64,000 nucleotides of DNA, from contig CM068742.1 in assembly GCA_035084275.1 (NCBI GenBank), forward strand, positions 142,042,001-142,106,000, written 5' to 3'. The DNA is from Hydrolagus colliei (lineage: Eukaryota). A program made the translations under genes and the position numbers. The notes below the pieces were generated by a model, which did not search any database, had not been told where the DNA came from, and was given only the letters and a program-made list of their open reading frames with translations. Below are positions 1 through 64,000 of the stretch, in pieces. Each line of letters starts with the position of its first letter. The stretch's first letter is position 1.

Positions 1-508
1 AAAAAGACGTGCTAAGAAGCCTCATTTCAAGCCGCAACTGGTTAGCCGGATTCCTTGTAATTTAGCACCTCTCTGTTGTTACTATTAGTGGTTTTGCAAG
101 TCAGGCTTTAATTGCTTAGTCTTGGTTTCTTTCTGATTGCAGTTTATTTCTTTTCACAACTTTGTGAGAGAAGGGATTCTAGAGATGCTCTGGTTCTGTG
201 GGACTGTTTAGTTAAGGGAGTTCCTTCAGCTGTTAAATGGTCACTCGGTGCATAAAAGGTAGTCATGCACTAAATGCCTCTACATCAGCCAGCATTAGGC
301 TGTGTTTGATGTATTCTGTGTGAAATTGATTTAATTGATGAGTTTATTTGTGCCCTGATCAGGCTTCCCAGCGTTTCTTAGAGCTGAGTCAGACGCTGAC
401 ATAAAATGATGGTATTTGGCAACAGTGTTGGATTAGACCGTGTTCACAAGATCAGAACCATCTTACGGTATGGGGCAAATTGATCTGAAATCATAAGGGG
501 GGATGTCA

Positions 509-544
509 TTCAGTAAATTTAATCATTTCAGTAAATTTAATCAT
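509..544. repeat. Perfect 18 bp tandem duplication
   Basis: TTCAGTAAATTTAATCAT x2. Confidence 0.9.
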
Positions 545-975
545 TTTTGTTCAAGTATGTTTTGTTTTGTTTTTCTCTGTTAATCCAGACTATATAGCAC
601 ATAATAGACTTTCAATAAGGAGGTAAATGATCCATTAAAATGGATTTGCCAATTCGTGATAGGTCACAAATGCTTATTAGCTTTTCTTTCAGTAATCTTA
701 TAGCAGCATGTGGGGAAGGGAGGTCCTGCGTTCAGGACATTTTATACTGTGAAACGTTATAATGCATATCAGGACTTTGAACTCTCACAACCTAGGCTGA
801 CACTCCAATGCAGATTTTGAGGTGTGCTGCATTGTTGGAGGTCCCATCTGCATTTTTCAGGTGAACATTAAACACCCCATGCACTATTTGAGAAAAACAG
901 TGTGCAAATTGGCCAACACGTTTACCTAAAAAATACCTAAAAATACACTTTGAAATGTTCTCCTAACATGAAAGA

Positions 976-1098
976 TAATAATAATAATCCTTGCATTTGA
1001 TATAGCACTTTCTTGATGTCTCAAAGCGCTTCACAGAATATGCTGTAGAATGAATTGACTGTATATTTGTGGGCGAAACGCAGCAGCCAATTGTGCAA
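976..1098 (-). mobile_element. SINE A 3' fragment, representative of many 5'-truncated copies (e.g. ~3310, 5376, 6800, 8750, 12882, 18640, 21292, 24585, 32850, 40233, 63580)
   Basis: (AAT)n-ccttgcatttgatatagc...tctcaaagcgcttcacagaata...aattgactgtatatttgtgggcgaaa. Confidence 0.85.
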
Positions 1099-1179
1099 AG
1101 TTATTTCAAGTTCAAGGATTTGAGTTAAACAGCTAATTCTTAGATATTTATGCAGCATTGTACAAACATTAGAAAAGGA

Positions 1180-1480
1180 GGAATCCTGTATCTCAGTGGT
1201 TAGAGCACTCACCCTGCAAGCATGAGATCTTGTTTTGATTTCAAGCAGATTGAAATCATGGGCAGCTTTCCTTACTCCACACACCTGATAATAATCCTTC
1301 AAGAAAAAAAACAATAATAATTTGGTCACTCAATCCACAAAGTTTGTTGGGACACTGCTGTGCGCAATTGGCTGGCCGCATTTCGCCCCCAAAATATACA
1401 GTCAATTCACTTTACAGTGTGTTCTGTGAAGTACTCTGAACAATCTAGAAGATGTACATCAAATGCAAGGATTATTATAT
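1180..1480 (+). mobile_element. Young tRNA-derived SINE (family A), near full length
   Basis: A-box-like TCTCAGTGGTTAGAGC, Deu-like core gggacactgctgtgcgcaattggctg, tail caaatgcaagg(att)n. Confidence 0.85.
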
Positions 1481-2745
1481 CATTGGCAGATATGGGGTCA
1501 ATTTCCACATGTATATGGATGACACCCAAGTCTATCTTTCTACCTCTACCCTTGATTCCATGAACACTGCTGTCCTGACAGATTGTTTGGCAGATATCAA
1601 GACTAAGGCCCTTCTGATTGGCTCCCATCAGTGCCTCCAAACCTCAGGCACTAATAGCATCACCATCCATGGATGCACATTCCACCTTACTAAGCCAGTT
1701 ACAGAATCTTGGTGTCTTGTTTGATCATCAGCTATCCTTCCTACCCTACATCCGTGCCATGTCCCGCTCTGCCTTTCCCTACTTGCAACATCACCCAGCT
1801 CCACCACTGTCTCTCACCCTAGGCTGTGGAATCCCTCATCCACACATTCATCTTGTCCAGCCTCAACCATGGAAACTCTCTGCTTCTCCACCTCCCCAGT
1901 TCTTCTTTCCATAGGCTGCAGATCATCCAGAACTGTACAGCCCAGGCCCTCTCTCACACCAGGCTCCACGACCCCATCCACAACTGACTCTACTGGCTTC
2001 CCATCACACGGAGGATAACAATAAAAACAACAATGCACTTAAATAGCACCCTCCACACAGGGTAGTTTTTCAGATTGCTTAACAGTGGCGAATCCTGATT
2101 CCGAGCCAAGGAAATGGCAGAGGGATTGAGTTCCAGAGTTTTAGGGCATAATGGCAGAAAGCGTGACCTCTGATGGTGGGGCGGAGGGTGCGAGGGACAA
2201 GCCGGAGGCCGGTGTCAGTCGAGCGGAGATGCCAGATGGTGGATTGGGGAGTGAGGAGGGTGGAGAGGTAAGGAAGTGCCAGGGAGTGAATGGTTGAACA
2301 CGGGTTTAAGGATCTTGAAGTTGATCCATTCGGTGATGGGGTGCCAGTGGAGCCTGGCCAAAACTGGTGAGATGTTGGACGGAGTTTGGTTCAGGTCAGT
2401 ATGTGACAGCAGAGTTCTGAATCAGCTGGATCTTTCGAATGGTAGATGCAATTAAAGATCCTGGTCCTCACCTACAAAGCCCTCTATGGTATTGCTCCCC
2501 TCTACGTCATTCTAACCACTTACTGATCTGCCCTCTGCTCAGCAGGCTCCAACCTGTTTAACGTCCCTTGCTTGCTCCAACCTTGGCAGGCAGGCCTTCT
2601 GCCACTCTGCCCCCACCCTCTAGTACTCCATCCCACAGTCACTCTGCTTTGCCCCATCCCTTGCCTCCTTCAAGACGCATCTCAAGACCCTCCTCTTCAA
2701 TCATGCCTTCGGTCACCCACCTCCTGCCCCCAATCCTCCCCGATC
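1481..2745 (+). mobile_element. Degraded L2 (RT YxDD region onward), interrupted by an antisense L2
   Basis: GVNFHMYMDDTQVY motif. Sequence resumes at ~2449 (attaaagatcctggtcctc) where it stopped at ~2015 (ggaggat). Confidence 0.85.
2016..2448 (-). mobile_element. L2 3' fragment nested antisense inside another L2
   Basis: CAA-type tail at 2016-2034; reverse complement encodes QNSA...HWHPI...FKIL-like L2 sequence. Confidence 0.75.
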
Positions 2746-3819
2746 CAGAAGAGTGTTTGTATTAGGGGTGAGGGAGAGTGTAGAGGGAGAGAGACTGTAT
2801 TGGGGGAGGTGTAATCAGACGCAACAGATATGATTGGTGCCGTAGGACTCAAAACTGCAAAACTGATCCTGGTTTGAGTGTGAATAAAATGCCTGATAAA
2901 GCTACATATCAATGATATCACTCAGCCACACCACGTCTCCCATGTTTCAGAATGTATTATTGGAGTAGACCATTCAGCCTGAATGGATATTTTACTATAA
3001 ACCCGATACTGGGCTCCTTCACAGCCCACGCCCCTTTCTCCTCTGCAAGCTGTGTTCTAACCTGGTGTTAAACAGGCATAAATTCCTCAGCTTGTACTAT
3101 AGAGAGCTATACGAACGCTTTCTATTGAAGTTGAAGGAGCCCGCAGAGCCCTGAATCAAGCCAGCACTCCACCTTATACAGGACACAAACCAGGGTAGGA
3201 AACACACATGGAATATTTCATCCCTTTGGACTCTAACACAAACCTTACTTTGTGTCTGTGGAAATTATAATTTGCATTGTTCAAAGCCTCTCAGCTAATA
3301 ATAATGTAGTAATAATAATCCTTGCATTTGATATAGTGCCTTATCACATCTTCGAGAAGTCTCAAAGCGCTTCACAGAATGTACTGTAAAATGAATTGAC
3401 TGTATATATTTTGCGGACTAAACACAACAGCCAATTGCGCACAGCATTGTCCTACGAACAGTCGGAAGTCGGATTGAGTGACCAAATTATTATTATTTAT
3501 TTTGAAGGTGCTAAAGCCTGGAAGATAGACTTCTGTCCAGCAAAGGTATAGTAAAGCAATGCTGATTTACTTACACATTTGTATTTGTGAATATCTAACA
3601 ATCTTGGCATTTGATATGGTGATTTGTACGTTGCAAGTACATCTCAAAGGGTTTCACAAGAATCATCATAAAGTGTACTGTTTATTTTGTAGACTAATAA
3701 CTGTAGTTTAGTCAGTCAACTCGCTTGTCTGAACTAACTGTTATAAATGTTCTTTATTCATCTTAGCTGCAAAGGTATCAACAATCAATCATTAATTTGA
3801 AATGATAGTGTGCATTCCA

Positions 3820-4022
3820 CAATGCTTCACCTTGCCCCTTGCCTCCTTTAAGGCACACTCATACCTGGCTTTTCGACTGTGCCCTCAGCCGTCCTCCTAC
3901 CTCTCTACCCTCCCTCATCCCGTCCCTGCCCCCTCACATCAGGGGTCTGACCCCTGACTGTTCAGCGCCTTGAGACATCCACCCGACGTAAAAGGCGCTT
4001 TGCAAATGTAATTTTGTGGTTG
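3820..4022 (+). mobile_element. L2 3' tail fragment
   Basis: Terminal gcgccttgagacatcc...aaaggcgct...aatgtaattttg. Confidence 0.75.
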
Positions 4023-4924
4023 TATGTCTTTTCACTGCTTTTACAGAGAGGATGTTGTATGCAGTATGAAACACCATACTTATATGTATACACCTTCTGT
4101 ATACCTTTTTTCAAAGTTTCATTGCCAGTAGTCTCCAAGCTGAATTGCAATAAACACATTAGATATTTATTAGAGAGCTATGAAGCAAACCTGTGTGTTA
4201 AAAACACATAGAGATGCCATTGTCTGGATTATTATTGTCTGAAACTGTGCAAGTAATTTAAGTACTCTGAAGCAATGATGAGGGGCAATCACCTAAGTAC
4301 ATAGCATTTTTTTCTTACAAACATGTTAATATTTCAAAGCAACTCATCCACTGTGTGCTTCAAATAATCAAATGAGGCATTGGCTGATATTATTTCCCTA
4401 TATGATAGCAAAGAGTTCTGGTTTTTCAAAGCCAGTGGACTTTATTCCATATTGCAGTTACACTGCAAGGATGTCAGTCCGCAATAGTTGGTTGCATTCA
4501 TGTCTTAGCCAGAAGCTGTAACGTCAAGCCTGAAGTCGGGACATTGAAAGTACAAATCTAGGCTGATATTCCAATGCAGTGATAGGAGCTGTGCTGCATT
4601 GCTGGAGGTGCCATCCTTCGGATGAGACTTGCAACGGACGTCCCAGCTGCTGTTCCGGTTGAAGATACCATGTTAAAGATAATGTTGCACTATATGGAAT
4701 GTTGTCTTCCTGACAATCGATTCCCTATCGCACTTCATTATAACAGAGGAGACAACAGCAATTCATTGCATTTCCTTTAAAATATAAAGCCGCAAACCAA
4801 AAGTCGAGGCTGTTATGTTTAAAACAAAGTGCAAGTGGAAAAAGTCCTACAATTTTTACAATGAATTTCTGCTGACATTGACTGCCAAGGTTCACACATG
4901 AATAACAGCCACTTTGGAATTTTA

Positions 4925-5293
4925 GAAAATCAAGATTTTCGTCCTCACTTTCAAGACCTCCCTCCATGCATCAGGCTCTGGCCTGCTCCATGTCCCCCAC
5001 CCAACCTGCCCTACCATCGGTGGCCTGGCATTCAGCCTCTCTGCCCCCACTCTTTGGAACTCCATCCCACAATCCCTTCACCTTGCTCCCTGCTTTACCT
5101 CCTTCAAGGTCTGACTCAAGACTGTCCTGTTTGACTGTGCCTTCAGCAGCCCTCCCACCTCTCTGTACCCCCTCATCCCAACCCTGCCTCCACTCACTAT
5201 GCTCAGGTCCTGACCCCTTACTGTTCAGCTCCTTGGGACGTCCTCCCGACATAAAAGGCGCTCTACAAATGTAATTTTGTTGTAGTTGTTGTT
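4925..5293 (+). mobile_element. L2 3' fragment
   Basis: L2 C-terminal sequence plus terminal stem-loop and TTG tail. Confidence 0.85.
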
Positions 5294-7415
5294 TGGGTAA
5301 AATACCAGAGTTCCAGATGGAAACTAACCAGTCTCTTTCTTGCCTGGGTCATGGATTGCATTCAAGAGCAGATGTTAATAACAATAATAATCTTTGCATT
5401 TGATTTAGCGCCTTATCACATAATTGAGATGATTTATTGTAAAGTGTAGTAACTGTGGATTTGGGGGGAAAATTGTGGCAGCTCAGTTGCGCATAATAGT
5501 GTCCTACAAACAGCTGTGATTGAGCTACATATAATAATTATTATTATAATTTTTGGAGGGATTATTACCCACGGCCAATCGACTAACAATCAGGTGCTGT
5601 ACATTGATTTTTTCTGGGTGTCCCAAACTTGTTATCACAGCAACACTAAGGCTACTTGTAGTTCCCTCAATTCTGAGAGCATCTAACTCAGCAATGAACC
5701 TGGCGCCTATCTTTCTCAGCTTTTTTTCTTCCAAATACAATATTGCAAGTCACAAATGTCTCAACTTGAAAATAATGCCATCAGTGTCGTCCATTCTGAG
5801 CAGAGTTCCCATAAATTACAAATTCATATACCAAGACACTGCCCCATGCGAAGGGTGCAATATGAATACAAGTTGCTGTACTTTGTTCACTCAGTAAAAA
5901 TATACTGCCCTCTGTTTTGAAACATACCTTTTACATATTTTCTAGAAGACTTGATCTCAGTTTTGGAATGTAGATACAGCACAATAATATAATCTTTCCA
6001 TTTGATATAATTCCTTTCATGCCTGGAGGAGGTCTGAAAGTGCTTCACCAGACATAATGTAAACTGGAGTGTCTGTGTATTTTATGGTGAAGTTCCCCGC
6101 ATACCGTTTTTTTTGTGAGGAACCCAATAGAATGTGTTGTGAACCCACAATAGTAATAGGATATATTATTCACAGGATGTAACGAAAATACTGCTACTTA
6201 AGGGATTCAGTATAGATTTCTACCATTCATGTGGTTCAGTTCACATTACAATATGTTGTCATGCGGTAGCTCCACAGTTGTGAACGGGTCCAGGAACACA
6301 TATTTTTCCTCTCCATTGATCTTTGCAATGTTACAATTGAGATGTGTGGAATTTGTGTTGCATCAGCCAATTTTCAGAATACTGGAGTGAAATCAACAGC
6401 ATCAAGTTAGTGAATGTAGAAGTGTGGGTGGATGTGGTGTGCGTGTGATGTGTGCCGTGTGTGGGCGGGTATGCAAATACAAAAGATGCATCCCTTCTCC
6501 CTCACCAAATTCCACCTAGAGTTCCAGAAGTTCGGTGGGGTAGTGACTAAAGGCTAGGCCACCGTGAGGGAATGTATATTCACATGCAAGATGGTAGGAA
6601 TCAAATGGGATTTCACAATAAAGACTCAGAGGTGCAAATAGGATGACATCAGTCAGACTACACACACCTGCTTCAGTGCCATCCAATTCTGAGCGGAGTT
6701 CCCACAAATCACAAGTTCATATATTTCTTGTTACCAAAAAGTTAATATAGGCTTCTGAGGCACGAATTTTTGCCTCACCTTATGGTCTAAAATAATACAA
6801 AATATTTTGTCACTCAATCCAGGACTGATTGTGGGACACTGCTGTTGGCTGCTGCATTTCGCCCATAAAATATATGGTCAATTCCCTTTACAGTATATCC
6901 TGTGAAGCACGATTTGAGACAGCTCAATGACATGATAAGGTGCTACTGTATATCGATTGCAAGGATTATATTATTATATTGCCATAAATTTTAAGATTAT
7001 GCAGAACTGTAGAAAATTTAGTCTGAATTTGGAGGTCATTATTCTTAAAAAGGACTGGCTTCCAAATTAATATAGAATTTATTTTTAGCAATTTTGCATC
7101 AATTTAGATGTTCGGACTAAATTGTCCTTTACCAATAAATCCAGTTTGAAATTGTCCCATATTACATCACAGCGTTAGTCGTTATTCTAGTCCTTCTTTG
7201 TAGAATAAAAGACCACCACATGGCGGTGCATGTAACAACAACATATTTGTTTAATGCCCTTGTGTTTCAGATTAACAACTATTGTAACATACGTATGTAT
7301 AGTTATTTTTAAATGAAACTTTACTTCACTCCTGTTTTCTATTTAGTTTCTTCCAACAAAAACAATTTATAATCTTGTTTGTTACGTACTCAAAAATGGT
7401 GTGACCGAGCCTCTC

Positions 7416-7620
7416 AACAACAACAATAAATGATATTTGTATAGTGCCTTTCACATCAGGAGAACCCCCCCCCACCCATCCTCCGCAAAGCGCTGGATAG
7501 CCAGGGACATGGTGGTTCTGATCCGGAGTGGTGGAGGGTTCGGAGGGTAGGAGTGACGAAGGCATGGATGAAGAGGAGGGTCTTGAGACAGGTTTTGAAG
7601 GATGTAAAGGAGGTTTGAGG
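7416..7620 (-). mobile_element. L2 3' tail fragment
   Basis: (CAA)n followed by reverse complement of the L2 3' end. Confidence 0.75.
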
Positions 7621-9883
7621 TTGTGACTTTCAGTCCATGGCTCTTCCTTCTCCCCATCCCCCCCTAGCCCCCAGCACTACCACCATCAATACTCCTATGG
7701 CTCTGTTTTTATTGCAGAAGTCTTCTACGATCACACTGAGGTAATGAGATAGTCAATCAATATGCATACCGACAACCAGATATGACATCCCATCAAAGTG
7801 TGGATTTGATGAATGATGAGTAAAATAGACATTGTTAGCTATTGACATTTTCTTTGTAAAGAGAGCGACACTACCTTGTTCATCTACTTCTACCGCTCCC
7901 CAGCACTAACCACAGACATTACTATTTTGTACTCTCACACCTAATAGCTTCCATACTAACCAACGCAGAGGATTGAGGAACAATAGGGGGTTGCTTTCTC
8001 TTCAGAATAGTGCTTCGCTCCATTTCCCACAACAATGTTGAACCTTTGGCTGTTGGAATGTCTGAAAAGGATAATAGACCCTGATGAAGTCGTGCTTACA
8101 AAAGCCATAATTAGTTTGAGGTTGAGACTTGGAAGAGAGTGTAATACAGTCAGACTTCCGCAGGTTTTTCTCAGACAACAGAAAGAGCTCATGTCTTAGT
8201 AAGATCACTGCCATGGTTTTCATTATCACGTAAAGTTAATCAAAAACACTTTTACCTCGGGCTGCCCGCCAGACACAACAAGACACCTTATATACTGTGC
8301 CACATGAATACAGTGATTGGGAAAAGCCAGGGTTTGCTGTTCAGTCAGTGCTTTACATCCCAGATGCCTACAGGGGTTGAGTTGTATGGCTGCCTGGCTC
8401 CTCACCTCGCCTGCTACTGTTAGGAACTACTTTGTTCCATGAATTTATGGCCAGTCCTCCAGGCAGTCAAGATATCCCATCAAGCAACCACAAAGACCCT
8501 GCACATGCCGCAATTCAAAACGTTTCCGCCGGTCTGCTGAGAGTTTTTTTTTTGGTGGTTTTACACCCAAAACCGCTAAATATTCCCGCAAAGGAACTTT
8601 TAGAGAATCCGCTTAGTGAGCAAAGGGATAAGCGGCTCCCTGCCTCCTGGAAAAGTATCTACACAGAACACGGGGAGGTCTCTGCCCCCACTGGGAAGTA
8701 ATTATAATAATAATAATAATAATCCGTGTCACTGGGAAGTTGCAAGGGTTAATGATAATCCTTGCATTTCAATTAAATGCTGTATCACATCATCGAAACG
8801 TCTCAAAGCACTTCACTGTAAAACTAATTGATTGTATATTTTGTGGGTGAAACTTGGCAGCCAATTGCATCTAGCAGTGTCCCACAAACATTGATTGAGT
8901 GACCAAATTTTTTTGGGGTGGATTATTTCCTCCAGAGAGTGATCTGCAAATTCCCTGGCTACCAGGTTTTTACAAAATAAATTTAAAACTCTTCTTGAAC
9001 TGGGAAAGCATTTACTTTTTGCTGTTTTTCTCCTCAAGTTATCCAATTCTCTCTCTTCTTCATACGTCAACAAAAATACAGTCATTATACTTTTCAGCAT
9101 AATGTGATGTGCTTGAGATAATTTCTGACATGAAAGGTGTCATATCAAATACAAGGATTTTTTCTTACTAAGTAACTGCCACATACTGAGACACAAAACT
9201 GTACTAAGGATATTGGGCATACTGGGTACCTTTATCAAAGTAGTCTAAATGTCTCAGCTCGACCCTATTCTGATCCAACACCTCCACATATACCCCTCAA
9301 CTCCTTCCTCCAGTTTGGGTCCCCATCCAGCATTGTCAAGTGCCCAAAGTTTCTATATTCAATCAATCAAATCAATCAAAACTTACATTTATATAGCGCC
9401 TTTCACATCGAGAGGATGTCCCAAGGTGCTGTACAGTTAGGTAGGGACAAGAGCAGTGGGGGAGGGGTCGGGGTAAGACGAAGAAGAGTAGGAATATATA
9501 TACTGATATATATATGAGTAGGGATATATTAACTGCAAGGGATATCATTAAACAGTTTAAAACACAGAGTGTTCTCAATCCTCTATTTCTCATACCTCAC
9601 AGGGCTAATGGATTTTGTGTTGAACAGACATAAACCACTTCACATCAGGACTGAGTGAAAATCTAAGGATATGTCAACATGTATCCCTTCTTACACATTT
9701 GCACCACACCTGATAGATTCTCAAAAGTAGTTTTTCCCAATTTGCAAAATGAGCGATGTAGAACACAAGAACTCTTAACGGGGAAGATAAAGACGAAAAT
9801 AAATGTACATTTAGTTCATAGAATCAATAATATTTGTAAATAATTTCTGCCTAAAAATTCTTATATGATTTCCTATTTAAAAG

Positions 9884-10470
9884 GTGTCAGCCTGGCTCAG
9901 TTTATCACATTCTTGCTTCCGAGTTAGAAGTTTGTGGGTTCAAATTCCACATTAGAACTCACATAAATCCAGGCTGACGCTTATCGCTTTGTATTAGGTG
10001 TGCTTTATTGTCGGAGGTGTTGTGCTTCAGACAAGATTTTAAGTCAAGATGTTGTCTGCCTATTCAGGTGGATGTTAACATTCTATGACGCTATTAAAAA
10101 ATGAGGAGGAAGTATCACCCAATATCCTGGCCAAGTATCTGTCAAATAAAATTGGTCACTCACTTCTTGGCTGTTTCATAGAATCAAAGAATTATACAGA
10201 ACAGAAGGAGGTCATTTGGCCCATTGTGTCTGTGCCGGCTCTTTGAAAAGAGCTGTCTAAATTAATCCCATTTCCCTTCTCTTTCCCCATAGTCCTGCAA
10301 GCTTGTCCTCCCCTAAAAAGTATCTATTTGTGGAATCTTGCTGAGCACAAATTGACAGGCAGTTTCATCTACACAATACTGTCATTACAGTTTATAGTAA
10401 ATCCTAGGAAGTGCTTTGATGTGTCCTCCTGTTATGAACGGCACTTTTTCAAATGCAAGGATTAGTATTA
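9884..10470 (+). mobile_element. Old Deu-domain SINE split by a CR1 tail
   Basis: Same head and core as 22788; resumes at ~10327 (ttgtggaatcttgctg). Confidence 0.7.
10177..10326 (-). mobile_element. CR1 3' tail inserted in an old Deu-SINE
   Basis: catagaatc...acagaaggaggtcatttggccc...tgtgccggctctttg is the reverse complement of the CR1 3'UTR type at 49010-49080. Confidence 0.8.
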
Positions 10471-12794
10471 GGTGAAGGGAAAGAGCAGGAATTGCGATTA
10501 GGTCCAGTGGATGAGCTGCACAGGTTTGATAGGTCAAGTGATCTATATGTTATAAATTCTGGGATTTAAAAGAAGGTTAAAATAACACATCAGAATTTTC
10601 TGGAACCTGTATATCTGGCAAAAATAAACGATTGATAGTTTGTTACATTTAACAAATGGATAAAGCATTAATCTGATTAGAGTGGGACATTGAAGATAAT
10701 TAAATAGAAGCGTAGTTTATTCATCTGGAATTGGCAGCTCTGTGTTTGTTACTCCTTGACTATGATGTAATTTTGACCTATTTACTGTTGGTCTGTACCT
10801 CGGATTTTCAGAGCACTTTGCTTGCTTGTTATAGTGAATAGTGACATATTTAAAGACATATATATGACAGTTGTCAGAGCAAAATGTTAAAATAATAAAC
10901 ATATTTCATGCCCCCAAATATCTAAACATACATACACAAGTATGTACTGAACGTATTTAAAACAAATTCACAATGAGGAGGAAAATAGCCTGGATATGGA
11001 TTATTTTCTGATAAGTGTATCAACAAATTGATCAACGTCTCTATTCATGTATATTTCACATATATTTGAATTTCCCACTGTTCTGAAATAAAGCCGGTGT
11101 CCACATGTTAGCATCATTACATGCAGCGGCACATTGAAAAAAAAACTTTAAAAAGGAACTCTGTATCCATTGAAGCCTCTTTTCAATCCCTGTCAGTGAG
11201 TGTCACAAATATACAAGCTCCACTGCATATAGAGAAGCTCAGAACCTTTTTTTTATTTCCCGTTGTCCCAGGTATCCCCATACTGGCATCATTACATACA
11301 GTGGGGAATAAAAAAAAGCTAAAAGAACCCTCTTTGCCTCGCTGTATCCATCCGAGCCTCTGTTTGTTTCTGTCTCCCACTGATTGATAAATAGAGGCAA
11401 TTTAAAAAAAAACAATTTCCCCTGATCGATAATGCCAACATCAGATATACAGACATCAATTAAATAAGTCAGTAATTCAAATATAATACCTAGCTTGAAA
11501 TATTGGTACTGTACTGTATTTCTGATGAAAAATAGCTTAAAATCAAAATAAATACTTTGGTCTCGGGGAGGGGGTTGTGGGCCATTTTGCTCTTCCCCCT
11601 CCCTCAACCAGATCCAACCCTGTGGTAGAAAAACTCAGCGCTTTGGCGCAAATCATGTTGCATATAAACTTTTTCCCATGCTCATGTATGGATCATCTAA
11701 TTTCTGCTGTTCAGAAAGAAAATGTTGCTAACAAATGTCTTGTGTGAGTTTTTCTCCTAAGATCCATTATTAAAACTTTAATACTTTTTTTGTCTTATCT
11801 TCCTGTTTCCCCAGGTAGCTATAAGCAGTTAAATTTTTTAAAAATAACATTTACAATGGACAAGACCATCATTTTTGAGCAGTGAAACTAAGACCCTGTT
11901 TTTTTCCCTTATTTGTTCATCCACTAAGTCAGCTGTTTTGATCATTGGAGCATATGAAAGCACTGGGCTAGAATGTTCAAACCCAAGAAATAAGCCATTC
12001 TTATACAGGATGAAATCCAAATCCTGTTTTATTATGTTGTCAATGCACTGCAAGAGATTCAGTTCAGCTTGTTAACATGATAGCAGACAGATGAGGTGAA
12101 ATAAAAAAAAGTACTGGTCTGTGAAAGCCAAGTGAAGGGAAATTGAACAGTCCTCTCAGGTTGCTCAGGTGAGTCTCAAACCACAAGCTGAGACTCAGCC
12201 AATGGCCAAAGTGATGCAAGTTCCATTTGGCTACCCTGGACACTTTGACATTGTATCCAACTGTCTGCACAAAAGAGTAGATTTGCAGTGGCTTTTTGTA
12301 GGTACTCAAAACAATGAACAAAGACTTCTTTAAAAAAAGAGAGAGAAAAAAAGAAAGGTACAAAATATCAAAGGAAGAGAATGTGCACTTCACAAAGCTC
12401 TTAGAAACCCGCTTTCGCCATACTATATTGTACAGAATTTCCCCTGGTGAATGCTCCCAAATCAGAAACGCTCACACAATTTTTAGTTTTCTAACCTCTT
12501 TGACCACTTCATTTTCTTTAGCCTGAAATACTTATGTCTTCAATTCAGCTCATCAAGTTGGATAAGTTCCCTGGGGACTCAGGATGCAAAGTAAAGCTCT
12601 GTTCTGTAATTAGTTTCAGTAGTGCATTAGGAAATTTGATTTGCTTGTTTTTTTCCCGCAAACTTCAATGATTCTTTTTTAAAGTGTTGCCAAGCATATT
12701 TCATGGCTGTGTTAACTCTTTGAGGGTAACGTGGAGCCTGTTACCAGCTGCTCACCCGTTCAGAACCTGTGACATTTGTGTGTCTTTCATTTCA

Positions 12795-13490
12795 AACCTA
12801 AAACATGAAATGAATGGACTATTGAAACAAAATCAAGAACGTTGTGAAGTAAGCACTGTTCTGCAGTTCTATGTATTTCTTTAATAATAATGATAATCTT
12901 TGCTTGTGATGTAACGCCTTATCGTGTTCTTCGAGACGTCTCAAAGTGTTTCACAAAATATACTGTAAAGTGAATTGACTATATTTTGTGTGCAAAATAT
13001 TCCCCAAAGCAGCAATGGGTCTGAACTGGGGCAATTTCTAATGAGAATGCTCAAGAGATTCTGAGTAGCAATTCCAGTCAGTGCACAAGTCTGACCTGTG
13101 AAAACCCTAATGTAATTAAATCTACTCATGGATCATATTTCCCCAGGGTCAGCGGGGCATACTGTTACTAGAAGGAGATCCATATTATAATAATCGCAAT
13201 CCTTACATTTCATAAAGTATTTTTCACATAATTTGTCTTTTCAGTCCCTCTGTAATCTACAGGACTTTAAAAATCAATCACCTAACTACTGTATCACCTA
13301 ACCACAAGTTTGGCGTCATCTAACCATTGCTTGAACTGCTTGAACCTAAAATATAAAATGAATTGGCTGTATTGAAACACAGTCAAGAATGTTGTGAATT
13401 AAGCACTGTTCCGCAATTCTGTCTATTTCTTTAATATTCCCCAATAGAGCAATTGGGTCTAAAATGAGGCATTTTCAAATCAGATTAATA
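12795..13490 (+). repeat. Local direct duplication (~140 bp; copy 1 split by a SINE tail)
   Basis: aacctaaaa...tattgaaaca...tcaagaa.gttgtgaa.taagcactgtt...tatttctttaata|ttcccca occurs at ~12795 and ~13343. Confidence 0.8.
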
Positions 13491-14508
13491 GAAGTCGCCA
13501 CTGGTTTACCTCCTGTCTGTCCTGCACTTTTGCACTTTTTCGGTTTTGGGAAAAAAAAAGAAAAATCACGCAGTCACATCACATTACAATATTATCCCTG
13601 TGAAACACAGTCAGACTCCGTCACTGTCAAGCACTCCGGGACCCTACACCGCGTGAAGGGTACCATATAAATGCAAGTTGTTGTTGTTTCCCTGGCAACC
13701 CCCTGGCCTCATCCAACCTAAAGCACCAGCCACCATTAGTAATCAAGACAAATAAGATGACACAACTACGCTGATGATAATAATAATCCTTGCCATTGAT
13801 TTAATGCCTTATCACATCTTTGAGATGCATCTACATGACTCATACTAATAAATGGTTAGAGGGCCATTCACAGATATAATAGCAATCAACTGAAGGTTAA
13901 TGGGATTGTTTGCCTACAAATACACCTAAAATTCTGTGAAGTGCAATAAGGTGCTACATTGATTGGCATGATTTATTGTTCTAATGATTATTATTATGGT
14001 GGCTTTACTGGGAGTGTTTGGTTTAGTAAAGCTGTCATGATGCTAACCATCACATGACCCAGAGCCATGGATCTTGGTATTGAGAATGGTTTCTGGGGGG
14101 TGGGGAAAGGGGGGGAAAGGAGGGGAGAGGGAAGAATGCAGATTCCACCTTCAATATTGGATTCTTATAGATTTAGATCCCAATAGAAACACTCCATTCT
14201 GTACATTATCCAATTTATTAATACAACAGTCTGACTCGCTTCCCCAAACATTCTGCATGATAATTCTTAGAAATATTAAATAATGAGTCACTACACACTT
14301 GCCACCATTAGCTCTTATGCCATAACAAGATTCCTATAATTGTGTCAAACTCCACTTCAGTGAGACATGCGCTTGGTTATCTCACTATGCTGGTCAAATG
14401 CATCTGTCATTTCTTCTCTCTCCCCAATCAGTATTTTGAAGTCCCAATTGTCTGGTAAAATGGCATCTTCCCTTTAGATATTATCGTGTGTGGCTAAATT
14501 GAAAAAAT

Positions 14509-14760
14509 ACAACAACAACAACTTAGATTTATATAGCGCCCTCCATGCCGGACGGCGTCTCAGAGCACTTCACAATAGCGGATACCGGGACTGAGCCAGG
14601 GGTAGAAAGATGACCGAAGGTACGGTCGAAGAGAAAGGTCTTTAGCGTGACCTGAAACTGGGAAGAGAGGGGGCGAGGCGAAGGGAGTGAGGAAGGGAGT
14701 TCCAGAGCTTTGGGGCATAGTGGCTGAAGGCACAACCGCTAAGGGTGGAGCGGAGGATAC
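14509..14760 (-). mobile_element. L2 3' fragment (variant tail gagacgccgtccggc)
   Basis: (CAA)n tail; minus-strand ORF ...LKTFLFDRTFG. Confidence 0.8.
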
Positions 14761-15475
14761 CAACTATTTTCACACTTCATGGAACATTTCCAATTCTGTG
14801 CAATGTAAAATGTAGCTGTGGCATGATTTTGAGGTATATAGAGCGCTTAGTGCTTTGAGCGCATTCTTTTAGTACCCCCAATAAACTGTTTATCGGGGCA
14901 TTAAAGATGACAGGAAATGGCTCAGATTCTATCTCAGAGCATCTAAAACCCAAGTTATCTGCAAGCCTATTCATCCACCCCATCCCTCCCAGACCATTGC
15001 TACTTTGCTTTCATAGTAAATTTCATCATATCAAATTCAGTTAGTCTTCTTGAGATCCAGGGATTGCACATTAAAATATATCGCACTTTTCACTGCATCT
15101 AAATGTTGATTTTAACATTGAGTGGAGGGCAGAAAATCCAGATGAGGATCCTTACTTTTTGTCTTTTTATTGTATGTTCTTATTTCTGATGATTCCAATA
15201 CATGCAAGCAAGATATTTACCAGTGCCCCTATTTCGCTTTGCGATTCAGTGATCCTTTTGTTAATTCCTGCTTCCTCCGTCCCCAATATAACCTCTCTTC
15301 TGTTTACCCTATCAGCTATCTGATCCTACAGAAGTTAATGGTTCAACCATAAATCTGAGAAAGGTGAGAGGAAATAGTAATGATGCCTTTTATTGTCCTT
15401 TTGGGGACATTCTATGTGAAACAATGAGCTGCTTCTGAATTTGCAGTTTTATTGCTCCACCTGAATTGCTGTTGC

Positions 15476-15630
15476 CTGTAATGTAGGAGACTTGAAGTTG
15501 AATGTGGTTAGTGGAGACAGGTAGTTCAAGATGGTTAGTAGAGGTTTGTAGTTGAACGTGCTTATTAGAGCGTGCCTGTAGATGATGTGGTTGTCAGTGA
15601 CCTGTAATGGAGGTTAGTGTGGTTTGTGGA
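15476..15630. repeat. Degenerate ~26 bp minisatellite
   Basis: Recurring units like tgtagttgaatgtggttagtrgag. Confidence 0.55.
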
Positions 15631-16254
15631 TGCCAAATGCCCCCTAAATATTGGGCGTTGTCATTTTCAGACCATTTTCGAATCTCCGCTGTCTCTACAT
15701 CATTAGATTTTTCTTGGCCTCAGTAAGTAATAGACCATCAAGTGACCTGGTCCTAGTGACTGGTCTGCCATTCCAGGTCCTGTCGAGGGGCATCAGCATT
15801 GCTCTGGCTCAGGAACTGGACCATTGAGATGGTGGTCTCGTCTTAACATTCTATTGTCAAACATGGAGACCCACACACCCACTCCCCGGAGGTTACTATG
15901 TATAAGAACATGCTACCATCATTGTCTAGGCCTTTGAGCCCATTAAGGACATCTCTTTTTACTTTTGGAAGGGATGATAATGGTGGCAATGGCTATCATT
16001 GCTACTCGAAGTGTAGACGACACCCAGCATCACAGAATAATGGAATACTGTATAATATATTTAATGTTCTGAGATGCAATCTGTCACCATTGGACCATTT
16101 ACCAAGTTGGAAAATTTACTGGAAAATGCATTTCCGAGCATCTTAAACAGTGGAGTATTTTGGTTCTCCAGTGGGACTCTAGAAAAGCAGCAAAATAATT
16201 TGAAAAGAGTGAGTGATAAATGGTAGTGGTGTCCACATGTCTGTCATGGTCCCA

Positions 16255-17168
16255 CTAGCATCTTGACTGCCTGCCTGCCTGTCTGACATCAAGTCCTGGA
16301 TGAGAAACAACTTTCTCCAGTTGAGTGTCCGCAAGACTGAGGCCCTCCTGATTGGCTCGCATCAGTGTCTCTGCACCTCAGGCGCTGGCAGCATCAGCAT
16401 CCAAGGCTGCACTCTCCACCTCTCAAAGACAGTCAGGAACCTGGGTGTCTTGTTCGATCCTGAACTGACCCTCTCCCACATCCACGCCATGACCATTACT
16501 GCCTTCACAACATTGCCAGACTCCGCCACTGCCTCACCCCTCAGGCTGCCGAAACCCTTGTCCATGCATTTGTCACAGGCTCGATTACGGAAACTCCCTC
16601 CTCATCAGCCTTCCCAGCTCTTTCCTTCACAAGTTGAAGATCATCCAGAACTCTGCAGCTCGTGTCCTCTCCTGCACCAAGCTCCGCAACCACATCCCAC
16701 CCTTGTCTGACTCCACTGGTTCCCCATCCACCTGAGGATCGAATTCAAGATCCTCGTTCTTACTTTCAAGGCCATTCATGGCCTTGCCCCCTCCTATCTC
16801 TCTGACCTGCTGTCCCCCTATCACCCTGCCCACCCCCCTCCGTTCAGCGGGCTCTGGTCTGCTCCCCCACCCGATCCACCCTACCATCAGTGGATAGGCT
16901 TTCTCTTCCCCCTTACTCTGGAACTACATCCCACAGTCCCTTCGCCTCACTCCTTCCCTTGCCTCCTTCAAGGTTGGTCTCAAGATCCTCCTCTTTGATC
17001 ATGCCTTCTGCTGCCCTTCCAACTCTCTCCCTCCCCTCCTAACTCTCTCCCGCCCGTACCCCCTACCCTGCCTCTCTCCCCTGCTCGGGTTCCGACCTGA
17101 CTGTTCAGCACCTTGGGACGTTCTCCCGATGTGAAAGGCGCTCTATAAATGTAATTTTGTTGTTGTTG
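16255..17168 (+). mobile_element. L2 LINE 3' ~900 bp, frameshifted
   Basis: WMRNNFLQL...KTEALLIG...VRNLGVLFDPEL motif, then L2 C-terminal sequence and (TTG)n tail. Confidence 0.92.
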
Positions 17169-17479
17169 TGATCACATATCTGATGTTTATGAGTCTTTGG
17201 CAAACTTAAAACGAAAAGAACTACTGTTATTAGAAAAGTGAAAATAAAATGCAGTGATGAGTTTGAGGGCGTCACTAATTAGTCTATAATAAATAATAAT
17301 CCTTGCATTTGATGTCATGTCTTTGAGATGTCTCACAGTGCTCCGCAGAAAATACCGTCAAATTAATTTATTGTATGTTTTGTGGTCAATTTTCTGTTTC
17401 AGCGCCTTGAGCCGTCCTCCCGATGTGAAAGGTGTTAAACAAATCTATTTGTTGTTTGTTGTTAATTAATTCATTTACA

Positions 17480-17890
17480 GGTATTGAGTTTAAGACAAGT
17501 ATCCTCACTTTAAAAGTTCCAAGATCTTGCTCTTCCCTAACTCTGTGGCCGACTAAAATCTTACCACAAAACCACTCCCTCTACTCAGTGGGCACTGGTC
17601 TGCACCATGTCCCCTGCTTGCCCCATCATCGATGTCATGCCTTTAACCTCCCTGTCCCATTGTTCTGGAACTCCATCCAGGAAGTCCTTCATCTCACCCC
17701 CTCCCTTGAGTTCTCAAATGCACTTCTCAAGAGCTTCCTCTTTGACCATGTTTTTGGTCATCCTCCCACCCCCACCCCTCTTGACTGCAATGACCAGCTT
17801 GGGTGCAAACCCCTGACTGTCCAGAACATTGGGATGTCCTCCCAATGTGAAAGGTGCTATACAAATATACAAACAATTTGTTATTGTTTT
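17480..17890 (+). mobile_element. Older L2 3' fragment
   Basis: IEFK...FWNSI...LKSFLFDHVFG plus degenerate tail. Confidence 0.75.
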
Positions 17891-19329
17891 TATCTGAAAA
17901 CGGCAGAATTCAGAGTAAAGAAGGTACTAACATTGAGAAGGATAAGCTTCTGCCATTGCCTATATTTTGGAATTATAACATGGAATATAGATCATTGCTA
18001 ACCCTAACTCTGGTTTAAAAAGAAGCTAAATAATGTTTTCATTTGGGTTTCAAAATCAGCAATAAAGAGTCAAGGTTTATTTGCACAGTTTGGACTGTGT
18101 TTTATAGGCAGCAATAGCCCTGACACTAATGGAACCACATTACATTTAAAGTGGAACCATATAATATAAAGATTATTTGCTAATGTGTATCCTAGACTGT
18201 ATTGCACCCAAGGTTCAATTTTATTGAGCTGCAAAAGCAGGAACGATTAGGTTTTATTGTGACCATTTGATTTATTGTTCTATATTTCTCTCCTAACTAT
18301 CTGCCCCTCACATAGCACACAGTTCCCCAAACAAGAGGGTAGGCAGGTGTCATGGTCCCCAGCTTTGGCCCAGTACAACTTCTTTAGTGGCCATTAGGAG
18401 GGCCAGGGAAGTGATTTGGGCTGAATTGTACTCTGATGTTAATCAGCTTCCTTCCTGTAGGAAAGCACTTTCTCTATTCTCACTGCCTCCCCGGGCAGCC
18501 TGACTAATCTCAGGAACTCACTATGTGGGGAGGTAGAGGAGAAAGCCTAAGGGAAGATCAAACAGATACAGACCCAGAACCCAGCTCTCGTGGTTAGAGC
18601 TGGCTGCTCGTGGGAATGGCGTGTGGTATAGTGAGAGAGCAAAAAAAAATGGTCACTGTTCAACACTGCTGTGTGCAATTAGCTGCCGCATTTCGTCCAC
18701 AGAATATACAGTCAATTCAGTTTGCAGTATATTCTGTGAAGTATTTAGCGGTCTTAGAGGTGAAGATGTGATACAGATACTATATCAAATGGAAGGTTTA
18801 TTATTATTATCTCAAACGAGGAGAAAAGAAAGTCCCTCCTCTTATGCACAAATAAGGGGCTTAAAATGCTGTGACAATGAAAGGGCTCACGTTCTGTACA
18901 TAATTTCCCATGCATTGAACTCCAAATCTCAACCAGGTGAGGCACCTAGCACTGACAAAGTGTCTCTCACAAAGTGAAAGGAGAGGCAGAAAAAAGGGGT
19001 TGAGACAACCTTGTTTGCACTGATGAGAGGGGAGGGAGGAAATGTGGCATGTGATGTAATCGCCATCGCAAACAGCATTTAATATCCTCTCACCTTTCCC
19101 ATGGATACAGACAACACACATCTGCCTTTCCAGCTTCTCTACCTGTCCAGTTTCAACATTTTGTTGGAGAAATCAAGAAAATATTAAAAAAACACAAATG
19201 TACAAAAATACATTTTAAAACAATTGAAAGCAAAATAATTTCTTTTAATTGCCTATTTGTGTTTGGCACCCTGAATATATTGCATATATCCATGTAATAC
19301 AAAGGCACCGAATATGAATTATAATTAAT

Positions 19330-19818
19330 AATCCTTGTGGTTGATATTGCCTCTTTCAAATCAGGGGGACTTCTTTTAGGGCTTTACAGGATATATGTAA
19401 AATGACTGTGTTTTTGTGGCCAAATGCTGCAGCCAATTTGCACAGCAATGTACCATAAGCAGCCATGAAATGAATGACGTACAGTACTTCACTTCAAGCG
19501 ATTGTTGGCCAGGATAGCATGAGAAATTCCCTTCTCTTTTTGAATAGTGCTATGGGATCTTTTACGCCATCTGTCATTTAAGCAATAGATGGGACCTTGG
19601 TTTAAGTTCTCATCCTTAGGGTGGCACCTCCAACAATGCAGCCACCCTAATACCCACTGCCACACCCTGCACCCGACCCCTCCCTCCAACCCACACAAAT
19701 TTGCATTGGAGTGTCAGCCGAAATAATACAGTATCAGTTCCAAGTTCTGACATGGGAATTGAACTGACAAACTCCTGACTCAGAGGCACGGGTGCTGCCA
19801 ATTGAGACAGGCTGTCAC
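19330..19818 (-). mobile_element. Old Deu-domain SINE
   Basis: Reverse complement aligns along the length of the 22788 copy. Confidence 0.7.
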
Positions 19819-19870
19819 AAAATCAACTCCCTTCTGAAGCATAACCTTTGTCATATGAGCTTTGAAATTA

Positions 19871-21732
19871 GTGGGGTAAAGGTGGCAAAGGTGATCTAAT
19901 TGAGGTATTTAAAATGGTAAAGGATTAAATAGGATAAAGACAAATTATTTCTTCTGGAATCCAGAATATACAACAACAACTTCGATTTATAATAGCGCCC
20001 TTCACGCCGGACGGCGTCTCAGAGCAGTTGATATGGGGCATAGTCTTAAAATTAGAGCTAGGCCATTGAGGAGTGAAACCACGGAGCACTGAGCTCCCAT
20101 TATCCCTGCATAGGACCACCCTACACTTATAGGTAGGGTGGTCCTATCTTTGACAAGCAGTGAGAAAGCTTGTCAGGCTTGTGCTCTCAATGGCATGCAA
20201 TGTGGTTTCTGCTGGTTAGATTCCAGCAATAACCCACTGCACATTTTGAGGTCCCCAGGCCTTGGCTTTTGACAACCTGCATCTAATACTTTCTGGAATT
20301 AGGTAAGCAGAATGTGTCCCTCTAGGCACAGATTGCCTTACCTATGTTTGTTGAGAAAAACAAACCGGGGGGTGCGGAGGTAACATATGTGAATTTGATA
20401 GAAATGTTTCATATAATAAATCAGTCCTTTTTTAAAGCAATCTAGCAGTGGGGTATCAAACGCAACCCAACACCTTAGAATGTAAATATGGTCTCTTGGT
20501 GTTGAAGTACTAATACTCCCAGCTAAATAATAATAATCCTTACATTTGATATAGCGCATTTCATGTCTTCTAGACGTCTCAAATACTTATAGCACAATCA
20601 AAACATACAGGAGGGGAAGATGAATGGATCTAACACAATTTGCTTTTAATAGGGGTTCACATAGAGCAATTTGAGCAGAACTTATTTTATGCAGAATGTA
20701 GAAAGAACTTGCATTTGTATAGCACGTTATCATGTCTTTTCATTTCACAGTATCTTACAGCAATTACAGTCAAGGGTAGTTTTGGCAAACCCTGCAATCA
20801 TTTTTCACACAGCAAGGTTCCACAAACAGTCATGAGGTAAACATAAAAGGCAGTCCAGCATATTTTGGTAAACTATTAAATAATTCAAACCCTTCACCTT
20901 CAAATGTGTATCGAAACAGTAAATATCTATCAGCTTAAATTAATAGCTGAGAGAAACAGGTGAGTGCATTTGCTTTCTAGCCATCTGAAGCCGGTTTAAT
21001 TTCCAGTTCAAGGAGAAGATTTATAGCACAGAATCACAAACTCAATTGTGCAGCAAAGAAATTGCCTTTGTGTTTCTTTTCTATTTCTAACAAAAACATT
21101 TTCTCAGTACAGGTATTTCATTGTGATACAATCCGCCCCCTCCCTCCCCCCAACTCAGCTCCCACTCTCAGCCCTGGTACCTATGCATCGCTGTGAAAGC
21201 AGTTCAGGATATCCTCCTCAGGTGCATTTTTTGGGTGGTGTCTGCTGTGCATCTAACACATGCAGAAATCCATCCACATGAATATCAAGAGTAATAATAA
21301 TAATCCTTGCATTTGATATAACGCTTTTCACATCTTATGGACGTCTCAAAGCATTTCACAGAATATACTGTAAAGTGAATTGACCGTATATTTGTGGGCG
21401 AAACACGGCAGCCAATTGCACACAGCAACATCAACAACAACAAAATTACACTTGTATAGCACCTTTTACATCAGGAGGATGTCCCAAGGCACTGACAAGC
21501 TTTCTAACTGCTTGTCAAAGATAGGACCACCCTACCTATAAGTGCGTTGGCTTGCAGGGATAATGGGAGCTCCGTGATTTCACTGCTCAATGGCCTAGCT
21601 CTAATTTCAAGACAATGCCTGCCTGTTCTGGATTTTCCCACCAGAGGAAATAATTTGTCTTTATCTATCCTATCTAATCCTTTATCATTTTAAATACCTC
21701 AATTAGATCACCCTTTGCCCCCTCCACCCCAC
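19871..21732. repeat. Local inverted duplication (19871-20176 vs 21492-21732) of a CR1-fragment/unknown-repeat chimera
   Basis: Reverse complement of 21492-21732 aligns with 19871-20176, including non-CR1 sequence at both ends. Confidence 0.85.
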
Positions 21733-22149
21733 GGTCAGCAATAGAGCCTTTGCTCTATATATTCACTCAAGTGCAGACCTTACACTTTAACATCCAGCCA
21801 TGCATGCACCCGGGTGATTTGAGATGCTCTGAGGTGTAGCACACATCAAAAGCAAACCTCTGTGGTAGGTATCCACATATACACTACCCCAGAACTTCGT
21901 GAAAATGCTCGCAAAGGACAGGAAAGGCTGCTGTATCAGTGTACTGCACACTGATATTGTATTAATGTGTACTGTTCTCTGAAACTCCATCCTGGAGACC
22001 CTCACCTCAACACTATTCTTCACTTTTAAAGCTTTAAAGCACATCTTAAGATCTTTCTTTTCAACCATTGTTTTGGTCACCTATCAGCCCTTCCTCAGTT
22101 GTCCTCATCCCCAGTTCAAGCTCCCAGTCATTTCGGTGAAGTCCTGATA

Positions 22150-22545
22150 TTTCAAGATCTTCCCACTCGTCTTCCTGCCCTACTACCTCCTGCCCTCTCC
22201 GACCTACTTGTTCGCCAACTCACTACCTATCGTCTTTAATCGACTGGCTCTGGCCTCTTGCATGTCCCCTGTACCCTCCACTCCACACCAGGGGCTGCTC
22301 TTTAGCCACTACTCCCTAAAACTCTGGAACACTCTTCCTCAATCCCTCCCCTTTGCTCCCTCCTTCCCCAACTACAGGTTACACCTGAAGAGCTTCTTCT
22401 TCAACCATGTTTATGATTGTTATTATTATATATTATTACGGTCACCTCACCCTCCCCCTGGCACAGTGTCATGCTCCGTCACTGTCAAGCGTTCTCCCGA
22501 CATGAAAGGCGCTCAATAAATGTAATTTTAATTTTAAATGTAATT
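22150..22545 (+). mobile_element. Degraded L2 3' fragment
   Basis: KLWNTLPQSL...LKSFFFNH plus tail cccgacatgaaaggcgctc. Confidence 0.7.
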
Positions 22546-22787
22546 GCTGTTCTAGGTCGCTACTCTGCATGAGGGGCATATAAAAATGCAAGTTGTTCTT
22601 CTTGTTCATGATATGAAAGTTATCATATAAACGTAAAATTAAAATAATGATCCACTTTGCTCACAGAGAACCATTTAATATTAATGCATTATTTGAACTC
22701 TCATTTTATTTTGGAGATGTAGAAGATTAAACTGCCTGTTCAAGTGGGTATTAAAAGTTCCATAGTGGGGCTGTTACGTATTATTCT

Positions 22788-23165
22788 AGCTCAGTTGGTA
22801 GCACTCTTGTCTCTGAGTCAGAAAGTTGTGGGTTCAAGCCTCACATGGGGACTTTGAACTCATATTGTCTAGACTGACACTCCAATGCAATGTTGGAGGT
22901 GCCGTAGTTCAGATGAGACATTAAAATGAGGCCCCATCTGCCTGTTAAAGATGCTATAGCACTGTTTGCCGCTGGGTCCTTGCCAATAACCCTCTGAGAT
23001 AAAAGTAGTCATTCACTTTGTGTGAGACTTTGCTGTGCGCAAATTTGCTGCTGCTCTTGCCTATAAAATACAGTCACTACACATTACATTAAATCTTGTT
23101 TAGCACATTGATACCCCACCTGAAGTGAAATGTGCTGAATCAAATCCAAACATTGTTATTATTTT
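22788..23165 (+). mobile_element. Old Deu-domain SINE (SacSINE1-like)
   Basis: tRNA-like head agctcagttggtagcactcttgtctctgagtcagaa..gtgggttcaag, then ctgacactccaatgca...ggaggtgcc...gatgagacattaa...gaggcccc and tgctgtgcgcaaatt. Family match is from recall. Confidence 0.75.
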
Positions 23166-23579
23166 ATATTAAAATGAGCACGACAGCTGGAACTGTTAGA
23201 ATCACATCAGGTTGATTTTAATCTTAAAGGAACAGGCACAACAATTGAGGCAATTTTAAAGTAATGTTTTGTGGATCTAAGAAATAGACAGACAGCAGTG
23301 GGAAGCAGCATTGAATCTAATTCAGTCGTAGACCTACAAAAAGGTGTGTAGGTGGGATGCATGGAATTCTCAGTTCAGTTTCTTAAGCTTGATGATGCAT
23401 TTCTCTTGAACCGTGCCTTCAGTCACCTTCCTACCCCTACTGGCTGCCCCCCCCCCCCCCCACCACCTTTCCTGATCCCAAACACCAGCTCGGGTGTGGA
23501 TCCCTGACTGTTCAGTGCCTTGGGGCGTCTTCCTGACATGAAGGGCGAAATAGAAACATAATTTGTTGCTGTTTCCACA

Positions 23580-24480
23580 TGTCTCAGGCACCCAGCTGAC
23601 CAAAATAAGAAAGGTCTGATCATTTGCAGAGGTTTAATTTCAACCAGTTGCACTTTAGTGAAGAATGTTATTGTCTGATCTCTGATATCAGAGTGACAAA
23701 TTTGAAGGCTTCCATGCTGGAGCTTTCTCCCATCTCTTCTGACTGTCTTTCGCACTAAAAGGTGTGCAGCCACCTCTGCAGTGAATTGAAACCACCTTTC
23801 CTATTCAATCACCCCACAATGCAATGAAAGATCGGTGTCTCTGATCATAGACTGCTTTCTTATTAAAAGTATTTCATACTGAAGTGGAAGAGCATGAGGA
23901 TATGGCTTTATTATCTGGCTGAATAAACTAGGGCACGCCAATCAAACAGCACAAAACATGTCACGGTGGTTATTTAACGGTTCATCTCATCTTGCAAAAG
24001 TAATTATAATTCTTTTGTTAAAAGGTACATTTAAAACTCAGCCCTCGACCTTGAAACTTTGCATTGACCACAGTCTTTTCCCCCCTCAAATAGTGGGACA
24101 CAGAAACAATTAATAATGGGAGTCTATTAAGGTCTGATTGTTGCCACTAAGAGAGAGGTAGAATTTCAGTCCTTTGAAGTAACTGGGTATGATTCGGGCT
24201 CATTACAGAGATATTATCTGCATTCATACATTTATGTTTAGTGAGTTGAATCTATTGGGAGCGATTGAATTCCGTTACATAGTGCATCTTTCCTGCTGAA
24301 CCTTTCTCAGGCTTTCTCAAGTTCATCCAACAAGTCACAATAATGCCAGGACAGGACAGTGTTTTACACACTAATGCTTTGGCTTGGAATGAGACTGAAA
24401 GACAATATGGGGGTGGGGGGTAGGGAGGGAGATGTCTCATTTTGAACGACTCATAAATATGTCATGTTGCCTAATGCAGG
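23580..24480. promoter_or_regulatory. Candidate upstream FGF10 cis-regulatory block
   Basis: Unique, repeat-free sequence with T-box-like AGGTGTG 23760, TCF/LEF CTTTGAAG 24172, CCAAT, and perfect 14 bp palindrome CTCTGATATCAGAG 23680-23693. Motif evidence only. Confidence 0.3.
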
Positions 24481-24709
24481 CAACATCACAAAGTGCATCA
24501 GGGGGGAAAAAAAAGTTCTACATGCTTTACAGTTTAAGCCGCAGCGAAGCAGACTTGTGCTTTTTTATACGCTGAAGCCTCTGAAATAATAATAATCCTT
24601 GCGTTTGATGAAGCGCCTTATCGCATCTGTGAGGCGTCTCAAAGCTCTTCACAGAATACCCCGTCGGGTGATTTGACTGTATATTTTGTGGGCGAAACAA
24701 TACCGATCG

Positions 24710-26177
24710 CATGAGCTTTGAAGCCCCCCCACACAAAAAAAAGTAATTCAGAGGTTTGACTCATGTTAACAATTACAAACTGTTTACAGAGATTTATTTT
24801 ATCCTGCCAGCACACACACACAGACACACAAACTCTTCAACAGACTGAAAACCTTTTATACGTTTTTTAAAAAAAAGGTGGGGGGGGGGAAATGGGGTGG
24901 AGGGGTGGGGGGGAGAAGTGTGAACATTTTTGTTTCTTCTGCGGAAGCAAATAGTCGGATGATTCATGAAGCAAAGTAGGACCTCCTTCAAAGCTGGCAA
25001 AGGTTAAAAAAAGAACTAATTCTGTGTGTGTGTGTGTGCTCTCTTCCTGACCAGCCTGTGATCTGGTTTGCAGGACCCTGCCGCTGTCTGGTCTGCCCTG
25101 GCGTGTGTGGGAACATTTAGAAAACAGCAAACTCCAGGTGGCTCTCAACGACTTCACTGCCAAGAGAGAAGGGGAGAGAGAGAGAGAGAGAGAGGAAGGA
25201 GGAGAGGAGGAGAAGAGAGAAAAGCCCAGGCTGGGAAAGCGAGTCCAAAGGGGGCTCCCTAGAGGGAGTTGGGCTCAGCCCGGAAGAGAGTGAGATCAGT
25301 AAAGCATGACTCCACAGCCCATGCTGGTGGCCGGCTTTCACAGCGAAGGAGAGCAGTGAGTGAGGACAATCAGTGGGACTCAAGGCACCAATCAAGTGAT
25401 GTCTGCACAGCTCGCTCAGAGGGGATTTGCTTCCACTCCATGGTTTCAGGTGTCCACTGCTACCTGATCCTGAACAGGCTGTCTGTCTGACTGACTGTCC
25501 TGACTGACCGCGGTATAGACACATCCCACCTCGGTGGGGCTGGTATCACTGACATTCTTCACCAGACTTTTATTTTTTTTTTCTATTTGGAGTTTGGGGG
25601 TTGGGGGGAGAGACCTGTTTTCTGCAAGAGACCCCAAAAGAAAGAACCCCCCCCCCCCCTCCTCCTCCAACTTCAAAGCCACTGAGCAGCCAGTCTGTGC
25701 CTTCGACAAGACCCTGAGACACTCTGCCTTCTCCTGTGGGGGACCAGTGAGGAAGGAGTGAGAGAAGCCCTACAGGACCTATTTTTTTGTGGAGCTACTT
25801 TACATACAGTATCTACTGGCTGTCCTGAAGGCGGCATCACCAGAGAATCACAAGCCTTGTGTGTTGTGTGTGACCAGAGAGATAAAGAGAACACACTCAA
25901 GCAATACCTGAGGAGCATAGGAATATCTGCACATTCGTCCGAAATTGGTGAGTCCTTGCCTCCCCCTCCTCTCCCCCCACCCCCTCCCTCTCCCTAACCC
26001 CACATTGGAGATGATTTGTTCCCTGAGCTATGGGTATTGATGGACTTCATTCAAAGGATAACAGAGGTCAAACAGAGAAGACCAGCAGCAAACTCTCAAC
26101 CTGCCTCATAACTGTCCTTGGCATTCCAGTATGTTTCTTTTTATGAGACTTTTTCCAGTGCCAAGAGCTTCAGTACA
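24710..26177 (+). promoter_or_regulatory. Putative FGF10 proximal promoter and long 5'UTR
   Basis: Segment free of interspersed repeats directly 5' of the ATG. Motifs: AP-1 TGACTCA 24757, FOX TGTTTAC 24781, TCF/LEF CTTCAAAG 24986 and 25671, plus (TG)n, (GA)n and G/C-run tracts. The TSS cannot be located from sequence. Confidence 0.55.
25166..25221. repeat. GA-rich polypurine tract / (GA)n microsatellite
   Basis: gagaaggggagagagagagagagagagaggaaggaggagaggaggagaagagaga. Confidence 0.9.
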
Positions 26178-26196
26178 ATGTGGAAATGGATACTGA
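26131..26196 (+). promoter_or_regulatory. Upstream ORF overlapping FGF10 start out of frame ([21 protein letters not shown])
   Basis: ATG at 26131 and in-frame ATG at 26143; open to TGA 26194-26196, past the main ATG at 26178. Confidence 0.6.
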
Positions 26197-26466
26197 CAAA
26201 GAGTGCCTCAGCCCTGTCACACCTGGCCTCTGCCTTTCTCCTTTTCCTCATCTGTTCCTCGTCTGTTGCCCGCAATGACATCAGCAGAGATATGTTGTCT
26301 CCGAATATCACAGGCTCCTCGTCCAGCCTGGGGAGGCATGTGCGCAGCTACAAGTACCTGGAAGGGGATGTGCGATGGAGGAGATTTTTCTCATTCACCA
26401 AATACTTTCTCAAGATCGATAGCAACGGCAAGGTCGGGGGAACAAAGAAGGAAAACTGCCCCTTCA
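26178..26466 (+). CDS. FGF10: Fibroblast growth factor 10, first coding exon (96 codons + 1 nt; signal peptide and start of beta-trefoil)
   Basis: Translates [16 protein letters not shown]...[46 protein letters not shown]. This matches the recalled FGF10 N-terminus MWKWILT and core [18 protein letters not shown]...[13 protein letters not shown] at 26178; donor A|GTAAGT at 26467 is at the conserved FGF exon 1 boundary. Confidence 0.97.
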
Positions 26467-27580
26467 GTAAGTACAGTACATATATATATATTATCTCTCC
26501 ATCTCCCCCCCCCCATTCCCTCTCTCTCTCTATACATATGTGTGTGAAACTTCTACAGGTTTCTTTCTAGTTGCTTGTAAAATAAGTTATTTGTTCTCAG
26601 GTACCATGCAGCAAAAACAAGGGACAACTTCTTTCTCTCTCTCTCTCTCTCCTTTTTTTTTCCACCCCCACTCAAAATGTATGTTCAGTAAATCCAGCTA
26701 TTTCTCACCCCCCCCACCCCCCCCCCACCCATCTCTCTCCTTCCAGGCAGGCTGGTTGTTTCTTTTATTTTAACATATATAATAAATAAATGAAAGTACA
26801 GATGGTTGGCTGTCAGTGGGCTTGTTTGCACTGTGCTCGGATGGAGATCACTGCTGAATTTCATTTCTCATAACGTTTCCATTTCAGATGTAGCACTTTC
26901 ATAACGTTGAAGGAGTTTCTAAGCTCTGCCTGTTCCAACCTTTTATACATACATACATATAGGTGCATATGTATATATAAAACAAATTCATCACCCAGTG
27001 TGCTTAAAATCGTTAAGCATTAGAGTTAAAAGGCTTGGGGTATTCTTTTACGAGTTAAAAGGTCCCGTTCTGTTTCTCATTTCTTTTTTGCTGCTGCATG
27101 TTGCTTTGAGTGATTGCAGTTTAAGAGGGAGTTTTTCAGGCACAGCTACAGCTATTTGTCTTCTCCCATGGCTTCTTGCTAGTAACTTGATACCGTTCCA
27201 TGTCTGTATTGTCAGCAACATATGTGGTACTTTGTGGTATTCTGTGATTTAAAATATATATGTTATTATTATACTATCTATATATATATATATGAGTTCT
27301 TGTCATACCCTTCCTTCTCTGGCGCTTTCAAATTCTCAAACACTGATCAGCCCAATATGTATCCAGAAGCAAAATGTACATCAGTCCAAATTCAGTCAGT
27401 TCCCATCTTATTTGGAAGACAGATTCCCTGTGTGCCAGCTAGTGTTGTTCTCCTTCTGGGTGAGGTTTCTGTTGCAGCAGCGTTGATTAGATTTTTATTC
27501 CAAAAACAAAAATTGCTGTTTTGAGACAAAGTGGGGTAGTTACACAGAAGAGTTTTCCATCAACTTTCCATCAACCTCCG

Positions 27581-27608
27581 CCCCCCCCCCCCCCCCCCCC
27601 CCCACCCC
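27581..27608. repeat. Poly-C tract (G4-prone on minus strand)
   Basis: More than 20 consecutive C. Confidence 0.85.
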
Positions 27609-28574
27609 TTTCTTGGTCTAGATTTACTCTATGAACAAAATGTTTTAATTTTGAAGTCAGCCTGTTTTTGTACTTTGGAAGAGAACTTCTAGAAAACCGA
27701 CTGCATAATTAAAGTCTGTATTTATGATATTCATGTAGTCCAGACACTCTGAAATGCCACTAAATCTAGATGCAATTGGAATTTCTATTCAATAGTGTCC
27801 TACATTATCAGTCTCGATGTTTCGATTTGTTTCACCTCCTTTACAAGCTAATATTTACCATGAGAGTAGATAAGATTAATTGTGGTCTTCTTGGCTCCTG
27901 TCTACCTCAAATGTATTGTTTGCTATTGTCCAAAGTACACTGCACTTCTCATGCCTGCTGTCCTATACCTATTGGAAGCATCACCTTACAAGCCTTGTGT
28001 GTCTGTATCTTGGAATCCATCAAGTATTCAATAAATATTCTATAATAAATAAAGGAGTGAAGGATAAATGATTCTGTAACAAAGCTAAATCTTTGAAACT
28101 GCATTCAATTTTTTTTAAAAAAACATGAATTTGATTGGATCTGACTCTATCAGACCAGCAATCTGTCCATTTATTCCTTAACAAATGAGTCAAACTTAAA
28201 TCTACAAAAAAAAGTAACGTTCAAGGTCATGAAACCTTTATTGGGATGTTATCCTGGTGTGAAAGGTGCTATACATGTGTAATTTTGTTGTTGTTATACT
28301 GTTACTGTTATTAAGCAGTAAGAACATACTATACCTATTCAGTGCAAAATGGCCATTAAGCCCATCTAGATAGTTTCTGAGATCATTAATGCTTTGGAAT
28401 CATATGCTATGTAGTCTCTTCCATTGCCATCCTTAGCCAGCAGCAGGTATGATTTGTTCAACCTCCCTCCCTCATCATTGCCCATCCACTTACTTTTCAA
28501 TTTCACTCGCAAAATATACTCAGTCAGTCCACTTTACATTGTATTCTGTGAGGCTCTTTATTATAATATTATTC

Positions 28575-28883
28575 TAATAATAATAATAATCCTTGCATTT
28601 CAAATCGTGCTTTTCACGTCTTCTAGACGTCTCAAAGCGCTTCATAGAATGTACTGTAAATTTAATTGACTGTATATTTGTGGGCAAAATGCGGCAGCCA
28701 ATTGTGCATAACAAACAGTTATGGATTGAAATGACCAATTTATTACCATCATAGTTTTTATTGAGGAAAATTATTATTTTGTGGAATATAGAAACTTGCC
28801 CAAGGTTTTATCCTGCTTGGAATCGAACACATGGCTCACGCTCGTAAGCCAAGTGCTCTAACCACTGAGCTACAGGACTCCAC
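28575..28883 (-). mobile_element. SINE family A, full length
   Basis: Reverse complement has TAGCTCAGTGGTTAGAGC, B-box GTTCGATTCC, core and (ATT)n tail. Confidence 0.9.
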
Positions 28884-30528
28884 AGTTATTGTTATTATTT
28901 GATGATTCAATAGGTTTTTGCACCAGTTTGTAACATTAATTTGCTACTGTACTCCTGAGCCTGATTTTCTCCGTAAATCACTTTAGGCTTGTAGTTTCCT
29001 GACCGTGACCTCCTTTTTTGGGCTACAGAGGTATTTGAGCAATGCTAGCATTTAAATTGATACTGTTCTCCTGAATGTTCCAGTTAATGGGCATCTTTCA
29101 TATTAAATTTAAGAAAAACAGAGTTAGACTGGAATCTAAATGTCTATGCAATTATCTTTCAAACTACAGTTTCTGTTTCTAACCCTAGTTAATATACTCC
29201 TGTTCTTCAACGATCATTGACCTTACTGAATTGCTGAATCTTCCTTCTTTAGATTGCTGGCATGCAATAGTGAGGTGTTCAGAAATTATATAGCTTAATA
29301 TCTGGGCAAGTATTGGGATCAAAGGGGCTCAGAGAACAATGTGAAAATGAAAAGTAATTCTGAATAGCATAACCATGTCTAATTGAATTTTTCATTTCAA
29401 AAACATTTGTGACAAAGTAGAAAGTGAAATTCCCAATTCATATAACCTTCAGTGTGGAACCTTCATTATCTTTGCCCCAATTAACTTCTCCATTATCCGC
29501 CTACCTCATATCTGGCAGAATGCTTAGCCTTGAAAGTGATCTGTACAGAGTGCATATTTGTTGGCAGAATTGGCTGCCTACAAATTAGTAATAATAAAGT
29601 ATCACTCTCAGGTAACTGTCAGTGGTAATAATACACATCCTGATTACATTGAACTGTGATCTGAGAATCCTTAAATCTATGACCCACCCTGCCACAGGGT
29701 CCCTTATCGCACAGACCCGAAAGATCCCTCTCCATGAATTTGCACAGTGTAGAGGGTAAGATCTGCCTGGAACTGGTATCAATTCATTTGAGTTGCAGAG
29801 ATTTCAATCGACCACCAGAGGATACCCCCATTATGACAAATAACCAAGGGCCAACTACAATTGGCAGAAACGGGATAAATGCAAAAGAATGATGTGAAGC
29901 CATCAGGCTATTGCTATAATTATGGAAAGAACAGTCAATTGACCTTGTTTTACATAAGTGTTCAGTGCTATTAAGATGTTGTCTTAATGCCGTGTAATTA
30001 CAAAAGAACAAAACTGTGTTGTGCCTGAGGGTAGCCATCCCTTTAAATTGTTCCCTTATTATGGTTCTTAACTTATGACCCTGTTATCACTTCTCAGACC
30101 TTGAACAATATGTTTCATCTACTTTTCCTCTCACAAAATATGCAATGGTTTAGTCAAGTTTAATATGTTATAATGTTAATGGGTGTACAATTAGAGAACG
30201 CTTCATCCCGTCTCCTCGGAGAGTCTGGAGGGGAAAGTCACTGACCTGTGTGAAGTAAAGCCATACAGACCACAGGTTGCGAGCTCCAATCTTGGTTGAT
30301 GCTGATCTCATTTGGAGTGTTACAATTGGCCTCAGAACTCATGTGGTAGGGAAAGGAAATTCAACAAAGGATTCGTTCCTGATCGCTATCCAGAGAAAGA
30401 TGTTGAAAGATGCTCTTGTGTGAATGGGTTTGGATTCAAGTGTAATACAGTGCAATGCTGTTTATATTTATACAGTGCCTTTCACATGGGTAGGACATCT
30501 CAAAGCTGGCACATAGATGGCTGGGCAT

Positions 30529-30992
30529 TCAACAACAAAATTACATTTGTATAGCACCTTTCTTGTCAGGAGGACATCCCAAGGCGCTGGACAGTCATTG
30601 TTTCAGACACAAGCTGGGGACAGGGAGGGTGGAGGGAAAGGGGGGTGATTTGAAGTGACTGATGGATGGGACTGTCGAAGAGGAGGGTCTTGAGGTGGGA
30701 CTTGAAGGCGGTTAGTGGGGTAGCGAGGCAGAGGGATCCTCAGGGACTGCCCCCAACCTCTGTACAATTAGAGAACGCTTCATCCCGTCTCCTGAAGTGC
30801 CTCCACCTCTCCCCCTCCTTATCCTCCTTCAAGTCTCGCCTCAATACTTTCCTCTTCGATGGACACATCGGCAACTCCTTTCTCCATCTAACCCCTCTCT
30901 TCAGCTCGGGTGTGAATCAATAACTGTCTTACACCTTGGGACGTCCTCCTGACGTGAAAGGCGCTTTACAAATGTAATTTTGTTGTTGTTGT
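30529..30992. mobile_element. Two divergently oriented L2 3' fragments (- 30529-30745; + 30794-30992)
   Basis: (CAA)n tail at left and (TTG)n tail at right, with a 33 bp copied segment between them. Confidence 0.85.
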
Positions 30993-33137
30993 GAAACGCT
31001 TTGAGACGTCTAGAAGACGTGAAAACCACTATATCAAATGCAAGCATTATTATTAGTATTATTATAGCATCTTTCATGGCAGAACATCCGAAAACTGGGA
31101 TTAGAATGAAAATCTGAAAGTGTGCAGATATACAGAAAGGATATAAATTAAGGCAAGATAGAGTACAAAAAAAAATGTAAATGAATTAGGAAGCATTAAG
31201 TAGTAACTGAAAAATTCTGATTCATTCTCCTGGTTTGCTGGCTATCAGTCTCCAAATAAAACTGGTCATTCACTTTGTGACTGTTTGTAGGACATTGCTG
31301 TGTGGAATTTAGCTGGTGTATTCATGTATAGTTGAGATGTCTCAGCAACGTGGTAAGGTGATATCAAATGTAACGATTATTATTTTGTTGCTGTGTGCAA
31401 AATTGTCTGCTGTTTTTAGTTACAAAAATTGAGTCACATTTTACAGAAAACTAAGTTTAAGACTCTGAATTTGATAACGCACTACACCAAATGCCAGGAT
31501 TATAATATATTTCATGGGAGGGGGTGGACCTTTGTTCACTGCATCTAGCAAGCCAGTCACATTTCAGTTCAGTTTTAGAAAATTGTAGCGAGGATTATTT
31601 TTGCAAGGATAAGATATTTAGTACTCTAACCACATTGCTCTAATCTTAATCCTGTACATTGAGCAGGGTACAATTGATTGCATGTGTTGTAGAGAAATGA
31701 GTAGGAAATAGTTCTGAATTCTATAATAATAAATTTACCATGATACAATAGAAACTGACAGCCTATTCATTGAAAAAAGGTGCAGATTATCAAACAATAA
31801 ATTTACTGGAATGTGTTTCGATCATTTATTTGGCAACATGGATATCTCTGGACACATCAATGACACACTGGCTCAGTGGCTGCATCTCTAACTTGTGGCA
31901 ATGAATATAATGTAACTCTTCACTCTAAACAATTTCACAGTATGCATTACAAGTGATGAATACACAAAAGTGATGCCATGCAAGTAATTTCAATCTGGGT
32001 TTCAGGTTTAAACAGTATTAAACTACTCGTGTTTCCCCATATGATATTTTCTGAACCACCAAAATTATACTAGGGATTGTTCCCCAAGTGCATTACTGCC
32101 TTTGAGTTACGAAGTAGTTTAACTTTATTCTATAATTTGATCGTTTTTTATATAATAATAAATAATTCTTGCATTTGTTATGATGCCTTATTCCCATACT
32201 ATTGACACATATTAAAGCACTTCATAAGATTTTTACTACAAAATGAAGTGACTGTATATTTAATCGGTAGGTATATATATATATATTTGCCCATAAAACA
32301 CAAAGTTACTCCACTTTATAGCATATCCTGTGAAAAGGTTTTTGGGATGTCCACCTGATGTGAAAAGTGCTATACCTCATGTAAGGATTATTATCAGCAT
32401 TATTGAAGATTAATTTAAAATTACACTACTATAAATAAAATTCCAAGTCTAGTTTCAATTGACAAGATAATACAAACTATCAAATGAAAAGCCTTACGGC
32501 ACGAGTCATCTGCTTTGTTCAATACGTTCAGACATATCCATTATAAGTTCAAAATCCAATAAATCTTTCAGAAGATAATGACATAAGACATCCGAATAGT
32601 GTTTTACACATTCCAGCTTAAAACATCAGAGATGACTATAGTTGTTTTGGTACAAGTCAAAACAGCATTGATCAGATACTAAAGATGCACCATTCTTCAA
32701 CATGTTTTGGCAACATCTCTGTAATTATTCATTTTTTCACTCCAGAAGTATAGATTACTACCTTGATATGATCTATTATGAATCCAGTTTCAAAGAAATG
32801 CCGGCCTCGCCCCATTCAATGTCATTCTCAATTATGGAGTTTCAAAGTGTTATAATAATAATAATCTTTGCTTTTGATATATCGTCTTATCACTTCTTTG
32901 AGACGTCTCAAAGTGCTTCAAAGAATTTACAGCAAAGTGAGTTGACTGTATATTTTCTTGGCGAAAATATAACGCAACAGACAATTATGCACAGCAGTGT
33001 GCCACAAGCAGCCTTGGATTAAGTGAAAATGATAACTCCTGCTAATCTTCACCCCACATTTTACATCCCAGCATTGCAAATATACATCTAAGATTGATTA
33101 ATATGCAGAGAACTATGTATTTTAATGTCTGTCACAG

Positions 33138-33853
33138 ACATCTGTGCCTTGACCGGCACCGCTTATTTCCACATGCGCAACATTGCCAGGCTCCGCAACT
33201 ACCTCACCCCCCACGCTGCCGAAACACTCGTGCACGCATACATCACCTCAAGGCTGGACTACGGAAACTCTCTCCTCGTCGGCCTACCCAGCTCCTCCAT
33301 TCATAGGCTGCAGGTCATCCAAAACTCTGCAGCCCATGTACTATCCCGCACCAGCCTCCGTGACCACCTAACCCCCACCCTCGCCCGTCTCCACTGGCTC
33401 CCCATCCCCCAGAGGATCAAGTTCAAGATCCTTGTCCTCGTTTTCAAAGCCTTACACGGCCTTGCCCCGCCCTATCTATCCGATCTACTCTCCCCCTATA
33501 AGCCCACCCGGACCCTCCGTTCAGCAGGACTTGGTTTGCTCCAAGCCCCCCGCCCGAACCGCCCCACAATCGGAGGCCGGGCCTTCAGCTTCTCCGCTCC
33601 CACCCTATGGAATTCCATCCCCCAATCCCTCCGCTTTGTTTCTTCCCTTTCCTCTTTCAAGGCCAGTTTGAAGACTTTCCTTTTCGACCATGCCTTTTGT
33701 TCCCCCCCTAATTTTTCGACCTCCCCCACGTTTTTTACCCCCTCCCGAACACTCCCCTCCCAGCTCGGGTCACACACCTCCTGTGCAGCGCCTTGGGACG
33801 TCCTCCTGACTTGAAAGGCGCTCTATAAGTCTAATTTGTTGTTGTTGTTGTTG
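33138..33853 (+). mobile_element. L2-clade LINE 3' end, young copy
   Basis: ORF with TSRLDYGNSLLVGLP, QNSAA, LHWLP, KFKIL, GGRAFS.APTLWN, FK..LKTFLF; ends in stem-loop plus (TTG)n tail. Confidence 0.95.
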
Positions 33854-35684
33854 GATTTTACACTCTTAACTCATCCCTTCTCCTGCCTTCCCAGACTCAT
33901 TCCTTTCCTAACTTTCCTTTTTTTTAATGATTTACATCTTTTGAATTCTTATTTATTTACAATAATAGATGGATGGGATTCAAAAATAGTTCAAGGGATT
34001 TGATGCTTTTCTTATCTTTCAAATGTGACCTGAAACGTAAAAGTTGTGCTAACAACATTCTGCTATACAAATGTAATTTTGTTGTTGTTGTTGCACTCAA
34101 TTACATAACATATAGAAGTTGATGTTGTGTAATGCACTGAGGCATTGATGCAACTACAATGCCCTTCCCTCATGCCTGCGCTTAATACTCTCTGGAATTA
34201 GGTAAGCACAGTACCTCCCTCCTGAGAGAGTCCTCATTCCATTCCAGACAGAGAACCCGCCACTGTACAGTTATCCGAGACATTATCTTACATTGAACGT
34301 GCTATATAAATGCAAATTGTTGTTGTGTGTTACACTGTGTAGCAGGAAAGAAAATGAACCAAGCATTGCAATGCATATGGCAAAGTAAAGTGTTTAATCT
34401 GTTAGGATATTCTGTATTTTCTAAACATTAAAAACATACTCCTTTCCAACCACTTCTGTATCATATTTGTTAGGGGCAAGGATTCTTCCCACTCAGCTCC
34501 TATTAACTAAGCCAGCTAAAGCCTTAGTAGATAATGTGGTTTTGCCAGTGCTGGTTAAACTTCTAAAGTACCTATTGCACACTTTGGAGGTCTCCAAACA
34601 TTAGCTCTAAGTAATCTGCACTCAATGCACTCTGGAATTAGGTAAGCAGGGCTTGTCGCATTCCATTTCCAGATGTATTTCCATGTTTAGGTAACATACA
34701 GATGTAGAACTCTTACTCTGGTTTAAATACTTATTGTGACGGGTTTCCAAGTGTGTCAGACATCTGGCTGACCGAAAAGAAGTGTTCATTGTAAACCATC
34801 TGACTATGTGGAGAATTTTCTATATTGTACATGAAGTTATTGCATGGTCTTTGGCAAATTGCACAGACCGCTTATTTCATTCTGAGTGAATTAATCGAGT
34901 AACTGCATTTCTACTTATGTATGGAGCTGTCCAGATATGTATAATTATTTCCAAGCCATTGATTGTATGACTTGTTAATATTGTGCTTTTCAAAATCAAT
35001 ATGCTTGCTTTCTGTCTAATTTAACATTATGGGTAGATACTGATTATGTGAATAACATGTGTCCCAATTTTCCAGTTAACCAACCTGCCTGTAACTCACA
35101 GCATTTCCAGTGTGTATTCAGTAATTATTTCACTCTCTGTATTGAATTGGTATTCTTCAATACAGTACAATTATGTCACAGTTATACTGCTTGAAGCAAA
35201 ACTGCATTACTTTTTTGAATGCATCAATGTGGCCTGATTTGTACCTCCTGTACGTAATCTATTGGCAGAGTCTGTTAATCATCAGATCCCCTTGGAGTTC
35301 TGCATGGCTGGTTCTTCAGCAAGATTTGGTCCCTTGAAAGTTCTTGGTCTGTCCACTGTGTGACACTCATGGGAACCATAACTAAGGAAGTTGTTGTTTC
35401 CATTGGAGTCTGCTTCAGTAAAACCCACATGCATGTGTTGTTGTTGTTGGATATGCATTCAGGTACTCAAGGGTTTTAGTGGTCAGCAGCCCAAATTGTA
35501 ATCTGGTATTAGCCCATGAGACTCATTTTGTCTTAAAATTTAAGATCTTGTAGATTTGTGCAAATTTCTAAGAACTTTCTAAATTTCTAAAAAAAAGTCT
35601 TCCAATTTAAGAATAGTTCATAATTCTGCATAATTGTAATTTAAAATTGTTAGGACAGGCAAGACGATGAGGAATTTCAGAACT

Positions 35685-36246
35685 TGTGAAGTCCTATAGC
35701 TCAGTGGTTAGAGCACTCGCCTTACAAGTGTGAGATCTGTGCTTGAATCTAGGAATCTAGGCATGTCAGGGAAAAACAGGCAAATTTCCTTAGTCAACAA
35801 GCCTAATAATAATCCCTAAAAAAACAATTGGTAATTTCAATCCACGACTGTTTGTCGCTGTGCGCAATTGGCTGCGCTTTTCACCCACAAGTATACAGCC
35901 AATTCACTTTACAGTATACAAAACACAAAATAGTACAGATGCTGGGAATCTGAAACAAAAACCGAAGTTGCTGGGGAAACTCAGCAGGTCAGGCAGCATC
36001 CATGGAGAAAGGAAAAGGAGTCAACGTTTCGGGTCTACAACCCTTCGTCAAACATTCTGACAAAGGGTTGTAGACCCGAAACGTTGACTCGTTTTCCTTT
36101 CTCCATGGATGCTGCCTGACCTGCTGAGTTTCCACAGCAACTTCTGTTTTTGTTTCACTATACAGTATATTCTGTGAAGCGCTCTGAAACATCTAGAAGA
36201 CTTAAAGCGCTATATCAAATGCAAGAATTATTATATTTATTATTAT
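35685..36246 (+). mobile_element. SINE family A, full length, interrupted by a palindromic element
   Basis: Head 35685-35760 and core to 35918; SINE resumes at ~36154 and runs to the (ATT)n tail. Confidence 0.9.
35919..36157. mobile_element. Palindromic (fold-back) non-autonomous element, probably Penelope-like-derived, with degenerate hammerhead cores
   Basis: Arms 35951-36050 and 36058-36157 are 96/100 reverse-complementary. CTGACAA-A-GGGT-loop-ACCC-GAAACGTT motif; 16 bp flanking duplication. Confidence 0.75.
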
Positions 36247-38159
36247 TTCATAGCTGCTGGTAGCTGAAGTCAAAGTTTCTTTGCGAAACAATATAGGAAT
36301 CTCGTGCTGCTTTTCCATTGGCAAAGCTTTCAGGATGAGCTGGGAAGTCGAGTTGTCTATCTAAATCTGACCAGTTCAATCCAACCAAGTTCAGACTGGC
36401 TTGAATTTTGACGTTTATTTCTCCCAATAAAAAAGAAAATTTGGAGCAAAATAGAGGGAGTGATTTTCTTTCTGCTTTCAGAACCACTTTGCATTTTATA
36501 GACTTGGCTCAGCTTGATTCAGCCCAAATGGAGCCGCCTGCTCCCACTGGTCTAAAGCTGTATTTGTATATGCCTATTCCACTGATGCCCATTGTATTTT
36601 TTACACACACAGAAATTCAGTATGTAATTATTAAGTGGATTTGTACAGCACTCAAACATATTTTTGTTGCCTACCTGTTTTCATTCCTAAGCAATCTCCA
36701 CCACCGAATATATGCACTGCTCACTTCAAAGAAGGGCAGGTGCACCTACAGCAGGTCATCATTGTTTTATCTGTGCTTAGGAGTAACCCCTTGAGTGCCT
36801 AGACCACTGGAACAGACAGTGCTGCAGAATGCATGAGAGAACAACACTCTTTGGTTCTATGAATACTTTGTCTTGGAACAGTTAAAATCATCTTATCCCA
36901 AATTAATTTTAAATACGTGTCCTTGAAAACTGCAAAAAACATTTAATAGGAACACATTTTTTCAGTTTATTAGATCTTGGCAGATCTTTTAGACCATTAC
37001 CCTGCCCTTTCACCAACCCAATTAATAATTTAATAAAGATCCCTTGGCACTATTTGAAAAGAGAAGGGAGTTTCCTACATTGTCCTGGTCGATATATCCC
37101 CCAAATAAAAGATTGATCACTCAACTCCATGGCTGTTTGTGGGATATTGCTGTGTGCGATTGACTGCCACGTTTGCCTACAAAGTAGTCACTCCACTTTA
37201 CAGTATATCCTCTAAAGCACTTCAAAACACCTCAATAAGTGATAAGGCTTTATATCAAACACAAGGATTATTATTACTGCACTACCCAAATATTTGTCTA
37301 TTTCTCTTTTAAACACCCCTATTGATTCATCCTCTATAGCTTTCTGGGGCAGACATTTCCCTAACCTCAGTTCTAACTGCTCTAACATTTGTTAAAGTTT
37401 AGAAACGTTAACATAAATGTTCAAGTATGGGGTACTGGAATCAGAATTACACGGGAAGCAATGGTAATAAACATTAGTCCACAGAGAGGAGGTAATATGC
37501 AGCAAGTAATGTACGCATTAACTATTTGAATGCCAAATCTCTGTTTCTGTGATCGCAACAAATATGTGTCATGTGACAGCCACAAATAGTAAATTGCCTA
37601 CGGCTCTGTATAGGAGAGTGAGATGGATAATTAGGAAAGTATGTGTAATCACATAAACATTATTGTTTCCTTGGCATTGCTCTAACAACAGCCTTGGCTT
37701 GGTTTAACATGCTGCTGTTATCTTCAAGTAGGTAAAATCTGGTTAAAGATGCAAACACTCATCCTGATCTGACATTTATCTTCAGCAGTTTCCTTTGATG
37801 CTCCATCAAAATGAAGACAAATGGAAGAGATATGTCTTCTGTGTGGTTAAAGTCTTAATTGCTAGTACAGTATATGTGGTTCTCCCAAGACAGTATTAAT
37901 GCAGCTTTAAAACCTAGATTGCAATTAAATTGTATTTTTCTTGAGCAGTCTACTAAATTATGGTACTGATTGAATGAAAAGGTCATTGAAATGTAGGCAA
38001 CAGAATTTTTTTTAAAAAAACCTGTTGGTGCCATTTGGGTCCAATTAACATATTAGCATTTGATGGATTTGTAAGGTTGAGTAGTGAAAGGGGGTCAGTT
38101 TAAAATTGTTTAAAATTGAAGATAACAGCTGTTGTTCAAGGTGCTGTTCGAGGGTCATC

Positions 38160-38228
38160 CAGCCTATCTGCCTCTTTTAAAATGCTGATTGACCTGCTGT
38201 GATTTTCCAACATTTCTGCTTTTTTTGA
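38160..38228 (+). mobile_element. Degraded partial copy of the palindromic-element arm
   Basis: atgctgattgacctgctgtgattttccaacatttctgcttttt resembles atgctgcctgacctgctgagtttccacagcaacttctgttttt (36109-36151). Confidence 0.55.
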
Positions 38229-38944
38229 GGGGTCGTGAGTGTCTGATGCGTGTGGACACATGCATCCAGCACCTTGGTACATCCTCATGGCATGAACAGT
38301 ATTGTTGTTATAGATTGGTAAGATGCAAGGCTTGCGACCCCCACGGTGAGTGCTGGTGTAGTCAACAACAACAACAAATTTCATTTGTAAAGCATCTTTC
38401 ACGTCGGGAGAATGCTGCAAGGCTGGACAGTCAGGAATTTTGATTCTATGCGAGACTGCAATCATGTTGTGATTTGTACTTGTGACATACAAAACAATTT
38501 GTTTTGTAATTTCCCAGCAAGGGATATGCGATCTGGCTGAGATACACATGTATGATACAATTTGGTTTGAACCCTCTTTATTCAGCTAAACGTGACCCAA
38601 GTTGACCACTTCTCTCATGAAAGTATTTTCTAATCACACAAGAAGATCTGAAACTTGCACGAACCATACACAGAACCTCTAGCGGCAGAACCATGAACCT
38701 GAAAAAAAAAGTTGTTTTGAACTTTGTTAAATTCCAAAGTTTATTTTTCTGGGATTGCACTTGTAACTGTACAATGTTTGATACTTTTGGGCACTAAAGG
38801 ACGAAATAACATGTGATTTGGCAGCAAAGTCAGAGACCCCATGAGGATGGCTGGAATGAGATATGTAAAGTCTCATCTTGGTGCAGTCAGGCAAGACCTT
38901 GCCTCTTTATATATTGTGTCAGAAGTGATTACAGGTACTGGCAC

Positions 38945-39289
38945 ATGTAGTGACTGCTTTTGTAGTTAAGCAGAGCATCCATTTCCTCCAGCAAACATTC
39001 ACAAACAGCAATAATGTAAATGACCAATTTAGCTTGAGGATTGTTGGCCTAGATACCTGGGAAAAACGTTTTATTTTTCATATAGTTCTTTAGGACCATT
39101 ATTGTTGATCTGGCAGATGGGATATTCGTCGAATTTCTCATCATAAAAGTATCACCTCTGACAATGCAATGCACCCCCAGTACTGTACTGGAGTGCCAGC
39201 CTACACAGTCACATGTGGTCCTGACATGAAGTTCAATCCAACTAGCTCCTGACCAGACGTGATGGTGCTGTCAATTGAACTAGGCTGAC
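38945..39289 (-). mobile_element. Old Deu-domain SINE (further degraded copies near 770, 4490, 37030, 44035, 54740, 55730)
   Basis: cacctctgacaatgca...cagtactgtactggagtgccagcct is the reverse complement of the core. Confidence 0.65.
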
Positions 39290-39917
39290 ATAAGAATATA
39301 AGGATTAGGAGCAGGATTAGGCCATTCAGCCCCTCAAACCTGCCCCACCATTCAATAAGATCATGGCTGATCTTCTAATCTAACTTCACCTACCCACTTT
39401 ATCCCCATATAAATAAATAATAATCCTTGCATTTGATATAGTGCTTTCCACAGTTTATCACCGTCCCAAAGCGCTTCACAGAATATACTGTTAAGTGAAC
39501 TGACTGTATATATTTGTGGGGGAATCGCGGCAGCCAATTGTGCACAACAGTGTCCCACACACAGTCGTGGATTGAAATGACCAATTTTATTGTTGTGTTT
39601 TTTTTTGGAGGGATTATTATTAGGCATGTGGAGTAAGGAAACTTGCCCAAGATTTCGCCCTGACCTGCCTGGATTTGAACACAGGCCTCCTCAGCTTGGT
39701 CTCCCCAGCTTGGTCTCCCCAGCTTGCAAGACAAGTGCTCTAACCACTGAGCCTTAATCGCTTTATCCACAAGAAACCTATCAATCTCAGTCTTGAATAA
39801 GTTCAAGGCCTGAGCATCTTTGCCCTTTGGGGTAGAGAATTCCATAAATTCACTACCCTCGGAGTGAAGAAGTCTTTCCTCAACTCAGTGCGAAAGGGCT
39901 GACCCCTAATTTTAAGG
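39290..39917 (-). mobile_element. CR1 3' fragment interrupted by a SINE
   Basis: Reverse complement matches CR1 3'UTR/ORF2 end at 43720-44003 (ALNLFKTEIDRFL); split by the SINE at 39411-39752. Confidence 0.85.
39411..39752 (-). mobile_element. SINE family A nested in CR1, with internal 14 bp tandem duplication
   Basis: Full body on the minus strand; cagcttggtctccc duplicated at ~39692-39719. Confidence 0.9.
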
Positions 39918-41424
39918 GCTGACATGAGTGATTCCATAAAGTTCTGGCTACTGCATATTGTTGGTCAAAGTTATTTTCTGCATCTGTTCTGCCTGTTCTG
40001 GCAGTGCTTGTTATTTACATTAGAACCATTGAAATTTACATCCTAAAGAGAAGGTTGGCATTCGGCCCATGGTATTTGTGCTGGCCTTTTTAGGAGCTGC
40101 TCTTTCAGCCCCATTTACCTGCCTTTTCCACATGACAGCTGTAGTTTACTCCTTAGATTTACTATTATATTGGATGCAGAAAACAGAAGTGTTCCTTTGC
40201 CCGAAAACAGTCAAAACCCAGTCTCTTTCATGACCACAAATATATATACAGTCAGTTCACTTTACAGTATATTCTGTGAAGCACTTTGGGACGTCGATAA
40301 GATATGGAAAGTGCTATATCAAATACAAGGATTATTATTATTTATACTTAAATTTTATCCAGTCCACATTCAAGCTACAGAGGCTTGACTTGATTTAGTT
40401 CAATGTTAACTCCTAAAATTTGGATGAGCTCAGATTTCTTGTTCAAATTAATGTATACCCAAGTGGCAAACTAACTGAATTTAAATTGATTCTTTGCTGG
40501 TAAGAGGGGCTGTGATTTTTCATAGCAACATTTATTGTTTGATCTTCTGCACTGAGAACACTTGACCCAGGTCTCCTTTGGGAATTACCAATATTACCCT
40601 GAAGGATATTACCACAACCAACCAAGAACTGGAGGCCATTTTGAGTTGTTCAAGAGAGTTTATTAAATCATTAAAAGTTACAGCTGACAAGCATAAAAAG
40701 GAATGGTCTAAATATGTTTTGTGCTAGGCATCATTACTTGCTACTGACATCTACTTGATATCTCAATTAATACCATTAACTACAGTGATACTTAAATGAT
40801 TAATGGCATGAGACTGATACTGCTTCTATTGTGATCAGACATACTGATATTTCAACTGTTACTGATATAAATTTAATACCTCAGTTAATGTTGAAACTTG
40901 CTACGTTTTTTCAAACAAACCATTGCACATGTTCTACTATCAAAACAAAACAGAAGTTGATCGATAAAAATAGATTTTCTTAAAATGCCAGAAGGTGAAG
41001 AGTTGAGAAACAAAAAGAATTAATGGGAGCTTTTGAAATCACTTGTAGTGATTTAAGTGCTTAATTATTTTAAGTGGTCTGAGAGGCCGACTGGCGTGGA
41101 AGGCACAATGTAAAGGCAAGTTGTTGTTGTTGTTATTGTGGATCAAAGGTGAGAAAGGGGGAAGGAGGAAGCTAAAAACACATACTTGTAGTGAGAGTCA
41201 CTCACTGAAGGGTGTCTGATGTGGGGTTTAAACCCCAAACCTCCTGATTCAGAGGCAGGAGAACTACCAACTGAACCAGACTGACACCTGATTAAAAATA
41301 CGCATCACTGTTATCTGGAGATTGGGGAAAAAATGTGATTCCCACCGACTCAGTACCACAGTCAGAGCAAAACCAATGACAGATATCAAGTGCAGGTATA
41401 CCACTGATTTTAATAATCATGTTA

Positions 41425-41808
41425 ATCCTTGTATTCACCTCAAGGCCCTCCATGACTTTGCGCCCTCCTACCTCTCTGACCTTTCTATGCAATCCCTCCA
41501 CTCAGCAGGCTCCAGCCTGCTCCGTGTCCGTGCCTGGCCCACTTCACCATCAATGGTTGGGCCTTCAGTCTCCCCTCCCCATGCCTCTGCAACTCCATCC
41601 CACAGTTCCTACGCCTCACTCCCTCCCTTGCCTCCTTCAAGGCACACCTTAAGACCCTCCTCTTTGATGACCCTTTTGGCTACCCTCCTACTCTCTCCTC
41701 CCTCCATAATCCCCAACCCTCCACATTCCCCCCTTCTCTTCCCGCTCAAGTCCAAATCCTTGACTGTTCAGCGTCTTGGGACGCTTCACAAATGTAATTT
41801 TGTATTGT
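41425..41808 (+). mobile_element. L2 3' fragment
   Basis: KALHDFAPSYLSDL motif and L2 3'UTR. Confidence 0.8.
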
Positions 41809-41856
41809 ATTTAATACAGCACCTTATCACATTGACACATTGTCTAGATTCTTAAA

Positions 41857-44003
41857 GTGGATTTGACAGTAGACCTACAATGGCAGACATTCAAGGAGAT
41901 AGTGCAAAATTCCCAGCGAGCACGTATTCCTTTGAGGAATAAGAATGCCATGGGAAAGGTGGTCCAGCCGTGGCTAACTAGAGCAGTTAGGGAAACTATA
42001 AAGTCAAAAGAAGAAGCCTATAAAACAGCTAAGATGAGTAGTAAACCCGAGGATTGGGAGAACTTTAGGGAACAGCAAAGGAGAACCAAAAAATTGATCA
42101 AAAGGGAGAAAGTAAAATATGAGGGCAAACTAGCGAGGAACATAAAAACAGACTGCAAGCGTTTTTATAAGTATATAAAAAGAAAAAAGCTATCAAGGGT
42201 GAATGTGGGTCCATTACAGGTAGAATTATACCTGTATAGAATTATAATAGGGGACAACTCTCACCTTAATGGCAGAGTTATTAAACAAGTATTTTTCTAC
42301 TTTCTTCACCGTAGAAGACACTGGAAACATACCAAAAATAGAGGGGAACCAAGAAGACAATGTTAGCGAGCAATTTACGAAGATTAATATTAGTAAAGCA
42401 ATGGCTTTAGGTAAATTGTCGGGTCTTAAAATCGATAAATGGCCTGCATCCTAGAGTTTTAAAGGAGGTGGCTACTGAGATAGTGGATAGAGAAGTCTAT
42501 GATCTTCCAAAATTCTCTGGATACTGGAAAAGTCCCCATTGATTGGAAGATTGCAAACATGACTCCACTATTTAAGAAGGGTAGGAGAGAAAATATAGGA
42601 AACTATAGACCAGTTAGTCTGACATCAGTGGTAGGGAAAATTATTGAGTCCTTAATTAAAGACATCATTATGGGATACCTGGAAAACCACAAAAAAATTA
42701 GGCAGAGCCAACATGGCTTTACAAAAGGGAAACCATGCTTGACTAATCTTTTAGAGATTTTTGAAGATGTATCCAGCAGTTTGGATAGAGGGGAACCAGT
42801 AGATGTGGTATATTTAGATTTTAAGAAGGCGTTTGATAAAGTGCCACACAAAAGGCTGTTGCACAAGATCAAAGCCCACGGGATTAATGGGAACATATTA
42901 ACATGGATAGATGAGTGGCTAACTGGTAGAAAACAGAGAGTAGGGATAAACGGGTCATTCTCAGATTGGCAGGATGTAACTAGTGGAGTGCCACAAGGAT
43001 CAGTGTTTGGGCCTCAGCTATTTACAATTTACATCAATGATCTAGACGAGGACGTTGAATGTAACGTGTCTAAATTTGAGGATTCTCCTACCTAAACTAG
43101 GTAGGAGAGTGAGCTCTGAGGATGATGCAGAAAGATTACAACAAGATATAGATAGGCTAGGGGAGTGGGCAGGTAGGTGGCAGATGGAATTTAATCTGGG
43201 GAAGTGTGAAATTATTCACCTAGGTAACAAATTTAAAAAAAATGATTAATTTCTAGAGGGGAGAGGTTAGATAGTGTTAGTATTCAAAGGGATTTGGGTG
43301 TCCTTGTACACCAGTCTCAAAAAGTTAGTTTGCAGGTGTAGCAAGCAACTAAGAAGGCGAATGTCATGCTAGCGTTCAGTTCAAAAGGTTTAGAGTACAA
43401 GAGTAGGGAAGTCTTGCTGCAACTGTATAGGGCCTTGGTGAGACCACACCTAGAGTATTGTGTGCAGTTTTGGTCTCCTTATTTAAAAAAGGACATACTT
43501 GCCATACTTGCAGTGTAGATTCACTAGGTTAGTTCCTGGGATGAGGGGACTGACCTATGAGGATAGGTTGAATAAACTAGGGCTGTACTCTCTAGAGTAC
43601 AGAAGAATTAGGGGGGATCTTATTGAAACATATAAGATTCTTAAAGGGCTAGATAAAGTAGACACTGAGGGACTGTTTCCCCTGGTAGGAGAATCTATAA
43701 CCAGGGGTCACAGTCTTAAAATGAAGGGTCAGCCTTTTAGAATGGAGTTGAGGAAACATTTCTTCACTCAGAGGGTAGTGAATTTATGGACTTCACTACC
43801 CCAGAAGGCTGTGGATGCTCAGTCCCTGAACATTTTCAAGGCTGAGACTGATAGATTTTTTTTAAATAGAGGGATTAGGGGATATGGGGATGGGGCAGGT
43901 AATTAGAGTAAGGTCAGAAAATCAGCTATGATCTTATTGAATGGCGGGGCAGGCTCGAAGGGCCGACTGGCCTACTCCTGCTCCTAATTCTTATGTTCTT
44001 ATG
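41857..44003 (+). mobile_element. CR1-clade LINE, 5'-truncated (~2.1 kb), frameshifted ORF2 with reverse transcriptase domain
   Basis: Successive ORF pieces contain [60 protein letters not shown] and FFTQRVVNLW. 3'UTR ends in ATTCTTATGTTCTTATG. Confidence 0.95.
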
Positions 44004-46282
44004 CATCAAATGATTTCCAACAACAAAATTACATTTACTGTAAAATATAGTTAGTCACTGTGTGTTTCGTAGATTGATGCAGCTTCCAACTTGCGTTCAG
44101 CAATGTCCCCAAACAGCCATGAAATGAATGACCAAATTTTATCTGAGGGATTGTTGCCCAGGATACTGAGAGAAGCACCCTTCTCTTTTCAAGTGGGATC
44201 GTTTGCATCCACGTGATCAGGCTTTCAACTTCTCAGCACCTAGGGCAATGCATCTTATGTCACAAAGTTAATTTCATATCTATTTAACCTACAAAACTAC
44301 CATTCTGTCACATTACCAAAAGGAGACTGACTCAGATTTATTAAATAAGAAATTCTGTTAGGAAAACACTGCAAAATTGCACCATTTGCAATTCTCTGAA
44401 GGGAGTCTATAATTTAATTTAAATCAAAGTGTAGATAAATTGTGATTTTTGTAGTGTATTTCATGCTTGTGCATCTCCCTCATGAGAAACTGCTACAAAA
44501 AGTCACTGTTCCATCTAGAAATGAAGGTGACAGCTCGCTCCCGGAGCTGTGATAGAATAAAAGCATTCTTCTCATTTTAAAACCAGAATGTATTGTTATT
44601 TCTTTTAGATAGAATTTGCTGAAAAAGGTTTACACTTGAAAACATATTTCAAAGCCATCAGAAACCTGTTTCTGAAATTTAAGCTGGACACCTACACCTG
44701 TTTAATTTTAATTCGAGTTGTTTCAAATATTTTATTTTCCACTGTTGGCTGATCCCTGGTTACACAAGCACAGAAAGCAAACTGCTTTGAAATGAGTGGT
44801 TGCAATGCATCTGTTTTCATACTGTATATTCTCATAAAATCTGTGACATAATTGATTCACCTCACATTCCAAAACTTTATACCTCATTCCTGCCAATCAT
44901 TCTGCAAAATAATCTGGAGAATTGACCGATTTACAGAAAGCCCCAAACATTAATTTTTCTGGGCTCCGCAAATGATTTTACTGATTAAATTAGGTTGCAA
45001 TATTCTTCAGAATATCCTCAACATTCTTAGCGCATGTTGCAAATATCACAAACCTTTTATAAAAGTGGCTAGTCTGAAATGCCTGCTTCTGTTTACCCAA
45101 CTCATTGTTCCTTTCTCTGATTTCTATTCATTGCAAGTGGAGGTTAACGCAGTAAGGTTAATGTGTGAAATCGTAGCCCCTCATACTTTTTGACATCCCA
45201 CATATTGACCTGGGATTTTCTTTTTGAAGAAGGCCCAGTCCTCACAGATCATATGTCACAAGGCACTAAAAGTGCCAGAATCCCACAGCAGGCTTGTAGT
45301 AGCTTGTTACTTTTCCCTGTCCGTAAAGGAAACAGGCTAATCCACTAAAACCTAATGAGGGCCAGACATGGCCAATAACTAGTGTCTCCAGGAGAGAGAA
45401 TTAACCCCCACCCCCTCCTCCTAGGACAACACCATCCCATCTGCTGGTTTATATTCTTCCAAAAATAAATTAAAACACAAAGCCCAATAAATCCGATGTT
45501 TGAACATTGAGTTGCACCAGAAGGTCAGTTGGCCGAGTCCCAGAGAGGCACGTCACTCAAACACATCTGCCTTATTCGGATCAGGTTTGGGTCCATCTCA
45601 TCGATTTGAATGATTCTTCCCTCTGGCTGGTCATGGTGCACCATTCACACCGGTTATTGGAGCTGTTCACTGCTCAACATTCTCCTCTCGGCTGTAGGAG
45701 AATGCTGGATGGTTTGAATGGAAAGAAGAAGAAAACAAGTCAGAAAGATGGAGGTTTTGGTTTTACTTAAACCATAACATTCAATTGAAATCATTACATT
45801 GAACTTTCCATAAAGATCCACACCAGTATTTTTTCTAATGGACTAAAATGCAAACTGCGCTTTCAGTTGGTTGTGTAAAAATATCAATGAAATACAATCA
45901 CAGCCATCAAATCTCTTAACAGTGTCTTTTGTGAGAAGTATGGTGAATGTTCAGTGGAGGTTTTGTAGTTGAAGTTTTTTTTTAGACCTTATTAGTCCAT
46001 CAAAGCAAAACATATGGCGCATTTGGATGACAAACTCATTTATATCTCTGTCTTCAGCTAAATGTGTCTCAGCAAAAACAACAACAACTTTCCCTTTCCC
46101 AACAACAACAAATCCCATTTGTATAGTGTATTACACACCAGGAGGACATCCCAGGTTCTGCATACAATTTACAGTTATAAGCAACATTACAAGTGTAGTG
46201 TGGCAAGCTGCAAGCTGTTTCTTGACGACAGAAGCCATTTGTTACAGGAGTCCTGTCCTAAATGGGTTAAAGAATTATAGTA

Positions 46283-47069
46283 CAGTAGAAGCTCGTTTAT
46301 CCGGCACCCTTGGGACCTGGCCAGTGCGGATTAAAGCGCCTGCCAGATATTTGGCAGAAAACCCAACACAAAAAAAGATTTAAAAATTTTTAATTAAATT
46401 TTTAAAAACATAGCTTATTAATAATAGACTAAATAATAATGTATATGATAATATAATGTATAAATAATAATTATAATAATTTTACACACAGTGACCAGGC
46501 AGTTCAAAGAGATCTTTAAGCTAGTGCAAAAGTTACACATCTGAATGACGCTGTTCTCATTGGGGGCAGAAGCTTGTGTTATTGAGCAAGCAGAGAGTGA
46601 GCGGCGGCCGTTCAGTTAACTTTCTTTCCCAAAAGCCTTGCAATGCCTATGTGTGTGTGTGTGTGTGCACTAACTTGAAACACTGCACTCTGTAAAACGA
46701 GCATTGCAGGGATGAGTCTTTTTTATTAAAATAAAAGCCAATAAATTGATCTGCAAGCTTTGCACAGGGTGGGTGGGTGTTTCGCTGCTTATGGCTAAAT
46801 GAAATCTAAATTAATCAACTCACCCCGCTCTGCCTCTCAAAGAGTGCACTCCAGAGAGTGCATTGCTTTACAGTACCAACAGCATTCTGAGCTAGCGCCA
46901 CCATCAGGCACCTAGTAGCAGCATTCCAAAATACTGATGCAACACAAAACACCAAAAAAATGCATTTTTCTGGATAAATTCCGGTTTATCGAATGCGGAC
47001 CTTTTTTTTGCAGTGCCGGTTATACGGAAGTTACGGTTGATCGGGTCACGGATAAAAGGGCTTCTACTT
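46283..47069. mobile_element. Non-autonomous Tc1/mariner-superfamily (pogo/Tigger-like) DNA transposon, ~790 bp
   Basis: Left TA|CAGTAGAAGCTCGTTTATCCG and right CGGATAAAAGGGCTTCTACTT form an 18/21 inverted match. CpG-rich subterminal repeats; no transposase ORF. Confidence 0.8.
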
Positions 47070-47539
47070 TTATTTTAGTAATATTTAGTAAGCTATCATT
47101 CTTTAACCTTCTCATTTGCCATCCCTTAATGGTGTAGTCAGATGAGATCTCATTCATCTTATCAGCCGAGATATGATTACAGGCTTCAGCAGCTTGGAAA
47201 TACATTGCCCAGTAGTCTCAAATGTTTCAACAAGATATGAAAGAAATGTCAGATACGAATGAAGCATTTGAAACTTGACGCTCAGAGCTGCAACATGAAG
47301 AGAGCCTCCCATATGAGGTCATAGCTTTTGCACTAGATAGATGGAAACTCTTAGCTGATTAATGTTAACAATCTTGCGGCATAAGATAAAAATCACTGCC
47401 ACTACTTCCTAGAGCAATAAAACACATCAATAAAATTTTTTTAAAACTCTCTCCATAACTCAGCACCAAAGTGGTAGCTGTCTACACTGTACAGGCATGT
47501 TGAGGACATTCAACCTGAGTGAACGATGACACCAGAAGT

Positions 47540-47980
47540 AAAGGGAAAAGTTAGGAGAGATTGGAGAAGTTGGGTATATTTTCATTGGAGCAAAGCAGGT
47601 TGAGAGGGGACAAAATTATGAGGGATTTTGACAGGGTAAATAGAGAGAAAGTACTTCCATTGGTAAGGAAATAATTGACTAGGGGTATAGATTTAACTCA
47701 GCCAAAATGAGCGAAAGGATCTTTGGAGAATTTGTTTTCATTCAGAGCATTTTGGGCTAATGAAATGCCCAGCCAAGCAAGATCAGGGAGACAAAGTCCA
47801 AATGCGATTCAAGAGAGAACATAGGTACAGTATATGAAAGTTAGAGGCTTGAAGGGGTACGGAGATTGGACATGGCTGTGAGATTCAGGGTGAAGATTGA
47901 TTGCTCTGGCAGTGATGCAGATTTGATGGGCCAATTGCCTCCTTCTATGCTGTAAATTTTTATGATTCTGTAATTCTGTG
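47540..47980 (+). mobile_element. Old degraded CR1 3' fragment
   Basis: Similar to the 3' part of the CR1 at 48192 (ttggagcaaagcaggttgagaggg... gatgggccaattgcctccttctatgctgta...attctgt). Confidence 0.7.
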
Positions 47981-48191
47981 ATCTTCACCCAGCCGTGTGT
48001 CTCCTCAGTTCCTCGTAAAGTTTAGACGCAGAAATATTTGGCACGAGACATCCGTTGTTACTCTTAGTCAGTGAGATCTGTTAATTCTCCTTCAATTATC
48101 TCTCTGCTGCTTTGGTTGGGTTCTGCCTTTGTGGATTTGGTCATAGATGCTGAAACCAACCCTTCAGTCAGCAGGAAGTTTGAAGGAATTG

Positions 48192-49107
48192 AGAATAGTA
48201 AATAGTGAGGAGGATAGTAGCCATCTGCAATAGGATATAGACAAATTGGTAAAGTGGGCAGACACATGGCAGATGAAGTTTAATGCAGAGAAGTGTGAGG
48301 TGATGCATTTTGGGAGAAGAAATGAAGGGAGGCAATATAGGCTAGATAGTACAATTTTAAATGGTGTGAAGGAACAGAGAGACCTGGGGATTTGTGTTAG
48401 TGACTCGTTGAAGGTGGCAGGACAGGTAGACAAGGCTGTTAAGAAGGCATATGGGATACTAGGCTTTATAAATAGGGGTATAGAGTACAAACGCCAGGAA
48501 GTGCTGACTAACCTCTATAAGACTTTGGTGAGGCCTCAGCTGGAATACTGTGTTCAATTCTGGTCACCACACTACAGAAAGGATGTGAAGACATTGGAAA
48601 GGGTACAAAGAAGATTTACTAGGATGGTGCCAGGATTGAGGGACTTCAGCTATGAGGAGAGGCTAGATAGGCTAGGGTTATTTTCTCTGGAGCAGAGAAG
48701 ATTGAGGGGAGACCTAATAGAGGTTTATAAGATCATGAGGGGTTTCGACAGGGCAAATAGAGAAAAACTATTTCCACTCATGGGCGAATCTGTGACTCGT
48801 GGTCACAGATTTAAAATAGTTTCAAGGCGAAGTAGAGGGGAGCTGAGGAGAAATGTTTTCACTCAGCAAGTTGTTCGAATCTGGAATGCATTGCCTGAAA
48901 AGGTGGTGGAGGCTGATTCGATAACAACTTTTAAAAGGGAATTAGATCTTTATTTAGGGAGAACAGGGCTATTAGGCTATGGGGAGCGGGCAGGGCAGTG
49001 GGATTGAATCGCTCTTTTTAAAGAGCCGGCACAGACTAGATGGGCCGAATGGCCTCCTTTTGTGCCGTAAAATTCTATGAATCTCTATGAATCTATGAAT
49101 CTATGAA
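48192..49107 (+). mobile_element. CR1-clade LINE 3' portion, young copy (uninterrupted 253 aa ORF2 C-terminus)
   Basis: ORF 48246-49007 KWADTWQMKFNAEKC...LYKTLVRPQLEYCVQFWSP...RLRGDLIEVYKI; tail of ATCTATGA octamer repeats. Confidence 0.95.
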
Positions 49108-49234
49108 TTGTGTGATTTTTAAATCAAGAAATATTCAATCAAGAAAAGCCTAGAAAAAGATTACCAAATAAACAGGGAATTATCTAGACTAGTGCTCGAA
49201 GAGAGGGGGAGCTTCTTGACACAGTTTGTAGCAT

Positions 49235-49495
49235 ATCAGGCCTTCATCCTCTCTGCTCCCACCCTCTGGAATTCTATCCCACAGTCCCTATGCCTTGCTC
49301 CCTCCCTTGTCTCATTCAAGACATGTCTCAAGAGCCTCCTCTGCAACTGTGCCTTCCGTCACTCTCCTATCCCTACTCTCCCTGTACGCCACCATTCCCA
49401 ATCCCAACCCCTTCATTAGGTCCGAATCACTGACTGTCCAGCGTTTTGGTACATCCTCCCAAAATGAAAGACACAAAATGTAATTTGTTGTTGTA
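49235..49495 (+). mobile_element. L2 3' fragment
   Basis: APTLWNSIPQSL...FKTCLKSLL plus tail. Confidence 0.8.
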
Positions 49496-51532
49496 GTAGC
49501 CAGTTCACTGCACAGTTACACACAGAAGTGTGTCATGCTTGCCCTTCCTCAAGTTAGTCTTGTGATACTCTATATCTCTACTAAGTATGGCTAAATATTA
49601 GGCAATCTGGTACAGTGTGAGAGTGTGGAATACTGTACAAATAACAACTTTCTGCAATGATCACTGACAAAATACACATCTATCATGTGAAGCACTTTGA
49701 GAAGTCCTCTGAATGTGAAAGGCGCTGTATCAAATGTAAGGATTATTAAGGATTATTATTATAAGAACAAATGACCCATTCCAAAGAATTCTGTCACACA
49801 ATCTCACCTTTTGATTAATGCGTTCAGCACATGGTGCATTACCAGCTGAACTCCTGAATGTTAGGTCATCCTGACACCTTACAAAACACAGATGAAGTTT
49901 CAGCAAGATTCTGACAATCATACCCTGTGAAACATTAAGCGCTAAAGCAAGAAATAAAACAAAAGTATGCAAGGTGAAATAGATTCTAAATCCGACCCTT
50001 AGGTTAATAATGGGGTGGAGGGTAACACTCTGCAGTGAGCACTGTAAATAACCAATAACAAATCAAAGCATTTAAATGAACTCAAAATAGGTAGGTATTA
50101 GAGTTGGATCATTGTGAATCGCAATATCTTTTACCGTTGAGAAGTGAAGTGTTCTGCTCAGTTGACCAGGCAACAAAATTCTACATGTTTGATCCCAAGT
50201 TTGGTTAATTGTCCCTGAAATGACGTATAATCCAAGAGGGGAAAAGCACCAATTGGTGACCTTTGCTTTTCCAGATAACACTCTATTTCATCTGTTTTTC
50301 ATCAGCGGCTGCTTAATTAAACGTTTCAATCTTGTTTTTTTGACTGGCCTAGAATTGGGCCTCTTATGTTGTGTGGAAAATATGGCTTGATGACAAAATC
50401 ACACTAACAGGACCTCAATTTTAATTGCATTTGAATGGTACCAATTTTATGTGACTAAAATGAAATTCATAAGGTATAATTTTAGATGTCTGGTGGGGGG
50501 GAATACTCAAACGTTTCAACTGCTGCAAAATGTTTGCATTTGCAAGCAATTTTCTGTGTTTAGTATCAAAGGCAAGCAATCAGGTTTAGCTTTCTGCTAT
50601 TGTCTGAAAGAGTTATGATAAAATGTGTGCTGGTCCAAACACACAGAGGTAGGGCTGCCTTGTGGCTGAGAGCAAATGGATATGATCTCTTCGCATCACC
50701 AAGCTAGTCTCACCTGTTTTAGTGTAAGGAGGTGCTGAGCAAAGGTCACAGGGGCCCCTCCAAAGGTGGGATGGGAATATCAGAGGGGGAGCGAATGCTC
50801 AGAATGCCCTATGTCCCATTCTATGTAATCCCACCCCCACCGCAAACCACCCTCTCGCACGCACCCTTCCTGAAAGAGCAGCCTCAGAACTACTCCAAAC
50901 ACACCCTCCAGGGGTGCTGCAGAGGCCTCTGGAGAAAGTTTCACAGCCTCATAAAATTTGCCATTCTTCCATGAATTCATGTTCAGAGAATCATATATAA
51001 AACGTGCAGCATAAAGACTAGTAAAAATGGGAAGTCAAATGGTTCCATGTGCACTCAATGGCCATTGCATGCAAAGCAGGCCAATCCCCAATAATAAATC
51101 CAGGCTTTTAGACAACGCAAACCCAAAAGGCAGCTATTAGTGCAAACGTATTCAAAATAATTGGATTAAAAGCCCAAGTTCTCAAAGGAAGCTATGGGAA
51201 TTCAGTAGATCTCATGTGGAGCTGTGACCATTAACAACTGACTAGGTGGTTTCCTCTGTTTCCCAATTAAGTGTCAAAGGGTACTAGAATTAGATATGTT
51301 ATTATTCCATAAAGTGATTATTCGTGTGGCTGTCGAACAGAAATATGCTAGCCTTTTTAATGTTTTTTTTTAAACCACCAGTTTAATGTTCACTGTTGAA
51401 CTTGCAGCAAGCTGTAGGATGGGCAATGTCAAAACTAATCCACCACAAATCTTTCCTTTCATAGGTGAACAAAACACCCAAAACACAAAATAAGTTCAGT
51501 TTAAAGTATGTTTTGTGAAGCTCGTTGGGATG

Positions 51533-51731
51533 CCCCTCCCTAGCCTCTTTCAAATTCCACCTCAAGACCCTCCTCTTCGCCAGTGCCATCGGTCACCCAC
51601 CCTTCCCACCGACTTCCCTCCACCTTCCCCAATCACGATCCCAGCTTGGGTCCGAAACACTAACTGTCTAGCCCCTTGAGACATCCTCCCAACGTGAAAG
51701 GCGTTATACAAATGTAATTTTGCTGTTGTTG
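51533..51731 (+). mobile_element. L2 3' tail fragment
   Basis: ctcaagaccctcctcttcg...ccttgagacatcctcccaacgtgaaaggcg...ttgttg. Confidence 0.8.
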
Positions 51732-53021
51732 TCCTCCCAACATGAAGGCGCTGTATCAAATGGAAGGATTATTACTAGTTTAGGTAAATTTGTTGGCTTC
51801 CTTGTTTAAAAAAAAGTGGAGTGCAACGTCTGTGGTTTACAATGCATTCAATCACATTACAAATTACATTGTGAATTACCGCTTATTTTCAGCCATTCCT
51901 AGAGAATGTTTTTTTTGTCAGCCGAGTGTCTGGCATTCGCAGAAACATTGTATACAAGAGTAGCATACCGGACTGAGAGTTTCACCAAAGCATGTCACCT
52001 CCACTGGAATGGGAATATGTACCCTCTGCCCAGATTTATCATGCTTACAAAATTCTGGAGAGTAATTTACATAGGTTGGTAAGAGCCAAGAGTAGGAATC
52101 TACAGAGTGTTTTGGAGAACTCCTGGTGTTTAACAAGCTGGAACCGAATAGCTTGCCATTGAAAGCCTTGTCTGGCAAGCTTCCCGCTGCTTGTTCAGCT
52201 AGGACAACCTTAGGGCTATGAATTACAGAGTTCACAGGAACTTAGTTCGATGAATCCCTGCTCCATTGACCAGTTGGCCCTTCAAGACCTGCTGGTCTGA
52301 ACCAGTTGGATGGGCTGTCATCAGTCAAGAGAATGGTTATGGTACAAAACAGCCCTCTACCCCCGCACATTAGATGTATTCTTCTGACACTCTTGGATTT
52401 TGGTTCAGAAAGCAGTGTTGTATTTGAATGAATTCATGGTTCTGGAAATAGTATTAGAATGTGGCTTTAAAAGATAATGAATGAATTAAACTCTTGCTTT
52501 GTTTATAGATGCATGCAGTCATTAAACTCCATGATGGAGAGCAGCAACAAAGCAGAGAGATCTTCGGGTGCTACCATTGTGTTGGAGGCCCCATAGCCTC
52601 ACTCTAATGGTTACACCTGAGGATTTCTTTGTCCCGCTGTATTTCAGACCAGCTCAACCCACTCCTATTTATGACACTCAGCTCCACATCATCAGTCATC
52701 AGACCAGTGGATGGCAGCAAGAGAAGGGATAAAATGATACAGTTTATATATGTATACAGTAATTATGTAATGGCAAGATGTCTCAAAGATCTTCACATTG
52801 CTGGCTGGGAGCCCAACGCAGTGGAAGGGGAGGGGTGTGTGGAAGCTGAAAAGGATGGGCTGAGGAAAGCTAACTGAAAGCACGGTCAAAGAGGTAAATC
52901 TCCTCACTAATGTGACCAGGCGGGTCAGGTTGGAGGAGGTTGGAGAGGTAAGCTAGCGCTGGAATCATCCAGCCAGCTTCAGCACTAACCATTGTGCCAG
53001 TCAGGGTTGGTACATATACCA

Positions 53022-53336
53022 GTGGGGTTCCTGTGGCTTAGTGGTTAGAGCACTGGGGAGACCTGTGTTTGAATCTAGGCAGGTCAGGGCAAAACCTTTG
53101 GCAACTTTCCTTACTCCACACGCCTAATAATAATCCGTCCAAAAAACAACCACAATAATAAAATTGGTCATTTCAATTCACGACTGTTTGTGGGACACTG
53201 CTGTGTGCAATTGGCTGCCGCGATTCGCCCACAAATATACAGTCAATTCACTTTACAGTATATTCATCTGAAGCGCTTTGAGACGTTGATAAGATGTGAA
53301 AAGCGCTATATCAAATGCAAGGATTAATATTAATTA
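53022..53336 (+). mobile_element. SINE family A, near full length
   Basis: Pol III boxes, core and tail all present. Confidence 0.9.
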
Positions 53337-54361
53337 CACGGGAAGTCTTTAATAACAGAAATTATGATGTTTCTTAACAAGTTCAAAATGATAATTACCA
53401 CATTGAATTGGTTACATTACAGTTTTTACTTTGTGACTTCCTATGCCAACAATATAGTTTTATAATAACTTTGATTCAGATGGCATAGAGTACTTTAGTC
53501 CTTCATTGAAAAATTGGCAAACATGACTTCAAGCCTGCAAGATGAAATTGTTTTACTCTTTCCTTCAAATTCTTCGTAACAAACTCTGTAGAAAGATTTG
53601 AGTTGTTTTGACATTATAGGTACTAAACCAATGCTATTTACCCCTACAAAACATACACTCACTACACGCTGCTGTTAATCCTGCGGAACGCTTTGAGACA
53701 TCTAACAGTAAAGACATATATGAAATGCAATACAGTTAATAACAAACATTGGTATCTTAAAACATGGCTCACATAATTTTCAGCCATAACTATTTGAATG
53801 CGTTTTCCTGATATACAAGATAATATTTCTGAGAGGGACACACCCTGTCTTAAATTATCCTCCTCCAGTGATGTGGTCTCATTTTCATTTCACAATAAAT
53901 TGTGGTGAGGAATTGTTACATTGTAGGAAGCAATAGTTTATGAATAAGAAGTTGGAATGATGTGGATCAAACATAGAGTATCAACTTTAATAAATGTTGT
54001 CCACGATTTTAAAATTTGATTACTTTCAGTACTGCCTGACTTACATATGTTTAGTATTAAGGATAATGTGTTGCAGAGTCCTTCATCGTTTAGCAAAGGC
54101 TGGTGAAAATAACTGAAGGGCAAGAGGCCTAATTTAAAGAGACACATCACCCCCCAAAAAATCCAATGTAGATCATCTGATTTCTCTTCCGTCGCCAGCC
54201 TGCCCTTTTGTTCACTGGTGTTTGTTTTACAGATTTCGATTCACAAACACCATCCGTGAACACTGCAAACCAGTAGCTATAATTGATGCAAAGAATCCTG
54301 TTTGTGAATATCATAAAGTAGACCCCATTCCCTTCAACCACATCACTCTTCACACAATAGC

Positions 54362-54650
54362 TGTGGAGTCCTGTAGCTCAGTGTGTAGAGCACTCATCTT
54401 GCAAGCGAGAAACCTGGTTTCAATTCCAGGCAGGACAAAACCTTGAGAAAGTTTCCTCACTCAACGTGCCTGATAATAATCCCTTGAAAAAAAAATCGGT
54501 CATTTCAATCCACAACTGTATGTGGGACTGGCTGTCGCGTTTTGCCCACAAATATACAGTTAATTCACTTTGCAGTATATTCTGTGAAGGGCTTTGAGAG
54601 ATGTAGAAGATGTGATAAGATGCAATATCAAATGCAAGGATTATTATAAT
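54362..54650 (+). mobile_element. SINE family A, full length
   Basis: gtcctgtagctcagtg...gtttcaattcc head, core, tail. Confidence 0.9.
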
Positions 54651-57600
54651 AGCTGAATTAAATCATAATAATATAATAATAATTCTTGCATTTGATATTG
54701 TGCCCATCACGTCTTCTAAACGTAGGTTGTGGAAGCATCTCAAAGAGCTGCACATGACATGCTGTAAAGTGTGGGGAAGTGCGGCAGCCACTTTGCAAAC
54801 TGCAGCTACCCACAAGCAGCCATGGAGTGAGTCAACAATTTTATTTGGGAGATTGTTGGCCAGGACACTGGGAGAAACTATGTTCTCTTTTTGAATAGTG
54901 CCGTGGGATCTTTAAAGTACATTTGGAAAAGCAGATGGGACCTTGGTTTAACAAATTATCTAAAGCATGACGCTTCCAACAGGGCAGTACACCCCAGCCC
55001 TGCATTGTGAAGTGCACTCATATATACATTGAACACATGCACATTTGCTGAAATATCATAAATTAGTGACCACATCTCCAGACATTCTCTCAGTTCCTCA
55101 TGCTCTGTGACTCCACTAACTTCTTCATGTCGATTTTGCTCATTGCCTTGGTCGTTAAAAAAAACTGAAATATTGGAAATATAAATTACACGGAAAGGCA
55201 GATTCCAGCGAAATGATCCTAGAGTTAATGATAATTGCTTGTATCTACTTCAATGGTTAACAGGGATTTTGAATGGCGACACTCTCCCATAATAAGTATG
55301 TGTGCAAAACCAATATAATGATACCAGTGCAGCAATGAAATTGAAAGACAGATACATTGAATCCATTGATTCATATCCCATCTCCCCCAATGTCAGCAAG
55401 TGAGCTTTCATGAATTCTGCCCCCACTCCCTGGAATTCCAACCCCTTCCTTCCCTCACCACTTGCAAAGTTACCCCTCAAATCTTACACGTTCAAAAGCT
55501 GAAACATCATGAATTTCAATTGCACTTTGAGACGTGAAAGACACTATCAAATGTGAGGATTGTAAGGATTATTATTCTACCGTCATGGAAGCAAACACCA
55601 AATACTACATGATTGAAATGGAGAACATGCCTTTTAAATGCACTGAAAGAGGTGATGTTTGTCACCATACCTTTTAAAACCCTGTAATTTCTAGTGGAGT
55701 ATGATATTGTGCTCACTCCCACACCACAGTGTCTCAGTTTGTAGCATTATTGGGTCAGAGGTTATGGTTGAAGGACCACTGTGGGATTTGAGGTCACTTC
55801 TGGGGAAGCACTGTTTTGTTAGAGATCCCGCCATTTAGATGAGATGTTAATCGAGGTCCAGTTGCCTGTTCAAGTGGACAGAATCATATGGCTCATATCA
55901 AAATCCAATTGAAAGTGATTGTATTCAGGCCCACATTAATTGACTGTGCACTTTATTGGATGCTATCAGGACCTTGTGTAAAGTTTTCGAAAACAGTCAC
56001 TTCATTTAGCAGTGCCAGTGAAATGCTTTAAACTATTTCAACCTGATAAGGTACCATACAAATGTACGCTCTTTCTTTCTATAGGTAATTTCATAGTTTG
56101 AGTTTCATCTCAGTCAGGTCAACAGTTATGAAAACATATTTTATAAAAACCTTGACTATCTCCAAATACAGGACTCCACATCCCAGGAAAAATAAAAGAT
56201 CCAAACCAGGATTAAGTAAACTGGATAAAACAGAAGCAAATGTATCTCACAACAGCAGCACTGGTGACTCTAATGAACGCAAACATGGGTTGATGTAACA
56301 AATTGCAGTGATTTATCAAGGTAATATTGACAGGGTCAGACCATCAGAGGCTAAACTTTTATGTAGCAGGCAAGAATGCATACTAATGGATCAATTGTTA
56401 ATGCATTACATGTGTTGCAGTGGAGGAGAAGGTGTGACTGAGGGCAGGCAGGAGCTGAGTCAGTAGCACTGGATTACATCTGAATGAAATCTCCAGCTGC
56501 TTTACAGCTTTCTAATGTGATGCTCTGCCATGCACAACCTAGTAGGATGTTTGACCATATAACCATGCACTCTATTCATGCATTAAATTTTTCTTTATAC
56601 AGTATATCCTTTTCAGTTAGATAACTTTGGCTTTGTACACCTGCTAATTAACCCTTTAGGAGGATTAACCATCTGATGGCATCATTTAATCCTCAGATTG
56701 TTTGATTACTTTGTTTAATTTCAACCCTGTGAACTATACTTTACCAACAGCTTTTCAATGGGGAATGATTTTCATCAACAGCAGGTTATTAACTATAAAT
56801 CACGTCCTTCATCTGAAGAATTAGAGGAAGCAAGGCCTTTTTAGGTCCATTGAAGTTGAAAAATTGCTCTTCGGCAAAGTGGTAGTGCCGTTAGCCTCTC
56901 ACAGCTAGAAAACGTGCTCGCAGTATAAACCGTTTTACCAGACACTGCCTTCAAATCAGAACAAAGACATTTAATTCTAATAATAATAATCCTTACATTG
57001 GACATAGGACATTTCACATCCAGCCGATATTTGAAAGTACTTCACAGAATATACTACAGGGTGCGTATTTTGTAGATGAACGAGACTGCACATAGCAGTG
57101 CCCCACAAACAGCCGTGAAGTGATTGAAACTTGGAGGATTATTAGTTCACATATCTTCCCTATATTTTTGATTTAAGGGATGCGCCTTGTGCTCTCCTGG
57201 TATTCACAAATTATAGCTTGTGTGTCTACATTGGGAGCTGGGTTTGGATTTGGATTGCGTGCCCTGTGAGTGCTGTGTGCATGCCAGCCAGAATTGACGT
57301 CATCCTTCATCTTCATTTCCACTGGAACCACAAAGGCTCGCGGCAACAATACCAATGTCACGCCAGCTCAGTGTCTGCACTTACAATATGAAAGTAACAT
57401 GAAACCAACGTCCAGGTGGTGGGTTTCAATTCCAATGTCATATGTGATGTTGCACTGTGAGGGCTTTCATTACAAATTTTATACAACGTTGGAATTCATA
57501 TAGGCTTGGAGTATCTATTTGAAGACATTCAGCCAAGATAGTTAGGTAAGATCCTTCATAATTATAAATGTCTTTTGATAAGACATTGCTTCCTAAAGTG

Positions 57601-58224
57601 TAGTATAATAATAATAATCCTGGCATTAGGTAGAGTGCCTCATCAGATTAGTGAGACATTTCAAAGTGCTTCACAGGATTTACTGCAAAATGTAGCGACC
57701 ATGTATTTTGTAGGCAATTTGTTTTTACAATGCATCATGATGTTGTTATCAGACATGAATAATGTTAAGGTTGAACCCATATCTATCCTAGTCAAGTGCA
57801 TTGCAAGCTGAACCAGCTGAGACCTAATGTTGGTGAAGGGACATTGTACATAAGTTACTGACAAAGCGTTATAATAATAGCTACTTAATCAGCCAGTTCA
57901 AACTGTAGTTCACTCACCTAACCCAAAACAAAGTTATAAGATAATAGGGTTAACCTTATGGTCCATTCAATGTGATAAACATCACATGATCTGGAAATTC
58001 AACCCCATTGTTGCATCTGCCAAATTGCACAGAGCTTATATGTGGATAACTTTGGCAGTGCTATATTAATTTAATACCACACAAATTATACAAAACATTG
58101 TCTATCTGATTATTTTATCTTAAACTTGTTTTTAACAAAACAATTGCAGTCACGTGAGTGTCTTACAGTTAAATCAATCAAAAAATTGGGAATCGGGAAA
58201 AGTATACTAAGAGCAAAATGAAAT

Positions 58225-58746
58225 AATAATAATCCTATAATAATCCTTGTATGTAATACAGCACTTTTCACATCTTCTAGGCGTCTCAAAGCGCTTCACA
58301 GAATATACTGTAAAGTGAATTGACTGTACATTTGTGGGCGAAATGCAGCAGCCTGCAAAAATTGCGCACAGCAATTTTTGGGGATGGATATTTGATATGG
58401 CATCTTATCATGTTGTTGAAATATCTTAAAGCCCTTCACAGAATATACTGTAAAGTGGAATGACTGTGTAAGCAAAAGATCTAAGTTTGATTCCCAGCAG
58501 GACAAAACCTTGGATACATTTCTTTACTCCACACGCCTGATAATAATTCCTTACGAAAACAAAAACAATAATAAATTGGTCACTTCAAACCACGACTGTT
58601 GTGGGACACTGCTGTGTGCAATTGGCTGCAATGTTTCTCCCACAAATATACAGTCAATTCACTTTACAGTATATTCGGTGAAGAGACGTCTAGAAGACCT
58701 GAAAAGTGCTATATCAAATGCAAGAATTATTATTATCTATTATTAT
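58225..58746. mobile_element. Cluster of SINE A fragments in opposite orientations (- 58225-58470; + 58480-58746)
   Basis: Family A core and tail sequences on both strands. Confidence 0.85.
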
Positions 58747-60159
58747 TTTGTGGATGGAACATGTTAGCCAATTCCACACACCAATGTTCCACAAATAGTC
58801 AATGGATGAGTGAGCATATTTTTTTTGAGTATTGCCATAAGATCCATAACGTCCTTCTGAACATCCTCCATGTCCCCTGATATACCCACTCCACCATCAG
58901 CGGGCGAGCCTTCAGCCACTCTGCCCCCAACCTTTGGAATTCCATCCCAAATAAAACGTACAGCATGTGTCGCAATATGAATTTAAACTGGTTGTTTGTT
59001 TATTGAAACCAGTAGGCCATGAAAGAAGAGAAGTGGATTAGGAAATTAGTTTCCAATGACAAGCCAGCTGCTTGAAAGACAATCCAGTCAAAATCGTCAC
59101 TTTTTATACAGTGTAAATTTAGTGTTAGGTCTGATCTTTCTTGCGGGCCAGGGTTTGAAAGCCCTGTTGAAAAGCAAACCTAAATCTTTCAAACTAATTG
59201 AAAAAGAAATGCCTGTGGTCTTGATTTGCTGAAAATGAAATATTTCCTGTGCAAGTGTTTAAACACGTGTTTGCGTTTTACTCCCTGTGTGTACTTTGTG
59301 AGAAAATCCTAGTGTGGCTACAAAGAACATAATGAGTTTATAAGTATTATAAAGCCACAATATCTGGAGTTACTGTTTCAATTAGACGTAGTGGTCTTGA
59401 ATGTATATAACACAAGAGAATTAGATTCTGATTATATTTTAAAAAACTTGCATTTGATATCGCACCTTTCACATCAGAGGATGTCTCAAACAGGATATAC
59501 TGTAAATTGTGGTGGTTGTGTATTTTGTATTCCAGCTTGGTATTCTAGATTCGTTCTACAGCAACAACAGCAACAACAACTTGCATTTAGGTAAACCCCT
59601 TCATAGGAAGTGTCAGAGCGCTTAACAGTGGCGGAGAAAGGGGAGATGACTGCAGGCATGGTCAGAAGAGAAGTTGTTAAGATGTGATCTAAAGATGGGC
59701 AAGGAGGAGAGGCAAGGCTATTCTTAAAGTATCCACAATTTGGTGAATTTTGAATTCAGTGTTTGAAGCTGGTGGTGTATTATTTCCAAAAACTTACAGA
59801 AAAATGTCCTCAAAACTAAGTCTTTGTTTAACGATTTTCCAAATTCTGATAGCACCAAAATGCTAAGTAAATTGAGTAAATCTCAACACGGCTGTGATTT
59901 TTACCCTATAATACCTTTTTACTATATTATGTTATTAGTATAGTGCTCATCACCTTGAGACATCCTCCTGACATAAAAGGTGCTTTACAAATGTAATTTT
60001 GTTGGTGGTGTTGCTTGCCTGCTTCCCTCAGAGCTTCCATTACAAAGTGCAAGAAAATAAATAGACATAACAGCAAAAGTAGAGAAAATTATTGTGAAGC
60101 AAATGCAAGTGAATTGTAGCAACATTAAACAAATTAGACTAATACCTTCATATAGAATT

Positions 60160-60857
60160 TTTCGCTCACAAATATACAGTCAATTAACTTTTCAAAATAC
60201 TGTATTCAGTTAAGAGCTTTGAGACGTCTAAGATGTGAACAGCGTTATATCAAATGCAAGGATTATTATTATTATTATACAGCATCTCATCATGTTGCTA
60301 AGACGTTACAAAAAGCTTTACAAAATATATTGCAAAGTGGGTTGAATGTACATTTTGTGGGTGGAACACGGCAGCCAATTGCGCACAGCAGTGTCCCACA
60401 AACACTCCTGGATTGAAATGACCAATTTTTTTTTGAGGAATTATTGTTAGGTGTGTAGAGTAAGGAAACTTGCCCAAGGTTTCGCCATGATCTGCCTGGA
60501 TTGAACACAAATCTCACGCTTGTAAGGCGAATGCTCTAACCACTGAGCTACAGGAGCTCCATGTATCATGCATCAAATGCAAGAATTATTACAATATCAT
60601 GTTGAAGGAGAGGAGTGAGATTTTGATCAAATGCAAACAAAGATATTTTAAAAGGTTTTAACAGGATAGGTGAAATTAATATTAAGGTGCAGAATAGAAT
60701 ATTAATAATAATAATAATTATCGCTTTTGATATTATGCTTTTCATGTCTTCTAGACATCTCAAAGCACTTCACAGAATATACAGTAATGTGAATTGACTG
60801 TATATTTGTGGGCGAAGCACAGGAGCCAATTGCGTACAGCAGTGTCCCACAAACAAT
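60160..60857. mobile_element. SINE A cluster (+ 60160-60278; - 60279-60560 full; - 60705-60857)
   Basis: Tail-to-tail pair around an (ATT)n tract; intact tRNA head at 60500-60560 on the minus strand. Confidence 0.85.
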
Positions 60858-62427
60858 CCCGGGAGAGACAGAGTTCCAGTGAATGGGAGCATGGCTGATA
60901 AAAACTTTTGGATGAAGGGATCTGCGAACAAGTGGTAGATCAGACTATATTGGAAAATGAAGACATACGTAGTAACACAGTGTGGAAATCTATCAATAAC
61001 TGTAACATTGCTTTTCCTTCCTGAGGTTGTCGGTGAAGCTCAAGGGTTAATTAAATCTTTTATCGACACATGAGAGTGCAGTGCCCTTATAATGAGGGCA
61101 GCCACTACTGGTTATAGCTTATTCAGGAGAAGTCAACCCAAATCCCACCCCTTCCCAACAAAAGCCCAAACCAGCAGAGGATAAAAGGAATTAAAGGTAA
61201 CCGTCACTGTCATTACCAGTGAATGCAAAGTCAACATAAAATGCCATCTTGAAAGAGAACCTCCTCTATTTATTACTGAACAAACTGTGAAGTAATTGAA
61301 AAGGCATGTCAATCAGAAGTTAAGATGGGAAAACCTCACTGAGATTTCAAGTCAGTTCCCAGGCACCTCTTGAATGCTACTTTTAAGGGAAGTATAATTG
61401 CATTGCATTGAAATTTACTTGGAACATGATGATTATTTCTTCTGAAAAATAATGTGCATCCCAACAGAAGCAACTTTTTAAAACAAAACTGATCCAGTTA
61501 TAAGAAGTCCTTGTTCTGGGCTCTATGCACACATACTGCAGGTCTCCATCACTTACACTGGCTGCACTTTATTCTCACCGTGACTAAATTACCGGTTCCC
61601 TTTCACGAGGACATTCGCTCAGTATTGCCAATATACACATCCGGATAAGGTATCAGCCATTCACACACTCTTACAACAACCTGCCTGTTCATTCAGGGAT
61701 GACTGGAGCTGGCTAGTCATCTGCACAAAGTGGATCATTTCTGCCTTCAGCTTCAAAAAAGCTTCAAAGCGGCTTCCAATATAAAAAAGAACACACAGAT
61801 GTGTACAGAATTTCTGTGGTACTTTTTCTTAAAAAAAACAAATAATTGCAAATAAATATTTCCCCTTCTTTCCTTTGGGAAGCTACAAGGCACCGAGGAG
61901 TAAAATCTTTCTCTGATTTCTCTGCAGAGCCATACCATCGGAAACCTAGGAGATCTTACTATAAATACCTGGGATTTAGGTAGTGATCTAAAACCTAATG
62001 TCTGTGAATTGTGGGAGACACATTTTTTTTTCTGGATTGCTTACCACACCCCACCCCTTTCCCGGCACCCACATTCAATGCAAAGTTAAAATTCTAAACT
62101 TTAGTCTTGATTTGCAAGCCTGTTTTCAAAATAAGAAATTTTAAAAAATGTTGCACAATCTTAACATTTACAACAAGGCTTTTAAAGCTGAAAGAGTTGC
62201 TGGTGAATCTGTATAAAGCATTGTTTAGGCCGCAGCAGGAGTCTTGTGTGTAGCTTTGTGGAGTCATGCTTAAAAAGGTATGAAAGCTGTGGAGAGAATG
62301 CATTACATGTTGACAAGAATGACACTGGAGTTAAACATCTATAGCTACAAGGAGATGTTAGGATTTTTCCTGTTGGACCAGAGAAGGTTGAGGGAGGATT
62401 TGGGAACGCTGAACTCAGGGAAGCTAC

Positions 62428-62711
62428 ATGGTGTCCTGTAGCTCAGTGGTTAGAGCACTTGTCTCGCAAGTGAGAGACCTGGGTTTGATTCCCAGCAGAG
62501 CAAAACCTTGGTCAAGTTTCCTTACTCCACACGGCCGATAATAATCCCTCAAGAAAAAAACAATAATAAATTGATCACTTCAAACCACGACTGTTTGTGG
62601 GACACTGCTGTGCACAATTTGCTGCTGTGTTTCAGCTACAAATATGCAGTCAATTCACCTGACAGTACATTCTGTGAAACGAGAAGACGTGAAAAACACT
62701 ACATCAAATGC
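62428..62711 (+). mobile_element. SINE family A, full length
   Basis: TAGCTCAGTGGTTAGAGC A-box, GGTTTGATTCC B-box, core. Confidence 0.9.
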
Positions 62712-62786
62712 TAACTCTAACCACTAATCTGCAGGACTCCACAGGTTCGATTCCCAGGTAGGGGAAACGTTAGACAAGCTGTTTAC

Positions 62787-63526
62787 CTAAAACTTTCCTT
62801 CCTCCCCCACATCCGCGCCTTGACCGGCACCGCCTATTTCCATCTGCGCAACATTGCCAGGCTCCGCAACTATCTTACCCCCCGCGCTGCCGAAACACTC
62901 GTGCATGCATACATCACCTCACGGCTGGATTACGGAAATTGTCTCCTAATCGGCCTCCCCAGTTCCTCCATTCATAGGCTGCAGGCCATCCAAAACTCTG
63001 CAGCCCGTGTACTATCCCGCACCCGCCTCCGTGACCACATAACCCCCACCCTCGCCCGTCTCCACTGGCTCCCCATCCTCCAGAGGATCGAATTTAAGAT
63101 CCTCGTCCTCACCTACAAGGCCTTGCACGGCCTTGCCCCATCCTACCTAGCCGATCTACTCTCCCCCTACACGCCCACCCGGACCCTCCGTTCAACAGGG
63201 CTTGGCCTGCTCCAAGCCCCCCGCCCGAACCGCCCCACCATCGGAGGCCGGGCCTTCAGTTTCTCTGCTCCCACCTTATGGAATGCCATCCCTCAATCCC
63301 TCCGTTTCGCCTCTTCCCTTTCCTCTTTCAAGGCCGATTTGAAGACTTTCCTCTTCGATCGTGCCTTTTGTTCCACCCCGAACTCTTTTACCTCCCCTTC
63401 GTGTTTCACCCTTTCCCAAACACTCCCCTCCCAGCTCGGGTCACACGCCTCTTGTTTAGCGCCTTGGGACGTCCTCCCGACGTGAAAGGCGCTATATAAA
63501 TGTAAATTGTTGTTGTTGTTGTTGTT
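62787..63526 (+). mobile_element. L2-clade LINE 3' end, young copy, same subfamily as 33138
   Basis: 221 aa ORF closely similar to the one at 33125-33814; stem-loop gcgccttgggacgtc...gacgtgaaaggcgc plus (TTG)n. Confidence 0.95.
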
Positions 63527-63834
63527 ACTGTAGTAAGTTATAGCCTGGTTTTTAGTTGATTGACGGATCGCTTTTCCGGGCGTAATAATCCCTTCAAAAG
63601 TATAGATTAATTTGGTCACTCAATACATGACTGTTTGTAGTACACAGCTGCACACAATTGGCTGCTGTGCTTTGCCCATAAAATGTAGAGCCAATTCACT
63701 TTACAGCATTTTCTGTGAAGTGCTTTGACACATGTCAAAGACATGATAAGGCATTTATCAAATGTAAGGATTATTATTATACAGCATACTTTTATGCCAT
63801 TGAGACAGTAAAGTGTAGTACAGTATGGTTGCTA

Positions 63835-64000
63835 GAGATGGCAATTGGAACATAGTTGATTGGGGGCATTTAAAAAAGGATTGGACAAGCACAGGAAGAG
63901 GAAAGGTATTAATTAGATGGTACAGGGAAAACCAGCGAATAGGGATTAAATGGATAGCTTCTTGGAGGAGTAATCACTGACATAAAACAAGCTGCATTGG
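63835..64000 (+). mobile_element. Degraded CR1 3' fragment (runs off window)
   Basis: gcatttaaaaaaggattggacaagcac...tacagggaaaa...gggatt resembles the CR1 ORF2 end. Confidence 0.55.

What the first reader, a model, noticed from the sequence alone, without database searches (positions are those of the whole stretch)
35903..36169. Fold-back mini-element with two hammerhead-ribozyme-like cores, inserted in a SINE within FGF10 intron 1
Seen: 100 bp arms with 4 mismatches and a 7 nt loop. They are flanked by TTCACTTTACAGTATA (35903-35918) and TTCACTATACAGTATA (36154-36169), a 16 bp duplication typical of retrotransposition rather than MITE cut-and-paste. Each strand reads core-A-GGGT-tgtag-ACCC-GAAA-CGTT: CTGACAA at 36057 (+) and TTGACGA at 36051 (-), each one change from CUGANGA, with a palindromic AACGTT helix III. 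Established: Penelope-like elements carry minimal type I hammerheads thought to act as dimers and often leave inverted termini. Inference: a recently active non-autonomous PLE-derived or retrozyme-like family, younger than its SINE host. This copy is probably inactive (C3/G8 changes, helix I mostly lost) but would form ~100 bp dsRNA in FGF10 pre-mRNA. An older arm relic lies at ~38160.
Basis: partly seen in the sequence, partly recalled or inferred. Interest (0 to 1): 0.7.

Follow-up and report, generated by a model that had tools for sequence, protein, structure and literature searches.

The report
Twin-primed Penelope retroelement hairpin stub
This 235-base mirror-image insert in the first intron of a fish FGF10 gene is a stub of a known kind of jumping gene (a Penelope-like retroelement), likely made by copying one RNA onto both cut DNA strands, and its ribozyme motif is real but predicted to be dead in this copy.

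Summary
In detail: 100-bp arms, a 16-bp target duplication, a SINE host and FGF10 intron 1. It is not a separate mobile family. Longer copies join the same arm to a Neptune-type Penelope ORF (RT, Cys linker, GIY-YIG), so the hairpin is the shortest case of the known 'inverted pLTR + tail + TSD' layout. In an unbiased sample, 38 of 85 insertions were fold-backs and all 38 junctions differ. 32 of 38 pair one tailed end with one untailed end (1 short/short, 0 long/long), and duplications peak at 14 bp. Arm heads pile up just 5' of the ribozyme core, where full-length copies also begin, often with an extra G. Best model (inferred): both nicked strands prime on one element RNA at its two start sites, copy to its 5' end and are joined. 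The family majority has an intact minimal hammerhead; both cores here are damaged and buried in the hairpin. The family is decayed (median 4.4% divergence, no intact ORF seen). This scan noted the same thing before (142 notes, at least 15 genomes, one in this genome).

The parts
26178..26466 (+). FGF10 coding exon 1 (host gene; intron 1 starts at 26467)
   Evidence: ORF list, Pfam FGF, solved-structure match E 6e-22, donor site; exons 2-3 beyond the window
35691..35918 (+). Host tRNA-headed SINE, 5' part
   Evidence: Rfam tRNA hit E 0.0015 at 35690-35757; many copies in the window
35903..35918 (+). Left target-site duplication (16 bp)
   Evidence: single in other SINE copies
35919..35950 (-). 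Penelope 'tail' (32 nt; positions about +101 to +133 from hammerhead C3), present only on this end
   Evidence: shared by family copies; continues into the 5' UTR and start codon in full-length copies
35951..36053 (-). Inverted pLTR arm (long, tailed end)
   Evidence: profile E 8e-43
36018..36053 (-). Minimal type I hammerhead motif, C3 changed or lost (core 36051-36045)
36051..36056 (.). Head-to-head junction of the two arms
   Evidence: differs from copy to copy
36055..36153 (+). Direct pLTR arm (short, untailed end at about +100; 36154-36157 also fit the arm)
   Evidence: profile E 2e-36
36055..36090 (+). Minimal type I hammerhead motif with G8 to A (core 36057-36063, extra A 36064, helix II 36065-36077, predicted cut between 36085 and 36086); helix I cut to 2 bp
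   Evidence: sequence, family column counts, coordinates
36154..36169 (+). Right target-site duplication (1 mismatch)
36170..36247 (+). Host SINE, 3' part with AT-rich tail
38180..38225 (+). Old, decayed pLTR relic of a related family
   Evidence: profile search E 5e-4, high bias

Best explanation
The insert is the shortest form of a Neptune-type Penelope-like retrotransposon insertion, two head-to-head copies of the element's terminal repeat between duplicated target bases, likely formed anew at this site when both nicked DNA strands primed reverse transcription on the element's RNA. SHOWN: arm identity with the pLTR of an RT + GIY-YIG element; one tailed and one untailed end; about 14-bp duplications; unique junctions; arm heads piling up at -8..0 from hammerhead C3, where full-length copies also begin. 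INFERRED: (1) the endonuclease nicks both strands about 14 nt apart, leaving 3' overhangs; (2) one overhang primes at the +133 start site and the other at the +100 site of the same RNA, using the pLTR copy at the RNA's 5' end; (3) both cDNAs run only 100-135 nt to the RNA's 5' end near -4; (4) their 3' ends are joined through microhomology or short templated inserts. The template was uncleaved RNA, since the arms run through the predicted cut. This copy's ribozymes are predicted inactive: each core is damaged and lies inside a 100-bp helix. Nothing indicates a host function.
For: Same arm attached to 3' UTR + GIY-YIG + CX4CxxC linker + RT in longer copies, several with the same inverted arm (L050, L097, L102-L104). 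Unbiased set: first 100 of 3,445 exact 22-mer matches = 85 insertions, 38 with an inverted arm. 32 of 38 are long/short, 1 short/short, 0 long/long, 5 with an end in neither class; solo copies split 22 long, 24 short, 1 other, so free choice would give half mixed (32 of 33, p 8e-9). Duplication of 9 bp or more in 30 of 38 against 5 of 190 shuffled pairs; mode 14 bp among 82 long/short fold-backs from all loci held. 38 of 38 junctions distinct. The short arm reaches further head-ward in 11 of 32 and the long arm in 16, so neither arm is always a copy of the other. Arm heads: 51 of 123 at -8..0. The 5' pLTR of full-length copies starts at -2 to -6 in 5 of the 6 that reach the ribozyme, among 30 loci fetched. 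The non-template base at -5 is G in 50 of the first 100 of 747 matches, 25 expected (p 7e-8). In vitro, an anole PLE protein cuts and extends both strands, starts at two internal sites that bracket the tail, and uses uncleaved RNA (PMC11167929).
Against: All mechanism steps come from dead genomic copies; no experiment was done. 72 of 123 arm heads lie outside the -8..0 pile-up, and one full-length copy (L186) starts at -123. The extra G could also come from a one-base snap-back on the helix I complement, or from junction microhomology (seen in 1 of 17). Two RNAs held by an asymmetric dimer would give the same long/short rule. PMC3846280 reads such palindromic junctions as self-priming on an antisense template. 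PMC8557442 ascribes the tail to endonuclease resolution. RNA reads showed no pile-up of starts at the proposed 5' end, but those libraries came from a related organism and are ill suited to show it. The 38 is approximate: one fold-back (L142) was scored as solo, and two distant pairs (L153, L173) may be separate insertions.
Confidence: 0.8

Rival explanations
1. A non-autonomous fold-back family (retrozyme-like or MITE-like) whose hairpin RNA or DNA is itself the mobile unit.
For: At least 234 tight fold-backs (control 10). A few junction types recur. Fold-back joints appear in RNA reads of a related organism. Animal retrozymes derive from pLTRs (10.64898/2026.07.22.740005).
Against: 38 of 38 junctions differ in the unbiased set; recurring ones sit at microhomologies. 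Sizes grade up to full-length elements. Duplications vary from 11 to 17 bp rather than being fixed and short, and the ends are asymmetric. Retrozymes are head-to-tail tandem repeats, which this is not.
Confidence: 0.05
2. Same element, but the hairpin forms by self-priming (snap-back of one cDNA or of an antisense RNA) and the endonuclease then trims the stem to give one long and one short end.
For: Proposed for inverted junctions in PMC3846280; tail ascribed to endonuclease resolution in PMC8557442. A staggered cut would also give one long and one short end every time. Templated inserts at junctions show that snap-back happens.
Against: A cut of fixed polarity predicts that the arm reaching further head-ward is always of one class; observed 16 long against 11 short. 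Kilobase bodies attach to either class. In vitro the tail marks two RT start sites.
Confidence: 0.12
3. Twin priming as above, but the pile-up at -3/-4 marks a stall of reverse transcriptase at hammerhead helix I or a splice junction, not the RNA's capped 5' end.
For: The pile-up coincides with the 5' edge of helix I. In D. virilis Penelope an intron ends there (PMC4209133). The sequence just upstream looks like a splice acceptor. Many copies read through.
Against: No conserved matching donor was found in the element's 3' part. The extra G, often preceded by T (13 of 17), is not predicted by snap-back beyond one base. The site fits the YYANWYY initiator pattern (recalled consensus).
Confidence: 0.3

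Closest known systems
Endonuclease-bearing Penelope-like insertions with inverted pLTR, one-sided tail and TSD (Pen2a_Av of Adineta vaga, PMC3846280; general scheme in PMC8557442 Fig. 2 legend)
   Same: Inverted 5'-truncated pLTR head-to-head with a direct one, 30-40 bp tail on one end only, target duplication.
   Different: Here the body has shrunk to nothing (two arms only, 235 bp); duplications are about 14 bp rather than 8-10; fold-backs make up about 45% of sampled insertions.
Neptune clade PLEs (fish; PMC8557442, PMC4209133)
   Same: [quoted passage not shown]
   Different: No tree was built, so Nematis is excluded only by host range (recalled). Whether this family has a Repbase or Dfam name could not be checked.
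Minimal type I hammerheads of metazoan PLEs (PMC4209133)
   Same: Core, extra base between 9 and 10.1, G10.1-C11.1, palindromic 15-16 stretch, 4-5 bp helix I. That paper also notes pairs 100-700 bp apart on opposite strands.
   Different: Helix II is 5 bp here; both cores in this copy are damaged; activity untested.
Poseidon of Anolis (PAc) in vitro (PMC11167929)
   Same: Two internal RT start sites bracketing the tail, both strands cut and extended, uncleaved RNA as template.
   Different: Different clade. In the parts read, the paper does not report that the two sites are paired on the two strands of one insertion; here the start codon lies after the tail, not in helix II.
Animal non-LTR retrozymes (10.64898/2026.07.22.740005)
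   Same: Non-coding, pLTR-derived, type I hammerhead.
   Different: Those are head-to-tail tandem repeats with a ribozyme in each unit; this is head-to-head and formed anew each time.
L1 twin-priming inversions (recalled, no call)
   Same: Both target strands prime cDNA; inversion joined by microhomology.
   Different: L1's two pieces do not overlap; here both arms copy the same 100 nt, which needs strand displacement or two RNAs.

Membership tests
EN+ Penelope-like element (insertion of) | Arm is the pLTR of an element encoding PLE-type RT and C-terminal GIY-YIG | tested here: met
   Pfam RVT_1 E 9e-5 and GIY-YIG E 4e-4, both below curated cut-offs on decayed copies
EN+ Penelope-like element (insertion of) | 30-40 bp tail on one end only | tested here: met
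   32 nt at 35919-35950; 32 of 38 fold-backs long/short
EN+ Penelope-like element (insertion of) | Target-site duplication of variable length | tested here: met
   16 bp here; 30 of 38 against 5 of 190 controls; mode 14
EN+ Penelope-like element (insertion of) | Partial tandem pLTR-ORF-pLTR in full-length copies | tested here: met
   5' direct pLTR runs into 5' UTR and start codon
Neptune clade | CX2-5CxxC linker between RT and EN | tested here: met
   CX4CxxC in translations; criterion from PMC8557442
Neptune clade | Placement in an RT phylogeny | not tested
   no named reference RTs were fetched
Minimal type I hammerhead | Intact core in the family majority, with the extra base after A9 and a palindromic 15-16 stretch | tested here: met
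   column counts over 283 arms (set partly chosen by core patterns); 2,459 genome matches to an intact-core pattern, control 0
Minimal type I hammerhead | Intact core in this copy | tested here: not met
   G8 to A on +, C3 changed or lost on -
Minimal type I hammerhead | Helix covariation | tested here: inconclusive
   only one-sided U-G / C-G swaps between subfamilies in helix I and helix II, no two-sided change; Rfam hammerhead models do not hit even intact copies at E 10
Minimal type I hammerhead | Self-cleavage | not testable with these tools
   no pile-up of read ends; 5 of 123 arm heads at +27..+30, no excess
Non-LTR retrozyme | Head-to-tail tandem units each with a ribozyme | tested here: not met
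   head-to-head, unique junctions
MITE / DNA transposon | Symmetric terminal inverted repeats, fixed short TSD, shared internal sequence | tested here: not met
   asymmetric ends, 11-17 bp TSD, variable centre
microRNA precursor | Rfam gathering score and processed small RNA | tested here: not met
   MIR6136 49.7 bits against 99, mir-2131 38.5 against 92; small RNA not examined

The most novel reading that the evidence does not exclude
Penelope elements integrate by obligatory paired priming: an endonuclease-RT dimer nicks both strands about 14 nt apart at loosely symmetric sites and primes each at a different one of two start sites on a single capped RNA that begins at the edge of the hammerhead. 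One rule would then explain inverted pLTRs, the one-sided tail and these hairpin stubs, and the stubs would record the RNA's cap as an extra G.
Probability: 0.45. Interest if true: 0.55.

Novelty: new member of a known kind. Interest (0 to 1): 0.25.

Why it matters
The copy itself is ordinary: one of several thousand decayed pLTR stubs, with no sign of function in FGF10. The family statistics matter more. How Penelope elements make inverted ends and a one-sided tail is still open, and the strict long/short pairing, the 14-bp duplication and the fixed head position give sharp predictions for the existing in vitro system. It also warns that such hairpins will be mis-annotated as MITEs, retrozymes or microRNA precursors.

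Tried and rejected
Rfam: no hammerhead model hit the window copy or three loci with intact cores at E 10; the microRNA hits are far below gathering scores and reflect the hairpin. Sequencing runs: no RNA holder listed. Two single-cell RNA runs of one related organism, laid on a full-length 5' end, covered the pLTR about 300-fold more than the sequence beyond the tail, on both strands, mostly at 85-95% likeness, with a few fold-back joints and no pile-up of starts or ends; this fits passive transcription of stubs and says nothing on cleavage. A-to-G differences were also in the contig runs, so they are not editing evidence. RNA runs had no reads on the unique intron flank, and the one run holding this locus broke at the SINE, so expression and presence/absence of this copy stay untested. 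A subfamily with a different upstream sequence giving a 5-bp helix I was rejected: 30 of 129 such copies examined share no upstream sequence. A spliced short leader found no matching donor. No intact ORF among 144 RT matches, 138 of 734 candidates scored. The paper on dimeric PLE hammerheads (Lunse et al.) is not held and is recalled only. No tree, structure prediction or large protein search was run, as none would change the verdict.

Full report
Numbering. Positions in the arm count from hammerhead C3 = 0 on the element's sense strand; the predicted cut lies between +28 and +29.

1. Observation. The 100-nt arms, four mismatches, 7-nt centre and 16-bp duplication are as described, and the fold is far beyond shuffles (z -24.5). 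The host is a tRNA-headed SINE of about 310 bp that covers about 7% of the window; its other copies carry the 16-mer once. FGF10 exon 1 is at 26178-26466 and exons 2-3 lie about 18-20 kb past the window, so the insert is in intron 1. The relic at 38180-38225 scores E 5e-4. The genome has 1.0 Gb in 532 contigs; an earlier scan note calls it a chimaera-type fish, which I did not test.

2. Family. A DNA search gave 2,595 candidates, 40 scored. An arm 22-mer has 3,445 exact matches, an intact minimal hammerhead pattern 2,459 (controls 0), and a tight fold-back pattern 234 (control 10). The 30 best copies share both ends but differ at the centre. Walking upstream from the ribozyme gave a pyrimidine-rich 3' UTR, a GIY-YIG domain preceded by CX4CxxC, and an RT. 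L122 is full length but decayed, with an ORF of about 900 codons. By the criterion in PMC8557442 (passages read) this is Neptune-type; no tree was made. Several long copies carry the same inverted arm at their 5' end (L050, L097, L102-L104), so the hairpin is the zero-body end of a series.

3. Anatomy in an unbiased sample. All of the first 100 exact 22-mer matches (first 16.4 Mb of C1) were fetched; they collapse to 85 insertions. 38 have an inverted arm. Arm 3' ends fall in two classes, about +85..+108 (59 of 123) and +122..+133 (57 of 123), with 7 others. Fold-backs pair them: 32 long/short, 1 short/short, 0 long/long, 5 with an unclassed end; solos are 22 long, 24 short, 1 other (p 8e-9 for 32 of 33). 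Duplications of 9 bp or more flank 30 of 38 against 5 of 190 mismatched pairs. Over all loci held, 63 of 82 long/short fold-backs have 11-17 bp, mode 14. All 38 junctions differ, and the short arm reaches further head-ward in 11 of 32, the long arm in 16, equal in 5. Scoring limits: L142 was missed as a fold-back, and L153 and L173 may be separate insertions.

4. Where the heads lie. 51 of 123 arm heads are at -8..0 (18 at -3, 9 at -4); 31 lie further upstream and 41 downstream; only 5 are at +27..+30, near the predicted cut. Among 30 loci holding the element's 5' UTR, 6 keep a direct pLTR back to the ribozyme: five start at -2 to -6 and one at -123; the tail runs on into the 5' UTR and start codon. 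Where the template base at -5 is absent, it is G in 50, A in 28 and T in 22 of the first 100 of 747 matches (counted by hand; p 7e-8 against 25%, 4e-4 against one third). It is preceded by T in 13 of 17 examined, with no shared upstream sequence. This resembles copying of a cap followed by untemplated bases (known for L1, recalled), but a one-base snap-back is not excluded.

5. Mechanism. Target-primed reverse transcription from both nicked strands at two start sites of the RNA's 5' pLTR explains the duplication, the long/short rule, the head position and the unique junctions with microhomology or templated inserts. PMC11167929 (parts 1-2 of 4 read) shows cutting and extension of both strands, two internal start sites that bracket the tail, uncleaved RNA as template and a predicted dimer. 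Self-priming on an antisense template (PMC3846280, passages) with a fixed-polarity trim predicts that one end class always reaches further head-ward, which fails 11 to 16.

6. Ribozyme. The family majority has the full minimal type I anatomy of PMC4209133 (parts 1-2 of 4 read): core, extra A after A9, 5-bp helix II, palindromic 15-16 stretch, 4-bp helix I. 98 of 283 arms keep the whole core, in a set partly chosen by core patterns; the losses are mostly at CpG. Subfamily changes are one-sided only, so covariation is inconclusive. In this copy the plus strand, which FGF10 transcribes, has G8 to A and a 2-bp helix I; the minus core lacks C3; both lie in the long helix. A single transcript has only one core in sense, so no dimer can form in cis.

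7. Age. This copy differs from the majority at 6 of 136 and 3 of 103 positions, part of them at the junction; the family median is 4.4% non-CpG. The host SINE is at 7.8% and 50 SINE copies at a median 9.3%. No intact ORF was seen among 144 matches. The family is younger than the SINE but not evidently active.

8. RNA. Reads from a related organism cover the pLTR about 300-fold more than the adjacent sequence, on both strands, with no pile-up of ends. This intron was not covered.

9. Known or new. The layout is described, and opposite-strand hammerhead pairs were noted in 2014. Retrozymes are tandem (10.64898/2026.07.22.740005, parts 1-3 of 5 read). Searches of the held library for Penelope + pLTR + twin priming and for Neptune hairpins in cartilaginous fish returned nothing; some searches were seen as listings and showed no title on this family. 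Also seen as passages: PMC6155905, PMC6765202, PMC2377424. No supplements were opened; those of PMC4209133 and PMC11167929, subscription papers, Repbase and Dfam may hold this family or the pairing rule. Earlier notes of this scan reached the same reading in at least 15 genomes; I saw them after recording my own reading, and they are not independent support.

Verdict: real, a new member of a known kind, interest 0.25; the mechanistic reading has probability 0.45 and interest 0.55 if true.

Noticed in passing
L300 (G000:C1, about 142,120,500-142,120,800): A second, older fold-back of a related subfamily with a 15-bp duplication lies in the same FGF10 intron, beyond the window.
   Followed up: partly
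window 35903-35918; L002, L014, L269: The same position of the SINE was hit independently: 3 of the 30 best copies (this one, L002 in the opposite orientation, L014), and a further copy abuts it. Suggests a favoured target.
   Followed up: partly
63 fold-backs with duplications of 11 bp or more: Flanks are loosely symmetric: A three bases before the duplication in 35 of 63 (T in 5) and T three bases after it in 39 of 63 (A in 2), as a dimeric nuclease would give. The two nearest positions are biased by the calling method.
   Followed up: partly
window 36020-36088: The Rfam MIR6136 consensus resembles the hairpin centre in sequence, with a hammerhead-like order of motifs. That annotated microRNA family may itself be a Penelope fold-back.
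   Followed up: no
L043 and L044: Same insertion with the same flanks in opposite orientation about 0.9 Mb apart on C1: a segmental duplication, not two landings.
   Followed up: no
G000:C38 about 4.15-4.33 Mb; C30 about 3.2-3.75 Mb; C1 about 154.06-154.15 Mb: Clusters of near-identical, regularly spaced RT fragments or pLTRs, probably large tandem duplications of host DNA carrying a copy.
   Followed up: no
L184, L185, L188, L189, L194: Copies with both pLTRs but only 0.3-1.1 kb between them: internally deleted derivatives that could be true non-autonomous forms.
   Followed up: no
window 33098-33814, 41292-43906, 48234-49007, 62721-63485: Decayed LINE-like reverse transcriptase fragments in the same intron (family not tested).
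   Followed up: no
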